Shown piece by piece: positions 1 through 64,000 of a stretch of DNA of 64,000 nucleotides (positions within the stretch are counted from its first letter, which is position 1; every line of letters starts with the position of its first letter). The DNA comes from Escherichia coli (GTDB lineage: Bacteria > Pseudomonadota > Gammaproteobacteria > Enterobacterales > Enterobacteriaceae). The notes under the pieces are model-generated. The model did not search any database. It was not told the origin of the DNA and saw nothing but the letters and a program-made list of their open reading frames with translations. The position numbers were made by a program, and so were the translations under genes. The stretch lies in the NCBI RefSeq assembly GCF_030013595.1, contig NZ_CP122768.1. The stretch is one strand, 5' to 3'.

Positions 1-9107: not shown

Positions 9108-10679
9108 TTACTGAGAGCTCAGATCAACTTTCCAGGGCAACAGATCGCGTACCCGGTTTGCCGGCCAGTCCTGGATATGTTCAATGACGTAACGCAGCCA
9201 CTTTTCTGGCTCCACATTGTTCAGACGGCATGTGCCGATCAGCGAGTACAACACCGCCGCATGTTCACCACCGCTGTCGGAACCCGCGAACATCCAGTTT
9301 TTCCGGCCTACGGCCACTCCCCGTAAGGCGTTCTCTGCGATGTTGTTGTCGATTTCCACCCAGCCATTACTGCAGTACACGTTCAGTGCATCCCACTGTT
9401 TCAGCAGGTATGCGAACGCTTTTGCCGTATCTGAGTGACGCGACAGTGTTTTCATCTGTTGCTGTATCCAGTCATACAGTGACTGCATCAGTGGCGCGGC
9501 TCTGGCTTTTCTTGCCGCCAGACGCTGTTCTGCTGAACAGCCCCGGACCTCTGCCTCGATGGCATACAGTTCACCGATACGCTGCAGGGCTTCCGTGGTG
9601 ATGTAGGTGGGCGCTCTTGCATGCACATCGTGGATTTTTCTCCGGGCATGAGCCATACACGCGGCTTCCGTTATTCTGCCGGATTCGTATAACGCCCGGT
9701 AACCACCGTAAGCATCGGCCTGAAGCACACCGCTGTAACCGGCCAGGTGATTTTGTGGATGGATACCTTTCCGGTCCGGACTGTACGCGAACCAGACCGC
9801 CGGGGGCATCTGTGAACCGGCGTTACGGTCATCACGGACGTAGACCCACAGCCGGGCTGTCCGGGTTTTACCGCTGCCCGGCTCCTGGACCGGGACGGGG
9901 ATATCATCAGCATGGACTTTACCGGGCATCAGCACATACTGGCGCAGGACGTCATACAGCGGCTCCAGCAGTTCAGCAACAGCACCTGTCCAGCGCCCCA
10001 GTGTGGCACGGCTCAGCTCCACTCCCTGACGACGGTATATTTCTGACTGGCGGTATAACGGCAGATGGTCTGCATATTTCCCGGTGACAACATGGGCCAG
10101 AAGCCCCGCTCCGGCATAACTGCGTGCAATGGGTTTTGAAGGTACTGGTGCCTGTACGATATGGTCGCACCGGCAACAGGCCTGTTTCGGACGTTGTGTT
10201 TCGATAACCTTAAAGGCGCTGCTGATAAGCTCCAGTTGCTCTGACACATCACATCCCAGAGAACTGAGTTCACCACCACAGGCAGGACAGCATTCCTCTT
10301 CCGGCCGGATAACCCGGGTTTCACGGGGAAGTGAGGCCGGTAACGGTTTACGGGCTGAAGACTGGCGCAGGGCGGATGGCAGTACCGGGTCATATTGCTC
10401 ACCCAGCGTTTCCGCCATTTCTTCCTGAAGTGCGCTGATTCGCTCCTGTGCTTCCTGTATCTGCCGTTCGGTTTTTGCACGAAGTTTTTCTGAGCTTTTA
10501 CCGAACTGCATACGTTGCAGTTTCGCAACCAGCGCCTTCAGCCGGTTGATTTCGGAAGCATAAGCCGCCACCCGCTGTGAGAGCAGGCGGTTGTATTCAG
10601 CCATCTGGCGGATGGTGTCCTGTTGCGTCTGCAACAGTGCCCGCAGGCGGGCGTTCTCATGAGCAAGTGAGGTGTCCAT
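9108..10679 (-). CDS. tnpC: IS66-family transposase TnpC (orf3)
   Basis: 523-aa protein with an N-terminal coiled coil, a Cys-rich zinc-finger region (CPACGG...CCRCD) and a DDE-type core. Confidence 0.85.
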
Positions 10680-10698
10680 ATCCTCACTTTACAACGGG

Positions 10699-11046
10699 TT
10701 ATATGCGGATTCCAGCGCGTTCCGTTCGTTTCGGGTGCTTCCAGTTGATACCTTCAAGAAGCATGGATAACTGAGCCGGAGTAAGGTGCACCTTGCCGTC
10801 ACGGGTGACTGGCCAGACGAAGCGGCCCCGCTCCAGGCGTTTGGTGAAGAGGCACAGTCCGTCACTGTCAGCCCACAACACTTTTATCTGGTCACCCCGG
10901 CGTCCGCGGAAGATGAACAGGTGTCCGGAGAACGGGTCATCCTTCAGGACGTTCTGAACTTTTGATGCCAGGCCGTTAAAGCCATTTCGCATATCGGTGA
11001 TACCTGCAACCAGCCAGATACGCGAACCTGCAGGGAGAGATATCAT
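10699..11046 (-). CDS. tnpB: IS66-family accessory protein TnpB (orf2)
   Basis: 115-aa protein (MISLPAGSRIWLVAGITDMRNGFNGL...) typical of IS66 Orf2. Confidence 0.8.
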   Translation of the reverse strand: MISLPAGSRIWLVAGITDMRNGFNGLASKVQNVLKDDPFSGHLFIFRGRRGDQIKVLWADSDGLCLFTKRLERGRFVWPVTRDGKVHLTPAQLSMLLEGINWKHPKRTERAGIRI

Positions 11047-11720
11047 CAGTGGCTGCTCCCTTTTATTTCGCGGATAAGTGTCTGTAATAACGCCGGCGTC
11101 AGTTTACCTTTAAGCCTGAGAGTTCCGGCCGGCAGAACCAGCTCACAACACAGACTGTCGGACGGTGTATTTATCTGCTCTGGTTCCTGTGCGGGGGCCG
11201 GGATTTTATTATCCGGCTCCGGCGTTAACGTCACGGGAAGCAGTGCCGGCATATTTTTTCCGGAAGGCAGCAGGCCACCTTTCCGGTATTGATGGCGCCA
11301 GTTGAAGAGCAGGTTATCGTTGATTCCGTTTTCCCGGGCGATCTGCGCCACACAGGCTCCGGGCTGCAGTGACTGCTCCACTAAGGCGATTTTAAACTCA
11401 TAAGGGAAGTTGGGCCGCCGGGGACGTTTTTTTACCACGGGGGCTTCGGATATAACGGTGCTTTCAGGACGTACGACTGGTACCGTGGAAAATTGTCCGT
11501 AAAGGCAGGCATCAAGTTCCTGCTCCGACATGCCTGCGGGCAAAGGCCACGAAAGGCCAGCTCTCCGAAAGCGCACGAACATACTACAAACTGTTGATTT
11601 TGGTACACCCAGGCGACGCCCGGCCACAACCCGGGGTAAATGTTCTTCAAAGTGAAGACGTAAAGCTTCAGTGATCCAGGTCCGGTGTTTCATACGATAG
11701 TGTCCATTAAAAATGGACAT
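11046..11720 (-). CDS. tnpA: IS66-family TnpA (orf1) with an N-terminal extension
   Basis: Helix-turn-helix region FPYEFKIALVEQSLQPGACVAQIARENGINDNLLFNWRHQY. The stop overlaps the tnpB start. Which Met is the true start is unresolved. Confidence 0.65.
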   Translation of the reverse strand: MSIFNGHYRMKHRTWITEALRLHFEEHLPRVVAGRRLGVPKSTVCSMFVRFRRAGLSWPLPAGMSEQELDACLYGQFSTVPVVRPESTVISEAPVVKKRPRRPNFPYEFKIALVEQSLQPGACVAQIARENGINDNLLFNWRHQYRKGGLLPSGKNMPALLPVTLTPEPDNKIPAPAQEPEQINTPSDSLCCELVLPAGTLRLKGKLTPALLQTLIREIKGSSH

Positions 11721-11772
11721 TATTTTTGTAGAGCCGGAGGAAACAGACCAGACGGTTTAAATGAGCCGGTTA

Positions 11773-12237
11773 CTATTCAGCTTCATAAAGCTTTTTGAAC
11801 ATGGGGCTTTGATCCCAGGCGATCCCTTTGTAACGCTTCATATTTTTCCGCAATTCATCCTTTGAAAGATTCATAAAACGGATTTTTAATTTTTCATCGG
11901 TTTCAGTGTTGTAAACCAAATGTTCCATCCCACGCCAGGAGGACTCCAGTTTCTGAAATTCCGGATGACTCAGGATTAGTTTGATCTGCTCAGTTAATTT
12001 GAAATCGATCTGCTCAATAATCGCAGCAATACTTTTATAAGCGTCGTCACTGACGGTGACGGTATTTGTCAAAGCCTGTTGGGCCAGCGTCTGAACTGCT
12101 GCCTCAACAGCCTTTGCTGCCTGAGGTGTCTTGGGACGGAAGGCTTTATCCAGGAGCGAATCAAATTCAGTGTCCTGATAGGCAGTGGTTTGCGCAGCAG
12201 AGAGTTCGCCAGTCGCCAGAAGAGTATCGTTTACCAT
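11773..12237 (-). pseudogene. tssC: T6SS sheath large subunit TssC, truncated to the N-terminal 154 codons by the IS66 element
   Basis: Contains the conserved FQKLESSWRG block of the TssC/VipB N-terminus. The reading frame ends in a TAG formed at the IS junction, and the remaining ~350 codons are absent. Confidence 0.8.
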
Positions 12238-12261
12238 GAAAGTTCCTTAATAAAATCGCAG

Positions 12262-12807
12262 TTAGTCTGCTGTTCCCGTTTCACCTGATAAGACACTTTC
12301 CTGTTGAGCGACAGGTTTTGGCGCACTAGCCAGAGCTTTCAGTAACGTAGGGTCTTGTAATAGTTTGTTGATAAGATTTTCTGCTCCCGCTTTACCATCC
12401 ATGTAGGTTTGTAGGTTGGCAAGCTGAGTACGCGCTTCCAGCAGCTGGTTCAGGGCATCCACCTTACGGGCAATCTGCGCAGGCGAAAAATCGTCCATAT
12501 TCTCTAACGTGATATCGACCATTAACTGCCCTTCGCCCGTCAGCGTATTGGGGACAGCAAACGCCACGCGCGGCGCAATGGCTTTCATCCTCTCGTTGAA
12601 GTTATCGATATCAATATCAAGGAATTTACGATCGGTGACCGGCGGCAGCTCTTCACGCGGTTTACCCGCCAGGTCGGCCAGCACCGCCATGACAAACGGC
12701 AGTTCGATTTTTTTCTCGGAGCCGTAAATCTCAACGTCATACTCAATCTGCACGCGGGGCGCGCGGTTGCGGGCAATAAACTTCTGCGCGCTGTTGTTGA
12801 TAGCCAT
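12262..12807 (-). CDS. tssB: T6SS sheath small subunit TssB (VipA)
   Basis: 181-aa protein with the TssB signature IEYDVEIYGSEKKIELPFVMAVLADLAG. Confidence 0.85.
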   Translation of the reverse strand: MAINNSAQKFIARNRAPRVQIEYDVEIYGSEKKIELPFVMAVLADLAGKPREELPPVTDRKFLDIDIDNFNERMKAIAPRVAFAVPNTLTGEGQLMVDITLENMDDFSPAQIARKVDALNQLLEARTQLANLQTYMDGKAGAENLINKLLQDPTLLKALASAPKPVAQQESVLSGETGTAD

Positions 12808-12868
12808 AATCCTTCATTTCCTTATCAGTCAGCCGACGACCACCTGGGGAGTGGCCCGACGGTACAGT

Positions 12869-13159
12869 TTAAAAATCATACGCAGAGAGTATTTTTATAA
12901 TCTCTTTGTTTTCTTTGTACTTTTCCCGAAGCACAGGGAGTGATTTCTTCGCCGGAGGACACCAGGTATCAACCCCCTTTTCGATGTCTCTTTTATCCTT
13001 CTCTGGTAAAGAACTGTCCCATTCACCAGCAAGATGCTGGCACATTTCCGCATTACTCAGAAAATGCTGTACATCCTGTGGTAAAGACGGTTCCCCCTGA
13101 ACACTGAAAGCGAACATCATTAACAGGAATGTCCACAACACCGGATAACGAAATGTCAT
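12869..13159 (-). CDS. Small secreted protein; putative immunity protein for the adjacent peptidase-like gene
   Basis: 96-aa ORF with a predicted Sec signal peptide (MTFRYPVLWTFLLMMFAFSVQG), two Cys residues, and a start 3 nt after the upstream gene's stop. Confidence 0.5.
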   Translation of the reverse strand: MTFRYPVLWTFLLMMFAFSVQGEPSLPQDVQHFLSNAEMCQHLAGEWDSSLPEKDKRDIEKGVDTWCPPAKKSLPVLREKYKENKEIIKILSAYDF

Positions 13160-13161
13160 AC

Positions 13162-13725
13162 TTAATGTCCATCAATTGACCAGTGGGGTATATCTGTATT
13201 TCCGCCTACAAATTTTCTGACGCCGTAACCCAGACCTACCGCCTGAAGCTGGGCATTCATTCCGGTTCGATGTAGTGTATTAATTGCAACATTCTGACCA
13301 TTGCTCCCCGCAATTGTTAATGTTCCGCTCCAACTGATATTCATATCTATCGCAGTACCGCGTGTATGGTTGGAGCTCAGTGCAGGCGCGACATTCAGAT
13401 TATTCATACCATAGGCCGTAACCATAGCCTGCGCCGCTTCAAGCGAGGCTTGCTCAGTCGGGTGAACCCACTCAATATCCACCCCCTCCATCGCCGGGAC
13501 GTTTTTTGCCTGAACGATTTCCTGAGCAATCAACCATGACCAGTGCATGAGATATGCTCTGGCGGGAGGGCGATATGTTGCAGAGATACTGACCCTTGCA
13601 CGCGCATTACCAAGCGCGCGCAAAAAATTATCTACCGATGCACGAAAAGTCCCCTGCAAATCATTAGTGGAAGAACTTCCAGGAAAGCGACTGACCCACA
13701 GTGCGCCACTTAATTCTTTTGCCAT
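13162..13725 (-). CDS. Putative LAS/M15-type zinc metallopeptidase; candidate T6SS peptidoglycan-hydrolase effector
   Basis: 187-aa protein without a signal peptide. It carries an exact SxHxxGxAxD motif (SNHTRGTAID) and C-terminal His residues (IPHWSIDGH). It lies between clpV and tssB. Confidence 0.5.
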   Translation of the reverse strand: MAKELSGALWVSRFPGSSSTNDLQGTFRASVDNFLRALGNARARVSISATYRPPARAYLMHWSWLIAQEIVQAKNVPAMEGVDIEWVHPTEQASLEAAQAMVTAYGMNNLNVAPALSSNHTRGTAIDMNISWSGTLTIAGSNGQNVAINTLHRTGMNAQLQAVGLGYGVRKFVGGNTDIPHWSIDGH

Positions 13726-13737
13726 AAGGATGCTCCA

Positions 13738-16371
13738 TTAATCCGTTTCAAAAATAATCTGTTCATCCTCATCAACACGAATGCGGATTTGCGTGATGGC
13801 CGTTTTCTCTGTCATCGCCTGCAACCAATAACGGGACAGTTGTGGGAGGATATGTTGTTCGATATAGCCGATGAGCAAACGAGCGCCGGTCTCGTGCATC
13901 GGGCAGCGCGACACAATATGCGTAATCAGTTCATCGCCATACACCAGTGAAACGCCATGCCGCTCCGCCATCCGATCCATCAATCTGCCAAGATGCAGGC
14001 GGGCAATAACACCACGCGCGGTCTCATCCAGCGGTAAATAAGGAATAACCGTCACACGCCCCAGGAAAGCCGCCGGGAAGTGTTTACGTAACTCCGGCAT
14101 TAACGCCTCTTTTAACCCTGCCGAATCGGGCATCAGCGCCGGATCTTCACAGAGCTGGCTGATAAGTTCCGCCCCCGCGTTAGTAGTCAACAACAGCGTG
14201 GTATTTTTGAAATCGATGTGGACACCTTCGCCATCTTCCATCGCCCCCTTATCAAACACCTGGAAGAACAGCTCGTGGACGTCGTGATGGGCTTTTTCAA
14301 TTTCATCTAGCAATACCACGCTCCAGGGATGGCGGCGTACCGCTTCCGTCAACACACCGCCTTCGCCATAGCCGACGTAGCCGGGCGGCGCGCCTTTCAG
14401 AGTGGAGACTGTGTGAGACTCCTGATACTCGCTCATGTTGATGGTGATCAGATTCTGTTCACCGCCATAGATTGCTTCTGCCAGTGCCAGCGCGGTCTCA
14501 GTCTTGCCTACTCCGGACGGCCCGGCCAGCAAAAAGACACCCACAGGCTTACGCGGGTCACCTAAACCCGCCCGCGCGGTCTGGATACGCTCGCCAATCT
14601 GCGCCAACGCATCCATCTGCCCGGTAACACGCTGCGCCAAACGGGTGGGCAATTCCAGTATCTGACTGGCTTCATCTTTCACCATCCGTCCGGCGGGAAT
14701 ACCGGTCCAGTCGGAGACAATCTCTGCCACCACGGTTGCACTGACTTCCGGGTACACGACAGGGTTTTCACCCTGCCAGCCTCTTAATGCCGTTTCTGCC
14801 TGTTGTAGAGTGATTTCGTCGCGCTCGCCAGGCGCTGCGCCGCGTTGCTCCTGTAAACTGCGAACCAACTCCAGTTCCTGCTGCCACCGCGCTTCGGTGT
14901 CAGAAAGATCGGCATTAAGCGATATAATCCGCGCCGTCAGTACATCGCCCCGCTCCGAGCGGATACCCATTTTTTCCTGCTTTAATAACAACTCCTGCTC
15001 CAGTTCGGCAGCGTTGAGCTGCTGGCGCAGATACTGGACTCTCGCAGGCGGGGTATGCAGCGACAGCGCTACACGGGCCGCCGCCGTATCCAACAGGCTG
15101 ATGGCCTTATCCGGTAGTTGCCGGGCCGGAATGTAACGGTGAGAAAGCTGTACGGCGGCGCGCACGGCCTCATCAAGAATCAGGACATCATGGTGTTCTT
15201 CAAGCGTGGTGACTAATCCGCGCACCATCTCAACAGCCGCAACCTCTTCCGGCTCAGCAACCTGCAATACCTGAAAACGCCGGGTCAGCGCCGGATCCTT
15301 TTCGATATGGCGTTTGTACTCGCTCCAGGTGGTTGCGCCGATGGTGCGCAGAGTGCCACGCGCCAGCGCCGGTTTCAGCAAGTTGGCAGCATCCCCCGTA
15401 CCGGATGTACCACCAGCGCCCACCAGGGTGTGAACTTCATCAACAAAAAGTATCACCGGCTGCGCCGAGCGCGCGGCCTCTTCCAGCAAAGCTTTCAGGC
15501 GGGATTCAAATTCACCCTTCATGGACGCCCCAGCCAGCAGCGCTCCAACATCCAGTGACAGCAACCGCACGTTACGCAGTGAAGGCGGCACTTCCCCCCC
15601 GGCAATCGCCAGCGCGAATCCTTCCACCACTGCCGTTTTCCCGACCCCCGCCTCGCCGGTCAGCAGCGGGTTGTTCTGGCGACGGCGCAGCAGAATATCC
15701 GTCATAGTACGGATCTCGTGTTCGCGGCCGGTGACCGGATCGATATTGCCTTCACGGGCCAGCGCAGTCATGTCCTGGCAGTATTTCGCCAGCGCGGATT
15801 TACTTCCGGTTGATTCGCCGGCAAAGACCTGGCTAGCTTCCCCCGGTACTGCAGAATTTAAATCCGAGCCGTCATAAGGCATTTCTGTTAATTCAGGAGA
15901 TGAAGTGATTAAAGACGGAAGAATATCTAATAGTTCATCTACCGGTAGCTCTGCCAATGGCGCACAAATATTTTTTAACACCCGACACAATTCTGGCGTG
16001 GTTAACCAGGCAAGTAATAACCATCCACTACGAATTTTTTGATCGCCAAAGCGGATACTTGCCAACATCCAGGCTTTTTCAACAGAAAGATCGATATGAT
16101 GGGAAAAATCGTTAATTACACTCGCTCCGGCAGGCAATATATTCAATTGCTGAATTAACGCCTTCTCAACATCAGCAGATGTTATTTGATAATGTCGAAG
16201 CACATTGTGAATGTCATTCTCTGGTTGTTGTATTAACTGATGCAACCAATGCGTCAGTTCGACATAAGGATTAGCGCGTAATTTACAGAACGTCGTCGCA
16301 GATTCCAAAGATCTAAACAAAGATTTGGTTAGCTTTCCATACAGTGCACTGCGCGAAACAGGAGTGTCCAT
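13738..16371 (-). CDS. clpV: T6SS AAA+ ATPase ClpV (TssH)
   Basis: 877-aa protein with two AAA+ modules (Walker A GEAGVGKT and GPSGVGKT) and a ClpV-type N-domain. Confidence 0.9.
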   Translation of the reverse strand: MDTPVSRSALYGKLTKSLFRSLESATTFCKLRANPYVELTHWLHQLIQQPENDIHNVLRHYQITSADVEKALIQQLNILPAGASVINDFSHHIDLSVEKAWMLASIRFGDQKIRSGWLLLAWLTTPELCRVLKNICAPLAELPVDELLDILPSLITSSPELTEMPYDGSDLNSAVPGEASQVFAGESTGSKSALAKYCQDMTALAREGNIDPVTGREHEIRTMTDILLRRRQNNPLLTGEAGVGKTAVVEGFALAIAGGEVPPSLRNVRLLSLDVGALLAGASMKGEFESRLKALLEEAARSAQPVILFVDEVHTLVGAGGTSGTGDAANLLKPALARGTLRTIGATTWSEYKRHIEKDPALTRRFQVLQVAEPEEVAAVEMVRGLVTTLEEHHDVLILDEAVRAAVQLSHRYIPARQLPDKAISLLDTAAARVALSLHTPPARVQYLRQQLNAAELEQELLLKQEKMGIRSERGDVLTARIISLNADLSDTEARWQQELELVRSLQEQRGAAPGERDEITLQQAETALRGWQGENPVVYPEVSATVVAEIVSDWTGIPAGRMVKDEASQILELPTRLAQRVTGQMDALAQIGERIQTARAGLGDPRKPVGVFLLAGPSGVGKTETALALAEAIYGGEQNLITINMSEYQESHTVSTLKGAPPGYVGYGEGGVLTEAVRRHPWSVVLLDEIEKAHHDVHELFFQVFDKGAMEDGEGVHIDFKNTTLLLTTNAGAELISQLCEDPALMPDSAGLKEALMPELRKHFPAAFLGRVTVIPYLPLDETARGVIARLHLGRLMDRMAERHGVSLVYGDELITHIVSRCPMHETGARLLIGYIEQHILPQLSRYWLQAMTEKTAITQIRIRVDEDEQIIFETD

Positions 16372-16703
16372 CTGTTACACCTAATGATGTAAGAACATAT
16401 AAATGATACATAAACATAACTGTACCGATTAAAACTTCTAATTAATAGAATTATCAAAAAGGCCGAATGAAACAATGATGCATATCACAGAACACAATGT
16501 AATATAGCAGGTAGTATCTTTTTCATGGTGATATTCAATAGAGCAAGCCAATTTCATACATACCATGAATATATTAAATTGAAAATCGCCACTATATATT
16601 TCCGCGAAAACTTATATTGATAAAGTAAATTGATCAGCATTGCTTATCTAAAAATTTAGAAAACTTATTCTTTTGAAAGAAACATTCTACACAGTGATAC
16701 ACA
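16372..16703. promoter_or_regulatory. AT-rich divergent intergenic region between clpV and the FHA gene (probable divergent promoters)
   Basis: About 330 bp of strongly AT-rich sequence between two divergently oriented T6SS operons. Confidence 0.5.
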
Positions 16704-17624
16704 ATGAAACCAAATATTACGTGGGGACTCCAAAAAATACAGGCGCACGGGATCGCCGATAACACAATTTACGCGACTGAAGGAACCCAAATTATCTTCA
16801 CCGTTACCTCCCCCTGGATTCCTGTTTTTGAGGTGAATGATGATGTAAAGATTGCCCTCAGTCTGACCCGCCACGAAGAAGCATGGTGGATTATCAATCA
16901 GTCTACCGAATATTGCTGTACGGTAAACGACCAGATTGTGGAACCTCATCACCGTATGCGTCTGAATGAAGGCGACCTGATAGAATGGGGGTTATCTTCA
17001 TGGTGCCTTGTGCACGGCAATCCATCATCTCCGGACCTGAGCGCAGTAAAAACGACATCGCAGACTGCCACCATGTCGGAAACAATAACCGAATATCTGG
17101 ATCTGGATTGGTTCAGGCAGCAGCATCTGACATCACAAAATCCATTCGATATCATTCCTGTTCATGGAGCCTCCTCCACTGGAGAAGATGCTAAAAAAGA
17201 AAATGCCCTGACTCGACTTTATCAGGAATACCGCGAGGCGTTGTTATCTCCTGAACAAGATCTTCATCGCCATGCTGATCCTTTTCCCTTTAACGAAGAG
17301 CCCTCCTCACAGGATCTGGATTCATTGCGTGATCTGGTCACTGAAGCCGAGACATTGCAGGATATGGTCACTGGCGGGTTAAGCATTGACGCTATTCTCG
17401 ATGTCCTGGACGCCACCGGCGAAGGGGAAACCGCCTGGCCTGCCGAAAAGACGCCCCCAGATATCCTGCACCTGCTATCCCCGGAATGCGCACCGGAAAC
17501 AGCGCATAACACCGTTCTGCCCGACCTGACACGCAAAGAGCATCGCATCATTGGCATTGACATTGACAGCCATTATCGGATAAACCCGGCACAACACGGA
17601 GAGATATCTCATGACAAACAATAA
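16704..17624 (+). CDS. tagH: T6SS-associated FHA-domain protein (TagH/Fha-like), short form
   Basis: N-terminal FHA-like domain and an acidic C-terminal half. First gene of the + strand T6SS operon. Confidence 0.65.
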   Translation: MKPNITWGLQKIQAHGIADNTIYATEGTQIIFTVTSPWIPVFEVNDDVKIALSLTRHEEAWWIINQSTEYCCTVNDQIVEPHHRMRLNEGDLIEWGLSSWCLVHGNPSSPDLSAVKTTSQTATMSETITEYLDLDWFRQQHLTSQNPFDIIPVHGASSTGEDAKKENALTRLYQEYREALLSPEQDLHRHADPFPFNEEPSSQDLDSLRDLVTEAETLQDMVTGGLSIDAILDVLDATGEGETAWPAEKTPPDILHLLSPECAPETAHNTVLPDLTRKEHRIIGIDIDSHYRINPAQHGEISHDKQ

Positions 17625-18441
17625 CGAGCTACCGGCTACCCTGTCGGCGCTGCTGCGGGATTATTCCGTGGCGGAGGGCATTCAAATGGCAGAACAGCAG
17701 GTCAGGATGCACCCGGCGCAGGCCTCCCGCCGCCACAGCCTATTTCAGTTATTGTGCGTGGCAGGCTACTGGTCGCGGGCACTGCAACAGATCCAGCTAT
17801 GCGCCCGGATGGACGCAAATTATACCCGCGAAGCGCAGGTATTTGGCGAGCTGATACGCTGTGAGATATACCGCCACGCCTGCTTTCAGGGAGAACAGCG
17901 GCCCGATTTTATTCTCCCGCCGCCCGCCTGGATGGAGGATCTGCTGACCGCCCTCGCCTGTAACGCTCGTGGTGAAGCGCAGGAAGCTGACGCCCACCGC
18001 AGCCGCGCACTTGAGGCCATAACAGATACTGCAGGGCAGTGGAATGGTGGCGCATTTGACTGGATTAGCGACAGCGACTCCCGTACCGGTCCGGTACTCG
18101 AACTCATCGCGGGCGGAGTATATATCTGGCTGCCGTTTTCACAAATCTGTTCGCTAAAATCGCCGCGGCCTGCGCATCTGACCGATTTGATCTGGAAACC
18201 CGTCAACGTCACACTGAATAATGGCGACACACACAGTGCCTGGCTGTTTTCCCGCTACAGCGGCTCTGAAAAGGCTGCCGACTCCCTGCGTCTGTGCCGG
18301 GAAACGGTCTGGCAGGACGGGCCGGGAGAGACTCTGGTACAGGCGCTGGGTCAGAGGGTGTGGCTCACCGGTCACGGCGATATCAGCCTGCTGGATTTGT
18401 CCACCTGTACCTTTAACACCGCTGAAGGAAGCGACGCGTGA
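17611..18441 (+). CDS. tagJ: T6SS accessory protein TagJ (ImpE family)
   Basis: 276-aa protein of ImpE-like size, translationally coupled between the FHA gene and tssE. Confidence 0.6.
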   Translation: MTNNNELPATLSALLRDYSVAEGIQMAEQQVRMHPAQASRRHSLFQLLCVAGYWSRALQQIQLCARMDANYTREAQVFGELIRCEIYRHACFQGEQRPDFILPPPAWMEDLLTALACNARGEAQEADAHRSRALEAITDTAGQWNGGAFDWISDSDSRTGPVLELIAGGVYIWLPFSQICSLKSPRPAHLTDLIWKPVNVTLNNGDTHSAWLFSRYSGSEKAADSLRLCRETVWQDGPGETLVQALGQRVWLTGHGDISLLDLSTCTFNTAEGSDA

Positions 18442-18932
18442 GCGCTTCCCGCCAGCGTCCGGGCAATCACCTGCTGCCCACGCTGTTTGACCGCCTGTGT
18501 GATGATGCCCCAAACCAGAAACGCGACCACGATATCAGCGTCAGCCCGGTTCAGCTTAAGGAGATCATTCGCCGGGATTTGTCATTTCTGCTCAACACCG
18601 TCAGCCATGAAGATGATATTGATGCTGCACGTTATCCGGACGCGGCAGCGTCCGTACTGAACTACGGCCTGCCGCCACTGGCGGGCAGCTTTCTGTATGA
18701 ACACAAGTGGGACGATATTCGCAGGGCCATTTTGCGTACCATCATCCGGTTTGAACCCCGGCTGAAAGCGTCCACCCTGCAAATCATCCCACTTCAGGAT
18801 GAGCGCCACCAGAGCGGCCATAACACATTACAGTTTGAAATTCGCGGCGAGATCCTCACGCAGCCCTACCCGATGGCATTCCGGGTACGCAGCGCGCTGG
18901 ATATGGAACAGAGCCGCATTACGTTTTTTTAA
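18438..18932 (+). CDS. tssE: T6SS baseplate protein TssE (gp25-like)
   Basis: 164-aa protein. Its start overlaps the tagJ stop and it immediately precedes tssF. Confidence 0.8.
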   Translation: MSASRQRPGNHLLPTLFDRLCDDAPNQKRDHDISVSPVQLKEIIRRDLSFLLNTVSHEDDIDAARYPDAAASVLNYGLPPLAGSFLYEHKWDDIRRAILRTIIRFEPRLKASTLQIIPLQDERHQSGHNTLQFEIRGEILTQPYPMAFRVRSALDMEQSRITFF

Positions 18933-18947
18933 TTCAGAGAGAAACCG

Positions 18948-20830
18948 ATGGATCCACGGCTACTGGAATACTACAACCGCGAACTGAGCTATCTGCGGGA
19001 AACGGGAGCCGAATTTGCCGCCCGTCATCCTAAAGTCGCCGCCCGACTGGGTATGCAGGGAACGGATATTGCCGATCCGTATGTGGAGCGAATGGTCGAG
19101 GCCTTCAGCTTCCTGACCGCCCGCACGCAGCTAAAAATTGACGCTGAATTCCCCCGTTTCACCCAGCGTCTGCTGGAAGTGGTCAGCCCCAATTACGTCA
19201 CACCCACGCCCTCAATGAGCGTGGCGCAGCTTCATCCCAATCCGGAAGAAGGCGATCTGGCGAAGGGATTCACCGTCCCGCGCAACACGGCCTTTTTTTC
19301 CGCCATTCCGGAAGGCGAAAGTACCGCCTGCCAGTTTCGTAGCAGCCAGAATGTGACGCTGTGGCCGCTTGCCATCGAAGAGGTGCGGCTGACCGCCGCG
19401 CCGCCGGATATGCCTGCCCTGCACCGCTACCTGCCAGCCAACATTCACGTCGCTGGTGCGCTGCGTATTACCCTGCGCACCTTTGGTGAACTGACGTTCA
19501 GTCAGCTTGCAGGGCTGAACAAGCTGCCATTTTATCTCTGCGGCGAGGAGCGCACGGCCTCACACCTGTTCGAACTACTGCATACCAGCGCCATCGCGAG
19601 CCTGGCTGGCATTCCGGGGCATTTTGACGGCGCACTGGATGTGAATCTGAAACAGCCCGTTATGTACGAAGGCCTGGATCCGGATCAGGGACTGTTGCCG
19701 CTGGCGTGGAATGTGTTTCACGGCCATAACCTGCTACATGAATATTTTACCTGTCCGGAACGCTTCTTTTTTTCACCCCGACAGGCCTGTCTGCCGGGTT
19801 ACAGAAAATTAACGGCGGCGTGGCGGAGATTGTTATCCTGCTGAACCGCCTGCCGCCGGACTGGCTGATCCACCAGACAAACGCGGCACAGTTCAGCCTG
19901 TTCTGTACCCCGGTTATCAACCTGTTTCCCCGCGTCGCCGCCCGGATCGATGTCACGCACAGCACGACGGAACAGCATCTGGTGGTGGACAGAACCCATC
20001 CGCTGGATTATGAGGTGTTCTCGGTCCAGGAAGTGGAAGGGCTGGAAACTGACACCACACGGAAGATGGCCTTTCGCCCGCTCTACCACACCCGCAATAA
20101 TGATGAAGGCAATCACGGACGTTATTTTTCCCTGCGCCGGGAGCCGCGCCGGTTGTCGGAAAATGCCCGCCGCTATGGCACCCGCACCTCCTATACAGGA
20201 TCAGAAGTGTTCCTGTCGCTGGTTGACCAGTATGAAGCGCCGTACCCGGAAAATCTGCGCCATATCACCATCACGGCTATGGTCACCAACCGCGATCTGC
20301 CCTGTCTTATTGCCCGCAATGGACGGGACGATCTGACCGTGGATGCGGCCATCCCGGTGGCGGGCGTGGGGCTTATCCGTCCGCCGCGTCCGCCGCAGCC
20401 TCCGCTGGCTGAACGTGAAATGGCCTGGCGGTTGATCCGCCAGTTATCCTTTAACTATCTGCCGCTGGCCGATCTGGATCACCGTACCGGTGGTCAGGCG
20501 CTGCGCGATCTGCTTAACCTGTTTATTCCGGCGCATGACAGTCCGCAGTCGCGCCAGGTGCGCAGCCTGATTGGCTGCAACACCACCCCGGTCACCCGCC
20601 GTCTGCCCGGTTCCGGGCTGCTGGTCTATGGGCGCGGCGTCAGTTGTGAACTGACCGTGGATGAGGAGGGGTTCTCCGGTATCAGTCCGTATCTGTTCGG
20701 TCTGGTGTTGGAGCACTATATCGCCCGTCATGTTTCCATTAATACCTTCTCGCAGATGACGCTGCACAGCATGCAGCGCGGCAAAATTATGACCTGGCCT
20801 GCCAGGGCGGGACAGCGGGGAAGCGTATGA
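18948..20830 (+). pseudogene. tssF: T6SS baseplate protein TssF, interrupted by a frameshift in a T7 homopolymer
   Basis: Two overlapping ORFs (18948-19844 and 19820-20830) together give a TssF-sized protein of about 620 aa. The frame changes inside the T-run at 19767-19773. Confidence 0.75.
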
Positions 20831-21822
20831 GCGACGATTTCACTCAGGCGCAGGAAACCCCCTGGCGTTACGGTTTTCTGAACCTGATGCGCCGCGTGGA
20901 TGTGCAGTTGTGTACTGTTCCGGCAGGCAACACCTGGCAACCACGGATGGAAAAATTTCGCCTCGGACAAACTCCCGCGCTGACCTTTGCGCCACGGGAA
21001 ATCGCCAGTGTGAGCTGGCAGGAAGAGCGGCTGCACATCAGTTTGTACAGTCTCGGGCTGTGGGAGCCGAACGGTCCACTGCCGCTGCACTACACCGAAC
21101 TGGCGCGCAACCGGACTGAAAGCCGAAGAGACCCGACGCTAACCCGTTTTTCTGATCTTTTTCATCACCGCTGGCTGACGCAGTTTTACCAGGCATGGCG
21201 CAGCGCCCAGTCCGCTGGGGGCGGTCTGGATAAACCACAACATGACCGTTTTGCCTTTTATATCGCCAGCCTCAGCGGGCAGGATTTGCGGGAGAGCGCC
21301 GACAGCCCGTTGCCGGATCACGCTCGCCTGGCGGCATCGGCCCATCTGGTGCGTGAGTCCCGCAATCCGGACGGTCTGGCCACCACGCTGGCGCACTATT
21401 TCGGTGTACCTTTCCGGATACAGGAGTATGTCCTGCACTGGATAGCCGTGGCGGACGATGAGATCACCCGGCTGGGGATGCCAGCCCCCTCTTCCGTTAT
21501 TGGCAACGGTGCACTCATCGGCCAGGCCGTGCCGGACATGCAGTATAAGTTCCGGCTGGTTATCGGCCCGCTGACGCTGGAGGATTACCGACGTTTTCTG
21601 CCTGGCGGCAATAACCTGCCAGTCCTGACAGAACTGGTCCGCGCCTTTAGCGGTTTTGAATACTGCTGGGAAATTGAGCTACAGCTAAAGCCCCACGCCG
21701 CCCCTCCGGCTGTTACCGGTGGTTCGTACCAACTGGGCTGGACCGCATGGGCGGGTAAAGCCATGCACGAAAACCCGGTGACGGGCATGATTTTCGAACC
21801 AGAACACTACCTGGCGCACTGA
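20827..21822 (+). CDS. tssG: T6SS baseplate protein TssG
   Basis: 331-aa protein whose start overlaps the tssF stop (ATGA), in the conserved tssE-F-G order. Confidence 0.8.
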   Translation: MSDDFTQAQETPWRYGFLNLMRRVDVQLCTVPAGNTWQPRMEKFRLGQTPALTFAPREIASVSWQEERLHISLYSLGLWEPNGPLPLHYTELARNRTESRRDPTLTRFSDLFHHRWLTQFYQAWRSAQSAGGGLDKPQHDRFAFYIASLSGQDLRESADSPLPDHARLAASAHLVRESRNPDGLATTLAHYFGVPFRIQEYVLHWIAVADDEITRLGMPAPSSVIGNGALIGQAVPDMQYKFRLVIGPLTLEDYRRFLPGGNNLPVLTELVRAFSGFEYCWEIELQLKPHAAPPAVTGGSYQLGWTAWAGKAMHENPVTGMIFEPEHYLAH

Positions 21823-21832
21823 GGATAATTTA

Positions 21833-22879
21833 ATGGATACATCCCTGTCTGACCCAATTTCGGCAGAATGCCCCTGCGGCCCGGATCTGGAGTACGATCC
21901 GGAATACCTGCTACTGTTCACGCGCGCCGCACCGCGTGAAGAAGCGCAATACGGCGATTTTGTCAGTACGCCGGAAACCATTAACTGGGCGGAGCTTGAG
22001 CGGGATGCCTGCCGACTGCTGACGCGCAGCAAAGATATCCGCATTCTGGTTGTCCTGCTGCGCTGCCGTATCCAGCAGGCCGGTGCCAGGGGACTGGCGG
22101 AGGCGCTCGCGCTGCTGGAAACGTTGTGCGCCACGTACCCGAACGCCATCCATCCTCAACTGCTCGCGACTGAAGATATCACCGCCGAAGAGGCGGCAGT
22201 GGCACGTAGTAACGCCCTGGCGGCGTTGCTGGACCATGAAGGCGTAATAGCGGATATTCGTGGCATTACACTGTCAAACAATGCTGCCATACGCCTTCAG
22301 GTACGGGATGTGGAGCGTTCGCTGTCTGCATCACGCCCGGCGGATGCGCTGGCACCAGAATCGGTACGCCAGCAACTGGCCGACCTGGAGGCGCGCGGCA
22401 CACTGCCGCTGGATGCCTTTCGCCAGGCCGCAGAGACCACTGAGCGGCTGCAACGCCATGCGCGTGAAACGCTGAATGACCAGGCACCGAACCTATCCCG
22501 TCTGACACAATTGCTGGCCCTGTTGCCGGGAGCGATACGGACCACCACGCCGGAGATCCTGCCACAACCAGTGGCTGAACAGCCGGAGAGCACCACCATC
22601 GTTCATACTGAACAGATATCATCAGAGCAGATTGCGCTACCGGTGCATATCGCGGAGGAAATATCACCGATGTCCGGCGCAGACCCCCGGCAGATCCGCG
22701 ACCGGAACGACGCGCTGGAACGCCTGCGTGTCATCCGTCGCTGGTTTGAGCACAGCGAACCGAGCAGCCCGACCATTCCTTTGCTGCGCCAGGCAGAACG
22801 CCTGGTCGGAAAACGCTTCTCGGAGGTAATAAATGAAATTCCAGTAGAACTGCTGGAAAAATGGGATGCGCTGGAGTAA
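21833..22879 (+). CDS. tssA: ImpA N-domain protein (TssA family, short form)
   Basis: N-terminus MDTSLSDPISAECPCGPDLEYDPEY resembles the ImpA_N domain. At 348 aa it is shorter than canonical TssA. Confidence 0.65.
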   Translation: MDTSLSDPISAECPCGPDLEYDPEYLLLFTRAAPREEAQYGDFVSTPETINWAELERDACRLLTRSKDIRILVVLLRCRIQQAGARGLAEALALLETLCATYPNAIHPQLLATEDITAEEAAVARSNALAALLDHEGVIADIRGITLSNNAAIRLQVRDVERSLSASRPADALAPESVRQQLADLEARGTLPLDAFRQAAETTERLQRHARETLNDQAPNLSRLTQLLALLPGAIRTTTPEILPQPVAEQPESTTIVHTEQISSEQIALPVHIAEEISPMSGADPRQIRDRNDALERLRVIRRWFEHSEPSSPTIPLLRQAERLVGKRFSEVINEIPVELLEKWDALE

Positions 22880-22885
22880 CAGAAG

Positions 22886-22918
22886 TGGCCAGAATTTATA
22901 TTATCTGGCCATTTTTTA
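22886..22918 (+). terminator. Rho-independent terminator after the tssA-like gene
   Basis: Hairpin TGGCCAGA...TCTGGCCA followed by TTTTTT. Confidence 0.6.
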
Positions 22919-22961
22919 AATCATATTCGTTTTACTTGCGGAGTGAAAAATTCTCGCTTCA

Positions 22962-23002
22962 CCAAAACGACGAAAGCCCGAATCAGTAATGATTCGGGCT
23001 TT
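22962..23002 (-). terminator. Terminator downstream of aspV
   Basis: Hairpin AAAGCCCGAATCA...TGATTCGGGCTTT directly 3' of the tRNA on the - strand. Confidence 0.6.
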
Positions 23003-23010
23003 CTGAATAT

Positions 23011-23087
23011 TGGCGGAACGGACGGGACTCGAACCCGCGACCCCCTGCGTGACAGGCAGGTATTCTAACCGACTGAACTACCGCTCC
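23011..23087 (-). tRNA. aspV: tRNA-Asp (GUC)
   Basis: The reverse complement reads GGAGCGGTAGTTCAGTCGGTTAGAATACCTGCCTGTCACGCAGGGGGTCGCGGGTTCGAGTCCCGTCCGTTCCGCCA. Confidence 0.95.
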
Positions 23088-23219
23088 GCGTTGTGTTCCG
23101 TTGGGAACGAGGCGAATATTACGGATTGCCTCTCCCTTCGTCAACGGTTTTTCTCATCTTTTGAATCGTTTGCTGCAAAAATCGCCCAAGTCGCTATTTT
23201 TAGCGCCTTTTACAGGTAT

Positions 23220-23951
23220 TTATGCCCGCCAGAGGCAGCTTCCCCCCTTCTTCTGCACCAGATCGAGACGGGCTTCATGTGCTGCAAGCTCTTCATCTGT
23301 CGCAAAAACAACGCGTAACTTACTTGCCTGACGCACAATGCGCTGAATTGTTGTTTCATCTTGTTGCTGTTGTGTCTCTCCTTCCATCGCAAAAGCCATC
23401 GACGTTTGCCCACCAGTCATCGCCAGATAAACTTCCGCAAGGATCTGGGCATCGAGTAATGCCCCGTGCAACGTTCGTTTACTGTTATCTATTTCGTAGC
23501 GGGCACATAACGCATCGAGGCTGTTGCGCTTACCGGGAAACATTTTCCTCGCCACCGCAAGGCTATCGGTGACCTTACAGAAGGTATTGGTCTTCGGAAT
23601 ATCGCGCTTAAGCAACGAAAACTCGTAGTCCATAAAGCCGATATCGAACGCTGCGTTATGGATCACCAACTCCGCGCCGCGAATATAGTCCATGAACTCA
23701 TCGGCTACTTCGGCAAACGTGGGCTTATCGAGCAAAAATTCATCGGCAATACCATGTACGCCAAAGGCTTCCGGATCCACCAGCCGATCGGGTTTGAGAT
23801 AAACATGGAAGTTATTGCCCGTCAGGCGACGGTTCACCACTTCAACGGCACCAATCTCAATGATCTTGTGGCCTTCATAGTGCGCGCCAATCTGGTTCAT
23901 ACCGGTAGTTTCGGTATCGAGAACGATCTGGCGTGTAATTGCAGTGCTCAT
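23220..23951 (-). CDS. dnaQ: DNA polymerase III epsilon subunit (3'-5' proofreading exonuclease)
   Basis: [20 protein letters not shown]... is the DnaQ N-terminus with the exo motifs. I place the start at the internal Met; the ORF track extends it to 23960. Confidence 0.95.
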
Positions 23952-24015
23952 AGCGGTCATTTATGTCAGACTTGTCGTTTTACAGTTCGATTCAATTACA
24001 GGAAGTCTACCAGAG

Positions 24016-24483
24016 ATGCTTAAACAGGTAGAAATTTTCACCGATGGTTCGTGTCTGGGCAATCCTGGACCTGGGGGTTACGGCGCTATTTTACGCTATC
24101 GCGGACGCGAGAAAACCTTTAGCGCAGGCTACACCCGCACCACCAACAACCGTATGGAGTTGATGGCCGCTATTGTCGCGCTGGAGGCGTTAAAAGAACA
24201 TTGCGAAGTCATTTTGAGTACCGACAGCCAGTATGTCCGCCAGGGTATCACCCAGTGGATCCATAACTGGAAAAAACGTGGCTGGAAAACAGCAGACAAA
24301 AAACCAGTAAAAAATGTCGATCTCTGGCAACGTCTTGATGCTGCGCTGGGGCAGCATCAAATCAAATGGGAATGGGTTAAAGGCCATGCCGGACACCCGG
24401 AAAACGAACGTTGCGATGAACTGGCTCGTGCCGCAGCGATGAATCCCACACTGGAAGATACGGGCTATCAAGTCGAAGTTTAA
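24016..24483 (+). CDS. rnhA: Ribonuclease HI
   Basis: [23 protein letters not shown]... is RNase H (155 aa). It is divergent from dnaQ. Start placed at ATG 24016. Confidence 0.95.
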
Positions 24484-25202
24484 GCCTGTGGTTTACGACA
24501 TTGCCGGGTGGCTCCAACCGCCTGGCGAATTCGTGGCTTGTTTTTACTCTGTTTCATCGGATTTAGCGTTAAAGGAATAGTCCGTTTCCGGGCGACAATA
24601 AGTTGTAAGCAACCAAGCGCAGGAATATGCGCATTCAATAGTTTTCCACCGTGTTTGTTCCACGGGAGAACGTGGAAACGGCTGGCGTGTAGCACTTCAA
24701 AATTCAACAAAGAGAGCCAGTCCAGCTGCCGCATCAGAGTAAACATCCGGCTATTATAGGGCGAGGTTTTGCGCAATACCGGCACAAGTTTTCGTAATCC
24801 CATTAAACTGATGGGATTGAAGCCACTAATCACCAGCCAGCCATCATCAATCAATACCCGATCGGCTTCACGCAATAAACGATGCGGATCGGTGCACCAC
24901 GGCAATGTATGTGCCAGTAGACAAACATCAACGGATTTATCGGCAAAAGGAAGATGAAGTGGGTCCGCCTGCACCTGGACGGGCATTCCTTGCGCAGAAA
25001 CATTCACTTGATGAGAAACCGCGCACGCTTCGCAATTGATTTCTGCGCTTAAATTGCCAATCTTAAGCAGATGAAAACCATACATTTTAGTGAACCACGG
25101 GTTGAGCTGGCGCTCCAGCGCCTTGCGATAAAGCTCTCCCCAGGGCAAATCGCCCCAGCAATCAGGAGCCACGACAGTTTGAGGGACTCTTGCCGGTTTC
25201 AT
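24480..25202 (-). CDS. yafS: SAM-dependent methyltransferase YafS
   Basis: Methyltransferase fold in the conserved position between rnhA and gloB. The start is uncertain (25202 or 25220). Confidence 0.8.
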
Positions 25203-25232
25203 CACAACCTTCCGTTTCACACTGAGAGGTAA

Positions 25233-25991
<759 letters not shown>

Positions 25992-26062
25992 TAAAACTTT
26001 CTTGTCATCGGCTCCGTTCGCCGTTATGATCGGTCGTCTTTTAAGCAACTATTGACACACAC

Positions 26063-27421
26063 ATGAAGGCAAAAGCGATATTACTCGCCTCTGTCCTGCT
26101 CGTGGGTTGCCAGAGTACCGGCAACGTTCAACAGCACGCACAGAGCCTTTCTGCAGCTGGTCAAGGGGAAGCAGCAAAGTTTACAAGTCAGGCACGATGG
26201 ATGGACGATGGGACGTCTATCGCGCCAGATGGTGACTTGTGGGCTTTCATTGGCGACGAGCTAAAGATGGGAATTCCGGAAAATGACCGGATTCGCGAAC
26301 AGAAACAGAAATATTTACGCAATAAGAGCTATCTCCACGATGTAACTTTACGGGCAGAGCCGTATATGTACTGGATAGCCGGGCAAGTTAAAAAACGTAA
26401 CATGCCTATGGAACTGGTACTACTACCCATAGTGGAGAGCGCTTTTGATCCTCACGCAACGTCTGGCGCCAATGCAGCAGGCATCTGGCAGATCATTCCG
26501 AGCACGGGGCGCAATTATGGTTTGAAACAGACCCGCAATTATGACGCGCGTCGCGATGTTGTTGCTTCAACAACTGCCGCGCTGAACATGATGCAGCGTC
26601 TGAACAAGATGTTTGACGGCGACTGGCTTCTGACCGTAGCGGCTTATAACAGCGGCGAAGGTCGAGTCATGAAGGCAATTAAAACGAACAAAGCGCGTGG
26701 GAAATCCACGGACTTCTGGTCGTTACCGTTGCCGCAGGAAACGAAGCAGTACGTGCCTAAAATGCTGGCATTGAGTGATATTCTCAAAAACAGCAAGCGT
26801 TATGGCGTACGTCTGCCAACGACCGATGAAAGCCGTGCTCTGGCGCGTGTGCACCTGAGCAGCCCAGTTGAAATGGCGAAGGTTGCAGATATGGCGGGGA
26901 TTTCCGTCAGCAAGCTGAAGACATTCAACGCTGGCGTGAAAGGCTCCACGCTGGGCGCAAGTGGTCCGCAGTACGTGATGGTGCCAAAGAAGCATGCAGA
27001 TCAACTGCGTGAATCTCTGGCTTCGGGCGAAATTGCTGCTGTACAGTCGACGCTGGTTGCCGACAATACGCCGCTTAACAGCCGTGTTTACACCGTACGC
27101 TCTGGCGACACGCTTTCAAGTATCGCTTCACGTCTCGGCGTTAGCACCAAAGATTTGCAGCAGTGGAACAAACTGCGCGGCTCTAAGCTGAAACCAGGCC
27201 AAAGTCTGACGATTGGCGCAGGTAGTAGCGCACAGCGGTTGGCAAACAACAGCGATAGCATTACTTATCGTGTGCGCAAAGGCGATTCGCTTTCAAGCAT
27301 TGCTAAACGCCACGGCGTGAACATCAAAGATGTGATGCGCTGGAACAGCGATACTGCGAATCTGCAACCAGGCGATAAGCTGACGTTGTTTGTGAAAAAC
27401 AACAACATGCCAGATTCCTGA
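26063..27421 (+). CDS. mltD: Membrane-bound lytic murein transglycosylase D
   Basis: Lipoprotein signal (LLVGCQS), a lytic transglycosylase domain and C-terminal LysM repeats. Confidence 0.9.
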   Translation: MKAKAILLASVLLVGCQSTGNVQQHAQSLSAAGQGEAAKFTSQARWMDDGTSIAPDGDLWAFIGDELKMGIPENDRIREQKQKYLRNKSYLHDVTLRAEPYMYWIAGQVKKRNMPMELVLLPIVESAFDPHATSGANAAGIWQIIPSTGRNYGLKQTRNYDARRDVVASTTAALNMMQRLNKMFDGDWLLTVAAYNSGEGRVMKAIKTNKARGKSTDFWSLPLPQETKQYVPKMLALSDILKNSKRYGVRLPTTDESRALARVHLSSPVEMAKVADMAGISVSKLKTFNAGVKGSTLGASGPQYVMVPKKHADQLRESLASGEIAAVQSTLVADNTPLNSRVYTVRSGDTLSSIASRLGVSTKDLQQWNKLRGSKLKPGQSLTIGAGSSAQRLANNSDSITYRVRKGDSLSSIAKRHGVNIKDVMRWNSDTANLQPGDKLTLFVKNNNMPDS

Positions 27422-27437
27422 CAAACCAGATAATGAA

Positions 27438-27467
27438 AGGCACCGATTCCCCCGGTGCCTTTTTTAT
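27438..27467. terminator. Terminator between the convergent mltD and yafE genes
   Basis: Hairpin AGGCACCG...CGGTGCCT followed by TTTTTTATTT. Confidence 0.6.
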
Positions 27468-28238
27468 TTATGCTGCTTTATGTGCTTCTACCATGATGAT
27501 ATCACTGGTGAAAGAGCCATCATTCTGCAAGGCAAAATACGTTTTCACCTCTGTCGATGCGCTCTGTTGGTAAATGCGAATAGCGTCTACTAACGCTTCT
27601 GGCGTACGCATTCTCGCGACCCATGAAGAAAATTCCAGCGGTAACTTATCTGTAATTAAATTATCAACTATCAGATTGGCTTCATTGATTAACGTCAACC
27701 ACTCACCGCTGGCGTAGTTTCGTACGTGAGAGGTATCGCGTAATGCTTCTACCGTCTGTAACCAGACGTCGCGCACTGGGTGACCCGGAGACATTACGTC
27801 CATCACAATCAGCCTACCGCCAGGTTTCAATATCCTATTCACTTCTCGCAGTGCTGCACCAACATCATGCCAGTGATGGGCAGAATAACGGCTGATAACA
27901 ATATCAAATGCGTTATCGGCAAATGGCAGACTTTCGGCATATCCCTGGCGGGTGGCGATATTTTTCAGGTGCCGGGCTTCGGCAGCTTGTGCCACGACAT
28001 CCAGCATTTGGGCAGATAAGTCATACGCCACCACCGCGCTCACGTTCTGCGCAGCGACAAAGCTGGCATGCCCTGCTCCGCAGCCCATATCAAGTACACT
28101 TGCATCAGGATAATCAGCCAGACGCACCGCCAGGCGTTGTAAATCTCGCCCGGATGCATGTACGGTACTGGTTAAATACTCACTGGCCTGCGAGCTAAAC
28201 TGCTTTTCTACGTGGTCATGGTGGGATTGTGTTGTCAT
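27468..28238 (-). CDS. yafE: SAM-dependent methyltransferase YafE
   Basis: Class I methyltransferase motif LDMGCGAGH. Confidence 0.8.
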   Translation of the reverse strand: MTTQSHHDHVEKQFSSQASEYLTSTVHASGRDLQRLAVRLADYPDASVLDMGCGAGHASFVAAQNVSAVVAYDLSAQMLDVVAQAAEARHLKNIATRQGYAESLPFADNAFDIVISRYSAHHWHDVGAALREVNRILKPGGRLIVMDVMSPGHPVRDVWLQTVEALRDTSHVRNYASGEWLTLINEANLIVDNLITDKLPLEFSSWVARMRTPEALVDAIRIYQQSASTEVKTYFALQNDGSFTSDIIMVEAHKAA

Positions 28239-28314
28239 TGCGCTGTCCTTTTATTGTTTGATTAAAAAGGGCAGCGCCAAACGTTGGTCTGCCCTGTGGC
28301 AGACATGACATACC

Positions 28315-29166
<852 letters not shown>

Positions 29167-29355
29167 CTACTGTTATAGGGATTTTAGCTCACTCTTTCAA
29201 CGAGCAATTGTATATTGTTATGTAAGCAAGTGCTTACACCGGTCAGAATTTTGCTCATTATTGAGAACATTAAATCGGATGACATATCACGCATCCTGAT
29301 GGTTTAATGACAAATAAATTCAAAATATCTCATCTATTTTGCAACAGGAGCAAAA

Positions 29356-30270
29356 ATGAAAGCCACGTCGGAAGAACTCGCCATTTTTGTTTCGGTCGTC
29401 GAAAGCGGTAGCTTTAGCCGGGCAGCGGAACAATTAGGGCAAGCAAACTCAGCGGTAAGCCGGGCGGTGAAAAAGCTGGAGATGAAACTTGGCGTTAGCC
29501 TGCTTAATCGGACCACGCGGCAACTTAGCCTGACGGAAGAAGGCGAGCGTTATTTTCGTCGCGTACAGTCAATTTTGCAGGAGATGGCAGCGGCAGAATC
29601 AGAAATTATGGAGACGCGTAATACACCGCGTGGACTGTTGCGCATCGATGCCGCAACTCCAGTAGTGCTGCACTTTCTGATGCCGTTGATTAAGCCTTTC
29701 CGTGAACGCTATCCGGAAGTCACTTTATCACTAGTCTCCTCCGAAACGATTATTAATTTGATCGAAAGAAAAGTGGATGTCGCGATACGCGCCGGTACGT
29801 TAACGGATTCCAGCTTACGTGCCAGGCCGTTATTTAACAGTTATCGAAAAATTATAGCCTCCCCCGATTATATTTCCCGCTATGGGAAGCCAGAAACGCT
29901 CGACGATTTAAAGCAACATGTTTGCCTGGGATTCACTGAACCCGCTTCCCTCAATACCTGGCCGATAGCCTGTAGCGATGGACAATTACATGAGGTGAAG
30001 TACGGTTTGTCATCCAATAGTGGGGAAACACTGAAACAGCTTTGCCTGAGTGGCAACGGGATTGCGTGTTTGTCCGACTACATGATCGACAGAGAAATCG
30101 CTCGCGGAGAATTGGTGGAGTTAATGGCAGATAAAGTGTTGCCAGTGGAAATGCCATTCAGTGCAGTCTATTACAGCGACCGTGCGGTAAGTACGCGCAT
30201 CCGGGCTTTTATCGATTTCCTTAGCGAGCATGTAAAAACAGCTCCCGGAGGAGCTGTCAGAGAGACTTAA
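29356..30270 (+). CDS. yafC: LysR-family transcriptional regulator YafC
   Basis: N-terminal helix-turn-helix ([23 protein letters not shown]) and a LysR substrate-binding domain. Confidence 0.85.
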
Positions 30271-31070
30271 TCCCATTCAGGAGCCAGACCTTCCGGGCTA
30301 ACCAGGCGGTCGTTGCAATCCAGTGCGGCGATCGCTTTTTTATCTTCGGCATCAAGCTGTAAATTTTGTGCCTTAAGATTACTTTCCAGGTTTTTACGTT
30401 TAGTAGAAGAAGGAATTACTGAGTAACCTTCCCCCATAGCCCACGCCAGAATCACTTGTGCCGGAGTCGCATTGTGTTTAGCTGCGATACGAGCAATAAC
30501 CTCATCTTTCAGGGCCTTACCATACGCCAGCGTCATATAGGAAGTAATATGGATGCCGTGCTGTTTAGCCCAGGCAACCACTTTACGGTTTTGCAGATAA
30601 GGAGAGAGTTCAATCTGGTTAGTAGCGATGTTTTCAGCACCAACAGCAGCAATCGCTTTTTCCATCAATGGGATCGTGAAGTTGGAAATACCGATCTCAC
30701 GCGTCAGCCCTTGTTTTTTGGCTTCCAGCAGCGCCTGCATAAACTCTTCAACAGAGACTTCATCGTTTGGTGACGGCCAGTGGATTAGCGTCAGATCAAC
30801 ATAATCAGTACGCAATTTTTGCAGGCTCTCTTGCAGACTCGGGATCAATTTGTCTTTGCTGAGATTTTCAATCCAGATTTTAGTGGTGATGTAGAGTTCA
30901 TGACGTGGCACGCCACTTTCTGCAATCGCCTGACCTACGGCAGCTTCGTTATCATAGATTTGTGCGGTATCAATTGCGCGATAACCAAGTTCAAGCGCCG
31001 TTTTCACAGATGAAATAACAACGTCGTCTTTGAGACGGAAAGTACCTAAACCAAATGCAGGGATAGCCAT
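30267..31070 (-). CDS. dkgB: 2,5-diketo-D-gluconate reductase B (aldo-keto reductase)
   Basis: Aldo-keto reductase fold; 267 aa. Confidence 0.9.
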
Positions 31071-31190
31071 AATATGCCTCTTTTAATGCTATTTTCGTTA
31101 ACTGAGGTGATTATGGGCTTCAGACTGTTGCGGAAAAAGAGCGTAAAATGCAGAGGATTTTTGCGATTCTGGCAATAATAGATATACAGA

Positions 31191-31222
31191 CGAAAAAAAA
31201 CCTCGAGCGTTAACTCGAGGCT
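31191..31222 (-). terminator. rrn operon terminator downstream of aspU
   Basis: Hairpin CCTCGAG...CTCGAGG followed by a U8 tract on the - strand. Confidence 0.7.
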
Positions 31223-31232
31223 TCTTAATAAG

Positions 31233-31309
31233 TGGCGGAACGGACGGGACTCGAACCCGCGACCCCCTGCGTGACAGGCAGGTATTCTAACCGACTGAAC
31301 TACCGCTCC
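31233..31309 (-). tRNA. aspU: tRNA-Asp (GUC), distal gene of the rrn operon
   Basis: Identical to the aspV sequence and located 3' of the 5S rRNA. Confidence 0.95.
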
Positions 31310-31361
31310 ACCGAATTCTTTTACAACCACCGGTTTTATGACCGGCTTACTGCTTAATTTG

Positions 31362-31481
31362 ATGCCTGGCAGTTCCCTACTCTCGCATGGGGAGACCCCA
31401 CACTACCATCGGCGCTACGGCGTTTCACTTCTGAGTTCGGCATGGGGTCAGGTGGGACCACCGCGCTAAGGCCGCCAGGCA
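31362..31481 (-). rRNA. rrfH: 5S ribosomal RNA
   Basis: The reverse complement matches E. coli 5S (TGCCTGGCGGC...CAGGCAT). Confidence 0.95.
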
Positions 31482-31573
31482 AATTCTGTTTCATCAGACC
31501 GCTTCTGCGTTCTGAGTTAATCTGTATCAGGCTGAAAATCTTCTCTCATCCGCCAAAACATCTTCGGCGTTGT

Positions 31574-34478
<2,905 letters not shown>

Positions 34479-34663
34479 TCACAACCCGAAGATGTTTCTT
34501 TCGATTCATCATCGTGTTGCGAAAATTTGAGAGACTCACGAATAATCTTTCGACTATTCAGTGTTTCAATTTTCAGCTTGATCCAGATTTTTAAAGAGCA
34601 AAACTTCGCAGTGAACCTTTGCAGGTACACTCTGAAGTATTTTTTATTTAATCACTACAGAGA

Positions 34664-34739
34664 TGGTGGAGCTATGCGGGATCGAACCGCAGACCTCCTG
34701 CGTGCAAAGCAGGCGCTCTCCCAGCTGAGCTATAGCCCC
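34664..34739 (-). tRNA. alaV: tRNA-Ala (UGC), 16S-23S spacer
   Basis: The reverse complement reads GGGGCTATAGCTCAGCTGGGAGAGCGCCTGCTTTGCACGCAGGAGGTCTGCGGTTCGATCCCGCATAGCTCCACCA. Confidence 0.95.
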
Positions 34740-34781
34740 ATAACATGTAGTTAAAACCTCTTCAAATTTGCCGTGCAAATT

Positions 34782-34858
<77 letters not shown>

Positions 34859-34926
34859 GTAGAGGTTTTACTGCTCATTTTCATCAGACAATCTGTGTGA
34901 GCACTGCAAAGTACGCTTCTTTAAGG

Positions 34927-36468
<1,542 letters not shown>

Positions 36469-36589
36469 AAAAGTTTGATGCTCAAAGAATTAAACTTCGT
36501 AATGAATTACGTGTTCACTCTTGAGACTTGGTATTCATTTTTCGTCTTGCGACGTTAAGAATCCGTATCTTCGAGTGCCCACACAGATT

Positions 36590-36800
36590 GTCTGATAAAT
36601 TGTTAAAGAGCAGTTGCGACGCGGCTTTCAGCTCGCTGTCGCGAGGTGGCGTATATTACGCTTTCCTCTTTCAGAGTCAACCCTGAATTTCAGGATTTTT
36701 CTCTTCAACCGAACCGGCTGTTTGTGTGAAGTGATTCACATCCGCCGTGTCGATGGAGGCGCATTATAGGGAGTCGGCTCAGGAAGACAAGCGGAAAAAT
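36590..36800 (-). promoter_or_regulatory. rrn operon control region: P1 and P2 promoters and the boxA antitermination element
   Basis: On the - strand: P1 (CTTGTC ... TATAAT), P2 (TTGACT ... TAATAT) and boxA TGCTCTTTAACAA in the leader, with AT-rich UP/Fis-type sequence upstream. Confidence 0.7.
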
Positions 36801-36833
36801 GCATTTTTATTTCAACCGCTCATCTTTTAATCA

Positions 36834-37406
36834 TTACGCCGGTTTTTGCTGCTTTTTTATCGCTTGCGGCAGGTCTGCCAGGCTATTTAACACCCAATCC
36901 GCCGCGTTTTCTGCTTCAGGCGTAACAGGTTTACCCGTACGCACCAGCACTTTTGTTCCCACGTTCGCCGCAGCCGCTGCCTGCATATCTTCTAATTTAT
37001 CGCCCACCATATAAGAAGCGGCCATATCAATATGCAAATAATCGCGTGCCGATAAAAGCATCCCCGGATGTGGTTTGCGGCAGTCGCAGACCTGGCGAAA
37101 CTCTTCAACACTACCCTGCGGATGATGCGGGCAATAATAGATACCATCCAGATCGACATCGCGGTCCGCCAGCGACCAGTCCATCCACTCGGTCAGCGTT
37201 TCAAACTGTGCTTCAGTAAATTTACCGCGAGCAATGCCAGACTGGTTGGTTACTACCACCAGCGCAAAGCCCATTTTTTTTAGCTCGCGCATGGCGTCAA
37301 TAACACCGTCGATAAATTCAAAGTTGTCGATCTCATGGACATAGCCGTGATCGACATTAATGGTGCCATCACGGTCAAGAAAAATTGCGGGTACGCTCTT
37401 CGCCAC
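36834..37406 (-). CDS. gmhB: D-glycero-D-manno-heptose 1,7-bisphosphate phosphatase
   Basis: HAD-family motif FLDRDGTIN at the N-terminus; 190 aa. Confidence 0.9.
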
Positions 37407-37495
37407 CTTTTATAGCTCCTTAATAAGGCATGTGACGCTAGTATCGCATGTTTCGACCTGCAAGAAAGTGCTCTTCGCATAAACCTGATTGATTT

Positions 37496-37519
37496 AGACG
37501 TCTGGATACCTTAACATCC
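37496..37519. promoter_or_regulatory. MetJ operator-like met boxes upstream of metN
   Basis: AGACGTCT followed by degenerate 8-bp repeats (GGATACCT, TAACATCC), about 75 bp upstream of the metN start. Confidence 0.5.
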
Positions 37520-37593
37520 ATTTCATTGACGGCGTTGCCCGTTTCAGGCATTCGAGATGCCACGACTAACTTAATGACGATAATAAATAATCA

Positions 37594-38625
37594 ATGATAA
37601 AACTTTCGAATATCACCAAAGTGTTCCACCAGGGCACCCGCACCATCCAGGCGTTGAACAACGTCAGCCTGCATGTGCCAGCTGGACAAATTTATGGCGT
37701 TATCGGTGCCTCAGGCGCGGGTAAGAGTACGCTTATACGTTGTGTAAACCTGCTGGAGCGCCCAACCGAGGGTAGCGTGCTGGTCGATGGCCAGGAACTG
37801 ACCACGCTGTCAGAATCCGAGTTGACCAAAGCTCGCCGCCAGATTGGTATGATTTTCCAGCATTTTAACCTGCTCTCTTCGCGTACTGTTTTTGGCAACG
37901 TGGCTCTGCCGCTGGAGCTGGACAATACACCGAAAGACGAGATCAAACGTCGCGTGACGGAATTGCTGTCATTGGTTGGTCTTGGCGATAAGCATGATAG
38001 CTACCCGTCGAATCTTTCCGGTGGGCAGAAACAGCGTGTGGCGATTGCCCGTGCGTTAGCCAGCAATCCCAAAGTATTGCTGTGTGATGAAGCCACCAGC
38101 GCGCTGGACCCGGCAACGACACGTTCTATTCTCGAACTGCTGAAAGACATTAACCGCCGTCTGGGTTTGACGATTCTGTTGATCACCCACGAAATGGACG
38201 TTGTGAAGCGCATTTGTGATTGCGTGGCTGTTATCAGTAATGGCGAACTGATCGAGCAGGACACGGTAAGTGAAGTGTTCTCGCATCCGAAAACGCCGCT
38301 GGCGCAGAAGTTTATTCAGTCGACCCTGCATCTGGATATCCCGGAAGATTATCAGGAGCGTCTGCAAGCGGAGCCATTCACTGACTGCGTGCCGATGCTG
38401 CGTCTGGAGTTTACCGGTCAATCGGTCGATGCCCCACTGCTTTCTGAAACCGCGCGTCGTTTCAACGTCAACAACAACATTATTAGCGCGCAGATGGATT
38501 ATGCCGGTGGCGTTAAGTTCGGCATCATGCTGACTGAAATGCACGGCACACAACAAGATACGCAAGCCGCCATTGCCTGGCTGCAGGAACACCATGTAAA
38601 AGTAGAGGTACTGGGTTATGTCTGA
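37594..38625 (+). CDS. metN: Methionine ABC transporter ATP-binding protein
   Basis: Walker [10 protein letters not shown], the ABC signature LSGGQKQR and a C-terminal regulatory domain. Confidence 0.9.
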
Positions 38626-39271
38626 GCCGATGATGTGGTTGCTGGTTCGTGGCGTATGGGAAACGCTGGCAATGACCTTCGTATCCGGTTTTTTTGGTTT
38701 TGTGATTGGTCTGCCGGTTGGCGTCCTGCTTTATGTCACGCGTCCGGGGCAAATTATTGCTAACGCGAAGCTGTATCGTACCGTTTCTGCGATTGTGAAC
38801 ATTTTCCGTTCCATCCCATTCATTATCTTGCTGGTATGGATGATTCCGTTTACCCGCGTTATTGTCGGTACATCGATTGGTTTGCAGGCAGCGATTGTTC
38901 CGTTAACCGTTGGTGCAGCACCGTTTATTGCCCGTATGGTCGAGAACGCTCTGCTGGAGATCCCAACCGGGCTAATTGAAGCTTCCCGCGCAATGGGTGC
39001 CACGCCGATGCAGATCGTCCGTAAAGTGCTGTTACCGGAAGCGTTGCCGGGTCTGGTGAATGCGGCAACTATCACCCTGATTACCCTGGTCGGTTATTCC
39101 GCGATGGGTGGTGCAGTCGGTGCCGGTGGTTTAGGTCAGATTGGCTATCAGTATGGCTACATCGGCTACAACGCGACGGTGATGAATACGGTACTGGTAT
39201 TGCTGGTCATTCTGGTTTATTTAATTCAGTTCGCAGGCGACCGCATCGTCCGGGCTGTCACTCGCAAGTAA
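38618..39271 (+). CDS. metI: Methionine ABC transporter permease
   Basis: Multi-span hydrophobic protein overlapping the metN stop. Confidence 0.9.
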
Positions 39272-39310
39272 CGTTCAACACAACATAAATAATTGAAGAA
39301 GGAATAAGGT

Positions 39311-40126
39311 ATGGCGTTCAAATTCAAAACCTTTGCGGCAGTGGGAGCCCTGATTGGATCACTGGCACTGGTAGGCTGCGGTCAGGATGAAAAAGATCCA
39401 AACCACATTAAAGTCGGCGTGATTGTTGGTGCCGAACAGCAGGTTGCAGAAGTCGCGCAGAAAGTTGCGAAAGACAAATATGGCCTGGACGTTGAGCTGG
39501 TAACCTTCAACGACTATGTTCTGCCAAACGAAGCATTGAGCAAAGGCGATATCGACGCCAACGCCTTCCAGCATAAACCGTACCTTGATCAGCAACTGAA
39601 AGATCGTGGCTACAAACTGGTCGCAGTAGGCAACACTTTTGTTTATCCGATTGCAGGTTACTCCAAGAAAATCAAATCACTGGATGAACTGCAGGATGGT
39701 TCGCAGGTTGCCGTGCCAAACGACCCAACTAACCTTGGTCGTTCACTGCTGCTGCTGCAAAAAGTGGGCTTGATCAAACTGAAAGATGGCGTTGGCCTGC
39801 TGCCGACCGTTCTTGATGTTGTTGAGAACCCAAAAAATCTGAAAATTGTTGAGCTGGAAGCACCGCAGCTGCCTCGCTCTCTGGACGACGCGCAAATCGC
39901 TCTGGCAGTTATCAATACCACCTATGCCAGCCAGATTGGCCTGACTCCGGCGAATGACGGTATCTTTGTCGAAGATAAAGACTCCCCGTACGTAAACCTG
40001 ATCGTGACGCGTGAAGATAACAAAGACGCCGAGAACGTGAAGAAATTCGTCCAGGCTTATCAGTCTGACGAAGTTTACGAAGCAGCAAACAAAGTGTTTA
40101 ACGGCGGCGCTGTTAAAGGCTGGTAA
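39311..40126 (+). CDS. metQ: Methionine-binding lipoprotein
   Basis: Lipobox LVGCGQ and an NlpA-type substrate-binding protein. Confidence 0.9.
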   Translation: MAFKFKTFAAVGALIGSLALVGCGQDEKDPNHIKVGVIVGAEQQVAEVAQKVAKDKYGLDVELVTFNDYVLPNEALSKGDIDANAFQHKPYLDQQLKDRGYKLVAVGNTFVYPIAGYSKKIKSLDELQDGSQVAVPNDPTNLGRSLLLLQKVGLIKLKDGVGLLPTVLDVVENPKNLKIVELEAPQLPRSLDDAQIALAVINTTYASQIGLTPANDGIFVEDKDSPYVNLIVTREDNKDAENVKKFVQAYQSDEVYEAANKVFNGGAVKGW

Positions 40127-40164
40127 TTTTTAGGCTGTTTCCACAATTTGTAATATCATTCAGG

Positions 40165-40192
40165 ACGGGCGCTTGCCCGTCTTGTCATTTTT
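40165..40192 (+). terminator. Rho-independent terminator after metQ
   Basis: Hairpin GACGGGCGCTTGCCCGTC followed by a T-rich tract. Confidence 0.6.
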
Positions 40193-40243
40193 ACAAGCTC
40201 CTGATTCAATATTGACGTTTTGATCATACATTGAGGAAATACT

Positions 40244-40648
40244 ATGCGTGCTTTACCGATCTGTTTAGTAGCACTCATGCTAAGCGGCTGTTCCATGTTA
40301 AGCAGATCCCCTGTCGAACCCGTTCAAAGCACTGCACCCCAGCCGAAAGCGGAGCCTGCAAAACCGAAAGCGCCGCGCGCCACGCCGGTCCGAATTTATA
40401 CCAATGCAGAAGAATTAGTCGGCAAACCGTTCCGCGATCTCGGTGAAGTCAGTGGCGACTCTTGCCAGGCCTCTAATCAGGACTCTCCGCCGAGCATTCC
40501 AACCGCACGTAAGCGGATGCAAATCAACGCCTCTAAAATGAAAGCCAATGCGGTATTACTGCATAGCTGCGAAGTCACCAGCGGTACGCCAGGTTGCTAT
40601 CGTCAGGCTGTATGTATCGGTTCTGCGCTTAACATCACGGCGAAATGA
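40244..40648 (+). CDS. rcsF: Outer-membrane lipoprotein RcsF (Rcs phosphorelay sensor)
   Basis: Lipobox MLSGCS, a Pro-rich linker and four conserved Cys residues; 134 aa. Confidence 0.9.
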   Translation: MRALPICLVALMLSGCSMLSRSPVEPVQSTAPQPKAEPAKPKAPRATPVRIYTNAEELVGKPFRDLGEVSGDSCQASNQDSPPSIPTARKRMQINASKMKANAVLLHSCEVTSGTPGCYRQAVCIGSALNITAK

Positions 40649-41352
40649 GCAGTTTCCAATTCGAGCAAATAGGCGTTATTCGCTCGCCCTATAAAGAAAA
40701 ATTCGCCGTTCCGCGCCAGCCAGGTCTGGTAAAAAGCGCCAACGGCGAACTGCATCTCATTGCTCCCTACAACCAGGCCGATGCCGTTCGCGGCCTGAAA
40801 GCGTTCAGCCATTTATGGATCCTTTTCGTCTTTCATCAAACGATGGAAGGCGGCTGGCGTCCGACTGTGCGTCCACCTCGCCTCGGCGGTAATGCCAGAA
40901 TGGGTGTTTTCGCTACGCGCTCCACTTTCCGCCCTAACCCGATTGGTATGTCGCTGGTAGAGCTGAAAGAGGTTGTTTGCCATAAAGACAGCGTGATTCT
41001 GAAGCTTGGCAGTCTGGATCTGGTTGATGGTACGCCGGTGGTGGATATCAAACCGTATCTCCCCTTTGCCGAATCGCTTCCAAATGCCAGTGCCAGCTAT
41101 GCGCAAAGTGCGCCAGCGGCAGAGATGGCGGTGAGCTTTACCGCAGAGGTCGAAAAGCAGCTTTTGACGCTGGAGAAACGTTATCCGCAGTTAACGCTGT
41201 TTATCCGCGAAGTACTGGCGCAGGACCCGCGCCCGGCCTATCGTAAAGGTGAGGAAACGGGCAAAACCTATGCCGTCTGGCTGCATGATTTTAACGTTCG
41301 CTGGCGCGTCACCGACGCAGGTTTTGAAGTCTTTGCGCTGGAACCGCGTTAA
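40645..41352 (+). CDS. trmO: tRNA (adenine37-N6)-methyltransferase TrmO (YaeB/TsaA family)
   Basis: YaeB-like fold; overlaps the rcsF stop. Confidence 0.85.
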   Translation: MSSFQFEQIGVIRSPYKEKFAVPRQPGLVKSANGELHLIAPYNQADAVRGLKAFSHLWILFVFHQTMEGGWRPTVRPPRLGGNARMGVFATRSTFRPNPIGMSLVELKEVVCHKDSVILKLGSLDLVDGTPVVDIKPYLPFAESLPNASASYAQSAPAAEMAVSFTAEVEKQLLTLEKRYPQLTLFIREVLAQDPRPAYRKGEETGKTYAVWLHDFNVRWRVTDAGFEVFALEPR

Positions 41353-41462
41353 ATTCGCGCCCTTCTCTTTTGACATTTCTTTTGCACTGGTAAACTAAAT
41401 CACTTTTTTTGTCCCAGGCTCGCCTTGAGCCTGTTCTACCTTCCAACTGGAACCGTAACAAC

Positions 41463-43181
41463 ATGCGTACTAGCCAATACCTGCTCTCCACTCTCAAGGA
41501 GACACCTGCCGACGCCGAGGTGATCAGCCATCAGCTGATGCTGCGCGCCGGGATGATCCGCAAGCTGGCCTCCGGGTTATATACCTGGCTGCCGACCGGC
41601 GTGCGCGTTCTGAAAAAAGTCGAAAACATCGTGCGTGAAGAGATGAACAACGCCGGTGCGATCGAGGTGTCGATGCCGGTGGTTCAGCCAGCCGATTTGT
41701 GGCAAGAGAGTGGTCGTTGGGAACAGTACGGTCCGGAACTGCTGCGTTTTGTTGACCGTGGCGAGCGTCCGTTCGTACTCGGCCCAACTCATGAAGAAGT
41801 TATTACAGACCTGATTCGTAACGAGCTGAGCTCTTACAAACAGCTGCCGCTGAACTTCTATCAGATCCAGACCAAGTTCCGCGACGAAGTGCGTCCGCGT
41901 TTCGGCGTCATGCGTTCCCGCGAATTCCTGATGAAAGATGCTTACTCTTTCCATACTTCTCAGGAATCCTTACAGGAAACCTACGATGCAATGTATGCGG
42001 CCTACAGCAAAATCTTCAGCCGCATGGGGCTGGATTTCCGCGCCGTACAGGCCGACACCGGTTCTATCGGCGGTAGCGCCTCTCACGAATTCCAGGTGCT
42101 GGCGCAGAGCGGTGAAGACGATGTGGTCTTCTCCGACACCTCTGACTATGCAGCGAACATTGAGCTGGCAGAAGCTATCGCGCCGAAAGAACCGCGCGCT
42201 GCTGCTACCCAGGAAATGACGCTGGTTGATACGCCGAACGCGAAGACCATCGCGGAACTGGTTGAACAGTTCAATCTGCCGATTGAGAAAACGGTTAAGA
42301 CTCTGCTGGTTAAAGCGGTTGAAGGCAGTAGCTTCCCGCTGGTTGCGCTGCTGGTGCGCGGTGACCACGAGCTGAACGAAGTTAAAGCAGAAAAACTGCC
42401 GCAGGTTGCAAGCCCGCTGACTTTCGCGACCGAAGAAGAAATTCGTGCCGTGGTTAAAGCCGGTCCGGGTTCACTGGGTCCGGTAAACATGCCGATTCCG
42501 GTGGTGATTGACCGTACCGTTGCAGCGATGAGTGATTTCGCTGCTGGTGCTAACATCGATGGTAAACACTACTTCGGTATCAACTGGGATCGCGATGTCG
42601 CTACCCCGGAAATTGCTGATATCCGTAACGTGGTGGCGGGCGATCCAAGCCCGGATGGCCAGGGTACACTGCTGATCAAACGTGGTATCGAAGTTGGTCA
42701 CATCTTCCAGCTGGGTACCAAGTACTCCGAAGCACTGAAAGCCTCCGTACAGGGTGAAGATGGCCGTAATCAAATCCTGACGATGGGTTGCTACGGTATC
42801 GGAGTAACGCGTGTAGTAGCTGCGGCGATTGAGCAGAACTACGACGAACGCGGCATCGTATGGCCTGACGCTATCGCACCGTTCCAGGTGGCGATTCTGC
42901 CGATGAACATGCATAAATCCTTCCGCGTACAGGAACTTGCTGAGAAACTGTACAGCGAACTGCGCGCGCAGGGTATCGAAGTGCTGCTGGATGACCGCAA
43001 AGAGCGTCCGGGCGTGATGTTTGCTGATATGGAACTGATCGGTATTCCGCACACTATTGTGCTGGGCGACCGTAACCTCGACAACGACGATATCGAATAT
43101 AAATATCGTCGTAACGGCGAGAAACAGTTAATTAAGACTGGTGACATCGTCGATTATCTGGTGAAACAGATTAAAGGCTGA
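41463..43181 (+). CDS. proS: Prolyl-tRNA synthetase
   Basis: [31 protein letters not shown]... is the ProRS N-terminus. Start placed at ATG 41463, giving 572 aa. Confidence 0.95.
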
Positions 43182-43188
43182 TGCCAGA

Positions 43189-43218
43189 AAGGGTCCTGAA
43201 TTTCAGGGCCCTTTTTTA
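43189..43218 (+). terminator. Rho-independent terminator after proS
   Basis: Hairpin AGGGTCCTGAA...TTCAGGGCCCT followed by TTTTTT. Confidence 0.65.
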
Positions 43219-43224
43219 CATGGA

Positions 43225-44058
43225 TTGTATAAAATGGATAAACCAAAGGCGCATTGCTGCCTGCTTCTCCCCTGCTTTCTTTTCCTTTCGGCCTGTACCG
43301 TAGATATCAGCCAGCCAGACTCATCAGTCACAGCGGTAGATGCCGGGGCAAAAACATGGGCTGTCAAATTCCAGCATCAAAGCTCTTTCACCGAACAATC
43401 AATAAAAGAAATAACGGTACCTGATCTCAAACACGGCGATTTGCTGTTCTCCTCAAGCCTTGGGGTAACCTCATTTGGAATCCGCGTCTTCAGCACTTCC
43501 TCTGTGAGTCACGTTGCAATCTATCTGGGTGAAAATAACGTTGCAGAAGCGACAGGCGCTGGCGTCCAGATTGTTTCCCTCAAAAAAGCGATGAAGCATA
43601 GCGATAAGCTTTTCGTCTTACGAGTCCCGGATCTTACCCCGCAACAAGCCACAGAAATCACCGCGTTCGCCAACAAAATTAAAGATAGCGGTTACAACTA
43701 TCGCGGCATTGTCGAATTTATTCCATTTATGGTGACTCGCCAGATGTGCTCACTAAATCCGTTCTCCGAGGATTTTCGTCAACAGTGCGTCAGCGGCCTG
43801 GCGAAAGCGCAGTTAAGCAGTGTGGGCGAAGGAGACAAAAAGTCGTGGTTTTGTTCGGAATTTGTCACTGATGCATTTGCCAAAGCCGGGCATCCGCTTA
43901 CGCTGGCGCAATCAGGCTGGATTAGCCCTGCCGATCTGATGCATATGCGTACTGGCGATATCTCTGCGTTTAAGCCAGAAACGCAGTTACAGTATGTTGG
44001 GCACATGAAGCCTGGGATTTATATCAAGGCGGGTCGCTTTGTTGGGCTGACTCAGTGA
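43225..44058 (+). CDS. yaeF: NlpC/P60-like (permuted papain fold) lipoprotein YaeF
   Basis: Lipobox LSACT; 277 aa; conserved position after proS. Confidence 0.8.
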   Translation: MYKMDKPKAHCCLLLPCFLFLSACTVDISQPDSSVTAVDAGAKTWAVKFQHQSSFTEQSIKEITVPDLKHGDLLFSSSLGVTSFGIRVFSTSSVSHVAIYLGENNVAEATGAGVQIVSLKKAMKHSDKLFVLRVPDLTPQQATEITAFANKIKDSGYNYRGIVEFIPFMVTRQMCSLNPFSEDFRQQCVSGLAKAQLSSVGEGDKKSWFCSEFVTDAFAKAGHPLTLAQSGWISPADLMHMRTGDISAFKPETQLQYVGHMKPGIYIKAGRFVGLTQ

Positions 44059-44060
44059 TG

Positions 44061-44085
44061 AAAGCCGGAGAATGCTCCGGCTTTC
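44061..44085. terminator. Bidirectional terminator between yaeF and nlpE
   Basis: Hairpin AAAGCCGGAG-AATG-CTCCGGCTTT. Confidence 0.6.
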
Positions 44086-44087
44086 AA

Positions 44088-44798
44088 TTACTGCCCCAAA
44101 CTACTGCAATCCTGGTTCGGGTAAAATTTACCTGCCGTATCGGGCGCTAATACTTTGGTCGGCGCACCGGTATCCGGATTAGCCTCAAGCGTAAAGTGAC
44201 CTTCTACTGACAGTAACACCGGTTTTTCACTGTTACCGCGCGCAGCCAGGTAGCCACGCTCCAGCTCTGCGTTATTCGCCACCATGAAACGTTTTCCGGT
44301 CGCGCAATCAGTGAAGGTCGCCGCATCAGCCATATAAAAATACATGCCCCGCAGGGTCATCGGTGTCATGGGTAAGCTGGATTGTGCCGGTTCCAGCGTA
44401 TAGTTGAACTGCGATTCAATCGGATTACCTTCACGATCGAGCATCTCCAGCGCATCGCCTTTCGCCCGATAATATGACTTTTCACCTTTGCTGTCGGTTA
44501 ATACCAGCTTGTCAGCGGTTCGCGCCCATGTACCGTAGGAAGCGAAAGAGGAAGGCTCTTCACGCGCACCAAGATAGCGTTCATTCATCACCCAGGTTCC
44601 ATCTTTTTCGAGGAACAAAGAGGTTTCGATCCCTTCGCAATCGGCACACGGCAGCACGCCGCGCCAACTTTGCGGCATCGGTTTCAGTTCGGCAGCCTGC
44701 GCCGGAGAAAGCGTGTCGACTTCGGCCCGATTATTACATCCCATCAGAGTAAAGAGGCTGATTACAGTCATCGCTGTCACTATCGCTTTTTTCACCAT
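44088..44798 (-). CDS. nlpE: Envelope-stress lipoprotein NlpE (CutF)
   Basis: Lipobox LMGCNN and the CXXC motif (LPCADCEG); 236 aa. Confidence 0.9.
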   Translation of the reverse strand: MVKKAIVTAMTVISLFTLMGCNNRAEVDTLSPAQAAELKPMPQSWRGVLPCADCEGIETSLFLEKDGTWVMNERYLGAREEPSSFASYGTWARTADKLVLTDSKGEKSYYRAKGDALEMLDREGNPIESQFNYTLEPAQSSLPMTPMTLRGMYFYMADAATFTDCATGKRFMVANNAELERGYLAARGNSEKPVLLSVEGHFTLEANPDTGAPTKVLAPDTAGKFYPNQDCSSLGQ

Positions 44799-44811
44799 CC
44801 ATTCCTTCTTT

Positions 44812-45234
44812 TTATTCCCGACCGCTGCGCACTTTGCCGCGCATCGCCTTCACGCTTGATTTTTGTGCTTTCGATGCCAGCCTGCGCTCTTTTGATGCGC
44901 GGGTGGGCCGCGTGGGTCGTCGGGCTTTTTGTTCTGTTGTTAAATCTTTAATCACTGCCACCAGCCGGGCCAGCGCCGCTTCGCGGTTGAGCTCCTGATT
45001 GCGGTATTCCTGTGCCTTAATGACAATCACGCCATCACTGCTGATCAAATGATGGCTGGCGGCGAGCAGACGCTCTTTGTAATACTCTGGCAGGCTGGAC
45101 GCCCGAATGTCAAAACGCAGATGAATAGCCGTTGAGGTCTTATTAACATGCTGCCCGCCCGCGCCCTGCGCACGAATGGCGGTGATCTCAAGCTCACCAT
45201 CGGGGATAGCAACATGTCGGGAAATCACAATCAT
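44812..45234 (-). CDS. arfB: Peptidyl-tRNA hydrolase ArfB (YaeJ), ribosome rescue factor
   Basis: GGQ motif ([11 protein letters not shown]) and a basic C-terminal tail; 140 aa. Confidence 0.9.
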
Positions 45235-45776
45235 GAAGGTTGTTGCCAGACGGTTAAGTTCACTTCCAGATTATTCTTATCATCCGATAACCAGATCACG
45301 CCATCCTGAATCGTTGCCTGCAGCGTCATGGTACGATCGGCAAAGGCGCTTACTTTCGCCAGTTGTTCATCGTCCAGATACCAGACGGAAAGATTGGCAA
45401 ACTGCGCACATTTGCTCTGATTTTGCTGCCACCAGATTTGCGCCGCCCGACTATTATAGGCAAACAGTGCCACTTCTGCGGCCTGGGTGCAGGCTTTCTT
45501 AATCCGCCGCTCATCCGGCAGCCCCAGCTCAATCCACAAATCAATGCCCAAATGATCGTTACGCAGCCACGCTTCCGGCTCATCATCGGCACACAAACCA
45601 CGGGTAAATTGCAGACGTTCATCAGCATATTTCAGCCACGCCAGCAGGCGCAGCATCATGCGCTCCTGGGTTTCTGAAGGGTGGCGCGCCAGCGTCAGAG
45701 AGGCATCGAGAAACTGGTTACGGTCGAGATCGGCCACATTAACCGTTGCTTTATAAATTGTCGCTTTAAGCGCCAT
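45231..45776 (-). CDS. yaeQ: YaeQ-family protein
   Basis: 181-aa protein overlapping the arfB start. Confidence 0.85.
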
Positions 45777-45941
45777 AAGAAAACTCCTTTCGAATCAGGA
45801 GGCCATTGTAACGGAATACGTGCAGTTGCGGCGCTGATATTGCAGAAATGAGTGTGGTATAGTCACCTTGCGAAACAGAGTTTATCTTCGTAGGCTTAGA
45901 CTTGCATCCACGGTTAAGTCAGAGTGCTGACAGGAGGGCAT

Positions 45942-46142
45942 GTGGAAAAATATTGTGAGTTAATACGCAAGCGGTACGCGGAAATCGCCAGCGGAGACTT
46001 AGGATACGTTCCGGACGCGCTGGGCTGCGTTTTGAAAGTGCTGAATGAAATGGCTGCCGACGACGCCCTTTCTGAGGCTGTCAGGGAAAAAGCAGCATAC
46101 GCTGCGGCAAACTTACTGGTGAGCGATTATGTCAATGAATGA
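45942..46142 (+). CDS. yaeP: Small protein YaeP
   Basis: 66 aa from GTG 45942 behind an AGGAGGG ribosome-binding site ([19 protein letters not shown]...). Confidence 0.8.
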
Positions 46143-46389
46143 TACGTATCAACCAATCAATTGTGATGATTACGATAATCTTGAGCTCGCCTGCCAGCAT
46201 CATTTAATGCTGACACTTGAGCTGAAAGATGGCGAAAAATTGCAGGCGAAGGCCAGCGATTTAGTCTCCCGCAAAAATGTGGAGTATCTGGTCGTCGAGG
46301 CCGCTGGTACAACCCGCGAGCTGCGTCTGGATAAAATTACCAGCTTTAGCCACCCGGAAATCGGTACGGTGGTGGTGAGCGAGTCCTGA
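46129..46389 (+). CDS. rof: Rho-binding antiterminator Rof (YaeO)
   Basis: 86-aa protein overlapping the yaeP stop. Confidence 0.85.
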
Positions 46390-46398
46390 TTGACTTTC

Positions 46399-46431
46399 GC
46401 CGGATGCGACGTTTGAAGCGTCTTATCCGGC
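46399..46431. repeat. REP (repetitive extragenic palindrome) element
   Basis: GCCGGATGCGACG...CGTCTTATCCGGC between rof and tilS matches the canonical REP consensus shape. Confidence 0.7.
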
Positions 46432-46437
46432 TTTCAC

Positions 46438-47736
46438 TTAACTAAGCGTTTTCTGCCAGACAAAACTGACGCCATTCTCACCTTCAGCCACACCTTCTTG
46501 CGTCACAAATACCCCTGCTGCCGCAATCAACGTTTCGCCATAAAACAGCAGTGGCGTGGTGTCACGTAGCCACGGCGGCACACCCAGCTCTTGCCAGATT
46601 TTCTTCAGCTTACGTCCGCCGTTGCGTCCGACTATATGCAGCAATCCTGGCGCTTTGAAACGCACGCTGACCGCTTCGTCTGCACGCGGAGGGCGAATAT
46701 CGCCTCCCGCAGTAAGCTGTACACTTCCCAGTCCCGCCGGTAATTCCAGCGGTTGTAGCCACGTCTGCCACGGCACAATGGTTTCGCTTTGCCCGGCAAC
46801 GGATTTAATCCACCACAGTTGCGACTGATAGCGGCGGATTTCAAACGCGCCCAGGCGTAAACAGGGGGAAGCATCTTCCCGCGCCAGCGCCACTTCCTGC
46901 CAGATCCTCACCAACGCGTCGCGGGAAGGCATCGGTGCATTCTTCCCTGCCAGCCAGCGGCGGATAATCGCCGCGCGGCGGGCATCACTCATCGCCAGCA
47001 TTGGCGCAATCTGCAGCGTCCCCTGCGACGTTTGACAGTGCGCTATATCATCCGCCAGCAGTTCATCTAACAGGCTCTCTTGTTCAGCGCAAAGCGCAGC
47101 GCTGCGGGCCGTTGCTTCGGCAAAATGCGGCCAACGCTGCTGCAATAACGGCACCACGCGCAGGCGCAGGAAGTTACGATCGTAGCTATCATCCTGATTA
47201 CTTTCGTCTTCAATCCAGCGTAAACCATGCGCCAATGCCCACTGCTCCAGTTCCCCCCGCGTGCGGGCGAGCAACGGGCGGATAAGCCGTGTTCCGGCAA
47301 ACTCCGAAACTTCCCCCATAGCCGAAAGCCCGGCAGGGCCGCTACCGCGTTTTAGCGCCAGCAGAAAGGTTTCACATTGATCGTCGAGATGTTGCGCGGT
47401 GACCAGCACTTCACCGGGCAACAAGGTGCGGGCAAATGCCTGATAACGCGCCTGCCGCGCCTGGGCCTCAATCCCCAGTCCTTCTTGTGCAAGTTGCACG
47501 CGCTCGACCACCAGCGGCACCTGCCACTGTTGGCAGATGTTTTCGCAATGCGTAACCCAGGCATCGGCATTGGCACTTAAACCGTGATGCACATGGATAG
47601 CGCGCAGAGTGACGCCCGGATTTTCCGCCCGCCACTGCACCAACTGATGCAGCAAAACGGTGGAGTCAAGCCCGCCGCTAAAGGCCACCAGAATCTGGCG
47701 TGAGGTGAGAAATTGTCTATTGAGCGTGAGTGTCAT
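46438..47736 (-). CDS. tilS: tRNA(Ile)-lysidine synthetase
   Basis: PP-loop motif SGGLDS near the N-terminus; 432 aa. Confidence 0.9.
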
Positions 47737-47800
47737 AATGGTGCGATTTTACAGTAGCAATGCCCGGCACGTTACCGGGCAAATGCGGCGATGACAAGCC

Positions 47801-48190
47801 TTACTGCTCATACAGTTCCAACGGCAGCCCGTCCGGATCGTTAAAGAACGTGAAGCGTTTTTGCGTGTATGGATCGACACGGATGGCTTCACACTTCACG
47901 TTATGGCTTTCAAGGTGCGCCACTGCCGCATCGATATCATCAACGCTAAAAGCCAGATGACGCAGGCCGCAAGCTTCCGGTCGGCTGGGGCGCTCCGGCG
48001 GGAACGGAAATGAGAAAAGCTCAATCACATATTGCCCATTAAGCGCCAAATCCCCTTTCCACGAATCGCGCGCTTCGCGATAGACTTCGCTTTGCAGCGT
48101 GAAACCAAGAATATCGCAGTAAAACGCTTTGCTCACCGCATAATCCGTCGCAATAATCGCAATATGGTGAACCTGTTTTAAACCCAGCAT
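47801..48190 (-). CDS. yaeR: VOC (glyoxalase/bleomycin-resistance) family protein YaeR
   Basis: VOC fold. I place the start at the internal Met (MLGLKQVHH...); the ORF track extends it to 48217. Confidence 0.8.
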   Translation of the reverse strand: MLGLKQVHHIAIIATDYAVSKAFYCDILGFTLQSEVYREARDSWKGDLALNGQYVIELFSFPFPPERPSRPEACGLRHLAFSVDDIDAAVAHLESHNVKCEAIRVDPYTQKRFTFFNDPDGLPLELYEQ

Positions 48191-48246
48191 AACGTCTCCT
48201 TTATTTGTTAACAGCACGTTACTCGCCCGGAAGCCGCTCTGGCAAG

Positions 48247-50388
48247 TTATCCCGCCATTTTTAGGACTCGTACGCGGTAAACGCCGTCTTCGTCCTGTTT
48301 CGCGCCGTGAATATCCGTTTCAAAACCGGGGTAATGTTGCCCTACGGAACAAAGCATCAGTAGAAAATCGAGTACCGTGCGGCTCTCCTCGGTCAGCATT
48401 TCTCCCGGCATCAGCAGCGGTACGCCAGGTGGATAAGGCAGGATCATATTTGCCGATACTCTACCGACCAGTTGTTCCAGCGCAATGGTTTCCACTTCGC
48501 CTTTAATTTGCCTCTGCCATGCCTGATGTGGCGTCATGATCATCTCCGGCAAGGTATCAAATGCCCGCAACATCAAACCGGGAAGATCGTGTTTACGAAT
48601 CAGCTTATGGATCCCTTGCGCCAGATCCTGAATGCGCATATTGCGGTAGAAATCGGGATCTTCAGCATAGAGATCGGGTAGCATATTTTTGATCCGCAGG
48701 TTGAGATCGTAAGAGCGCTTAAATTCCGTCAACCCACGCAATAATCCCATTGCTTTGGTTTTATCGATTCCAATACTAAAGAGAAACAGCAGGTTATAAG
48801 GACCGGTTTTCTCTACTACGATCCCTCGTTCGTCGAGGAATTTTGCTACCAGCGCCGCCGGGATCCCCTCCTCGCTCATATTGCCCTGCTCGTCCATCCC
48901 CGGTGTCAAAATAGTGACTTTAACCGGATCGAGAAACATATGATCGGCATCCGCATCGTTAAAGCCGTGCCACTGTTCGCCAGGCGCAACGGGCCAGCAT
49001 TCGGCTTCATCCACCTGCGGCGGTTGCCAGATATCGAAAAACCAACCGTCAGACTCTTCCCGCAGCCGCTGGACCTCTTTGCGAAAATGCAGCGCCCGCT
49101 CCACCGAACGGTTAATCAGCCGTTTGCCCGGATTACCACGCAGCATCGCCGCCGCCGTCTCAACCGAAGCAACAATGGGATAACTGGGCGAGGTGGTGGT
49201 ATGCATCATAAAGGCTTCGTTAAACGCCTCTTCGTCATACTCGCCTTTAATGTGGATCAGCGAAGCCTGCGATAACGCCGCCAGCATTTTGTGGGTCGAC
49301 TGCGTTTCGAAGATCACTTTTCCCGCAACACGCTCGCCGCTCATACCACTTTTACCCTGGTAGATCGGATGAAAATGGGTGTACGGCACCCAGGCAGAAT
49401 CGAAGTGAATCGACGGGACATCCAGCGTCTGTTTGATCCAGTCGGTGTTGTAGAGCAAGCCATCATAGGTGGAGTTGGTGATCACCGCATGAACCGGCCA
49501 TTGAGCTTGCGTGGTAGCAGCGACTTTCTCTTCGATGCTGTCGCGAGTAAATTCACGGCGCGGGATCCCACCAAGAATCCCCAACGCATTACGCGTCGGT
49601 TTCAGCCAGACTGGCACTACATCGTTCATCATCAACAGATGCGCCAGCGATTTATGACAATTGCGGTCGATCAACAGCGTACTGCCGGACGGCGCGGCGT
49701 ACATACCCACAATTTTGTTAGACGTCGATGTTCCGTTGGTAACGATATAACTCTGTTCCGCGCCAAAAGTCCGCGCGATGTACTCTTCCGCTTCCAGGTG
49801 TGGCCCGGTGTGGTCGAGCAACGAACCAAGCTCGGTAACCGAAATAGAGACATCAGCCTTAAGAGTATTCCCGCCGAAAAAATCATAAAACAGACAGCCA
49901 ACCGGGCTTTTTTGATATGCGGTGCCGCCCATATGACCCGGCGTACAAAAGGTGTACTTCCGCTCTTTGACGTAGGTAAACAAGGCTTTCGTGAACGGCG
50001 GTGTAATGTTATCAAGATATTCGTCGGTGTACTGACGCATACGAATGGCGATATCTTCTGCCTGCCCCAGCGCATATTCAAAAAACCAGAGCGCCATCCG
50101 CATATCCTGCACGCTGACATCCATCGTCGAGTGGGTGTTGATGAAGGCATAAAGCGGGAGATATTCATTAAGCTGATTGATATCGCTACATAAATCGAGA
50201 CTGTACTCATCCCAGTCAAAAATCACGCCGCAAATTCGAGGGTTATGTTCGATAAATTTCAGCAAATCAACGCTGTTTTGTGGCCAGATAATCTGAAAGC
50301 CTTGCGCCACCAGCGCCGACTCCAGTTCTTTGATGGGCTCATCTTTATAAAAGACGCCATGCGGTCCCATAATGGCAATGATGTTCAT
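48247..50388 (-). CDS. ldcC: Lysine decarboxylase, constitutive
   Basis: 713-aa fold-type I PLP decarboxylase with an N-terminal wing domain, adjacent to accA. Confidence 0.9.
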   Translation of the reverse strand: MNIIAIMGPHGVFYKDEPIKELESALVAQGFQIIWPQNSVDLLKFIEHNPRICGVIFDWDEYSLDLCSDINQLNEYLPLYAFINTHSTMDVSVQDMRMALWFFEYALGQAEDIAIRMRQYTDEYLDNITPPFTKALFTYVKERKYTFCTPGHMGGTAYQKSPVGCLFYDFFGGNTLKADVSISVTELGSLLDHTGPHLEAEEYIARTFGAEQSYIVTNGTSTSNKIVGMYAAPSGSTLLIDRNCHKSLAHLLMMNDVVPVWLKPTRNALGILGGIPRREFTRDSIEEKVAATTQAQWPVHAVITNSTYDGLLYNTDWIKQTLDVPSIHFDSAWVPYTHFHPIYQGKSGMSGERVAGKVIFETQSTHKMLAALSQASLIHIKGEYDEEAFNEAFMMHTTTSPSYPIVASVETAAAMLRGNPGKRLINRSVERALHFRKEVQRLREESDGWFFDIWQPPQVDEAECWPVAPGEQWHGFNDADADHMFLDPVKVTILTPGMDEQGNMSEEGIPAALVAKFLDERGIVVEKTGPYNLLFLFSIGIDKTKAMGLLRGLTEFKRSYDLNLRIKNMLPDLYAEDPDFYRNMRIQDLAQGIHKLIRKHDLPGLMLRAFDTLPEMIMTPHQAWQRQIKGEVETIALEQLVGRVSANMILPYPPGVPLLMPGEMLTEESRTVLDFLLMLCSVGQHYPGFETDIHGAKQDEDGVYRVRVLKMAG

Positions 50389-50485
50389 GTGTTCCTCCTG
50401 GAAAATCCTTCCTTAATCATAGCCTGCTCAAACCGTGGCGATAAAAAAGGGCCACCGAAGTGACCCTTTTCAGAACATTTGCGAA

Positions 50486-51445
50486 TTACGCGTAACCGTA
50501 GCTCATCAGGCGCTGATAACGACGATTTTTTAAATCTTCAGTGCTTAACACGTCGAGATCGGCCAGATCCGCCAGCAGCTGCGCTTTCAGAGACGCCGCC
50601 ATCGCTTCCGGGTTACGGTGAGCACCACCCAGCGGTTCCGGGATGATGGAGTCGATCAGTTTCAGCTCTTTCAGACGCGGAGCGATGATACCCATCGCTT
50701 CAGCCGCCAGCGGCGCTTTGTCGGCGCTCTTCCACAGAATGGACGCACAACCTTCCGGCGAGATAACGGAATAGGTGCTGTATTGCAGCATATTCACTTT
50801 ATCGCCCACGCCAATCGCCAGCGCACCGCCAGAACCACCTTCACCGATAACCGTACAAACTACCGGTACGCTAAGGCGAGACATTTCACGCAGGTTGCGT
50901 GCAATGGCTTCAGACTGACCGCGCTCTTCTGCGCCCACGCCAGGATAAGCCCCCGGGGTGTCGATAAAGGTGATGATAGGCATCTTAAAGCGTTCAGCCA
51001 TTTGCATCAGACGCAGTGCTTTACGGTAACCTTCTGGCGCTGGCATACCAAAGTTACGGCGAATTTTTTCTTTGGTTTCACGACCTTTTTGATGACCAAT
51101 GATCATCACCGGACGACCATCGAGACGGGCGATACCACCGACGATAGCTTTATCGTCTGCATACGCGCGGTCGCCAGCCAGTTCGTCAAATTCATCAAAT
51201 GCCAGTCGAACGTAATCCAGGGTATAAGGACGCTGTGGATGGCGTGCCAGTTGCGCAATCTGCCATGCACCAAGATCGGCGAAGATTTTACGCGTCAGTT
51301 CTACGCTTTTTTCACGCAGACGATGCACTTCTTCATCGATGTTAATATCCAGTTTCTCATCCTGACGGCTAACCGCAGTCAGAGAATCGATTTTCGCTTC
51401 CAGCTCTGCAATCGGCTGTTCAAAATCAAGGAAATTCAGACTCAT
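50486..51445 (-). CDS. accA: Acetyl-CoA carboxylase carboxyltransferase alpha subunit
   Basis: 319-aa protein ([22 protein letters not shown]...). Confidence 0.95.
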
Positions 51446-51457
51446 AGTATTCCTGTA

Positions 51458-54400
51458 TTAGTCAAACTCCAGTTCCACCTGCTCCGAACCAATGAGGCCA
51501 CGGAGATCGTTTAATAAACGATCGCTCGGAGAGACACGCCACGTCGCGCCAAAACGCAACCGCGCGCGTGCATCCGCCCTCTGATAGTAGAGATGTACTG
51601 GAATTGTCCCAGAGCGGTGGGGTTCCAGAGACTGACGGAGTCGGTTTAAAAGCTGGTCATCAATTTGCCTGTCCGTCAGCGAGATAGCAAGCCCGCGAGC
51701 ATATTTTTCCCGGGCTTCGTCAATATCCATCACTTCGCGAGCGGTCATTTTAAGCCCACCGCTGAAGTCATCAAAGCTGACCTGTCCGCTGACGATAAGT
51801 ATGCGGTCTTTTTCCAGCAATTGCTGGTATTTATCCAGGGCGTCAGTAAACAACATCACTTCCAGCCGCCCGGAACGGTCATCCAGCGTGCAGATACCGA
51901 TACGATTGCCGCGCTTGGTGACCATAACCCGCGCGGCAACAACGAGCCCCGCAGCCGTGATGACTTTACCACGTTCTGTCGGGTGCATGTCTTTCAGCCT
52001 TACGCCTCCGACATAACGCTCAATCTCTTTTAAATACTGATTGATAGGGTGTCCCGTCAGGTACAGACCTAACGTTTCACGTTCCCCATCTAATACCACC
52101 TGCTCCGGCCACGGTTGGCAGCTGGCGTAGGATTGTTCAATTTGTTCCGGCTCTTCGGCCAGCACACCGAACATATCGGCCTGACCGATAGCTTCCGCTT
52201 TCGCGTGTTGATCTGCCGCTTTTAACGCATCGCCCAGCGAGTTCATCAGCGCCGCGCGGTGTGGCCCAAGACGGTCAAACGCCCCGGACATGATCAGTTT
52301 TTCCAGCACCCGCCGGTTTAACTTTTTGGTGTCGGTACGGGCGCAGAGATCAAACAGTTCGCGGAAGTAGCCGCCTTTATTACGGGCTTCGATGATCGCC
52401 TCAATCGGACCTTCACCGACCCCTTTGATCGCGCCAATACCATACACGATTTCGCCGTCGTCGTTGACGTGGAAATGGTAAAGACCGGAGTTTATATCCG
52501 GCGGCAGGATTTTCAGCCCCATCCGCCAGCACTCATCCACCAGGCCCACCACCTTCTCGGTATTGTCCATATCGGCGGTCATTACCGCCGCCATAAACTC
52601 CGCCGGATAGTGCGCTTTCAGCCATAACGTTTGATATGACACCAAAGCATAGGCCGCAGAGTGCGATTTGTTAAATCCGTAACCAGCGAATTTCTCCACC
52701 AGGTCGAAGATTTTCATCGCCAGTTCGGCGTTGATTCCGTTCTTTTCTGCACCTTCAGCAAATACAGAACGCTGCTTAGCCATCTCTTCCGGCTTTTTCT
52801 TACCCATCGCACGACGCAGCATATCCGCGCCACCGAGGGTATAACCAGAAAGCACCTGGGCAATCTGCATGACCTGTTCCTGATACAGGATGATGCCGTA
52901 GGTTGGCTCCAGTACCGGTTTCAGGCTTTCATGCTGCCACTGCACGTCCGGATAGGAGATCTCTTCGCGACCATGTTTACGGTCGATAAAGTTATCCACC
53001 ATCCCTGATTGCAACGGACCGGGGCGGAACAGTGCCACCAGTGCGATCATATCTTCGAAGCAGTCAGGTTGCAGACGCTTGATCAGGTCCTTCATGCCGC
53101 GCGATTCAAGCTGGAATACCGCAGTGGTTTCCGAGCGTTGCAGCATGTCGAAGCTTTTCTTGTCATCCAGCGGGATCGCGGCGATATCCAGAGGCGGCTC
53201 GCCATTCTTCGCCCGCCGCTTGTTGATCATCTCCAGCGCCCAGTTGATGATGGTGAGCGTACGCAAACCAAGGAAGTCGAACTTCACCAGTCCGGCGTAT
53301 TCAACGTCGCTTTTATCAAACTGGGTGACCGGATGTTTGCCCTCTTCATCGCAGTAAAGCGGCGCAAAATCGGTAATTTTGGTCGGTGCGATAACCACCC
53401 CACCGGCGTGCTTACCGGCGTTACGGGTGACCCCTTCCAGTTTGCGCGCCATGTCGATCAGCGCCTTAACTTCTTCATCCGCTTCGTAGATTTCCGGCAG
53501 CTGCGGCTCGGCTTCAAACGCTTTCGCCAGCGTCATCCCCGGATCGGGCGGGATCAGTTTCGAGATACGATCGACAAAGCCGTACGGATGCCCCAGCACG
53601 CGACCTACGTCGCGGATCACCGCTTTCGCCGCCATCGTACCGAAGGTGATGATCTGCGATACCGCATCACGACCGTACATGTCCGCCACGTGTTCGATAA
53701 CCTGATCGCGTTTCTCCATACAGAAGTCAACGTCAAAGTCAGGCATGGAGACACGTTCCGGGTTAAGGAAACGTTCGAACAGCAGGTCAAATTCCAGCGG
53801 ATCAAGGTCGGTGATTTTCAGCGCGTAGGCCACCAGTGAACCCGCACCGGAGCCACGGCCTGGCCCTACCGGTACGCCGTTATCCTTCGACCACTGGATA
53901 AATTCCATAACGATGAGGAAGTAGCCCGGGAAGCCCATCTGGTTGATAACCTGAAGTTCAGTCTCCAGACGTTCGTCATATTCCGGGCGACGCTTCAGAC
54001 GTTCTTCCTCGTCAGGGAATAAAAATGCCAGACGCTCTTCCAGGCCCTCTTTTGCACGCATGACCAGATAATCTTCGGTGCTCATGTCCCCGGTCGGGAA
54101 CTGCGGCAGGAAGTATTCACCAAGACGCACAGTTACGTTACAGCGTTTGGCGATCTCAACGGTGTTGGCAAGGGCTTCTGGGATGTCGGCAAACAGCTCG
54201 CACATCTCCTCTTCGCTACGCATATATTGCTGCGGCGAATAGTTACGCGGGCGTTTAGGATCGTCGAGGGTAAAGCCGTCGTGGATTGCGACGCGGATTT
54301 CGTGTGCGTCAAAGTCGCTGCTGTCGATAAAGCGCACGTCGTTGGTCGCCACGACGGGCAAACCGCGCGCTTCCGCCAGTTCCACCGCCGCGTGCAGATA

Positions 54401-54940
54401 GCTTTCTTCGTCCGGCCTGCCGGTGCGGATCAGCTCGAGAAAATAGCGATCCGGGAAGTGTTCTTCATAAAACGCGACACACTCATCTACCAGCGCGCTG
54501 TTACCACGCAAAAGACTGCGTCCGACGTCGCCCATGCGCCCGCCAGAAAGAAGGATCAGCCCTTCGTTTAATTCGATAAGCCAGTCGCGATCGATGATCG
54601 GCCCGGCAGCACCGTACCCGCGCTGATACGCTTTTGAGATCAGCAACGTCAGATTCTGATAGCCGGTATTGTTCGCCGCCAGCACCGTCAGGTGAGTTAA
54701 CTCATCACCCAGCAGGTCGCACTGGACATTAAAATCTGCCCCGACGATAGGCTTAATCCCTGCGCCATGTCCCGCTCCGTAGAACTTCACCAGACCGCAA
54801 AGGTTGGTGAAATCGGTGATCGCCAGTGCTGGCATCCCTAACGCCGCCGCCTTTTTTACCAGCGGCGCGGTTTTGGCCAGGCCATCGATCATCGAGTAGT
54901 CGCTGTGCACCCGCAGGTGTACGAAACGTGGTTCAGACAT
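51458..54940 (-). CDS. dnaE: DNA polymerase III alpha subunit
   Basis: 1160-aa protein with a PHP domain N-terminus ([20 protein letters not shown]). Confidence 0.95.
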
Positions 54941-54976
54941 CTTCAGATTCCGGTTTACTTAATCTCGACACAAGAA

Positions 54977-55573
54977 TCAGGACGCAAGTCCCAGTGCGCG
55001 TTTGACAGGCCCAAAGCTGCGACGATGATGTTCAGTCGCGCCATATTCAGCCAGTTTTTCCAGATGAAAAGCAGTTGGATACCCTTTGTGTTGGGCAAAA
55101 CCATATTGCGGGAAAACAATATCCAGCGCCGCCATTTCGGCGTCACGCGTCACTTTCGCCAGGATAGACGCGGCACTGATTTCCGGTACGCGGCTATCGC
55201 CTTTCACCACAGCCATCGCAGGCATCGGTAATTTCGGGCAGCGGTTACCATCAATCAACACATATTCCGGCGCAATATGCAGCCCAGCGACGGCACGCTG
55301 CATCGCCAGCATGGTCGCGTGTAAAATATTCAGCTCGTCGATTTCGTGGGGTTCCGCGCGGCCCAGACTCCAGCTCAACGCTTTCTCTTTGATCTCTTCA
55401 TAGAGCGCCAGACGGCGTTTTTCGCTCAGCTTTTTGGAATCATTCAGCCCGGCAATCGGGCGCGATGGGTCAAGGATCACCGCAGCGGTGACGACCGCGC
55501 CAACTAACGGCCCGCGTCCGACTTCATCCACACCCGCAACCAGCTGCGTGTGCGGATAAACAAATTCGATCAT
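54977..55573 (-). CDS. rnhB: Ribonuclease HII
   Basis: 198-aa protein with the motif [11 protein letters not shown]. Confidence 0.95.
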
Positions 55574-56718
55574 TGTGCTAACTCCAGAACGGCTTGTGCC
55601 GCCTGCTCATCGGCATTGCAGCGGATCTGCTGATGCAGTTCACGGAAGGTGTCGTGCATCGCGTGGCTGGTTTTCCCGTTCGCCAACAGCGGTAACAGCG
55701 CCGCAGCCAGTTTTTGCGGCTCACACTCTTCCTGCAATAACTCTTTGACTAACTCTCTGCCCGCCAGCAAATTGGGTAGAGAGACATAATCAGTTTTCAC
55801 CAGTCGCTTCGCCAGCCAGAAGGTAAAAGGCTTCATGCGATATCCCACTACCATCGGGCATTTCGCCAGCATGCACTCCAGTGCTGCCGTCCCCGACGCC
55901 AGTAGTGCCGCATCACTGGCGACCATCGCCTCACGGCCCATCCCATCCAGCATATGAACCGACAGGTCTGGCGCAACTTCAGCTTTGATGCGTTCAAACT
56001 GCTCGCGGCGTTTGGCATTCACCAGCGGCACCACGATTTCGAGATCCGGATATGTCTGGCGCAAAAGCTGGGCTGTTTTCAGGAAATCGGCACTAAGCAT
56101 TTCGACTTCTGCACCACGGCTGCCCGGCAACAATGCCAGACAGTGGGCATCGTGAGGGATCCCCAGTACATCACGGGCACCATTTTTATCTGGATCTAAT
56201 GGCATGGCATCAGCCATGGTATGACCGATAAAGCGGCACGGTACGTTGTATTTGTCATAAAACGCTTTTTCGAAAGGCAGAAATGCGAGCACCAGATCGG
56301 TGGCTCTGCCTATTTTGAAAACGCGTTTCTGTCGCCACGCCCAGACGGACGGACTGACGTAATGAATGGTTTTGATACCCTGCTTTTTGAGGTTACCTTC
56401 AAGGGTAATATTGAAGTCAGGGGCATCAATACCGACAAAAACATCTGGCTTCAGTTCGCCAAAACGCGTTGTCAGATCGGCACGAATATGCAGTAAGCGA
56501 CGCAGACGCCCGAGCACTTCAACAATGCCCATCACCGCCAGTTCTTCCATTTCGTACCAGGCTTCGCAGCCTTCAGCCTGCATTCGTGGCCCGGCAACAC
56601 CAACAAAGCGGGCGTTGGGCACACGTTCTTTCAGAGCGCGGATTAAACCGGCCCCCAGGATATCGCCGGAGGTTTCTCCGGCGACCAGGGCAATCGTTAA
56701 TGGACGCTGTTCAGTCAT
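55570..56718 (-). CDS. lpxB: Lipid-A-disaccharide synthase
   Basis: 382-aa protein in the conserved lpxD-fabZ-lpxA-lpxB order. Confidence 0.95.
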
Positions 56719-57506
56719 TAACGAATCAGACCGCGCGTTGAGCGTGCAAAGAAATCGGTAAAGGCTTTCACTTCCGGATATGTTTCCGCCAGTTCAGCAA
56801 TTTCCGGTTTCACTTCATCGAGCGTTTTACCGCTACGATAAATCAGCTTATACGCATTGCGGATAGCGGTAATCGCCTCACGGCTGAATCCGCGGCGCTT
56901 CAGCCCTTCGATATTGACACCGAACGGCGTTGCGTGGTTACCCTGCGCAATGACATAAGGAGGGACGTCCTGCGCCACACCGGAGCAGCCGCCAACCATC
57001 ACATGCGCACCAATGATGCAGAACTGATGGACTGCGGTCATGCCGCCGATGATCGCGAAGTCGTCAACCGATACGTGACCCGCCAGCGTTGCGTTGTTGG
57101 CGAGAATACAGCGGTTACCTACCGTACAATCGTGCGCAATGTGCGCGTTGATCATCAGTAAGTTGTCGCTGCCCACCTTCGTCAATCCACCGCCCTGGAC
57201 TGTGCCACGATGAATGGTGACGCTTTCGCGAATGCGGTTACGATCGCCGATTTCCACGCGGGTCGGTTCGCCAGCATATTTCAGATCCTGGTTAACTTCG
57301 CCGATGGAGGCGAACTGATAAATCTCATTATCGCGGCCAATTTTAGTATGGCCATTCACGACAACGTGAGATTTCAGTACGGTACCCTCACCAATTTCGA
57401 CATGGGGTCCAACGATACAAAAAGGACCAATGTGAGCGTTAGCGCCAATCGACGCGCCCTCTTCCACAATGGCGGTTGGATGCACAAAGGCGGATTTATC
57501 AATCAC
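56718..57506 (-). CDS. lpxA: UDP-N-acetylglucosamine acyltransferase
   Basis: 262-aa protein with hexapeptide repeats. Confidence 0.95.
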
Positions 57507-57509
57507 GTA

Positions 57510-57965
57510 TCAGGCCTCCCGGCTACGAGCACACATCATCGTTGCTTCGCAAACTACTTTACCGTCGACCAGAGCAACCCCTTTAAAACGGGTCAGGCCG
57601 CGGCGCGTTTTTTCGAAAGTGACTTCCATGATCATTTGATCGCCAGGCACGACCGGGCGCTTGAAGCGCGCTTCGTCAATACCGGCGAAGTAGTACAGCT
57701 CACCCGGTTCCAGTTTTCCTACGCTTTTAAACGCCAGAATACCTGTTGCCTGTGCCATTGCTTCCAGAATCAGCACACCCGGGAAAATCGGTTTTCCAGG
57801 GAAATGGCCCTGGAAGAATGGCTCATTGACAGAGACATTTTTTACTGCGCGCAGAAAACGACCTTCTTCAAAATCCAGCACGCGATCCACCAGTAAGAAC
57901 GGGAAACGGTGCGGCAGAAGTTCTAAAATCTCTTCAATCTGCAGAGTATGAGTGTTAGTAGTCAA
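57510..57965 (-). CDS. fabZ: 3-hydroxyacyl-ACP dehydratase FabZ
   Basis: Begins [22 protein letters not shown].... I place the start at a TTG codon behind an AGGAAG ribosome-binding site, giving 151 aa; the ORF track extends it to 58058. Confidence 0.9.
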
Positions 57966-58069
57966 GATACTCTTCCTGTCAAAATATAAGAAACGACAAT
58001 AATAACACGGCCTGCCGCAATCGTAAGAATGAGACAGGCCGTAAAGTTTGGCGAACAAAAGATGGAACG

Positions 58070-59095
58070 TTAGTCTTGTTGATTAACCTTGCGCTCAAGC
58101 GATTTCAGACGCTTGTTCATGTCATCAATGTTCATCACCAGTGCAGCGGTTTTGCGCCAGACTTTGTTGGGTTGCAGCGGAATGCCTGAGGAATAGACGC
58201 CTGGTTCAGTGATGGGACGCATCACCATACCCATGCCCGTAACCGTCACTTTGTCGCATATTTCCATATGCCCGTTGATTACGCTGGCTCCGCCGATCAT
58301 GCAGTAACGACCAATTTTCAGGCTGCCCGCCATAATGACGCCACCGGCAACCGCCGTATTGTCGCCAATCACGACGTTATGTGCAATCTGGCACTGGTTA
58401 TCAATGATCACGCCATTGCCAATAACAGTGTCATCCAGCGCGCCGCGATCGATGGTAGTACATGCGCCGATCTCCACGCGATCGCCAATAATTACGCGAC
58501 CAATCTGCGGGATCTTCACCCAGTTACCACGATCGTTGGCATAACCAAAGCCGTCTGCACCTACCACTGTTCCGGACTGGATCAGGCAATTCTGACCGAT
58601 CTGGATCTCATGGTAAATGGTTACGTTCGCCCAGAGACGCGAACCTGCACCGATTTTGCTGTTTTTACCTACGAAGCAACCGGCACCGATAATCACGTTA
58701 TCGCCCAGTTCAACGCCGGACTCAATCACCGCGTTAGCGCCAATCGATACGTTGTTACCCAGCTTCGCCGTCGCGTCGATCACCGCACTGGGTGCAATGT
58801 TCTGCGCAGGCTGCGGCGTGGTATCTAAAATTTGCGCCATGCGCGCGTAAGTCAGGTAGGGATTCTTCACTACCAGTGCGGCACTTTTCGCGAAAGGAAG
58901 ATCGTCCTGGGTCATGACAACCGCGGACGCCTGGCACAAGCCTAAATGCTCACGGTATTTTGGGTTAACCATGAACGTGATGTGACCTGTTTGTGCAGAT
59001 TGCATGGACGCAACGCCGGTGATGACGATATCGCCATCACCGTGTAGTTCTGCATCCAACTGCTGCGCTAAATCAGCCAGTCGAATTGAAGGCAT
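58070..59095 (-). CDS. lpxD: UDP-3-O-(3-hydroxymyristoyl)glucosamine N-acyltransferase
   Basis: 341-aa protein with hexapeptide repeats. Confidence 0.95.
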
Positions 59096-59098
59096 TAC

Positions 59099-59584
59099 TT
59101 ATTTAACCTGTTTCAGTACGTCGGCAGTGATGTCTTTTACATCGCTGCTGTTGTAAGCAACGGCGTTTGCATCAACAACCAGATCGATATCCTGGCTGTT
59201 GGCAACGGATTTCACAGCAGTCTGGATACGAGTAACCAGTTTGCCGCGTTCTTCGTTGGAACGACGTGCGCGATCCTGCTCAAAAGCCTGCGCTTTCTGA
59301 GCAAAAGTCTGGCGCTGAGCCATCACGTCTTTTTCCAGTTTGGTGCGATCGCTGCCCGCTTTCATGGACTGCAGCTTTTTCATTTTAGCCTGCAGATCGG
59401 TTTCCATACGCTGCAGTTCGCTGGCACGGCCTTTGAACTCATTTTCCAGCGTGTTAGAAACACCGGTTTTCTGCGCTACCTGCTGGAACAGGCTGCCCAT
59501 ATTGACGATTGCAATTTTGTCAGCCGCCTGAGCAGAAGTTGCCAGTGCTAAACCGAGACCTGCAGCTAATAACCACTTTTTCAC
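59099..59584 (-). CDS. skp: Periplasmic chaperone Skp
   Basis: 161-aa protein with a signal peptide and a coiled-coil body. Confidence 0.95.
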
Positions 59585-59705
59585 AATAAACTCCTTACCA
59601 TCCCATTTGCACCGGAGGGTGCAGTTCTTTGCGTGGCCCGGCGATCTTATATTGATCGCCTAAAGTCATCGCTACACTACCACTACATTCCTTTGTGGAG
59701 AACAC

Positions 59706-62156
<2,451 letters not shown>

Positions 62157-62167
62157 CTAACTAACTC

Positions 62168-63520
62168 TCATAACCGAGAGAAATCATTGAAAAGTGCAAG
62201 CCCCATTAACAGCACCAGCAAAATCGAGCCAATGCGATAACAAAAGTCTTGAACCCGCTCGGATACCGGTCCGCCCTTGATCTTTTCGATCGCAAGGAAC
62301 AGCAGATGCCCCCCGTCAAGTACGGGCAACGGAAACAGGTTAATTATCCCTAAGTTCACGCTAATAAGCGCAAGAAACGGCAGGTAATAAACAACCCCGA
62401 GTTCCGCTGTCATCCCAGCCCCCTTGGCGATAGAGATCGGCCCACTGAGGTTGTTCAGTTTCACATCACCGGTGATCAATTTTCCCAGCATACTGACCGT
62501 CAGCTTCATCAACTGCCACGTTTTGTCCGTGGCTTCGACGATGGCGTTGAACGGCCCATACTGGCGTACAACTTTATACTCATCAGGCAAAGGAATGACT
62601 TTCGGCTCAATACCGACAAAACCAATCGCTTTACCATTACCCGGTTTACTCTCCGGGATTAATGTCAAAGACAAGGGACTCCCCTGCCTTTCGATTTCTA
62701 ACGCTAAGGATTTACCCGGGTTATCCCGGACAAGCATCACAAAGGTCACCCACTGCGTTAAGGGCTGACCATCGACTTTAACGATCCTGTCGCCTGCTTG
62801 CAAACCTGCCTTGCTTGCCGCCGAGTTTGGCTGCACATTTTCCAGTACAGGTTCAATTTGCGGCCCACGAGGACGAATCCCCAGCGAAGTTACCGGATCT
62901 TCTTTATCAGGCTCAAACGCCCAGTGACGTAAATCGAGCTTTACATCTTGCCGTTGGTCGCTGCCAAATGGCGCTACCGTAATGGTGGTGCTTTCATCGC
63001 CAATTTTATCGACCAACTGCAAACGCACGGCATCCCAATCAGGCGTTTCGATACCATCTACGGCTTTTAGTTCCGTACCTGGTGCAATTTGTGCTTCCGC
63101 AGCTATCGAATTGGCTGCTATTTCGCCAACCACCGGACGTACGCCAGGCACACCAATAATAAAAACCAGCCAGTAGGCAAAGATAGCAAAAATGAAGTTT
63201 GCAACCGGACCTGCGGCAATAATCGCCGCTCGTTGGCCGACAGATTTATTATTGAAGGCATGGTGGCGGAGTTCCGGAACGACCGGTTCTGCGCGCTCAT
63301 CCAGCATTTTGACATAACCGCCCAACGGGATCAGGGCGATAACATATTCGGTGCCGAGCTTATCAGTTCGCCGCCAGAGCGCCTTACCAAACCCTATAGA
63401 GAAACGCTCAACGCGAACACCACAACGCCGGGCAACCCAGAAATGACCAAATTCATGCACGGTGATAAGTACACCCAGTGCAACGATGAACGAAGCCAAA
63501 TCCCAGAGAAAACTCAGCAT
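62168..63520 (-). CDS. rseP: Site-2 zinc metalloprotease RseP
   Basis: HEFGH zinc motif near the N-terminus and PDZ domains. Start placed at the internal Met (MLSFLWDL...), giving 450 aa. Confidence 0.95.
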
Positions 63521-63531
63521 ATTACCTTCCG

Positions 63532-64000
63532 TTAAAGCGTCCTGAATACCAGTAACAACAAGCAAGCAAAGACCGGTACCGCAGCCGTCAGGCTATCAAT
63601 ACGATCTAAAATACCACCGTGTCCTGGAATTAAATGACCGCTGTCCTTAATTCCTGCTTCACGCTTAAACATACTCTCGGTCAGATCGCCGAGCACTGAG
63701 GCTAACGCTGCGACAATAGAGCAAATGAGTAAGGTGACGGGAGCGACGTCGAGATTCGCCCACATGCCATAACCCCATGAGATTACCGCTGCAGTCGCGA
63801 GTCCACCTATAAAGCCTTGCCAGGTTTTACCCGGAGAAACCTTCGGTGCCAGCTTATGTTTACCAAACAATTTGCCAAACATATATGCGCCAGAGTCAGC
63901 GCCCCATACCAGGATCATGACATAGAGCAGCCATATTGCGCCACTGTAATGATTCTCGTCGTAGTGCCAGGCCCGTAACGCCAGCATGCCCCAGAAGAAG
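63532..64000 (-). CDS. cdsA: CDP-diglyceride synthase, C-terminal part (5' end lies beyond the window)
   Basis: Multi-span membrane protein ending ...LLLLVFRTL; the ORF is open at the window edge. Confidence 0.85.

What the first reader, a model, noticed from the sequence alone, without database searches (positions are those of the whole stretch)
11046..11773. IS66 tnpA has an unusually long N-terminal reading frame and a start codon buried in a perfect palindrome
The first IS66 gene is 224 codons as drawn, with the recognisable helix-turn-helix region in its second half; IS66 orf1 products are usually shorter, so the real start may be internal. The annotated ATG lies inside a perfect inverted repeat, TGTCCAT-TAAAA-ATGGACA (11701-11719). 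On the mRNA this could sequester the start codon, a common way for insertion sequences to dampen transposase translation.
Basis: seen in the sequence. Interest (0 to 1): 0.25.

Follow-up and report, generated by a model that had tools for sequence, protein, structure and literature searches.

The report
Conserved leader hairpin of IS66 tnpA
The palindrome is real and is one copy of a stem-loop kept just upstream of the first gene in many IS66-family jumping genes, most likely to hold down translation of that gene; the annotated start codon sits in the stem and is probably nine codons too early, while the long N-terminus is a real extra DNA-binding domain.

Summary
The element is ISCro1 (IS66 family), window 9078-11773, minus strand, inserted in the T6SS gene tssC. 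The 224-codon ORF and the palindrome are both present. In this copy the palindrome is really 8+8 bp with a 3-nt loop.

The long tnpA is not an anomaly. ISCro1, IS679 and relatives carry an extra, confidently folded N-terminal helix-turn-helix domain, and NCBI has a curated model for this long form.

The first 9-10 codons do not behave as coding sequence:
- In relatives the upstream ATG/GTG is often out of frame or closed by a stop.
- The stretch shows no third-codon-position relaxation.
- The curated family model starts at residue 12.
- AlphaFold gives residues 1-11 low confidence.

The conserved start is ATG 11693-11691 (MKHRTW...).

The sequence between the two starts is a stem-loop. It begins at IS position ~50-54 and ends 0-11 nt before the start codon. 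It is conserved with compensatory changes across long- and short-TnpA IS66 elements. Its 3' arm holds the only Shine-Dalgarno-like GGA.

The best reading is an mRNA hairpin that occludes the tnpA ribosome-binding site, as in IS200, IS10 and IS50. No promoter or transcription start could be established. A DNA-level role is not excluded.

This is an ordinary kind of feature. I found no description of it for IS66, but the main IS66 papers could not be read.

The parts
9078..11773 (-). ISCro1 (IS66 family), 2696 bp in this copy; canonical copies are 2699 bp
   Evidence: 99.9-100% identity to copies annotated 'IS66-like element ISCro1 family transposase'. Ends fixed by 8-bp target duplications in other copies.
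11748..11773 (-). Left terminal inverted repeat (GTAACCGGCTCATTTAAACCGTCTGG)
   Evidence: Read. Imperfect match to the right end. Pairwise identity 0.89 among relatives.
9078..9103 (-). Right terminal inverted repeat (reverse complement GTAAGCGACTCGTCAGAACCGTATTG)
   Evidence: No target duplication on this side in the window.
11698..11722 (-). Leader stem-loop: UA-A-UGUCCAUU / UUU / AAUGGACA-C-UA. 5' arm 11712-11722, loop 11709-11711, 3' arm 11698-11708
   Evidence: MFE hairpin of -8.3 kcal/mol. It is the only consensus structure in 21 leaders. Covariation. Identity 0.92 with no codon-position pattern.
11718..11720 (-). Annotated tnpA ATG (IS position 54), lying in the 5' arm; probably not the conserved start
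   Evidence: PGAP uses it. In relatives it is out of frame or followed by a stop. The NCBIfam model starts at residue 12. Residues 1-11 have pLDDT <50.
11703..11705 (-). GGA, the only Shine-Dalgarno-like triplet, 9 nt upstream of the conserved start, inside the 3' arm
   Evidence: Anti-SD duplex -3.0 kcal/mol, against -1.7 and +1.5 for the other candidate starts. Predicted unpaired probability 0.00 when both arms are in the transcript. UCC/GGA is nearly invariant across subgroups.
11691..11693 (-). Conserved tnpA start codon (M10 of the drawn ORF; protein MKHRTW..., 215 aa)
   Evidence: An ATG or GTG sits at IS position 81-88 in nearly all relatives. Many relatives are annotated from MKHRTW.
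11046..11693 (-). tnpA as re-drawn (215 codons plus stop)
11499..11678 (-). Extra N-terminal helix-turn-helix domain of TnpA (about residues 15-74)
   Evidence: AlphaFold gives four helices with pLDDT 90-95. tblastn also hits N-termini of IS21-family IstA. Weak SorC/DeoR/sigma-region-4-type HTH matches.
11247..11420 (-). HTH_Tnp_1 domain of TnpA (residues 101-158), the part shared with short IS66 TnpA
   Evidence: Pfam PF01527, E=8.5e-15. NF047595 matches residues 101-218.
10699..11046 (-). tnpB (IS66 Orf2, 115 aa); its start overlaps the tnpA stop (UGAUG)
   Evidence: Pfam PF05717, E=4.7e-40. Sequence read.
9108..10679 (-). tnpC (DDE transposase, 523 aa)
   Evidence: Pfam DDE_Tnp_IS66, E=2.5e-103, plus zf-IS66 and LZ_Tnp_IS66.
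10667..10687 (-). Second hairpin, at the tnpC start: GUGAGG-AUAUGGACA-CCUCAC. The Shine-Dalgarno GAGG pairs with codons 3-4.
   Evidence: Analogous SD-to-codon pairing with different sequences in other IS66 elements.

Best explanation
The palindrome is the ISCro1 version of a stem-loop that IS66-family elements keep in the leader of tnpA. The stem-loop starts about 50-54 nt from the left tip of the element and ends a few nucleotides before the tnpA start codon.

In the mRNA the 5' arm (UGUCC...) pairs with the 3' arm (...GGACA). The 3' arm contains the only Shine-Dalgarno-like triplet (GGA), 9 nt upstream of the conserved start (ATG at window 11693-11691, protein MKHRTW...). The folded stem therefore occupies the ribosome-binding region and keeps TnpA translation low. 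It would also lower TnpB, whose start overlaps the tnpA stop.

The ATG annotated as the start (11720) is simply part of the 5' arm. It happens to be in frame in ISCro1.

Shown here: the structure, its conservation and covariation, the non-coding evolution of the 9-10 'extra' codons, and the position of the conserved start.

Inferred: that the structure acts at the RNA level and reduces translation. More speculative: that it acts mainly on read-through transcripts, because the element's own transcripts might start inside the AT-rich loop (the IS10/IS50 logic).
For: Structure and conservation:
- The hairpin is the only consensus structure in 21 leaders. It has 10 pairs, 3 of them with compensatory changes.
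- 93.8% of cells are paired, against 26-44% when the partner is slid. Covariation score is 0.130 against 0.060 in shuffles (0/500 reach it).
- With arms anchored on the near-invariant UCC/GGA core, 22 elements were compared, including short-TnpA IS66 elements and ISEc8. 7 of 12 pairs change on both sides, covering 40 cells. Score is 0.387 against 0.166 shuffled (0/500) and at most 0.096 slid.
- Loop length varies from 3 to 24 nt and the inner stem is replaced in one subgroup, yet the hairpin persists.

Position relative to translation signals:
- The stem ends 0-11 nt before the start codon in every subgroup.
- GGA gives the best anti-SD duplex of the three candidate starts, at -3.0 kcal/mol. 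Its predicted unpaired probability is 0.00 in any transcript with both arms and 0.62 in a transcript starting in the loop.

The extension is not conserved coding sequence:
- The distance from the upstream to the downstream start is 27 or 30 nt (in frame) in some lineages and 31, 34 or 47 nt in others. In-frame stops occur in L017, L019 and L071.
- Identity at the three 'codon positions' of the extension is 0.91/0.93/0.88, against 0.76/0.85/0.51 in real tnpA codons.
- The NCBIfam model begins at residue 12.
- pLDDT is below 50 for residues 1-11.
- When an IS3-family element splits the hairpin, PGAP calls the 215-aa form from MKHRTW.

Precedent: the IS200 5'UTR stem-loop sequesters the SD and blocks 30S binding (PMC4513863).
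Against: - No transcription start site or promoter could be established. The consensus scan found none on either strand. It is therefore not shown that the hairpin is in the mRNA.
- GGA is a very weak Shine-Dalgarno sequence, and AUG81 itself is only about half paired in the predictions.
- Folding z-scores of whole leaders are modest, median -1.8. The ISCro1 stem is the weakest of the family at -8 kcal/mol.
- G.U and A.C departures are about equally frequent, by my reading of the arms listed. This gives no strand-specific signature of RNA pairing.
- The sequence of the arms and loop is conserved beyond what pairing needs (0.92 identity). Its distance from the IS tip is fixed at position 54. 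Both fit a DNA-level site as well.
- The L005-like subgroup has direct repeats of ATGGACAC and only weaker hairpins.
Confidence: 0.6

Rival explanations
1. DNA-level cis element. The inverted repeat would be a binding site in double-stranded or extruded DNA for an element protein (TnpA has two HTH modules) or a host protein. It would act as an operator of the tnpA promoter or as a left-end-specific signal for transposition.
For: - The 5' arm starts at IS position 54 in almost every subgroup, even where positions 25-49 have diverged.
- Arm and loop sequences are conserved at 0.92 identity, more than the terminal repeat itself.
- The word ATGGACAC recurs as direct repeats in the L005-like subgroup.
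- The loop is a repeated target for insertion of other ISs, which suggests an unusual DNA structure or a recognised site.
- There is no strand bias between G.U and A.C departures.
Against: - Spacing between the half-sites varies from 3 to 24 nt, and one subgroup replaces the inner stem while keeping a hairpin. That is hard to reconcile with a fixed dimer operator.
- No copy of the motif lies near the right end, so it is not a symmetric transpososome site.
- Compensatory changes keep pairing rather than a fixed sequence.
- The stem always abuts the start codon.
Confidence: 0.2
2. The annotated ATG (11720) is the true ISCro1 start, giving a 224/225-aa TnpA, and the hairpin sequesters that start codon.
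For: - The ATG is in frame in ISCro1, and RefSeq annotates it (WP_001339397.1). The corresponding protein cluster (P0007) has 2,424 member sequences.
- An ATG or GTG is kept at IS position 54 in most relatives that have this stem.
- The peptide MSIIFNGHYR is identical in several relatives whose TnpA is only ~62-65% identical.
Against: - It is out of frame or stopped in about half of the lineages.
- There is no third-position relaxation, so the identical peptide reflects nucleotide conservation.
- There is no SD upstream; the anti-SD duplex is -1.7 kcal/mol.
- The family model starts at residue 12 and the segment is predicted disordered.
- The A/G at position 54 covaries with its pairing partner (GC 12, AU 4, GU 1).
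Confidence: 0.12
3. An initiation site in the 3' arm. The AUG of AUGGACAC (window 11707-11705) would open a 5-codon mini-ORF (MDTIV) whose UGA overlaps the tnpA AUG. TnpA would then be made by termination-reinitiation, and the hairpin would hide that AUG.
For: - With a 6-nt spacer the mini-ORF ends in (A/G)UGA over the tnpA start. With a 7-nt spacer it is in frame with tnpA (L015, L041, L019).
- In Mixta elements, the codon that is GTG at IS position 80 in the other L005-like elements (annotated as the start in L005) is CTG there. An upstream ATGGACAC must therefore supply the start.
- The tnpC start reads AUGGACAC too.
Against: - The overlapping UGA follows automatically from the conserved Met-Lys (ATG AAA) start, so it is not independent evidence.
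- IS679 has no ATG in its 3' arm. L011 has GTG, and the L006-type elements give 20-49-codon out-of-frame ORFs.
- This AUG has no SD; the anti-SD duplex is +1.5 kcal/mol.
Confidence: 0.05
4. A chance palindrome, or a terminator for antisense or outward transcription.
For: - Perfect 7-bp palindromes are common in the window: 66 were found.
- On the + strand the ISCro1 hairpin is followed by TTATTTTTG.
Against: - Conservation and covariation across many genera exclude chance.
- The T-run is absent from IS679, the L006-type elements and all short-TnpA subgroups.
- The terminator scan did not call it, and no antisense promoter was found.
Confidence: 0.03

Closest known systems
IS200 tnpA 5'UTR stem-loop (Ellis, Trussler and Haniford 2015, PMC4513863)
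   Same: An inverted repeat in the left end of an IS forms a stem-loop in the transposase leader. There it hides the Shine-Dalgarno sequence and blocks 30S binding. The element promoter is weak and expression is limited at translation.
   Different: In IS200 the effect is shown by toeprinting and fusions, the SD is strong, and an antisense sRNA and a separate terminator act alongside it. Here nothing is tested experimentally, the SD is a bare GGA, and no antisense RNA or terminator was found.
IS10/IS50 'fold-back inhibition' of read-through transcripts (from my own knowledge of Davis, Simons and Kleckner 1985 and Krebs and Reznikoff 1986; papers not read here)
   Same: An inverted repeat lies near the outer end whose distal arm covers the translation initiation region. 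The logic that only transcripts entering from outside contain both arms would fit an AT-rich, -10-like loop (TATAAT in L017 and L041).
   Different: A resident promoter between the arms is not demonstrated for ISCro1. The promoter scan was negative.
   Same: Same three-gene layout, same long TnpA (216 aa) with the extra N-terminal HTH, more than 94% DNA identity from IS position 411 onward, and TAATGTCCATTTT at the same IS positions 52-64 with an AATGTCC/GGACATT stem.
   Different: The first ~410 bp are diverged; overall TnpA identity is 60% and is much lower in the N-terminal domain. The loop is 15 nt. The upstream ATG opens an 11-codon out-of-frame ORF whose TGA overlaps the tnpA ATG.
Short-TnpA IS66 elements (ISEc8 and relatives)
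   Same: Terminal repeats, tnpB and tnpC are shared. A leader hairpin starts at about IS position 50-54 and abuts the tnpA start.
   Different: TnpA is 113-133 aa and lacks the N-terminal HTH. Stem sequences differ, for example GAGUCC/GGACUC and ACGUCC/GGACAU.

Membership tests
IS66 family / ISCro1 | Three consecutive genes tnpA, tnpB (IS66 Orf2) and tnpC (DDE_Tnp_IS66) | tested here: met
   Pfam PF01527, PF05717 and PF03050 plus zf-IS66 and LZ_Tnp_IS66. The tnpA stop overlaps the tnpB start.
IS66 family / ISCro1 | Imperfect terminal inverted repeats beginning 5'-GTAA | tested here: met
   GTAACCGGCTCATTTAAACCGTCT and GTAAGCGACTCGTCAGAACCGTAT.
IS66 family / ISCro1 | 8-bp target site duplication | tested here: not met
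   The window copy has GCTGAATA on the left and ATTGATGT on the right. Other copies have perfect 8-bp duplications, and L097 has the same tssC site with GCTGAATA on both sides. The window copy has therefore lost its right flank by deletion; this is not a family mismatch.
IS66 family / ISCro1 | Near-identity to elements named ISCro1 | tested here: met
   99.9-100% identity over 2696 bp to copies annotated as ISCro1 family. 1492 of 5426 complete E. coli genomes hold a near-full copy.
Long-form IS66 TnpA (NCBIfam NF038385) | Score above the curated cut-off over the whole model | tested here: met
   295.8 bits against a cut-off of 150. Model positions 1-189 of 190 align to residues 12-205.
Translation-start-sequestering leader hairpins of insertion sequences (IS200, IS10, IS50 type) | Inverted repeat in the left end that overlaps the SD or start of the first gene | tested here: met
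   The stem at 11698-11722 contains GGA and ends 4 nt before ATG 11693.
Translation-start-sequestering leader hairpins of insertion sequences (IS200, IS10, IS50 type) | Pairing maintained in evolution (compensatory changes) | tested here: met
Translation-start-sequestering leader hairpins of insertion sequences (IS200, IS10, IS50 type) | The hairpin is present in the tnpA transcript; for the IS10/IS50 type, only in read-through transcripts | not testable with these tools
   No promoter was found by the consensus scan and no TSS data are available.
Translation-start-sequestering leader hairpins of insertion sequences (IS200, IS10, IS50 type) | Disrupting the stem raises translation or transposition | not testable with these tools
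   This needs reporter fusions, toeprinting and mating-out assays.
Rfam RNA families | Match to a curated covariance model | tested here: not met
   No match with E<=1 in window 10600-11900.
Intrinsic terminator | G+C-rich stem followed by a U-tract on the transcribed strand | tested here: not met
   On the sense strand the stem is followed by CUAUCGUAUG. The scan did not call it on either strand.

The most novel reading that the evidence does not exclude
The stem-loop may be more than a translational damper. It could be a multi-purpose left-end module fixed at IS position 54, working as an IS10-like filter. In that reading the AT-rich loop carries the -10 of the element's own promoter, so resident transcripts lack the 5' arm and only read-through transcripts are silenced. 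At the same time it could be a DNA hairpin recognised by proteins. Repeated, independent insertions of other ISs, mostly IS3-family, exactly into its loop hint at this. If so, IS66 elements would carry a conserved structured site that other ISs home in on.
Probability: 0.15. Interest if true: 0.5.

Novelty: new member of a known kind. Interest (0 to 1): 0.3.

Why it matters
The practical gain is modest.
- It corrects a very widely propagated gene model. The 225-aa ISCro1 TnpA annotated in RefSeq (WP_001339397.1) belongs to a protein cluster of 2,424 member sequences.
- It shows that the 'long' orf1 is a two-HTH protein and not a mis-call.
- It defines a conserved cis element in the IS66 family, a family whose regulation is, to my knowledge, little studied.

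ISCro1 and IS679 are abundant on enterobacterial virulence and resistance plasmids, so a simple handle on their expression is useful. ISCro1, the most successful member in E. coli, has the weakest stem of the group. The general principle is already well known from other insertion sequences.

Tried and rejected
- Promoter and terminator scan of 11500-11900 found no promoter on either strand and did not call the hairpin as a terminator.
- Rfam search found nothing.
- Whole-leader folding z-scores are only modest, so thermodynamics alone would not have singled this out.
- The idea that TGGACAC is a protein site present at both ends was rejected, because there is no copy near the right end.
- The apparent 'direct repeats' in the L053 subgroup turned out to be an outer stem GGAUAGUG/CACUAUCC around a new inner stem CACCA/UGGUG.
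- I tried to use the G.U versus A.C asymmetry to decide between RNA and DNA. The two kinds of departure are about equally frequent, so it was inconclusive.
- The antisense-terminator idea (T-run after the stem on the + strand) holds only in the ISCro1-like subgroup, so it was dropped.
- Han et al. 2001 (IS679) could not be read. Literature searches for IS66 leader structures returned nothing.
- Foldseek and PDB profile searches for the N-terminal domain gave only generic, non-significant HTH matches.
- The metagenome scan with the left-repeat pattern gave only 12 loci, several of them interrupted by other ISs.
Full report
WHAT IS THERE

The finding lies at the left end of an insertion sequence on the minus strand of the window. 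Three consecutive ORFs carry the IS66 signatures:
- a 224-aa ORF with Pfam HTH_Tnp_1 at residues 101-158;
- a 115-aa IS66 Orf2 (TnpB_IS66);
- a 523-aa DDE_Tnp_IS66 transposase with zf-IS66 and LZ_Tnp_IS66.

The element runs from 11773 (GTAACCGGCTCATTTAAACCGTCT...) to 9078 (...GCTTAC). It is 99.9-100% identical to copies that RefSeq names 'IS66-like element ISCro1'. These are present near full length in 1492 of 5426 complete E. coli genomes and on many plasmids. Perfect 8-bp target duplications around other copies fix the ends.

THE OBSERVATION

The + strand reads TGTCCAT-TAAAA-ATGGACA at 11701-11719, and the ORF 11046..11720 starts with ATG at 11720-11718. On the coding strand the pairing in this copy is 8+8 with a 3-nt loop (UGUCCAUU-UUU-AAUGGACA). 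It continues for two more outer pairs after one A.C mismatch, which is the A of the ATG.

This copy lacks 3 bp of the loop compared with canonical ISCro1, which is 2699 bp with ATGTCCATCATTTTTAATGGACA.

A perfect 7-bp palindrome is not remarkable by itself. The window has 66 with loops of 3-8 nt, against about 24 expected.

IS THE LONG ORF ODD?

Other IS66 subgroups do have a short orf1. ISEc8 tnpA is 126 aa, and NCBI's short-TnpA model NF047595 has 113 positions and matches only residues 101-218 here.

The long form is nevertheless a recognised family. NF038385 (190 positions) scores 295.8 bits against a cut-off of 150. IS679 TnpA is 216 aa with the same layout. Dozens of relatives from Pantoea, Erwinia, Xenorhabdus, Serratia, Salmonella and Klebsiella are 207-215 aa.

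AlphaFold on a 20-sequence alignment gives this picture:
- a confident four-helix domain at residues 16-75 (pLDDT 90-95);
- a disordered linker at 79-98;
- a second confident HTH at 108-147.

The N-terminal domain also finds N-termini of IS21-family IstA by tblastn. It gives weak SorC/DeoR/sigma-region-4-type HTH matches. The extra length is therefore a real second DNA-binding module.

WHERE DOES TnpA START?

RefSeq uses the upstream ATG for ISCro1. Five observations argue against it being the conserved start.

1. Reading frame. In relatives the distance from the ATG/GTG at IS position 54 to the ATG/GTG at position ~81-85 varies.
   - It is 27 or 30 nt (in frame) in ISCro1, L011, L012, L018 and L049.
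   - It is 31 nt in the Shigella variant, L004, the Pantoea stewartii copies, L015, L041 and IS679.
   - It is 34 nt in L071 and 47 nt in L019.
   - L017, L019 and L071 have in-frame stops.
2. Codon-position pattern. Among 14 ISCro1-like leaders, real tnpA codons show identity 0.76/0.85/0.51 at positions 1/2/3. The 'extension' shows 0.91/0.93/0.88. It is conserved as nucleotides, not as codons.
3. The curated family model aligns from residue 12.
4. Residues 1-11 have pLDDT below 50.
5. Where an IS3-family element has split the region, the pipeline calls a 215-aa TnpA from MKHRTW.

The conserved start is ATG 11693-11691.

WHAT THE INTERVENING SEQUENCE IS

RNAalifold on 21 leaders predicts a single consensus structure, a 10-pair hairpin UA(G/A)UGUCCAU...AUGGACA(C/U)UA. 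On that alignment:
- 93.8% of cells pair, against 26-44% with slid partners;
- three pairs change on both sides (AU to CG, GC to AU, UA to CG);
- the covariation score is 0.130 against 0.060 in shuffles (0/500 reach it).

Short-TnpA IS66 elements, which lack the N-terminal domain altogether, have a hairpin at the same place with different sequences:
- L065 has UGAUAGAGUCC/GGACUCUAUCA directly before ATG.
- The L062 group has a 12-bp stem ACUUAGACG(U/C)CC/GG(A/G)C(A/G)UCU(A/G)AGU directly before ATG. L074 is fully compensated.
- The L053 group keeps the outer stem and has a new inner stem.
- ISEc8 has GGUGUCCAC/GUGGGAACC.

I then placed the arms of 22 elements in register on the near-invariant UCC/GGA core:
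- 7 of 12 pairs show double-sided changes, covering 40 cells;
- the score is 0.387, against 0.166 in shuffles (0/500) and at most 0.096 for slid partners.

Loop length ranges from 3 to 24 nt. Predicted stabilities run from -7.5 kcal/mol (IS679) and -8 (ISCro1) to -21 (L025). The hairpin region is better conserved (0.92) than the terminal repeat (0.89), the spacer between them (0.66) or the gene (0.62-0.77).

HOW IT MOST LIKELY WORKS

The 3' arm contains the only Shine-Dalgarno-like triplet, GGA, 8-9 nt before the start codon in most subgroups. Its anti-SD duplex is weak at -3.0 kcal/mol but is the best of the three candidate starts.

In partition-function folding, GGA is never unpaired (probability 0.00) in any transcript containing both arms. 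It is 0.62 unpaired if the transcript begins in the loop. The stem ends 0-11 nt from the start codon, inside the 30S footprint.

The simplest mechanism is occlusion of the ribosome-binding site by a leader hairpin. This has been demonstrated for IS200 (PMC4513863). From my own knowledge it is also described for read-through transcripts of IS10 and IS50.

The tnpA stop and tnpB start overlap (UGAUG), so TnpB would be limited too.

I put this explanation at about 0.6. It is an inference from structure, position and conservation. No promoter or TSS could be defined.

The loops are AT-rich and often resemble a -10 element (TATAAT in L017 and L041). This keeps open the IS10-like variant, in which resident transcripts start inside the hairpin.

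RIVALS

A DNA-level site is the main alternative (about 0.2).
- For it: the fixed distance of 54 nt from the tip, conservation of sequence beyond pairing, the direct repeats of ATGGACAC in the L005-like subgroup, the lack of a G.U/A.C strand bias, and the use of the loop as an insertion site by other ISs.
- Against it: the variable half-site spacing, the replaced inner stem, and the absence of the motif at the right end.

A mini-ORF coupling model from the AUG in the 3' arm gets about 0.05. Chance or an antisense terminator gets about 0.03.

COMPARISON AND NOVELTY

The element is ISCro1, and its TnpA belongs to the long-form family; both are already known. The hairpin belongs to a well-known kind of IS control. 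I found no description of it for IS66. The library searches returned nothing and Rfam has no model. The key IS66 papers (Han et al. 2001, Gourbeyre et al. 2010) could not be read, so priority is uncertain.

I rate it a new member of a known kind, with interest about 0.3. Most of that comes from the annotation correction and from how cleanly the comparative evidence resolves.

Noticed in passing
window 9060-9110 and 11765-12240; L097: ISCro1 sits in the T6SS sheath gene tssC, whose N-terminal 154 codons remain at 11773-12237. The window copy has no 8-bp duplication (GCTGAATA on the left, ATTGATGT on the right), and the rest of tssC is missing. E. coli PK-F-10122 has the same insertion site with GCTGAATA on both sides and the C-terminal part of tssC. 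The window strain has therefore suffered a deletion starting at the right end of the IS. Only 1 of 5426 complete genomes shares this junction.
   Followed up: partly
window 11709-11713; L001:1554-1575: The window copy lacks 3 bp of the hairpin loop compared with canonical ISCro1 (ATGTCCAT[CAT]TTTTAATGG). This shortens the loop from 8 to 3 nt and lengthens the perfect stem to 8 bp. It removes one Ile codon from the annotated ORF.
   Followed up: partly
L095:355-375 and 1775-1795; L083, L084, L085, L088 (leaders); L019:2954-2990: The T-run in the hairpin loop is a repeated insertion site for other insertion sequences. An IS3-family element (ends TGAACTGCGCCCCAGATCTTGGACAAC...) with a 3-bp TTT duplication splits the loop in many E. 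coli ISCro1 copies (the top 20 hits). At least two further, different elements interrupt the same spot in metagenomic relatives. L019 carries a 16-bp remnant of such an end, which forms a nested hairpin.
   Followed up: partly
window 10667-10687 (minus strand); several loci: The tnpC start is also in a hairpin: GUGAGG-AUAUGGACA-CCUCAC. The Shine-Dalgarno GAGG pairs with codons 3-4. Other IS66 elements have analogous pairings with different sequences, such as GGGGA/UCCCC and GGCGGGA/UUCCCGCC. This suggests that tnpC translation depends on ribosomes arriving from tnpB, whose stop is 20 nt upstream.
   Followed up: partly
window 11363-11773 versus L002:1583-2000: ISCro1 and IS679 are mosaic. They are more than 94% identical from IS position 411 to the right end. 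The first ~410 bp (left end, leader, N-terminal HTH of TnpA) are too diverged for megablast. This points to an exchanged left-end module.
   Followed up: no
window 11499-11678: The extra N-terminal HTH of TnpA gives tblastn hits to the N-termini of IS21-family IstA transposases from Roseomonas and Bradyrhizobium (36-39% identity). This suggests domain sharing between IS families.
   Followed up: no
window 11774-11790; L096:3184-3200: The 17 bp outside the left end resemble the flank of an unrelated ISCro1 copy (CTTTATGAAGCTGAATA versus CTTTATGAGTCTGATTATC). This was enough for megablast to extend past the IS end in many genomes. It may reflect a target-site preference.
   Followed up: no
L026-L040, L044, L064 (Mixta mediterraneensis): One genome carries about 20 copies of an L005-type IS66 element. 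In these copies, the codon that is GTG at IS position 80 in the other L005-like elements (annotated as the tnpA start in L005) is CTG. The functional start must therefore be one of the upstream ATGGACAC repeats.
   Followed up: partly

Follow-up and report, generated by a model that had tools for sequence, protein, structure and literature searches.

Two small genes located between clpV and tssB in a T6SS cluster of Escherichia coli very probably constitute an antibacterial effector-immunity module, in which a zinc peptidase that acts on the cell wall would be paired with a periplasmic antidote. This reading has been obtained from sequence analysis and structure modelling.

The gene pair and the state of its cluster

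The pair lies in the window, by which we mean the whole stretch of 64 kb that was analysed. The pair, its predicted functional sites and its direct neighbours are as follows:

12262-12807, minus strand: tssB, small sheath subunit, directly downstream of the pair (ORF and RefSeq annotation)
12869-13159, minus strand: 96-aa ORF, candidate immunity protein (ORF list)
13094-13159, minus strand: predicted signal peptide of the 96-aa protein, residues 1-22, cleavage after VQG (hydrophobicity heuristic)
13162-13725, minus strand: 187-aa ORF, candidate T6SS effector, a divergent LAS/M15-fold zinc peptidase without signal peptide
13183-13194, minus strand: D178-I-P-H181, with D178 as predicted catalytic acid/base and H181 as predicted third zinc ligand
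13345-13374, minus strand: SNHTRGTAID motif, residues 118-127, with H120 and D127 as predicted zinc ligands (direct reading)
13738-16371, minus strand: clpV/tssH, 877 aa, T6SS sheath-recycling ATPase, directly upstream of the pair (ORF and RefSeq annotation of identical DNA)

As described in the first-pass annotation, the two small genes have the same orientation as clpV and tssB, and the start codon of the 96-aa ORF begins at the third base past the stop codon of the 187-aa ORF (TAA-GT-ATG), which leaves a spacer of 2 nt. The stop codon of clpV is separated from the ATG of the 187-aa ORF by 12 nt, and the 96-aa ORF from tssB by 61 nt. None of the three spacers contains a terminator-like site, and the number of such sites found overall is at chance level. 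In RefSeq, the members of the pair are named "hypothetical protein" or "peptidoglycan-binding domain-containing protein", and the flanking genes are named tssH and tssB.

In this strain the cluster has been disrupted downstream of tssB, where the following features were found:

11773-12237, minus strand: tssC, truncated to its first 154 codons (the alignment to intact clusters ends at window position 11774)
9078-11720, minus strand: IS66-family element, ISCro1-like (ORFs; 100% identity to the annotated ISCro1 copy in locus L002)
11046-11720, minus strand: IS66 tnpA
10699-11046, minus strand: IS66 tnpB
9108-10679, minus strand: IS66 transposase

The intact tssC gene has 1515 nt. The IS66 element replaces the rest of tssC and everything through tae4/tai4, hcp, tssJKL, tlde1, tssM, tagF and vgrG to rhs, and its left flank runs on into fadE. 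The distal T6SS genes (hcp, tssJKLM, vgrG and others) are missing from the 64-kb window. With its own cluster, this strain can probably not deliver a toxin. As the cluster has been cut by IS66, the module is probably a remnant, of which the immunity gene would be the only usable part.

We thus lean slightly towards the view that the pair in this genome is a non-functional relic, with only the immunity gene still being useful, against weapon-bearing relatives. Apart from the interruption of tssC after codon 154 and the loss of the distal genes, this is indicated by a 1-nt deletion in a T8 run of tssF, although this frameshift could also be a homopolymer sequencing error. The same cluster has suffered independent IS damage in other strains, and Salmonella has kept the immunity gene alone (see below). 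In addition, the window allele of the 187-aa protein carries P152H, at a Pro that is kept in at least 90% of the homologues, and this exchange was found in the window allele alone among the E. coli alleles that were read. Nevertheless, both ORFs are intact with every predicted catalytic residue in place, the exact allele occurs on 169 contigs, and the genome could have a second T6SS beyond the 64-kb window that delivers the enzyme. Some E. coli alleles of the enzyme carry D127N or H181Y. The question of a relic concerns the role of the genes in this strain and is compatible with an effector-immunity function at the level of the family.

Fold and active site of the 187-aa protein

A Pfam or VanY-like profile match with aligned zinc ligands had been named as the expected support for a LAS/M15 peptidase. 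Significance was missed in the profile searches, while the structural similarity, with the zinc ligands aligned, was found. No Pfam M15 model is significant for the 187-aa protein (the best is Peptidase_M15_4 with E = 0.12), and the Pfam VanY model reaches at best 4e-3, in three of the 75 family members. NCBIfam returns DdpX (D-Ala-D-Ala dipeptidase) with E = 0.021 and 14.5 bits, the cut-off being 176. PDB sequences are not matched, neither with the single sequence nor with a profile of 75 sequences, and searches of PHROGs and PADLOC gave nothing significant. The placement in the family came from structure comparison and motif register only.

The AF2 model of the protein (pLDDT 96.7, pTM 0.87) has the Hedgehog/DD-peptidase alpha/beta fold of the LAS/M15 enzymes, which belong to MEROPS clan MD. 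When it was compared to the PDB with Foldseek, the best matches among solved structures were all LAS/M15 zinc peptidases, and this applies to the top 18 matches, including ChiX. Ply500 and LysB4 are among the best structural matches, and VanY- and LdcB-type carboxypeptidases score as well; identity to M15C enzymes in the structural alignments is just 13-18%. As judged from the model, and since a significant Pfam M15 match is lacking, the protein represents a divergent LAS family for which there is no sequence model, rather than being an ordinary member of VanY/M15.

The zinc signature SxHxxGxAxD, read from the sequence before, is supported by its register and by its conservation. SNHTRGTAID is aligned by hhalign to SKHITGDAID of the phage T5 L-alanoyl-D-glutamate peptidase, so that H120 and D127 correspond to H66 and D73, and D178-x-x-H181 corresponds to the C-terminal D130-G-G-H133 of that endolysin. 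H120-x6-D127 and D178-x-x-H181 thereby match the pattern of the LAS metal site (His-x6-Asp plus a C-terminal His within [DE]-x-x-H). All 75 homologues, with 52-85% identity, have H88, H120, D127, D178 and H181, and W182 and S183 are invariant as well. The invariance of H120, D127, D178 and H181 places the motif above chance. A C-terminal His in IPHWSIDGH had been suggested as the third zinc ligand. This applies to the first of the two, the invariant H181 of the D-x-x-H motif, which is the predicted third ligand; the second, H187, varies among homologues and is predicted to take no part.

The enzyme shares S-x-H-x-x-G-x-A-I-D with the M15C L-alanoyl-D-glutamate endopeptidases (T5 endolysin, Ply500, LysB4, RB49 peptidase and Serratia ChiX), and it also has in common with them, as exemplified by the T5 endolysin, the C-terminal Asp-x-x-His. 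It differs by being about 50 residues longer, with an additional N-terminal helical region, by its pairing with an exported inhibitor-like protein, and by being linked to T6SS genes outside any holin/endolysin cassette. VanX and VanY have a Glu-x-x-His motif. The VanY/LdcB/DacB-type D,D-/L,D-carboxypeptidases (M15B) have the same His/Asp/His metal site, and VanY is the best sub-threshold Pfam family. However, M15B enzymes are membrane-anchored or secreted, have housekeeping or resistance roles and carry Glu-x-x-His, whereas the 187-aa family has Asp-x-x-His, lacks an export signal and occurs in toxin-type neighbourhoods. The D-x-x-H motif together with the closest structural relatives points to an L-Ala-D-Glu endopeptidase or a VanY/LdcB-type carboxypeptidase.

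Other proteins combine the domain with SLT transglycosylase, pesticin-like lysozyme, PGRP amidase, GH19 and M23 domains in fusions. A heuristic scan detected no hydrophobic N-terminus in the 187-aa protein, which agrees with the earlier statement that a signal peptide is absent. Among 73 enzyme ORFs, only eight have a hydrophobic N-terminal segment by this heuristic, all of them from Paenibacillus and none from Proteobacteria. The fusions to wall hydrolases and the Sec signal peptides of Paenibacillus support peptidoglycan as the probable substrate.

Exported partners and T6SS linkage

The N-terminus of the 96-aa protein, MTFRYPVLWTFLLMMFAFSVQG followed by EPS, contains a charged n-region, a 14-residue hydrophobic core and V-Q-G at -3/-1 according to a hydrophobicity heuristic, and so the proposed export with a Sec signal peptide holds. 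The mature protein is predicted to be a three-helix domain of about 74 residues, and all 33 paired sequences retain C40 and C67. Export seems to be common to the family: each of the 38 partner homologues examined has a hydrophobic N-terminal segment by the heuristic (37 pass the score threshold, the 38th has a score of 1.82), and 14 of the 38 have a lipobox. A homologue of the partner is encoded directly 3' of the enzyme gene in 40 of 72 genome loci, and in Rubrivivax partner copies occur in tandem. This co-occurrence of enzyme and exported partner across distant taxa strengthens the layout of a hydrolase with a periplasmic partner that had been recognised at the single locus.

The two proteins were also co-folded as one linked chain (291 residues including a 30-residue disordered linker, 33 paired sequences). 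The result bears on binding indirectly, through the scores: pTM is 0.80, compared to an estimate near 0.6 had the domains been placed independently; five models have a pLDDT of 78-88, and both domains are at pLDDT of at least 88, the immunity part at 88-96.

For the 96-aa protein, NCBIfam pointed to the thiol-disulfide oxidoreductases StoA/ResA (E = 7e-7, 29 bits, cut-off 210). This match was rejected, since what carries it is the signal peptide together with a local "WCPP" that homologues do not share; a CxxC motif is absent from the 96-aa protein. According to a word-indexed search, the 96-aa family appeared to be confined to Escherichia, Salmonella and Citrobacter. This was overturned by an iterative search through the neighbours of enzyme homologues, by which the family was found to be widespread. 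The exported proteins encoded downstream of the enzyme in Rahnella and Ralstonia have no homology to the E. coli 96-aa family, so that immunity would be provided by different families in different lineages.

Homologues of the enzyme are repeatedly linked to T6SS genes, a point that had been proposed as a check. Orthologues of 73-91% identity occupy the same slot, in the order clpV, enzyme, partner, tssB, in Escherichia and related enterobacteria. A PAAR gene is located directly upstream of the enzyme gene in 15 of 72 genome loci and also in loci L003 and L005, and in Rhodanobacter a PAAR-linker-enzyme fusion is encoded within a T6SS cluster. VgrG is directly upstream in two Pseudomonas loci, and an Hcp gene adjoins the enzyme gene in Massilia. 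In Rahnella, the domain represents the C-terminus of a 1162-aa protein encoded straight after VgrG within a T6SS cluster. About two thirds of the genome loci have no T6SS gene within 10 kb and are surrounded by housekeeping genes; when the upstream genes of these loci were scanned with Pfam for hidden PAAR or adaptor genes, one further Hcp was found and the rest were housekeeping genes. Antibacterial effector-immunity pairs are characterised by recurrent T6SS linkage across taxa, by a signal-less effector with an exported downstream neighbour, and by co-inheritance of both genes with occasional orphan immunity genes. All of this was found here, the second by heuristic export calls.

TagX of Acinetobacter, whose gene belongs to a T6SS cluster, is a LAS-type L,D-endopeptidase that T6SS biogenesis requires (PMC5061870). 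By analogy, the enzyme could be a housekeeping remodeller of the producer's own peptidoglycan for T6SS assembly, with the small protein as its regulator; the gene is indeed found among the core genes clpV and tssB, and all 116 E. coli genomes that have the tssB allele of the window carry it. We consider this very improbable. TagX acts on the wall of its producer and has no immunity partner, and a protein of this type would be expected to carry an N-terminal anchor or export signal. The enzyme has no hydrophobic N-terminus, so that its own periplasm cannot be reached by Sec, and its exported partner is conserved. Many homologues form orphan two-gene modules remote from any T6SS; in others, the domain is joined to PAAR or makes up the C-terminus of a large VgrG-linked protein, and these arrangements are toxin architectures. 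In addition, Salmonella SPI-6 has lost the enzyme core by an internal deletion and yet retains the small exported protein, and Paenibacillus, which has no T6SS, has a homologue with a Sec signal peptide.

It is even less credible that the enzyme acts in the cytoplasm as a VanX/DdpX-like dipeptidase or in the recycling of peptidoglycan, with an unrelated neighbour and an incidental position in the T6SS cluster: the missing signal peptide and the weak DdpX match would fit, but the exported partner is found in so many loci from distant taxa and, by the co-fold scores, may dock on the enzyme, PAAR and VgrG are repeatedly adjacent or fused, the domain occurs in fusions with wall hydrolases that act outside the cytoplasm, Gram-positive homologues carry Sec signals, and most E. 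coli lack the gene (it occurs in 116 of 5426 genomes).

For the effector-immunity module we infer the following mode of action. The 187-aa enzyme would be made in the cytoplasm and then be loaded onto the T6SS. In the SPI-6-like cluster of enterobacteria it would probably travel as a small cargo on its own, perhaps inside the Hcp tube, while in other bacteria loading would occur via PAAR or VgrG. After injection into the periplasm of neighbouring Gram-negative cells, the enzyme would hydrolyse a bond in the stem peptides of peptidoglycan, with zinc held by H120, D127 and H181 and with D178 as general base. The candidate activities are those of an L-Ala-D-Glu endopeptidase or a VanY/LdcB-type carboxypeptidase, and either cleavage would weaken the cell wall and may be toxic. 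The 96-aa protein would be exported by Sec, lose its signal peptide and form a bundle of three helices, which a disulfide between C40 and C67 would stabilise. By binding directly to the enzyme it would inhibit it and so protect sister cells.

Known effectors and the Salmonella SPI-6 slot

The proposed pair follows the same logic as Tae1-4/Tai, Tge/Tgi and Tlde1/Tldi1, especially those of Salmonella SPI-6: in such pairs, the gene for a small, signal-less hydrolase of the cytoplasm is followed by one for a small periplasmic or lipoprotein immunity protein within a T6SS cluster. The intact E. coli clusters hold three more cell-wall effector-immunity pairs (Tae4/Tai4, Tlde1 and a glucosaminidase), and RefSeq names the genes for Tae4, Tai4 and tlde1 in these intact versions. 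The enzymes are of different types: the 187-aa protein is a predicted LAS-fold zinc metallopeptidase, whereas Tae, Tge and Tlde1 effectors are papain-like or NlpC/P60 amidases, glycoside hydrolases with lysozyme-like folds and YkuD-fold enzymes. The 96-aa immunity candidate likewise belongs to a three-helix family separate from Tai, Tgi and Tldi1. In an NCBIfam scan, neither of the two proteins matches any Tae, Tai or Tlde1 family, in line with the first-pass annotation, which had not recognised them as described Tae/Tge members.

M15-type T6SS effectors have been predicted before, namely WHIX-fused "Peptidase M15-like" proteins (PMC12135965) and Tpe14 of A. baumannii (PMC6833914). By their description, these are set apart from the 187-aa family as large, multi-domain proteins in which M15 is recognisable by Pfam/CDD. 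The literature searched on M15, LAS, VanY or L-Ala-D-Glu in connection with T6SS, and on E. coli in connection with Tae4 or Tlde1, contained no experimental study of the family, be it on secretion, toxicity, zinc binding or neutralisation, and nothing specific to E. coli.

For the variable region VR1 of Salmonella SPI-6, Blondel et al. 2023 listed a 32-aa "L-Ala, D-Glu endopeptidase" as candidate effector, with bioinformatic support only (PMC10469887). This candidate shares with the E. coli pair the slot between tssH and tssB and a homologous exported protein encoded downstream. Because the slot has been flagged before, the idea of an effector at this position is not wholly new. However, it became evident that the 32-aa ORF (locus L080) consists of the first ~10 and the last ~21 residues of the enzyme. 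In the locus examined, sequence comparison shows an enzyme gene that has lost its interior in frame and adjoins an orphan immunity gene, and as the whole catalytic core is missing its product cannot be an enzyme. In contrast to this deletion form, the E. coli gene represents the intact 187-aa form. In the accessible part of the supplement text of a 2026 Salmonella effector survey, there is no matching entry. The record is thus corrected for Salmonella: what was published as a 32-aa "effector" in VR1 of SPI-6 is the scar of a deletion, with an orphan immunity gene at its side, and this alters the counting of effector repertoires and of immunity-only genotypes in this genus.

We regard a wider picture as possible rather than probable. 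The E. coli gene might be the intact prototype of a clade of LAS-fold toxins with ~1150 clusters at 50% identity, which would use at least four T6SS loading architectures, employ Sec in Paenibacillus and also serve as the C-terminal module of large polymorphic toxins. Its members might cut L-Ala-D-Glu, a bond that no characterised T6SS effector targets, and might be counteracted by at least three unrelated exported immunity families, including a new three-helix type that carries a disulfide bond and inhibits a metallopeptidase.

The novelty is incremental, since the combination of wall hydrolase and periplasmic immunity is well established and since other T6SS effectors had earlier been predicted to contain M15-like domains. 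Effectors that degrade the cell wall are a source of new lytic enzymes and provide insight into the competition among gut Enterobacteriaceae. The family described here would add a class of zinc metallopeptidases to the characterised amidase, glycosidase and transpeptidase-like effectors, and it may bring with it a new cleavage site as well as a new small protein inhibitor of LAS peptidases.

The gene pair between clpV and tssB

At the aspV/dnaQ locus of the E. coli chromosome, where the window is positioned, two small genes separate clpV (tssH) from tssB, and the four genes are arranged head to tail:

13738-16371, minus strand: clpV/tssH
13162-13725, minus strand: ORF of 187 aa, between clpV/tssH and the 96-aa ORF
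12869-13159, minus strand: ORF of 96 aa, between the 187-aa ORF and tssB
12262-12807, minus strand: tssB, the last of the four genes

The spacers measure, in this order, 12, 2 and 61 nt, and a site scan found no terminator-like sites inside them. SNHTRGTAID occupies residues 118-127 of the 187-aa protein and DIPH residues 178-181. The first-pass annotation, which had described two small genes at this place and the SNHTRGTAID motif, is accurate with respect to ORFs and motif positions.

Of 5426 complete E. coli genomes, 116 have the pair. As the tssB allele of the window also matches 116 genomes, the two genes seem to be fixed in this rare, SPI-6-like cluster. The window allele carries P152H (codon 152, 13270-13272) at a position which is proline in at least 90% of the homologues; the other E. 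coli alleles that were read all have Pro152 (PRTGMN motif). D127N, at a predicted zinc ligand, is seen in a minority of the E. coli alleles (P0001, P0172, P0176, P0177, P0179, P0180), in one case together with H181Y. The D127N alleles may be naturally inactivated toxins.

The T6SS cluster of this strain is damaged. In the window, tssC ends after 154 codons, and an IS66-family element stands in place of the distal half of the cluster, its left flank leading to fadE:

9078-11720: IS66-family element (ISCro1-like, three ORFs); the affected region, including the truncated tssC, is 9078-12237

Beyond the break point, intact relatives carry tae4/tai4, hcp, tssJKL, tlde1 and its partner, tssM, tagF, a glucosaminidase pair, vgrG, and rhs. 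In addition, tssF (18948-20830) has lost one nucleotide in a T8 run at 19767, compared to a 99.9% identical genome, and is thereby split into ORFs of 298 and 336 aa; this may be a true frameshift or a sequencing error in the homopolymer. The T6SS at this locus cannot be functional, and the gene pair is probably a relic in this strain.

Predicted fold, active site and substrate of the 187-aa protein

Similarity to the M15 or VanY families had been expected from a Pfam profile search, but this was not borne out. The best Pfam match is Peptidase_M15_4 (E = 0.12) and the best NCBIfam match is DdpX (E = 0.021), while PHROGs, PADLOC, and PDB sequences gave no significant match even with a 75-sequence profile. 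When the 75 homologues were scanned singly, no family reached E = 0.001, the best being VanY (4e-3).

The predicted structure is confident (pLDDT 96.7, pTM 0.87), and its top 18 Foldseek matches in the PDB are LAS/M15 enzymes, plus Serratia ChiX. In a profile comparison, SNHTRGTAID is aligned on SKHITGDAID (H66, D73) of the phage T5 L-alanoyl-D-glutamate peptidase, and the C-terminal D130-G-G-H133 of the T5 enzyme corresponds to D178-I-P-H181. In the published structure of the T5 enzyme, zinc is bound by H66, D73, and H133. The residues that are invariant in the 75 homologues (52-85% identity) include H88, H120, D127, D178, and H181. The assignment as a LAS/M15-type peptidase and the conservation of its motif are thus both upheld. 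From the predicted fold and the invariant motif in T5 register, the family is modelled to have the LAS/M15 fold and catalytic constellation, yet it lies outside every current sequence model.

In other proteins the domain is fused to SLT transglycosylase, pesticin-like lysozyme, PGRP amidase, GH19, and M23 domains, and Paenibacillus homologues (45-47% identity) have a Sec signal peptide. From this, and from the exported partners of Gram-negative homologues, we infer that peptidoglycan is the substrate. The Asp-x-x-His motif and matches to Ply500, LysB4, and T5 favour an L-Ala-D-Glu endopeptidase; the matches to VanY and LdcB are equally strong.

Loci from the Paenibacillus tyrfis/elgii/ehimensis group (L047, L049-L051, L053, L054, L057, L060, L062) are without a partner gene. 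In the four that were read (L047, L051, L054, L060), the enzyme gene is located between ArsR-type regulators and MFS-like transporters. These Gram-positive homologues presumably act as secreted lytic enzymes or autolysins.

Linkage to T6SS genes and the 96-aa partner

We scanned one genome per species and compared the neighbours of the enzyme homologues with T6SS reference proteins. Among the resulting 72 loci, a PAAR gene ends at the start of the enzyme gene in 15, VgrG is immediately upstream in two (Pseudomonas), Hcp adjoins in one (Massilia), and Hcp or VgrG is found within 8-10 kb in two. The clpV-tssB slot is occupied in one, from another Escherichia species, and one locus (Rhodanobacter) codes for a PAAR-glycine linker-enzyme fusion within a T6SS cluster. 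The other loci of this set are orphan two-gene modules amid housekeeping genes. Outside the set, metagenome contigs carry orthologues of 73-80% identity in the clpV-tssB slot, together with the candidate immunity gene, and Ralstonia and Herbaspirillum have PAAR-enzyme-small gene modules. The proposed association of homologues with T6SS genes is found across taxa. On Rahnella plasmid PRA1, the domain is the C-terminus of a 1162-aa protein which is encoded straight after VgrG within a T6SS cluster, with genes for three different signal-peptide proteins behind it:

L089:4043-9127: Rahnella aquatilis HX2 plasmid PRA1, locus of the 1162-aa protein

Its N-terminal sequence contains a GNCAKF stretch which looks like an amidase active-site motif.

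The PAAR proteins just upstream of enzyme homologues have about 200 aa and contain a Pro/Ser-rich linker. About 70 residues at their C-terminus form a conserved extension that may be a docking domain for the enzyme:

L003:7457-8053, L005:7415-8008, and 15 of the loci L008-L079: PAAR proteins with C-terminal extension

No hydrophobic N-terminus was found among proteobacterial enzyme homologues. The family is large (1152 clusters at the 50% identity level). Its domain is often C-terminal, in proteins as long as 1317 aa, as is typical of polymorphic toxin domains. Homologues from Chloroflexi MAGs (L038:67-870, L059:1729-3235) have N-terminal extensions; the one from L059 and its neighbour contain an '...IGN.AV.R.LAQR' motif that seems to resemble the N-terminal part of DUF4157-type toxins associated with contractile injection systems.

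For the 96-aa protein, a first search found relatives only in Escherichia, Salmonella, and Citrobacter. Such a confinement is ruled out by an iterative search of genes next to enzyme homologues, which detected a relative directly downstream in 40 of the 72 loci, in taxa that range from Xenorhabdus to Acetobacter and Massilia. All 38 relatives analyzed have a hydrophobic N-terminal segment (37 above the score threshold, the 38th scoring 1.82) and 14 have a lipobox, in agreement with the suggested exported partner. C40 and C67 are invariant in 33 paired sequences, which fits a periplasmic disulfide. When the enzyme was co-folded with the mature partner through a (GGGGS)6 linker, using these 33 paired sequences, pTM was 0.80 (near 0.6 is expected, by our own estimate, for independently placed domains), with the partner forming three helices (pLDDT 88-96) and the linker below 50. 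The model supports a putative enzyme-partner complex as such, not a particular interface. Ralstonia and Rahnella have unrelated exported proteins in the partner position; none of the three from Rahnella is related to the 96-aa protein. A match to the thiol-disulfide oxidoreductase StoA (NCBIfam E = 7e-7, 29 bits versus a cut-off of 210) was judged spurious. The apparent basis of this match is the signal peptide plus a local WCPP, and homologues do not conserve the latter.

Two loci show altered gene structures. In an Erwinia MAG (L014:9998-10855), enzyme and partner are read as a single 285-aa ORF, due to stop codon loss or assembly error. In Duganella (L079:9962-10369), a deletion has fused the enzyme's N-terminal part with the partner's C-terminal part.

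The Salmonella counterpart and other LAS/M15-type T6SS proteins

A candidate 'L-Ala, D-Glu endopeptidase' has been reported from VR1 of Salmonella SPI-6 in 18 of 60 genomes (Blondel et al., PMC10469887). In Salmonella enterica (L080), 85 nt separate clpV from the partner gene (L080:3916-4000). The 32-aa ORF (MPKELSGAQWVYGVTKFVGGNTDKPHWSIDGH) combines, in one frame, ~10 residues from the start of the enzyme with ~21 from its end (residues 1-10 and ~167-187). Hence the Salmonella 'effector' is what an in-frame internal deletion has left of the 187-aa gene, a scar beside an orphan immunity gene, and E. coli has the gene intact.

Predictions of M15-like domains exist for WHIX effectors (PMC12135965) and for A. 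baumannii Tpe14 (PMC6833914), and TagX is a LAS-type T6SS accessory enzyme (PMC5061870). The literature searched contained no experimental work on the enzyme family. Public records name the pair hypothetical, 'peptidoglycan-binding domain-containing' or 'secreted protein', and a few distant family members have been automatically named M15. The observation of the gene pair is confirmed, and its interpretation as a T6SS effector-immunity pair is supported as far as computation reaches. The pair very probably represents an uncharacterised new family, of known kind, consisting of a peptidoglycan-targeting T6SS effector and its periplasmic immunity protein.

What the first reader, a model, noticed from the sequence alone, without database searches (positions are those of the whole stretch)
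16372..16703. AT-rich divergent control region between the two T6SS operons
About 330 bp of very AT-rich sequence separates clpV (- strand) from the FHA gene (+ strand). Such regions in horizontally acquired secretion loci are typical targets of xenogeneic silencing (H-NS) and carry the divergent promoters. Since the cluster is crippled, this region may still drive expression of the effector-like pair and tssB.
Basis: inference. Interest (0 to 1): 0.3.

Follow-up and report, generated by a model that had tools for sequence, protein, structure and literature searches.

The report
Silenced two-way T6SS promoter region
This AT-rich gap is the shared two-way control region of a Salmonella SPI-6-type secretion-system gene cluster, a kind of region already shown in Salmonella to be silenced by H-NS, so it is ordinary apart from one 22-bp block conserved across genera.

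Summary
Window 16372-16703 is a 332-bp gap between tssH/clpV (minus strand) and tagK (plus strand). At 28% GC it is the most AT-rich 332-bp stretch in the 64-kb window (52% GC overall).

The "FHA gene" is TagK. Its N-terminal ~105 residues do have an FHA fold.

The cluster is an SPI-6-type (subtype i3) T6SS at tRNA-Asp. It is crippled: IS66 truncates tssC, the distal half is missing and tssF is split.

Fifteen orthologous clpV/tagK gaps from Escherichia, Enterobacter, Citrobacter, Salmonella and metagenomes are all 330-426 bp and 23-30% GC.

In S. Typhimurium the orthologous region is bound by H-NS (ChIP-exo, EMSA), and Fur is reported to bind the clpV promoter. The H-NS/divergent-promoter reading is therefore supported by orthology, but not tested on this sequence.

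One addition: a 22-bp block at 16470-16491, AAACAATGAT-N4-ATCA-NN-GA, is nearly invariant across genera although the rest of the gap has diverged. It overlaps a conserved sigma-70-like promoter facing clpV and sits at fixed spacing from a conserved -10-like hexamer facing tagK. It is probably an operator. Its binding factor could not be identified: Fur, FNR and CRP consensus matches are no better than chance.

Verdict: a new member of a known kind, of low interest.

The parts
16372..16703 (.). AT-rich (28% GC) divergent intergenic control region between tssH/clpV and tagK
   Evidence: The arrangement, length (330-426 bp) and low GC (23-30%) are conserved in 15 distinct orthologous loci.
13738..16371 (-). 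tssH/clpV, first gene of the minus-strand operon, 877 aa, intact
   Evidence: TIGR03345 VI_ClpV1, 1219 bits; Pfam AAA_2, AAA_lid_9 and ClpB_D2-small.
16704..17624 (+). tagK, first gene of the plus-strand operon tagK-tagJ-tssE-tssF-tssG-tssA, with an FHA-fold N-terminus
   Evidence: NF033418, 547 bits; Pfam FHA 19.6 bits, below cut-off; predicted structure and PDB fold search.
16470..16491 (.). Cross-genus conserved block AAACAATGAT-GCAT-ATCA-CA-GA. The palindrome TGAT-N4-ATCA lies at 16476-16487 with its centre at 16481.5. Candidate operator.
   Evidence: Alignment A3. It contains a run of 10 columns at >=90% conservation, reached in 2 of 20000 column shuffles. It sits 98-102 nt from the clpV ATG in 17 of 18 sequences examined. 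It is the only copy in the cluster.
16475..16480 (-). Predicted -10 hexamer of a clpV-ward sigma-70 promoter: CATCAT here, TATCAT in 9 of the 11 other-genus sequences
   Evidence: PWM scan mapped onto alignment A3. This was the best conserved prediction, reaching the score threshold in 9 of 15 sequences. It is a prediction only.
16497..16502 (-). Predicted -35 of the same promoter: TTACAT here with a 16-bp spacer, TTGnnA/TTGnnT in 9 of the 11 non-Escherichia sequences
   Evidence: Prediction only.
16512..16517 (+). Conserved hexamer TA[A/G]TAT (TAGTAT here), 24 nt after the block without gaps in the alignment. Candidate -10 for a tagK-ward promoter, which would place the palindrome centre at about -41.5/-42.5.
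   Evidence: Invariant columns T171, A172, A175, T176 in A3; spacing. Prediction only.
16378..16382 (-). Shine-Dalgarno sequence of clpV (AGGTG on the minus strand), conserved
11773..13725 (-). Genes co-directional with and downstream of clpV: 187-aa ORF (13162-13725), 96-aa ORF (12869-13159), tssB (12262-12807), truncated tssC (11773-12237)
9108..11720 (-). IS66-family element (tnpA, tnpB, transposase) that truncates tssC and marks the deletion of the distal half of the cluster
17611..22879 (+). Rest of the plus-strand operon: tagJ, tssE, tssF (split at about 19820-19844), tssG, tssA
23011..23087 (-). tRNA-Asp (aspV-type) flanking the island, as for Salmonella SPI-6
   Evidence: PMC12288458.

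Best explanation
The 332-bp gap is the shared divergent regulatory region of the two core operons of an SPI-6-type (i3) T6SS inserted at tRNA-Asp. One operon is tssH(clpV)-orf187-orf96-tssB-tssC' on the minus strand. The other is tagK-tagJ-tssEFGA on the plus strand.

Its conserved AT-richness makes it, together with the AT-rich 5' end of clpV, a nucleation and spreading platform for H-NS. H-NS keeps both operons almost silent under ordinary conditions. This step is inferred by orthology to Salmonella.

Inside the gap, a 22-bp block conserved across genera (16470-16491) most likely combines two things. One is the core of the clpV promoter: a -10 TATCAT/CATCAT plus discriminator, with a -35 TTGnnN 16 bp upstream. 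The other is a palindromic operator, TGAT-N4-ATCA. A regulator bound there would cover the clpV -10 and, at the same time, the -35 position of a tagK-ward promoter whose -10-like hexamer TA[A/G]TAT lies 24 nt away. One site would then control both directions.

The regulator is not identified. Fur, reported to bind the Salmonella clpV promoter, and a CRP/FNR-type protein are the leading candidates.

In this window the control region is intact but the machine it served is not. It is a regulatory relic that can at most drive clpV, two small genes, tssB and the plus-strand operon (tagK, tagJ, tssE, split tssF, tssG, tssA).
For: Gene identities and divergent layout.

Composition: this is the lowest-GC 332-bp stretch of the window.

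Orthologues: the same layout, a length of 330-426 bp and 23-30% GC against 50-63% flanks hold in 15 distinct orthologues across at least 4 genera.

Selection: within Escherichia the gap is more conserved (83-92% identity) than 4-fold degenerate sites of clpV (68-86%). Between genera those sites are saturated (about 40%), yet the block is invariant.

Block: its statistics are. The spacings to the clpV ATG and to TA[A/G]TAT are constant.

Promoter: a conserved TTGnnN-16-TATCAT prediction faces clpV.

Salmonella orthologue: H-NS_Region_036 is assigned to tagK.../tssH, with intensity 0.998 falling to 0.117 and log2FC -3.2 in macrophages (PMC11770342). H-NS shifts the clpV promoter in EMSA and clpV is derepressed in delta-hns (PMC10657408). 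Fur binds the clpV promoter according to Wang 2019, as cited.

Integrity: the gap is 330/332 identical to that of an E. coli strain that keeps the full gene complement.
Against: Nothing was measured on this sequence. There is no transcription start site and no binding data.

The strict sigma-70 scan found 0 sites against 2.5 expected in shuffles.

In the Escherichia lineage the predicted clpV promoter is weaker (TTACAT/CATCAT) than in the other genera, so a different promoter may be used here.

No H-NS high-affinity motif, Fur box, FNR site or CRP site exceeds what shuffled AT-rich DNA gives.

Salmonella raw read counts for sciG are low everywhere. They are no higher under anaerobic growth than in early stationary phase (20-24 vs 18-25), which gives no support to FNR activation.

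The primary Salmonella papers (Brunet 2015, Wang 2019) could not be read, so their footprints could not be mapped onto the block.
Confidence: 0.75

Rival explanations
1. The conserved block is a Fur operator. Under iron-replete conditions Fur sits on the clpV -10 and represses. This would be the site reported by Wang et al. 2019 in Salmonella.
For: Fur is reported to bind the Salmonella clpV promoter directly and to repress it (cited). By my own count, the block reads as three direct GATAAT-like hexamers (AACAAT GATACA GATCAC), matching 12 of 18 positions in most genera. The block overlaps the predicted -10, which is the typical position for a repressor.
Against: The 19-bp Fur consensus matches the block at only about 11/19. 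The best Fur-like sites in the window (13/19 at 16437-16455) and in Salmonella (12/19) lie elsewhere and are no better than shuffles, 29% and 81% of which reach them. The TGAT/ATCA spacing is 4, not the 1 or 7-1-7 of Fur boxes. The Escherichia version is worse, at about 9-10/18 by my count.
Confidence: 0.3
2. The block is a CRP/FNR-family site acting as a class II activator site for the tagK-ward promoter, and possibly repressing clpV. The arrangement would resemble H-NS-silenced promoters that need an activator.
For: The invariant TGAT-N4-ATCA is the FNR core (8/10 of TTGAT-N4-ATCAA). It also matches CRP's TGTGA-N6-TCACA at 8/10 in most sequences; C. koseri matches the 22-bp CRP consensus at 15/22. 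The palindrome centre lies 41.5-42.5 bp upstream of the start implied by the conserved TA[A/G]TAT hexamer, with gap-free spacing in 15 sequences and no conserved -35.
Against: Matches of this quality occur in 40-50% (FNR) or 11-18% (CRP) of shuffles. The positions that discriminate FNR from CRP are neither T nor G consistently, and Salmonella has TCAGG rather than TCACA. There is no anaerobic induction in Salmonella raw counts. No paper in the searched library links CRP or FNR to SPI-6. The left flank AAACAA is invariant, which a symmetric dimer site does not explain.
Confidence: 0.2
3. The block is only core promoter DNA: the -10, discriminator and start site of PclpV. No dedicated regulator binds it.
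For: TTGnnN-16-TATCAT is the best conserved sigma-70 prediction. The invariant AAACA would then be the discriminator and start region.
Against: This does not explain the invariant ATCA at -16 to -19 and the G at -22 in what would be the spacer. In the Escherichia clade the -10 T1 and the -35 G are both mutated while the palindrome stays perfect.
Confidence: 0.2
4. The AT-rich gap is non-functional spacer: mutational AT drift in non-coding DNA, or a junction between two acquired modules.
For: Most of the gap is unalignable between genera and tolerates insertions of 30-100 bp.
Against: The length class, AT-richness and divergent synteny are kept in all 15 loci. Within Escherichia the gap is more conserved than 4-fold degenerate sites. 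It contains a block invariant across genera. The orthologue in Salmonella has documented H-NS binding and is treated as the promoter region there.
Confidence: 0.03
5. The gap encodes a small protein or a small RNA.
For: Small ORFs exist: a 42-aa ORF at 16438-16566 on the minus strand runs through the block, and a 31-aa ORF lies on the plus strand.
Against: The starts, lengths and frames of these ORFs are not conserved, and Salmonella has no equivalent ORF through the block. Rfam gives no credible hit. Both putative leaders fold no better than shuffles, with z-scores of -0.09 and -0.15.
Confidence: 0.03

Closest known systems
Salmonella enterica SPI-6 (i3) T6SS: tagK(sciF)/tssH(clpV, sciG) intergenic promoter region
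   Same: Both are islands at tRNA-Asp with the same gene order and divergent clpV/tagK. The Salmonella gap is 368 bp at 26% GC. The 22-bp block and the TAATAT hexamer are shared at the same spacing. The Salmonella region is documented as bound by H-NS and Fur and is treated as the promoter region of both units.
   Different: TagK is only 56% and the ClpV N-terminus about 78% identical. Outside the block the gap is essentially unalignable (54% global identity). The Escherichia block has GCAT instead of ACAG, so it loses the GATC (Dam) site and the T1 of the predicted -10, and the -35 TTG becomes TTA. Here the cluster is truncated and cannot build a machine.
EAEC sci-1 T6SS promoter (Fur box overlapping GATC/Dam sites; Brunet et al. 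2011, cited)
   Same: Both are enterobacterial T6SS promoters with reported Fur repression. In the non-Escherichia orthologues a GATC lies inside the conserved candidate operator.
   Different: sci-1 is a different T6SS lineage with a different promoter position. No Fur box is demonstrable here. The window's block has no GATC. The comparison rests on recollection of that paper, which was not read here.
H-NS-silenced AT-rich control regions of horizontally acquired islands (e.g. SPI-1, SPI-2)
   Same: There is a strong AT excess relative to the genome, a location in an acquired island at a tRNA gene, and very low basal expression of the orthologous genes.
   Different: No counter-silencer (such as SsrB, SlyA or LeuO) is known or identifiable here. 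c-di-GMP release of H-NS is reported for Salmonella only.

Membership tests
SPI-6-type (i3) T6SS tagK/tssH divergent control region | Lies between divergently transcribed tssH/clpV and tagK, which head the two core operons | tested here: met
SPI-6-type (i3) T6SS tagK/tssH divergent control region | Island inserted next to tRNA-Asp (aspV) | tested here: met
   tRNA-Asp at 23011-23087, directly after tssA; SPI-6 lies at aspV.
SPI-6-type (i3) T6SS tagK/tssH divergent control region | Sequence homology of the gap itself to the Salmonella region | tested here: met
   The 22-bp block, the TA[A/G]TAT hexamer and the clpV leader/SD are shared in register. The rest has diverged.
SPI-6-type (i3) T6SS tagK/tssH divergent control region | Promoter activity in both directions | not testable with these tools
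   Only predictions are available. The Salmonella authors treat it as the promoter region of both units.
H-NS (xenogeneic silencing) target | AT content far above the genome average over several hundred bp | tested here: met
   28% GC against 52%; 0.04 percentile; the trough extends into clpV.
H-NS (xenogeneic silencing) target | High-affinity nucleation motif (tCGATAAATT-like) | tested here: inconclusive
   The best match is 8/10, reached by 70% of shuffles.
H-NS (xenogeneic silencing) target | H-NS occupancy in vivo and derepression in an hns mutant | not testable with these tools
   Shown only for the Salmonella orthologue.
Fur-regulated promoter | Fur box resembling GATAATGATAATCATTATC | tested here: inconclusive
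   The best match is 13/19 at 16437-16455, reached by 29% of shuffles. The block matches about 11/19.
Class II CRP/FNR-dependent promoter | Palindromic TTGAT-N4-ATCAA or TGTGA-N6-TCACA site | tested here: inconclusive
   Both consensus sequences match at 8/10, which is not above chance in a single sequence. The core is, however, invariant across genera.
Class II CRP/FNR-dependent promoter | Site centred near -41.5 from a mapped start site | not testable with these tools
   No start site is available. The geometry fits only relative to the conserved -10-like hexamer.
Class II CRP/FNR-dependent promoter | Induction under the cognate signal (anaerobiosis for FNR) | tested here: not met
   Salmonella sciG raw counts are 20-24 under anaerobic growth and 18-25 in early stationary phase. 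The data are un-normalised, come from the orthologue only, and may be masked by H-NS.
   Pfam FHA scores 19.6 bits, below the 20.7 cut-off. The predicted fold matches FHA or FHA-like domains almost exclusively among the top 47 PDB hits. By family the protein is TagK (NF033418), not Fha/TagH.

The most novel reading that the evidence does not exclude
The invariant block AAACAATGAT-N4-ATCA-NN-GA is an undescribed single operator through which one conserved enterobacterial regulator controls both divergent core operons of i3-type T6SS clusters. It would cover the clpV -10 and the tagK -35 position at once. The Escherichia lineage has rewired it, losing the embedded Dam GATC site and weakening the clpV -10 and -35 while keeping the palindrome.
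Probability: 0.3. Interest if true: 0.4.

Novelty: new member of a known kind. Interest (0 to 1): 0.25.

Why it matters
The finding shows that a rare E. coli T6SS, present in 120 of 5426 complete genomes, carries the same control region as Salmonella SPI-6. What is known about H-NS, Fur and c-di-GMP control there can probably be transferred.

The conserved 22-bp block gives a precise, testable target for finding the factor that opens or closes this otherwise silent weapon.

For this particular genome it matters little. The cluster is broken, so the region is a regulatory relic.

Tried and rejected
- **Rfam scan of 15800-17300:** only two chance hits, both to eukaryotic RNA families.
- **Strict promoter/terminator scan:** nothing found.
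- **Consensus scans** for Fur (19-mer and 7-1-7), FNR, CRP, ArgR and the H-NS motif in five orthologues: none above shuffles.
- **Further copies of the block:** none in the full-length cluster from another strain or elsewhere in the window. The single 2-mismatch hit at 46134 is unrelated and falls between called ORFs (not followed up).
- **Metagenome scan for the 18-mer AAACAATGATACAGATCA:** 36 hits. Only 3 are in a clpV/tagK context. The rest are chance hits in unrelated low-GC organisms, several at ORF starts, so no regulon emerged.
- **Small ORFs in the gap:** not conserved.
- **RNA structure of the putative leaders:** z-scores about 0.
- **Repeats in the gap:** only short two-copy families, likely chance.
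- **Primary papers:** Brunet 2015, Wang 2019 and Kroger 2012 are not held. One literature search (sciG/sciF) returned only noise.
- **Start-site lookup:** the supplements of PMC6333337 gave expression counts but no start sites for sciF or sciG.
- **Source genome:** no complete RefSeq E. coli genome has the yafV/IS66 junction. One strain, PK-F-10122, shares the IS66/tssC junction but keeps the distal cluster.
- **Genome-collection scan with the TagK profile:** only 6 loci, none from Salmonella. Salmonella and other orthologues were obtained by exact-protein look-ups instead.

Full report
**Observation**

Window 16372-16703 is exactly the gap between two start codons. One belongs to an 877-aa minus-strand ORF (13738-16371). 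The other belongs to a 306-aa plus-strand ORF (16704-17624).

The first ORF is the T6SS ATPase TssH/ClpV (TIGR03345, 1219 bits against a cut-off of 885). The second is TagK (NF033418, 547 bits against a cut-off of 200).

The gap is 28.0% GC in a window that averages 52.2%. Only 0.04% of all 332-bp windows are as AT-rich, and the global minimum (27.1%) sits at 16387-16718. The low-GC trough continues at about 40% GC for roughly 550 bp into the 5' end of clpV.

**The "FHA gene"**

Pfam FHA scores 19.6 bits (E = 0.0012), just under its 20.7-bit cut-off.

An AlphaFold model built on 16 homologues gives a confident beta-sandwich for residues 1-105 (pLDDT 70-91). The rest of the protein is poorly predicted.

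Foldseek against the PDB returns almost only FHA or FHA-like (T3SS YscD/PscD-type) domains among the 47 hits with E <= 1e-3. The label is structurally fair, although the protein belongs to the TagK family and not to Fha/TagH.

**Context**

Megablast finds the region in only 120 of 5426 complete E. coli genomes, always annotated tagK | tssH.

A relative that keeps every gene (NZ_CP015229, locus L001; its tssL carries an internal stop) shows the full cluster. In order it has vgrG, tagF-domain, tae4/tai, tssM, tssL, tssK, tssJ, hcp, tssC, tssB, two small genes and tssH. Running divergently are tagK, tagJ, tssE, tssF, tssG and tssA, followed by tRNA-Asp and dnaQ.

The window has the same tRNA-Asp at 23011-23087. 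Location at aspV, Tae4/Tai4 cargo and this gene order are those of Salmonella SPI-6, a subtype i3 T6SS.

"Crippled" is confirmed on three counts:
- tssC ends as a 154-aa fragment against an IS66-family element at 9108-11720.
- To the left of the IS lie core genes (yafV, ivy, fadE, gmhA), so the whole distal half of the cluster is deleted.
- tssF is split into two ORFs.

**Comparative anatomy**

I collected 15 distinct orthologous clpV/tagK gaps. They come from Escherichia clades, Enterobacter, Citrobacter amalonaticus and C. koseri, Salmonella enterica and unnamed metagenome or read-archive assemblies.

All are 330-426 bp and 23-30% GC, against flanks of 50-63% GC. AT-richness is thus a conserved property of this gap and not a local accident.

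Within Escherichia the gap is 83-92% identical to the window. 4-fold degenerate sites of the adjacent clpV are 68-86% identical. This argues for purifying selection, with the caveat that skewed composition inflates identity.

Between genera, 4-fold sites are saturated at about 40% identity and most of the gap is unalignable, with insertions of 30-100 bp.

**The conserved block**

Against that diverged background one element stands out: window 16470-16491, AAACAATGAT-GCAT-ATCA-CA-GA.
- It contains a run of 10 columns and a run of 7 columns at >= 90% conservation. A run of 10 arises in only 2 of 20000 column shuffles.
- It holds a perfect palindrome, TGAT-N4-ATCA, at 16476-16487.
- It starts 98-102 nt from the clpV ATG in 17 of the 18 sequences examined. 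The exception, C. koseri, has a 30-bp insertion.
- A second small conserved element, TA[A/G]TAT (16512-16517; TAGTAT here), follows 24 nt later without a single gap in the alignment.

Two exceptions and one lineage difference are informative. L013 has TGAC instead of TGAT, and its clpV is split into two ORFs. All 11 non-Escherichia sequences carry a GATC in the right arm (cAGATCA). All Escherichia-clade copies have GCATATCA and no GATC.

**What the block could be**

*Core promoter of clpV.* An AT-corrected sigma-70 weight-matrix scan, mapped onto the alignment, gave one best conserved prediction, on the minus strand. The -10 is TATCAT inside the block, with a -35 of TTGnnA/TTGnnT 16 bp upstream. 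Nine of 15 sequences score above threshold, including Salmonella at TTGCTA-16-TATCAT. That would start the clpV mRNA about 97-100 nt before its ATG. In the Escherichia clade both hexamers are weaker (TTACAT, CATCAT).

*An operator.* The promoter reading explains the invariant ATGAT and AAACA (-10 and discriminator). It does not explain the invariant ATCA and G further upstream in what would be the spacer. The palindrome also stays perfect where the hexamers have decayed. I therefore favour an operator that overlaps the clpV -10.

Relative to the TA[A/G]TAT hexamer read as a tagK-ward -10, the palindrome centre falls at -41.5/-42.5. That is the position of a class II activator site, or equally of a repressor covering the -35. 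One bound protein could therefore govern both directions.

**Identity of the binder: unresolved**

Matches to the Fur 19-mer and 7-1-7 box, to FNR (8/10), to CRP (8/10; 15/22 in C. koseri), to the ARG box and to the H-NS high-affinity motif are no better than shuffled sequence gives.

No second copy exists in the cluster.

A metagenome scan for the 18-mer found only three further clpV/tagK loci plus unrelated chance hits.

Raw read counts for the Salmonella orthologue are very low in all conditions. They are not raised by anaerobic growth, which gives FNR no support.

No paper in the searched library links CRP or FNR to SPI-6.

**H-NS and Fur: evidence by orthology**

In S. Typhimurium 14028s, ChIP-exo defines H-NS_Region_036 (311285-312094) and assigns it to tssA-tssG-tssF-tssE-tagJ-tagK / tssH. 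Binding intensity falls from 0.998 outside macrophages to 0.117 inside them (log2FC -3.2).

H-NS shifts clpV promoter DNA in EMSA, and clpV, hcp1, tae4 and vgrG are derepressed in delta-hns. c-di-GMP blocks H-NS binding (PMC10657408).

Reviews report direct Fur binding to the clpV promoter, citing Wang 2019. The primary Brunet 2015 and Wang 2019 papers are not held, so their footprints could not be placed on my alignment.

**Alternatives checked and set aside**

- Rfam gives no credible hit.
- Both putative leaders fold like shuffled sequence.
- Small ORFs in the gap, including a 42-aa ORF that reads through the block, are not conserved in start, frame or length.
- Short repeats in the gap look like chance.

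**Does the region still do anything here?**

The window's gap differs from that of the full-length relative at only two positions, 16425 and 16632. Its regulatory capacity should therefore be unchanged.

clpV is intact. It is followed at short distances by the 187-aa and 96-aa ORFs, tssB and the tssC stump. Co-transcription from the gap is plausible but not shown.

The "effector-like" nature of the pair has no significant family support. The 187-aa gene is absent from the Salmonella locus examined.

**Verdict**

This is the E. coli-type orthologue of a known, experimentally characterised H-NS-silenced divergent T6SS control region, sitting in a decayed cluster. It is ordinary, and its interest is low.

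The one thing worth carrying forward is the 22-bp candidate operator conserved across genera, together with its lineage-specific rewiring in Escherichia.

Noticed in passing
window 17556-17561 (approx.), tagK residues 285-286: The window's TagK carries an in-frame two-residue 'ID' duplication (IGIDIDSHYR against IGIDSHYR in all 15 homologues), giving 306 aa instead of 304.
   Followed up: partly
window 8629-9107: The second most AT-rich stretch of the window (28.9% GC at 8750-9081) lies between yafV and the IS66 element. E. coli genomes annotate a SymE-family type I toxin and a hypothetical protein there. No complete RefSeq E. coli genome has this exact junction.
   Followed up: partly
window 25564-25995: The third low-GC trough (30.7% GC) appears to fall inside the 251-aa ORF 25236-25991, which corresponds to gloB in the relative. 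This is unusual for a core gene.
   Followed up: no
L016:737-2662: In one metagenome contig the gene upstream of the conserved gap begins with a ClpV-like N-terminus but continues as a 641-aa Rhs/YD-repeat protein. This is either a rearrangement or an assembly chimera. The gap and block are retained.
   Followed up: no
L013:1-2648 and its block: clpV is split into two ORFs. The conserved block carries the only arm mutation seen (TGAC instead of TGAT, which also destroys the predicted -10 A). This is consistent with joint decay of gene and control site.
   Followed up: partly
window 12869-13725: The 187-aa ORF directly after clpV is variable between genera: absent in Salmonella, 126 aa in C. 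koseri, and frameshifted and called 'peptidoglycan-binding domain-containing' in one E. coli strain. The 96-aa ORF after it is present in the Salmonella, C. koseri and E. coli loci examined. Neither has a significant Pfam hit.
   Followed up: partly
window 16632-16635: The only GATC in the window's gap is created by a window-specific G. The full-length relative L001 has A at 16632. The ancestral GATC inside the conserved block is absent from all Escherichia copies.
   Followed up: partly
window 16500-16505: Escherichia copies have an extra TAATAT hexamer 12 nt after the block, in addition to the aligned TAGTAT at 16512-16517. It could be an alternative tagK-ward -10 specific to this lineage.
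   Followed up: no

What the first reader, a model, noticed from the sequence alone, without database searches (positions are those of the whole stretch)
16704..22879. Accessory composition of the + strand T6SS operon: short FHA protein, TagJ/ImpE and a short TssA-like protein
The operon FHA-tagJ-tssE-tssF-tssG-tssA is tightly coupled, with overlapping stop and start codons. It includes a TagJ/ImpE-family gene (an accessory sheath-binding protein described for a Pseudomonas T6SS) and an FHA protein, yet I see no PpkA/PppA kinase-phosphatase pair in the window. The TssA-like protein is only 348 aa with an ImpA_N-type N-terminus, shorter than canonical TssA. These features could help assign the cluster to a T6SS subtype and indicate a post-translational control module that has lost its kinase.
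Basis: partly seen in the sequence, partly recalled or inferred. Interest (0 to 1): 0.3.

Follow-up and report, generated by a model that had tools for sequence, protein, structure and literature searches.

The report
Decayed SPI-6-type T6SS half-cluster
The operon is the well-known tagK-tagJ-tssE-tssF-tssG-tssA half of a Salmonella SPI-6-like type VI secretion island at tRNA-Asp in an E. coli chromosome. Its "odd" accessory genes are the normal set for that subtype, and in this genome the island is a dead remnant, cut by an insertion sequence and frameshifted in tssF.

Summary
Three corrections apply.

2. **The accessory set is normal for the subtype.** TagJ plus a 38.6 kDa short TssA, with no PpkA/PppA, is the published signature of group-3 (P. 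aeruginosa H1 / Salmonella SPI-6 type) T6SSs. Distant TagK-domain relatives keep the order tagF-tagK-tagJ-tssEFG-short tssA with no kinase called on the contigs read (only one spans most of a cluster). "Lost its kinase" is therefore not supported.

   - tssF is split by a 1-nt deletion (T8 to T7, 19767-19773).
   - tagK carries a 6-bp duplication inside its most conserved motif.
   - An ISCro1 element truncates tssC at codon 154.
   - About 24 kb of the island is gone (tssC 3' end, tae4/tai4, hcp, tssJKLM, tagF, vgrG, rhs).

This is an ordinary, already annotated system. Two small extras: the T7 frameshift recurs on several haplotypes, and TagK appears uncharacterised experimentally.

The parts
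16704..17624 (+). tagK (306 aa, 34.4 kDa): N-terminal FHA-fold domain (about residues 1-106), a poorly modelled (possibly flexible) linker, and a C-terminal TagK domain (about 166-290)
17555..17566 (+). 6-bp tandem duplication (CATTGA x2) that inserts Ile-Asp into the family signature E-H-x-x-x-[S/G]-x-D-S of TagK
   Evidence: It appears as a gap against intact E. coli MEI003. The two inserted residues are absent from 78 of 78 other family members, while the flanking H280 and S289 are invariant in 79/79. The duplication is shared by the whole remnant lineage: the exact 306-aa protein is indexed in 105 blocks of public assemblies.
17611..18441 (+). tagJ (276 aa, 30.6 kDa), ImpE family
   Evidence: Pfam ImpE E = 6.9e-41. 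HsiE1 (PDB 4UQX) E = 1.6e-48 over residues 12-269. The TssB-binding residues W171, P181 and E/D273 of HsiE1 align to W, P and D (with PMC4239648).
18438..18932 (+). tssE (164 aa), gp25-like baseplate wedge
   Evidence: Pfam GPW_gp25 E = 7e-21; TIGR03357 68 bits.
18948..20830 (+). tssF, frameshifted into two ORFs (18948-19844 and 19820-20830)
   Evidence: The two ORFs match TssF profile positions 1-268 and 286-608. Intact relatives encode a single 627-aa TssF.
19767..19773 (+). T7 homopolymer, the site of the -1 frameshift (T8 in intact relatives)
   Evidence: The alignment gap is. All 111 complete E. coli genomes that carry this stretch span 112 bases against the window's 111. Assemblies L004 and L007 are identical to the window over 17-18 kb except for this base. 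T7 also occurs in six other read-set assemblies on different haplotypes, two of them with an otherwise intact sequenced portion of the cluster. The T8 run arose from a Tyr-to-Phe codon change, RFYFF to RFFFF.
20827..21822 (+). tssG (331 aa)
   Evidence: Pfam T6SS_TssG E = 6e-92; TIGR03347 327 bits.
21833..22879 (+). short-form tssA (348 aa, 38.6 kDa)
   Evidence: Pfam ImpA_N E = 3.4e-30. TIGR03363 (353-position short-TssA model) is matched end to end at 146 bits, below its 160.85 cutoff. The long-form model TIGR03362 is matched only at its N-terminus. Mass.
16372..16703 (.). divergent intergenic region between tssH and tagK, 28% G+C
   Evidence: No strong sigma-70 consensus was found by the simple scan.
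13738..16371 (-). tssH/clpV (877 aa)
   Evidence: TIGR03345 1219 bits. The N-domain matches P. aeruginosa ClpV1 N-domain (4UQW, 136 bits).
12869..13725 (-). two conserved hypothetical genes (96 aa and 187 aa) between tssB and tssH
   Evidence: No Pfam or NCBIfam hit. Present in all related clusters.
12262..12807 (-). tssB (181 aa) with the TagJ-binding N-terminus
   Evidence: TIGR03358 190 bits. The best PDB match is HsiB1 at 259 bits, against 46 bits or less for other typed TssB/VipA chains; one unidentified sheath subunit (9n4v_B) lies between at 122 bits. Residues 8-20, QKFIARNRAPRVQ, are identical to the HsiB1 peptide crystallised with HsiE1.
11773..12237 (-). tssC remnant (codons 1-154 of 504)
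   Evidence: TIGR03355 positions 3-132 of 473. Homology to the intact cluster starts at 11774. The N-terminus reads EFDSLL, like HsiC1 EFASLL, with no LLDEII motif (PMC4239648).
9078..11773 (-). ISCro1 (IS66 family; tnpA, tnpB, tnpC) that truncates tssC and is joined on its left to the yafV-side flank without a target duplication
   Evidence: NCBIfam IS66 TnpA and transposase hits. Annotated as ISCro1 in relatives. The right junction is the same as in strain PK-F-10122, where the 8-bp duplication TATTCAGC flanks the element. In the window the left flank is unrelated, which indicates a deletion. Terminal repeats GTAAGCG/GTAACCG.
23011..23087 (-). tRNA-Asp (aspV), the integration site of the island
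   Evidence: ARAGORN; annotated in relatives. SPI-6 of Salmonella is also adjacent to aspV (PMC2907695).

Best explanation
The + strand operon tagK-tagJ-tssE-tssF-tssG-tssA is one arm of a Salmonella SPI-6-like type VI secretion island of the P. aeruginosa H1-T6SS class (phylogenetic group 3). It is inserted at tRNA-Asp (aspV) of an E. coli-type chromosome.

In intact relatives the arm encodes four things:
- The baseplate wedge (TssE, TssF, TssG).
- A short-form TssA.
- The 30-kDa partner of short TssA, TagJ. By homology, TagJ binds the N-terminus of TssB and, together with ClpV, governs sheath stabilisation and recycling.
- TagK, an FHA-fold protein with a C-terminal TagK domain.

This accessory set, including the absence of PpkA/PppA, is the normal composition of this cluster type. 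I infer that TagK is a phosphorylation-independent scaffold that stands in the place of Fha1 and is probably controlled by TagF. This step is inference only.

In this genome the system is a non-functional relic, for three reasons:
- ISCro1 inserted in tssC. A deletion to the yafV side then removed the tssC 3' end, tae4/tai4, hcp, tssJ, tssK, tssL, tssM, tagF, vgrG and rhs.
- tssF carries a -1 frameshift in a T8 run.
- tagK carries a two-codon duplication inside its signature motif.
For: **Identity and context**
- The region is 99.7% identical to annotated E. coli clusters with the same gene names, next to aspV-dnaQ.
- TagK homologues in Salmonella are 55-57% identical.
- SPI-6 lies at aspV.
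- STM0270 (TagJ), STM0272 (ClpV), STM0273 (TssB) and STM0274 (TssC) show the same layout.

**Class assignment**
- TagJ matches HsiE1, E = 1.6e-48.
- TssB matches HsiB1 at 259 bits, against 46 bits or less for other typed TssB/VipA chains.
- The ClpV N-domain matches ClpV1.
- TssB residues K9, F10, A12, R18, Q20, Y23 and V25 are conserved. TssC reads EFDSLL, not LLDEII. TagJ keeps the W/P/D interface residues.
- The pairing of short TssA with TagJ in group 3 is published.

**Kinase-less state is native**
- No kinase or phosphatase is annotated in the whole 36-kb reference island.
- None is called on the contigs of distant TagK clusters that were read. Three of them show tagF-tagK-tagJ-tssE and more; the fourth begins at a divergent upstream gene and shows tagK-tagJ-tssE.

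**TagK**
- NF033418 at 547 bits; TIGR03354 not hit.
- No conserved GR or SxxH columns in 79 family members.

**Decay**
-.
Against: - The T7 run could still be an assembly error in the source genome. The closest T8 assemblies are otherwise identical.
- Only 64 kb is visible. A second T6SS elsewhere in the genome could in principle use ClpV, TssB, TssE, TssG, TssA or TagJ from this remnant.
- The group-3 assignment rests on best matches to solved structures and published motifs, not on a formal phylogeny with typed reference clusters.
- TagK's role, its independence from phosphothreonine, and its link to TagF are inferred from fold, conservation pattern and synteny. No experiment on this family was found in the library.
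- The remaining genes are nearly identical to those of intact clusters, so sequence alone cannot show that they are unexpressed.
Confidence: 0.85

Rival explanations
1. One reading: an Fha-PpkA-PppA threonine-phosphorylation control module that has lost its kinase and phosphatase, leaving an orphan, shortened FHA protein.
For: [quoted passage not shown] No kinase or phosphatase is in the window. One distant TagK-domain protein shows a weak, sub-threshold similarity to TagH (TIGR03354, 30.7 bits against a 120 cutoff), so a very old common origin with Fha is possible.
Against: The protein is a full-length member of a separate family, TagK (547 bits), and does not hit TIGR03354. The intact E. coli island has no kinase. 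Four contigs of distant TagK-domain relatives (about 20% identity) keep tagK-tagJ-tssE, three of them preceded by tagF, with no kinase called on them. The Arg of GR and the Ser/His of SxxH are not conserved anywhere in the family. Kinase-less T6SSs with FHA proteins are already known, for example V. cholerae TagH (PMC10482370).
Confidence: 0.07
2. The tssF frameshift is a sequencing or assembly error, and the operon is intact in the real organism. The remnant may be expressed and may supply parts to another T6SS in the cell.
For: The difference is one base in a homopolymer, the commonest error type. Two assemblies (L004, L007) are identical to the window over 17-18 kb apart from it. All 111 complete genomes carrying this stretch have T8. 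The other genes of the operon are essentially identical to those of intact clusters.
Against: The same T7 allele, giving the same 298-aa and 336-aa products, is assembled from six independent read sets on different haplotypes (5-57 mismatches to the window). The tract therefore does slip in nature. Even with tssF repaired, the cluster lacks eight components and has the tagK duplication. Cross-use of parts between T6SS subtypes is unlikely given the co-evolved TssB-TagJ-ClpV contacts (PMC4239648).
Confidence: 0.3
3. The T-run in tssF is a functional on/off switch. This would work either by phase variation through slipped-strand mispairing, or by rescue of the T7 allele through transcriptional slippage, as described for the poly-A tract of Citrobacter rodentium tssM.
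For: T7 recurs on several haplotypes, including two contigs whose sequenced portion of the cluster is otherwise intact. A precedent exists for transcriptional frameshifting that restores an interrupted T6SS gene (PMC4256274).
Against: The T8 run is not conserved. The 93%-identical E. coli variant and distant relatives read RFYFF with the run broken by an A, so it is a recent accident of one codon change. Runs of 7-8 T are at the low end for efficient RNA-polymerase slippage (general knowledge). T8 is the state in 111 of 111 complete genomes. In this window the rest of the machine is missing anyway.
Confidence: 0.05

Closest known systems
Salmonella enterica SPI-6 T6SS (sci genes; STM0266-STM0274 region)
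   Same: Both are inserted next to tRNA-Asp aspV. Both have tagK-tagJ-tssE-tssF-tssG-tssA divergent from clpV-tssB-tssC. TagK is 55-57% identical. Tae4/Tai4, long-form TssL and TagF are present in intact E. coli versions.
   Different: This is an E. coli chromosome. The cluster type is rare there: 126-170 of 5426 complete genomes. In this window only the aspV-proximal third survives.
Pseudomonas aeruginosa H1-T6SS (group 3): TagJ/HsiE1, HsiB1, ClpV1 and short TssA1
   Same: TagJ, TssB and the ClpV N-domain have their best solved-structure matches in H1 proteins. The TagJ-binding N-terminus of TssB is identical over 13 residues. TssC lacks LLDEII. Short TssA goes with TagJ. The block tagJ-tssE-tssF-tssG is shared.
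   Different: H1 has Fha1 with PpkA, PppA and TagQRST. This cluster type has TagK and TagF only, with no kinase or phosphatase.
Fha1/TagH of the threonine-phosphorylation pathway (TIGR03354)
   Same: Both have an N-terminal FHA fold followed by a poorly modelled region and a conserved C-terminal part. Both are encoded in a T6SS cluster that also has TagF, which in P. aeruginosa and Agrobacterium represses through Fha (PMC10482370).
   Different: There is no significant match to TIGR03354. Pfam FHA is below threshold. The GR and SxxH motifs are not conserved. The C-terminal domain is different (NF033419). No cognate kinase is present.
IS- and frameshift-driven T6SS decay in Shigella sonnei and E. 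coli ST131/ST410
   Same: Core genes are inactivated by insertion sequences, indels and deletions (PMC10924462; PMC10711316). A near-identical strain (HCP5S3_I2) shows a different set of IS hits in the same island.
   Different: Those reports concern the EDL933-like T6SS-2 and the T6SS-1 clusters, not this SPI-6-like type.
Citrobacter rodentium tssM poly-A frameshift rescued by transcriptional slippage
   Same: A homopolymer inside a T6SS core gene puts the gene out of frame (PMC4256274).
   Different: That tract is longer, and the rescue was shown experimentally. Here the run is 7 T, it is not conserved, and no rescue was tested.

Membership tests
TagJ / ImpE family (PF07024; HsiE1) | Match to the ImpE profile above the gathering score, and full-length similarity to HsiE1 | tested here: met
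   139.6 bits against a cutoff of 25. 4UQX E = 1.6e-48 over residues 12-269.
TagJ / ImpE family (PF07024; HsiE1) | TssB-binding pocket residues: W171, P181, a large hydrophobic residue at 154, and E/D273 of HsiE1 | tested here: met
   They align to W, P, L and D in the HMMER alignment. The residue list is from PMC4239648. The numbering offset was inferred from the W-to-P spacing.
H1-T6SS / SPI-6 class (group 3, T6SS i3) | TssB N-terminus conserved for TagJ binding (K9, F10, A12, R18, Q20, Y23, V25) | tested here: met
   The window TssB reads MAINNSAQKFIARNRAPRVQIEYDVEI. All listed residues are present, with L27 replaced by I.
H1-T6SS / SPI-6 class (group 3, T6SS i3) | TssC N-terminal helix lacks the LLDEII ClpV-binding motif | tested here: met
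   The tssC remnant reads ...TEFDSLLDKA..., compared with HsiC1 EFASLL.
H1-T6SS / SPI-6 class (group 3, T6SS i3) | Placement of TssB/TssC/ClpV within the group-3 clade in a phylogeny with typed reference clusters | not tested
   Only a proxy was run: the best solved-structure matches are HsiB1 (259 bits against 46 or less for other typed chains), ClpV1-N and HsiE1. No reference set of typed clusters was available.
Short-form TssA (TssAS) | ImpA_N N-terminal domain, about 40 kDa, and no TagA partner in the cluster | tested here: met
   ImpA_N at 105 bits. 348 aa, 38.6 kDa. No second ImpA_N/TagA gene in the intact reference island. Definition from PMC7896307.
Short-form TssA (TssAS) | Score above the curated cutoff of the NCBIfam short-TssA equivalog TIGR03363 | tested here: inconclusive
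   146.4 bits against a cutoff of 160.85, although positions 6-338 of the 353-position model are matched. PGAP names relatives either 'TssA' or 'ImpA family T6SS protein'.
TagK (NCBIfam NF033418) | Full-length match above the equivalog cutoff | tested here: met
   547.2 bits against a cutoff of 200, covering positions 1-305 of 305.
TagK (NCBIfam NF033418) | Intact C-terminal signature E-H-x-x-x-[S/G]-x-D-S | tested here: not met
   The window protein has Ile-Asp inserted between the invariant His and the Asp-Ser pair. It is unique among 79 aligned members.
TagH / Fha1 (TIGR03354) of the PpkA-PppA pathway | Match to the T6SS FHA-protein model | tested here: not met
   No hit at E <= 0.001.
TagH / Fha1 (TIGR03354) of the PpkA-PppA pathway | FHA fold | tested here: met
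TagH / Fha1 (TIGR03354) of the PpkA-PppA pathway | Phosphothreonine-binding residues (Arg of GR, Ser and His of SxxH, Asn of the S-x-N-G loop) | tested here: inconclusive
   No conserved GR or SxxH columns appear in the 79-member alignment. The position corresponding to the Asn is E/D/T. This was judged from sequence only. Model coordinates could not be superposed.
TagH / Fha1 (TIGR03354) of the PpkA-PppA pathway | Cognate Hanks-type kinase PpkA and PP2C phosphatase PppA in the cluster | tested here: not met
   Absent from the window, from the intact reference island, and from the contigs of distant TagK clusters that were read. The rest of the genome could not be searched.
Functional T6SS (13 core components) | Complete set tssA-tssM, hcp and vgrG, all intact | tested here: not met
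   tssC is truncated at codon 154. hcp, tssJ, tssK, tssL, tssM and vgrG are absent from the locus. tssF is frameshifted.

The most novel reading that the evidence does not exclude
TagK is the phosphorylation-independent counterpart of Fha1. It would be an FHA-fold adaptor with a degenerate phosphothreonine site, gated directly by TagF, that works with TagJ and short TssA at the baseplate. The tagF-tagK-tagJ-tssEFG-tssA module conserved down to about 20% identity would then define a kinase-free post-translational control route for group-3-like T6SSs. A minor second element: the T8 run created by a Tyr-to-Phe change in tssF would be a recurrent natural off-switch for this island.
Probability: 0.3. 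Interest if true: 0.4.

Novelty: already known. Interest (0 to 1): 0.13.

Why it matters
It matters little for T6SS biology in general. The gene set is the standard one of a described subtype and is annotated by name in public genomes.

- **Annotation.** This locus should be recorded as a T6SS pseudo-cluster. tssF and tssC are pseudogenes, and tagK is probably impaired. It should not be recorded as a working system with unusual regulation.
- **Population genomics.** The locus adds one more example of IS- and homopolymer-driven T6SS decay in E. coli. Independent decay routes occur in near-identical strains.
- **Open question.** TagK is a named family, widespread with TagF and TagJ, with an FHA fold. 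No experimental work on it was found in the library searched.

Tried and rejected
- **Sequence searches of TagK against solved structures.** A single-sequence search and a 20-member profile search gave nothing useful. Only fold comparison worked.
- **First AlphaFold run.** A shallow alignment gave a poor C-terminal half. A 79-member alignment improved the N-domain, but the TagK domain stayed at pLDDT 45-80. No fold claim is made for it.
- **AlphaFold-database fold library.** It was unavailable.
- **Literature search for 'TagK'.** It mostly returned an unrelated Xanthomonas AraC regulator and an ad hoc 'tagK1' in Kosakonia. Nothing on SciF/STM0271 function was found.
- **Simple promoter scan.** It found no convincing sigma-70 site in the 28% G+C divergent region.
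- **Polarised N/S counts, run to detect relaxed selection.** They were uninformative for the operon, with only 3 window-branch changes. They instead revealed a probable recombination tract in tssH.
- **Shigella origin.** I considered it because of the IS load of some relatives. The backbone is 100.0% identical to E. coli pig isolates, and the organism label was not resolved further.
- **Mapping onto the E. coli T6SS-1/-2/-3 scheme.** This could not be settled from the papers held.

Full report
**Observation**

The six genes are present on the + strand at the coordinates given. Pfam and NCBIfam confirm most assignments:
- TagJ/ImpE, E = 6.9e-41.
- TssE, E = 7e-21.
- TssG, E = 6e-92.
- An ImpA_N protein of 348 aa, E = 3.4e-30.

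Three of the five junctions overlap (14, 4 and 4 nt). Two have gaps of 15 and 10 nt.

Two points differ from the description. First, the Pfam FHA match of the first gene is below threshold (19.6 bits against 20.7). The protein is instead a full-length member of NCBIfam TagK (NF033418, 547 bits). Second, tssF is not one gene. It is split into 18948-19844 and 19820-20830, which match the two halves of the TssF profile.

**Where the window comes from and what the cluster is**

The region is 99.3-99.7% identical to annotated E. coli chromosomes. There the genes are named tagK, tagJ, tssE, tssF, tssG and tssA or 'ImpA family' protein, and they lie next to tRNA-Asp and dnaQ.

The intact island in strain MEI003 runs from aspV to yafV, about 36 kb. 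Its gene order is tssA-tssG-tssF-tssE-tagJ-tagK, then divergently tssH, two hypothetical genes, tssB, tssC, tae4, tai4, hcp, tssJ, tssK, tssL (long form), a tlde1-domain gene, tssM, tagF, vgrG, rhs and ISAs1.

This type is rare in E. coli. It occurs in 126-170 of 5426 complete genomes, even with the sensitive DNA search.

TagK homologues are found in Escherichia, Citrobacter, Enterobacter and Salmonella; the Salmonella ones are 55-57% identical. Salmonella SPI-6 also sits at aspV (PMC2907695). SPI-6 has TagJ = STM0270, ClpV = STM0272, TssB = STM0273 and TssC = STM0274 (PMC4239648). That leaves STM0271 in the TagK position.

**Subtype**

The best solved-structure matches are all P. aeruginosa H1-T6SS proteins:
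- TagJ to HsiE1, 168 bits over the full length.
- TssB to HsiB1, 259 bits. One unidentified sheath subunit scores 122 bits, and other typed TssB/VipA chains score 46 bits or less.
- The ClpV N-domain to ClpV1-N, 136 bits.
- TssG resembles the EAEC protein only weakly, at 50 bits.

The co-evolving features that Forster et al. used to define the TagJ class are all present:
- TssB residues 8-20 (QKFIARNRAPRVQ) are identical to the HsiB1 peptide crystallised with HsiE1. K9, F10, A12, R18, Q20, Y23 and V25 are all kept.
- The surviving TssC N-terminus reads EFDSLL, like HsiC1 EFASLL, not LLDEII.
- TagJ keeps the W, P and acidic residues of the binding pocket.

This points to the H1/SPI-6 class (group 3). 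The assignment rests on best matches and motifs, not on a formal tree.

**The short TssA**

The protein is 348 aa, or 38.6 kDa. It matches the short-TssA model TIGR03363 from end to end, although below the curated cutoff. It matches the long-form model only at its N-terminus.

Bernal et al. (PMC7896307) describe two TssA forms. The long form (55-60 kDa, groups 1-2) pairs with TagA. The short form (about 40 kDa, groups 3-5) pairs with a 30-kDa partner such as TagJ in the H1-T6SS. Here TagJ is 30.6 kDa.

**The FHA protein**

At the level of family it is not Fha1/TagH:
- TIGR03354 is not hit.
- No solved FHA domain is found by sequence.
- In a 79-member alignment the structural core (C-x-V-N, L-x-x-G-D-x-I-E-x-G) is conserved. 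The Arg of GR and the Ser/His of SxxH, which bind phosphothreonine in canonical FHA domains, have no conserved counterparts. This last point is an inference from sequence.

An exhaustive profile search finds 186 family representatives, typically 300-450 aa with both domains. Ten of them were scanned. All ten hit the TagK-domain model NF033419 above its cutoff, and none hit Pfam FHA.

Five contexts were read and four were informative. Three of them show tagF-tagK-tagJ-tssE. Two of those three continue through tssF, tssG and a short tssA of 355-383 aa. The fourth starts at a divergent upstream gene and shows tagK-tagJ-tssE-tssF. No kinase or phosphatase is called on any of these contigs, although only one of them spans most of a cluster.

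Kinase-less T6SSs with FHA proteins are already known (V. cholerae TagH), and TagF acts through Fha in P. aeruginosa and Agrobacterium (PMC10482370). The most economical reading is that TagK is a phosphorylation-independent, TagF-linked scaffold. That is inference. I found no experimental paper on this family.

**No kinase in the window**

ORFs in 1-16400 were scanned directly against NCBIfam and Pfam. The stretch 23000-64000 was read from the annotation of matching relatives. It holds dnaQ, rnhA, gloB, mltD, rrnH, metNIQ, proS, dnaE, the lpx genes and bamA. No kinase or phosphatase appears. The rest of the genome could not be searched.

**The system is broken here**

1. *tssC is truncated and most of the island is deleted.* Homology to the intact island begins only at 11774. 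To the left lies ISCro1 (IS66 family, 9078-11773), then a symE-like gene and yafV. tssC keeps 154 of 504 codons. In strain PK-F-10122 the same element sits at the same site, flanked by the 8-bp duplication TATTCAGC. In the window only the right copy is present and the left flank is unrelated. This indicates an IS-mediated deletion of about 24 kb. Many E. coli strains carry an ISCro1 next to yafV, so recombination between two copies is a plausible route.

2. *tssF has a 1-nt deletion, T8 to T7, at 19767-19773*.
   - All 111 complete genomes with this stretch span 112 bases against the window's 111.
   - Two assemblies are identical to the window over 17-18 kb except for this base.
   - The same T7 allele is nevertheless assembled from six other read sets on different haplotypes. 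In two of them the sequenced portion of the cluster is otherwise intact. The tract therefore slips recurrently in nature.
   - The run was created by a Tyr-to-Phe codon change. Relatives read RFYFF with the run interrupted.

3. *tagK carries a tandem CATTGA duplication.* It inserts Ile-Asp between the invariant His and the Asp-Ser of the family signature. This is unique among 79 members. It is shared by the whole remnant lineage: the exact protein is indexed in 105 blocks of assemblies, and all eight contexts shown carry the truncated cluster.

4. *A near-identical strain decayed differently.* Strain HCP5S3_I2 is 100.0% identical to the window over 40500-64000. It kept the island but has IS elements in tagK and next to tssH, and a stop codon in hcp.

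Apart from these lesions the operon is almost identical to intact copies, so the decay is recent.

**Verdict**

The finding is real but ordinary. The accessory composition is the textbook set of an H1/SPI-6-class T6SS. The 'lost kinase' idea is not supported. The more important fact, that the locus is a pseudo-cluster, was missed.

Two things remain of some interest. TagK is an uncharacterised FHA-fold family tightly linked to TagF and TagJ. The homopolymer in tssF is a small recurrent frameshift hot spot.

Noticed in passing
window 9078-11773 and 11774-11781; L002 14001-16708: ISCro1 is inserted at exactly the same tssC site (8-bp target TATTCAGC) in the window and in E. coli PK-F-10122. The two clusters are only about 93-95% identical and lie in different chromosomal contexts. 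This suggests either a target-site preference or transfer of the insertion by recombination.
   Followed up: partly
window 19767-19773; L018-L025: The T8-to-T7 frameshift in tssF recurs in six independent read-set assemblies on different haplotypes. In two of them the sequenced portion of the cluster is otherwise intact. The T8 run itself stems from a Tyr-to-Phe codon change (RFYFF to RFFFF) specific to this E. coli sub-lineage.
   Followed up: yes
window 13738-16371 (tssH): Against the intact reference MEI003, tssH carries 14 non-synonymous and 48 synonymous window-branch codon changes. The whole + strand operon carries about 3. This looks like a recombination tract within clpV.
   Followed up: no
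window 20613-20706: ARAGORN calls a 94-nt 'tRNA-His' inside the tssF coding region. It is most likely a false positive.
   Followed up: no
L013, L014, L015 and a JGI contig: Distant TagK-domain genes (about 20% identity, 300-440 aa) keep the order tagK-tagJ-tssE. Three of the four contigs have tagF immediately upstream, and two continue through tssF, tssG and a short tssA. The module is conserved and no kinase is called on these contigs.
   Followed up: partly
L011 (E. coli HCP5S3_I2, 100.0% identical to window 40500-64000): The same island shows a different decay pattern. ISCro1 plus an IS3-family element lie inside tagK, another IS3 element abuts tssH, and hcp has an internal stop. tssC and tssJKL are retained.
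   Followed up: partly
window 8540-8773 and 2-976: A SymE-family toxin gene lies between yafV and the IS left end. The window starts inside an FHIPEP (lfhA/FlhA-like) gene, which is annotated as partial in the reference strain MEI003.
   Followed up: no
window 12869-13725 (- strand): Two small genes (96 and 187 aa) lie between tssB and tssH. They are conserved in all related clusters and have no Pfam or NCBIfam family.
   Followed up: no

Follow-up and report, generated by a model that had tools for sequence, protein, structure and literature searches.

The reading frame of tssF at 18948-20830 of the window (the whole 64,000-nucleotide stretch of Escherichia coli DNA analysed here) is interrupted, and the locus raises the question of whether the gene has been inactivated by a genuine single-base deletion, has been made to look broken by a base-calling error, or is held out of frame as a functional device. 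The first-pass annotation had put a true inactivating mutation first and a sequencing error second, with a slippage site regarded as less likely, and our analysis arrives at the same ranking with programmed slippage in last place. We consider a real 1-bp deletion to be the best reading of the sequence evidence, with a probability of roughly 0.7.

Reading of the bases at 19760-19780 (ACGCTTC-TTTTTTT-CACCCCG) places a run of seven thymines (T7) exactly where the annotation had located it (Table 1). The upstream ORF, 18948-19844, ends in ...CPERFFFSPRQACLPGYRKLTAAWRRLLSC (also written as ...EYFTCPERFFFSPRQACLPGYRKLTAAWRRLLSC), while a shift of one base back gives ...TLLFFTPTGLSAGLQKINGGVAEIVILLNRLPPD... 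across the same tract, in a frame that stays open to 20830, the true TssF frame being picked up directly 3' of the tract at 19774. Both frames had been described in this way beforehand, as had the expectation that one extra T would fuse them, and both points were borne out: insertion of a single T generates a 1884-nt ORF of 627 aa that differs at 0/1884 nucleotides from tssF of E. coli HCP5S3_I2, annotated there as intact (WP_000371482.1). Removal of two Ts (T5) likewise restores the frame, giving 626 aa. The repaired protein matches the NCBIfam TssF equivalog profile TIGR03359 over positions 1-598 of 600 in a single stretch, at 617 bits against a curated cut-off of 260 bits (TssF is also Pfam PF05947), and aligns to the TssF of EAEC (PDB 6GIY) over residues 1-619, with the break falling in the conserved LLxEYFTxxEKFxF segment. 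The alignment of the fused protein to TssF homologues, which had been proposed as a check, therefore restores continuity. Since a single full-length profile match coincides with an exact repair, the two ORFs are contiguous halves of TssF and are jointly TssF-sized, as had been suggested; the gene order tssE-tssF-tssG within the T6SS cluster is that of annotated E. coli loci. The uninterrupted tssF ORF of about 600-630 aa that marks a functional gene is absent, and ORFs of 298 aa and 336 aa stand in its place.

The gene lies in a SPI-6-like T6SS island adjoining tRNA-Asp, and the window runs from the flhA'-fadE-yafV region through the island to aspV-dnaQ and on to rrnH, metNIQ, dnaE and bamA. 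Such a tssF, at 90% nucleotide identity or more, is found in about 127 of the 5,426 complete RefSeq E. coli genomes. What survives of the island is tssC', tssB, two small ORFs, tssH, tagK, tagJ, tssE, the split tssF, tssG and tssA. On the left, the sequence up to 9077 shows 100% identity to the border of the intact-length HCP5S3_I2 island that faces yafV, and the alignment of the window to the island of that genome ends at 11774. By comparison with HCP5S3_I2, no match to the rest of tssC or to tae4/tai4, hcp, tssJ, tssK, tssL and tssM was found within the 64-kb window. The other signs of decay mentioned in the annotation are accordingly present: ISCro1 cuts tssC, and one half of the cluster is missing. 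Because tssC is reduced to a remnant and an entire arm is gone, the T6SS at this locus is predicted to be a non-functional remnant irrespective of the state of tssF. The 61-bp stretch between ISCro1 and tssC' probably represents one end of an element of the IS3 family.

Table 1. Features of the T6SS island remnant and of the split tssF gene, in window coordinates.
Feature	Coordinates	Strand	Basis or remark
ISCro1 (IS66 family), complete	9078..11715	-	stands in place of the tssC 3' end and of the tae4, tai4, hcp, tssJ, tssK, tssL, tssM arm
61-bp stretch between ISCro1 and tssC'	11713..11773	.	100% to HCP5S3_I2 18263-18323, beside an IS3 transposase there
tssC remnant, first ~154/504 codons	11774..12237	-	TIGR03355 profile positions 3-132 of 473
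tssB, intact	12262..12807	-	TIGR03358
tssH / clpV, intact	13738..16371	-	TIGR03345, 1219 bits
tagK, 306 aa	16704..17624	+	NF033418; in-frame 6-bp tandem duplication at 17555-17560
tagJ (ImpE family)	17611..18441	+	HCP5S3_I2 annotation; Pfam PF07024
tssE, intact	18438..18932	+	TIGR03357
tssF, probable pseudogene (T6SS baseplate subunit), -1 frameshift	18948..20830	+	+1 T repair, TIGR03359, 6GIY alignment
tssF N-terminal fragment ORF, 298 aa	18948..19844	+	residues 1-275 of TssF, final ~23 aa out of frame; TIGR03359 positions 1-260
Second tssF T7 tract, intact here	19293..19299	+	internal control; -1 variant recurs elsewhere
T7 homopolymer	19767..19773	+	probable 1-nt deletion site; T8 in intact alleles; T8 in 21/21 closely matching complete E. 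coli genomes
tssF C-terminal fragment ORF, 336 aa from GTG 19820	19820..20830	+	TIGR03359 positions 279-598
tssG, intact	20827..21822	+	TIGR03347; start overlaps tssF stop
tssA, intact ORF	21833..22879	+	TIGR03363; HCP5S3_I2 annotation
tRNA-Asp (aspV position), right T6SS island border	23011..23087	-	HCP5S3_I2 annotation

Several observations on the island stand beside the tssF question. Besides the tRNA-Asp(GTC) gene at the island border, the window has a second at 31233-31309 beside the rrn operon, with about 95 bp repeated at 94.8% identity. Among complete genomes with an intact tssF, HCP5S3_I2 is the closest, and its cluster (NZ_CM149870.1, 4860-5345 and 13680-18677) is also decaying, with an internal stop in hcp and with tagK split by ISCro1 and an IS3-family element. 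The IS66/tssC' junction recurs at 98.4% in E. coli PK-F-10122 (NZ_CM148631.1, 2679146-2679579), the sole complete RefSeq genome with this junction, whose tssF is a 92%-identity allele of the TAT type (see below) despite the common junction; the junction would be either old or transferred by recombination.

The closest relatives of the window were recognised by the 6-bp duplication in tagK, a repeat of CATTGA that lengthens TagK from 304 to 306 aa and marks a much-sequenced lineage. By exact-protein look-up many assemblies, which the index groups in 105 blocks, have the 306-aa TagK, and most members of this lineage have an intact T8 tssF. Two loci, L032 and L033, combine the IS66/tssC' (154 aa) junction of the window with the 306-aa TagK and yet are T8, and the 627-aa TssF is present in both and in about a dozen near-identical places. 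L033 departs from the window over 11.9 kb at only three sites (16811 A>C, T8 vs T7, and 21065 G>A), to which L032 adds 11896 and three sites within the IS, and in the tssE-tssA block the T7 window and the T8 relatives are separated by a single SNP in 5.2 kb. The substitutions at 16811 (tagK, synonymous) and 21065 (tssG) are private to the window against all same-lineage and other loci examined. As the nearest relatives sharing the junction are all T8, T7 is private to the window genome, and among the Logan loci its exact 298-aa fragment has no carrier within the window's own lineage. By parsimony across these few relatives, the frameshift would be younger than the IS-mediated truncation. Two further members of the lineage, L034 (GCA_030347985.1; T5) and L035 (T7), are 4.6-4.7-Mb contigs of long-read type which carry additional homopolymer deletions (C7 to C6, T7 to T6 and G4 to G3); the T5 of L034, which would encode an in-frame 626-aa TssF minus one Phe, is almost certainly technical.

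Variation in tract length is not confined to the window. Within a 15-billion-protein collection, about 1525 contigs carry the full-length T8 form (591+487+318+84+40+5), compared with about 14-24 carrying T7 fragments and one each for T9 and T6, such that length variants, for the most part -1, account for some 1-2% of contigs. Exact-protein look-ups of both fragments showed that at least 16 more contigs (L002-L017), from independent runs, have this T7 allele. Apart from the runs ERR4562590/1, whose homopolymer deletions are many, T7 is the sole coding homopolymer indel of these contigs relative to HCP5S3_I2, and this holds for no fewer than 12 independent assemblies that are otherwise clean. 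One of these contigs, L004, shows 0 mismatches to HCP5S3_I2 in 5.6 kb apart from the tract and 0 SNPs from it across the 5.2-kb tssE-tssA block. A tree of this block and the accompanying SNP tables scatter T7 among T8 on at least eight backgrounds, and the window, L004 and the L010/L013 group each have their nearest T8 sequence at 0-1 SNP per 5.2 kb, nearer than the T7 sequences of the other groups. A single origin of T7, whether as a lineage marker or as a Shigella-specific allele, was rejected on these at least eight backgrounds, three of which have T8 twins 0-1 SNP away, although for some pairs T7 might still, strictly speaking, have been spread by short recombination tracts holding only the T tract. 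The contig L017 (ERR10854117), which is T7, is mosaic in the part homologous to window ~21400-22800: its tssE and tssF are near those of the window and the 3' part of its tssG and its tssA are about 10% divergent, a pattern that suggests recombination. Among the 5,426 complete RefSeq E. coli genomes there is no T7, with T8 in 21/21 of those that have the flanking sequence, and this absence is compatible with a frequency of about 1-2%.

The second T7 tract of tssF served as an internal control for this site. On the same protein background, its -1 form (T6) occurs in 8 public contigs, as against 12 for the tract at 19767; some of the T6 contigs are clean (SRR25147230, three samples) and some are noisy. 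The idea that the T8 tract is exceptionally mutable was set aside, as the neighbouring T7 tract has a similar number of -1 variants.

The motif ERFYFF, with Tyr274, is found in Salmonella SPI-6 TssF, in S. flexneri TssF and in the E. coli alleles of 92-95% identity, where it is encoded by TTC TAT TTT TTC or TTT TAT TTT TTC, that is, by an interrupted T6. In the allele family of the window, Tyr274 is replaced by Phe (TAT to TTT), which yields TTC-TTT-TTT-TTC and an uninterrupted T8. Comparison of these codons indicates that the T8 tract is derived, a by-product of a conservative substitution, and, together with the variants described above, that it would be a recurrent slippage site which loses or gains a base.

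Whether the window's own T7 could be a reading error is the more serious of the doubts. On that account the genome would truly be T8 and tssF intact, one T having been lost through homopolymer undercalling or incomplete polishing. The T8 state of the nearest relatives, L032 and L033, fits this account, and so do L034, L035 and the runs ERR4562590/1, which give T5 or T7 along with many other homopolymer deletions; since L034 and L035 are undercalled both at the tract and elsewhere, the tract can be miscalled, and we accept that the T7 or T5 of these noisy assemblies would be technical. A purely technical origin of T7 in the public assemblies was nevertheless rejected for most of them, as at least 12 loci are clean and several T7 lineages comprise multiple samples. 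The absence of T7 from the 5,426 complete genomes is weak evidence for an artefact, given that only about 0.3 occurrences (1-2% of 21) would be expected. The tssF tract is also the longest coding T-run. The window, in turn, is free of any other homopolymer discrepancy. Against the complete genome of HCP5S3_I2 there are 0 gaps in the 23,630 bp from 40371 to 64000, and between 17217 and 40902 the T tract is the sole coding frameshift, the only other coding indel being the in-frame tagK duplication that is common to same-lineage assemblies and the remaining indels being intergenic or in the rRNA operon. L032 and L033, both of Illumina type, have the same T7 and C7 tracts at 12708, 15594, 18924 and 19293; at 31193 the window has the A8 allele that is common in E. 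coli (2,485 genomes at 99% or more), its T8 at 37274 is concordant with other genomes, and the core genes of the window are all full-length ORFs. The nearby private substitutions at 16811 and 21065 suggest real divergence from the relatives. We favour a real deletion because about 47 kb of the window are without another coding indel, the in-frame tagK duplication aside, and because the other 8-base runs are concordant; an artefact at this tract is unlikely, while still carrying more weight than any functional reading.

Such a functional reading would see the tract as a device, namely as a phase-variation switch that turns the T6SS on and off, or as a T7 allele that is still expressed through insertion of a U by RNA polymerase or through a -1 ribosomal slip, and we regard it as very improbable. 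Tract length is indeed polymorphic between near-identical strains, as in a contingency locus, with T6, T7, T8 and T9 all seen, and, from the reading of the frames, the wild-type peptide ...ERFFFFTPTG would be rebuilt if tRNA-Phe slipped by -1 in the P site. Slippage of E. coli RNA polymerase on T7 runs has been reported at about 5% reporter rescue and 0.75% insertions by NGS (PMC6260861), and a trickle of full-length TssF from the T7 allele is plausible as generic leakiness. The T7 allele is, however, sporadic at about 1-2% of contigs, restricted to tips and fixed in no clade, with nearest relatives (L032 and L033) in frame and the T8 contigs counted above far outnumbering it, and no signal of reversion was found among the tract-length variants and in the tree examined; the two states are not both common, and the neighbouring tssF tract, affected about as often, makes the site nothing special. 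With 7 nt, the run only just reaches the length at which slippage by E. coli RNA polymerase is detected. Known programmed transcriptional slippage in bacteria uses A/T runs of 9-11 nt or more. With respect to translation, U7 is out of phase for an X XXY YYZ heptamer (0-frame UUC UUU UUU UCA), which leaves a single P-site slip as the only conceivable event. A stimulatory structure for -1 frameshifting would be expected 5-9 nt downstream. A small 7-bp hairpin starts here at +4 nt and is followed some 40 nt later by a stronger one; the 100-nt fold appears only mildly stable (z = -2.14), and the same sequence is present in intact T8 genes. Canonical -1 programmed ribosomal frameshifting was discarded, as the heptamer is not in phase and the structure downstream appears weak. 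Moreover, the cluster here is without most of tssC, the membrane complex and baseplate genes, so that no product could matter. The more ambitious proposal that the Tyr274Phe T8 would act as a mutational ON/OFF switch for the SPI-6-like T6SS in one E. coli sub-lineage, with T7 as a niche-favoured 'off' state that is partly leaky via U insertion, is likewise highly doubtful.

Ordinary frameshift pseudogenisation within a T6SS remnant is the most likely account of what is directly observed at this locus, that is, the lesion, its exact repair, the truncated cluster, the T8 state of the nearest relatives and the occurrence of T7 elsewhere. In the proposed course of events, Tyr274Phe would first have made an uninterrupted T8 in one E. 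coli tssF allele family, and ISCro1 would already have reduced the island to tssC'(154 aa)-tssB-tssH-tagK-tagJ-tssE-tssF-tssG-tssA when strand slippage during replication, the presumed mechanism, shortened T8 to T7. The deletion would shift the frame after Phe-275, stop translation at 19842-19844 and leave a non-functional baseplate gene. With the island already cut by ISCro1, selection on tssF would have been relaxed, and the deletion would be a secondary and very recent event that followed the truncation.

This type of event is already well known for T6SS genes (PMC10924462; bioRxiv 10.1101/2025.02.08.637259), although no report on this specific tssF tract was found in the literature. The T6SS of Shigella sonnei has indels and IS in tssM (PMC10924462), and loss-of-function in the experimental evolution of EAEC included a 1-bp deletion in tssM (bioRxiv 10.1101/2025.02.08.637259). 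The present case resembles these in that a single-base indel creates a premature stop in a structural T6SS gene alongside IS-mediated disruption of the cluster, and differs in that the gene is tssF and the T8 tract, made by a Tyr-to-Phe codon change, is hit recurrently across lineages. Transcriptional frameshifting has been described for tssM1 of Citrobacter rodentium and tssM of Yersinia pseudotuberculosis (Gueguen et al. 2014, PMC4256274), and in C. rodentium an A11 run shifts at about 20%, both products are needed and the whole species carries the allele. This T6SS precedent speaks for a device to the extent that here, too, an A/T homopolymer interrupts a core gene whose frame would be restored if the mRNA gained one nucleotide. 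Unlike tssM, however, the run is 7 rather than 11 nt, the allele is private or sporadic, its nearest relatives are in-frame T8 and the cluster is truncated. Homopolymeric-tract contingency loci, surveyed generally as phase variation by slipped-strand mispairing (PMC2831843), share with this tract a coding homopolymer whose length switches the frame among close relatives, but here the OFF state stays at about 1-2%, neither reversion nor selection on the tract is apparent, and the control tract behaves similarly.

For annotation, the locus would best be described as a tssF pseudogene inside a T6SS remnant, and neither as two genes nor as a recoding site. The same tract also calls for caution, as it is undercalled by homopolymer-error-prone sequencing. 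The one mildly notable point is the codon change behind the recurrent T8 slippage site: a single conservative change (TAT to TTT) would have produced a slippage-prone T8 in which independent tssF frameshifts recur, amounting to about 1-2% of the assemblies of this allele. The locus may in this way offer a small and concrete case of synonymous-looking sequence context shaping gene loss.
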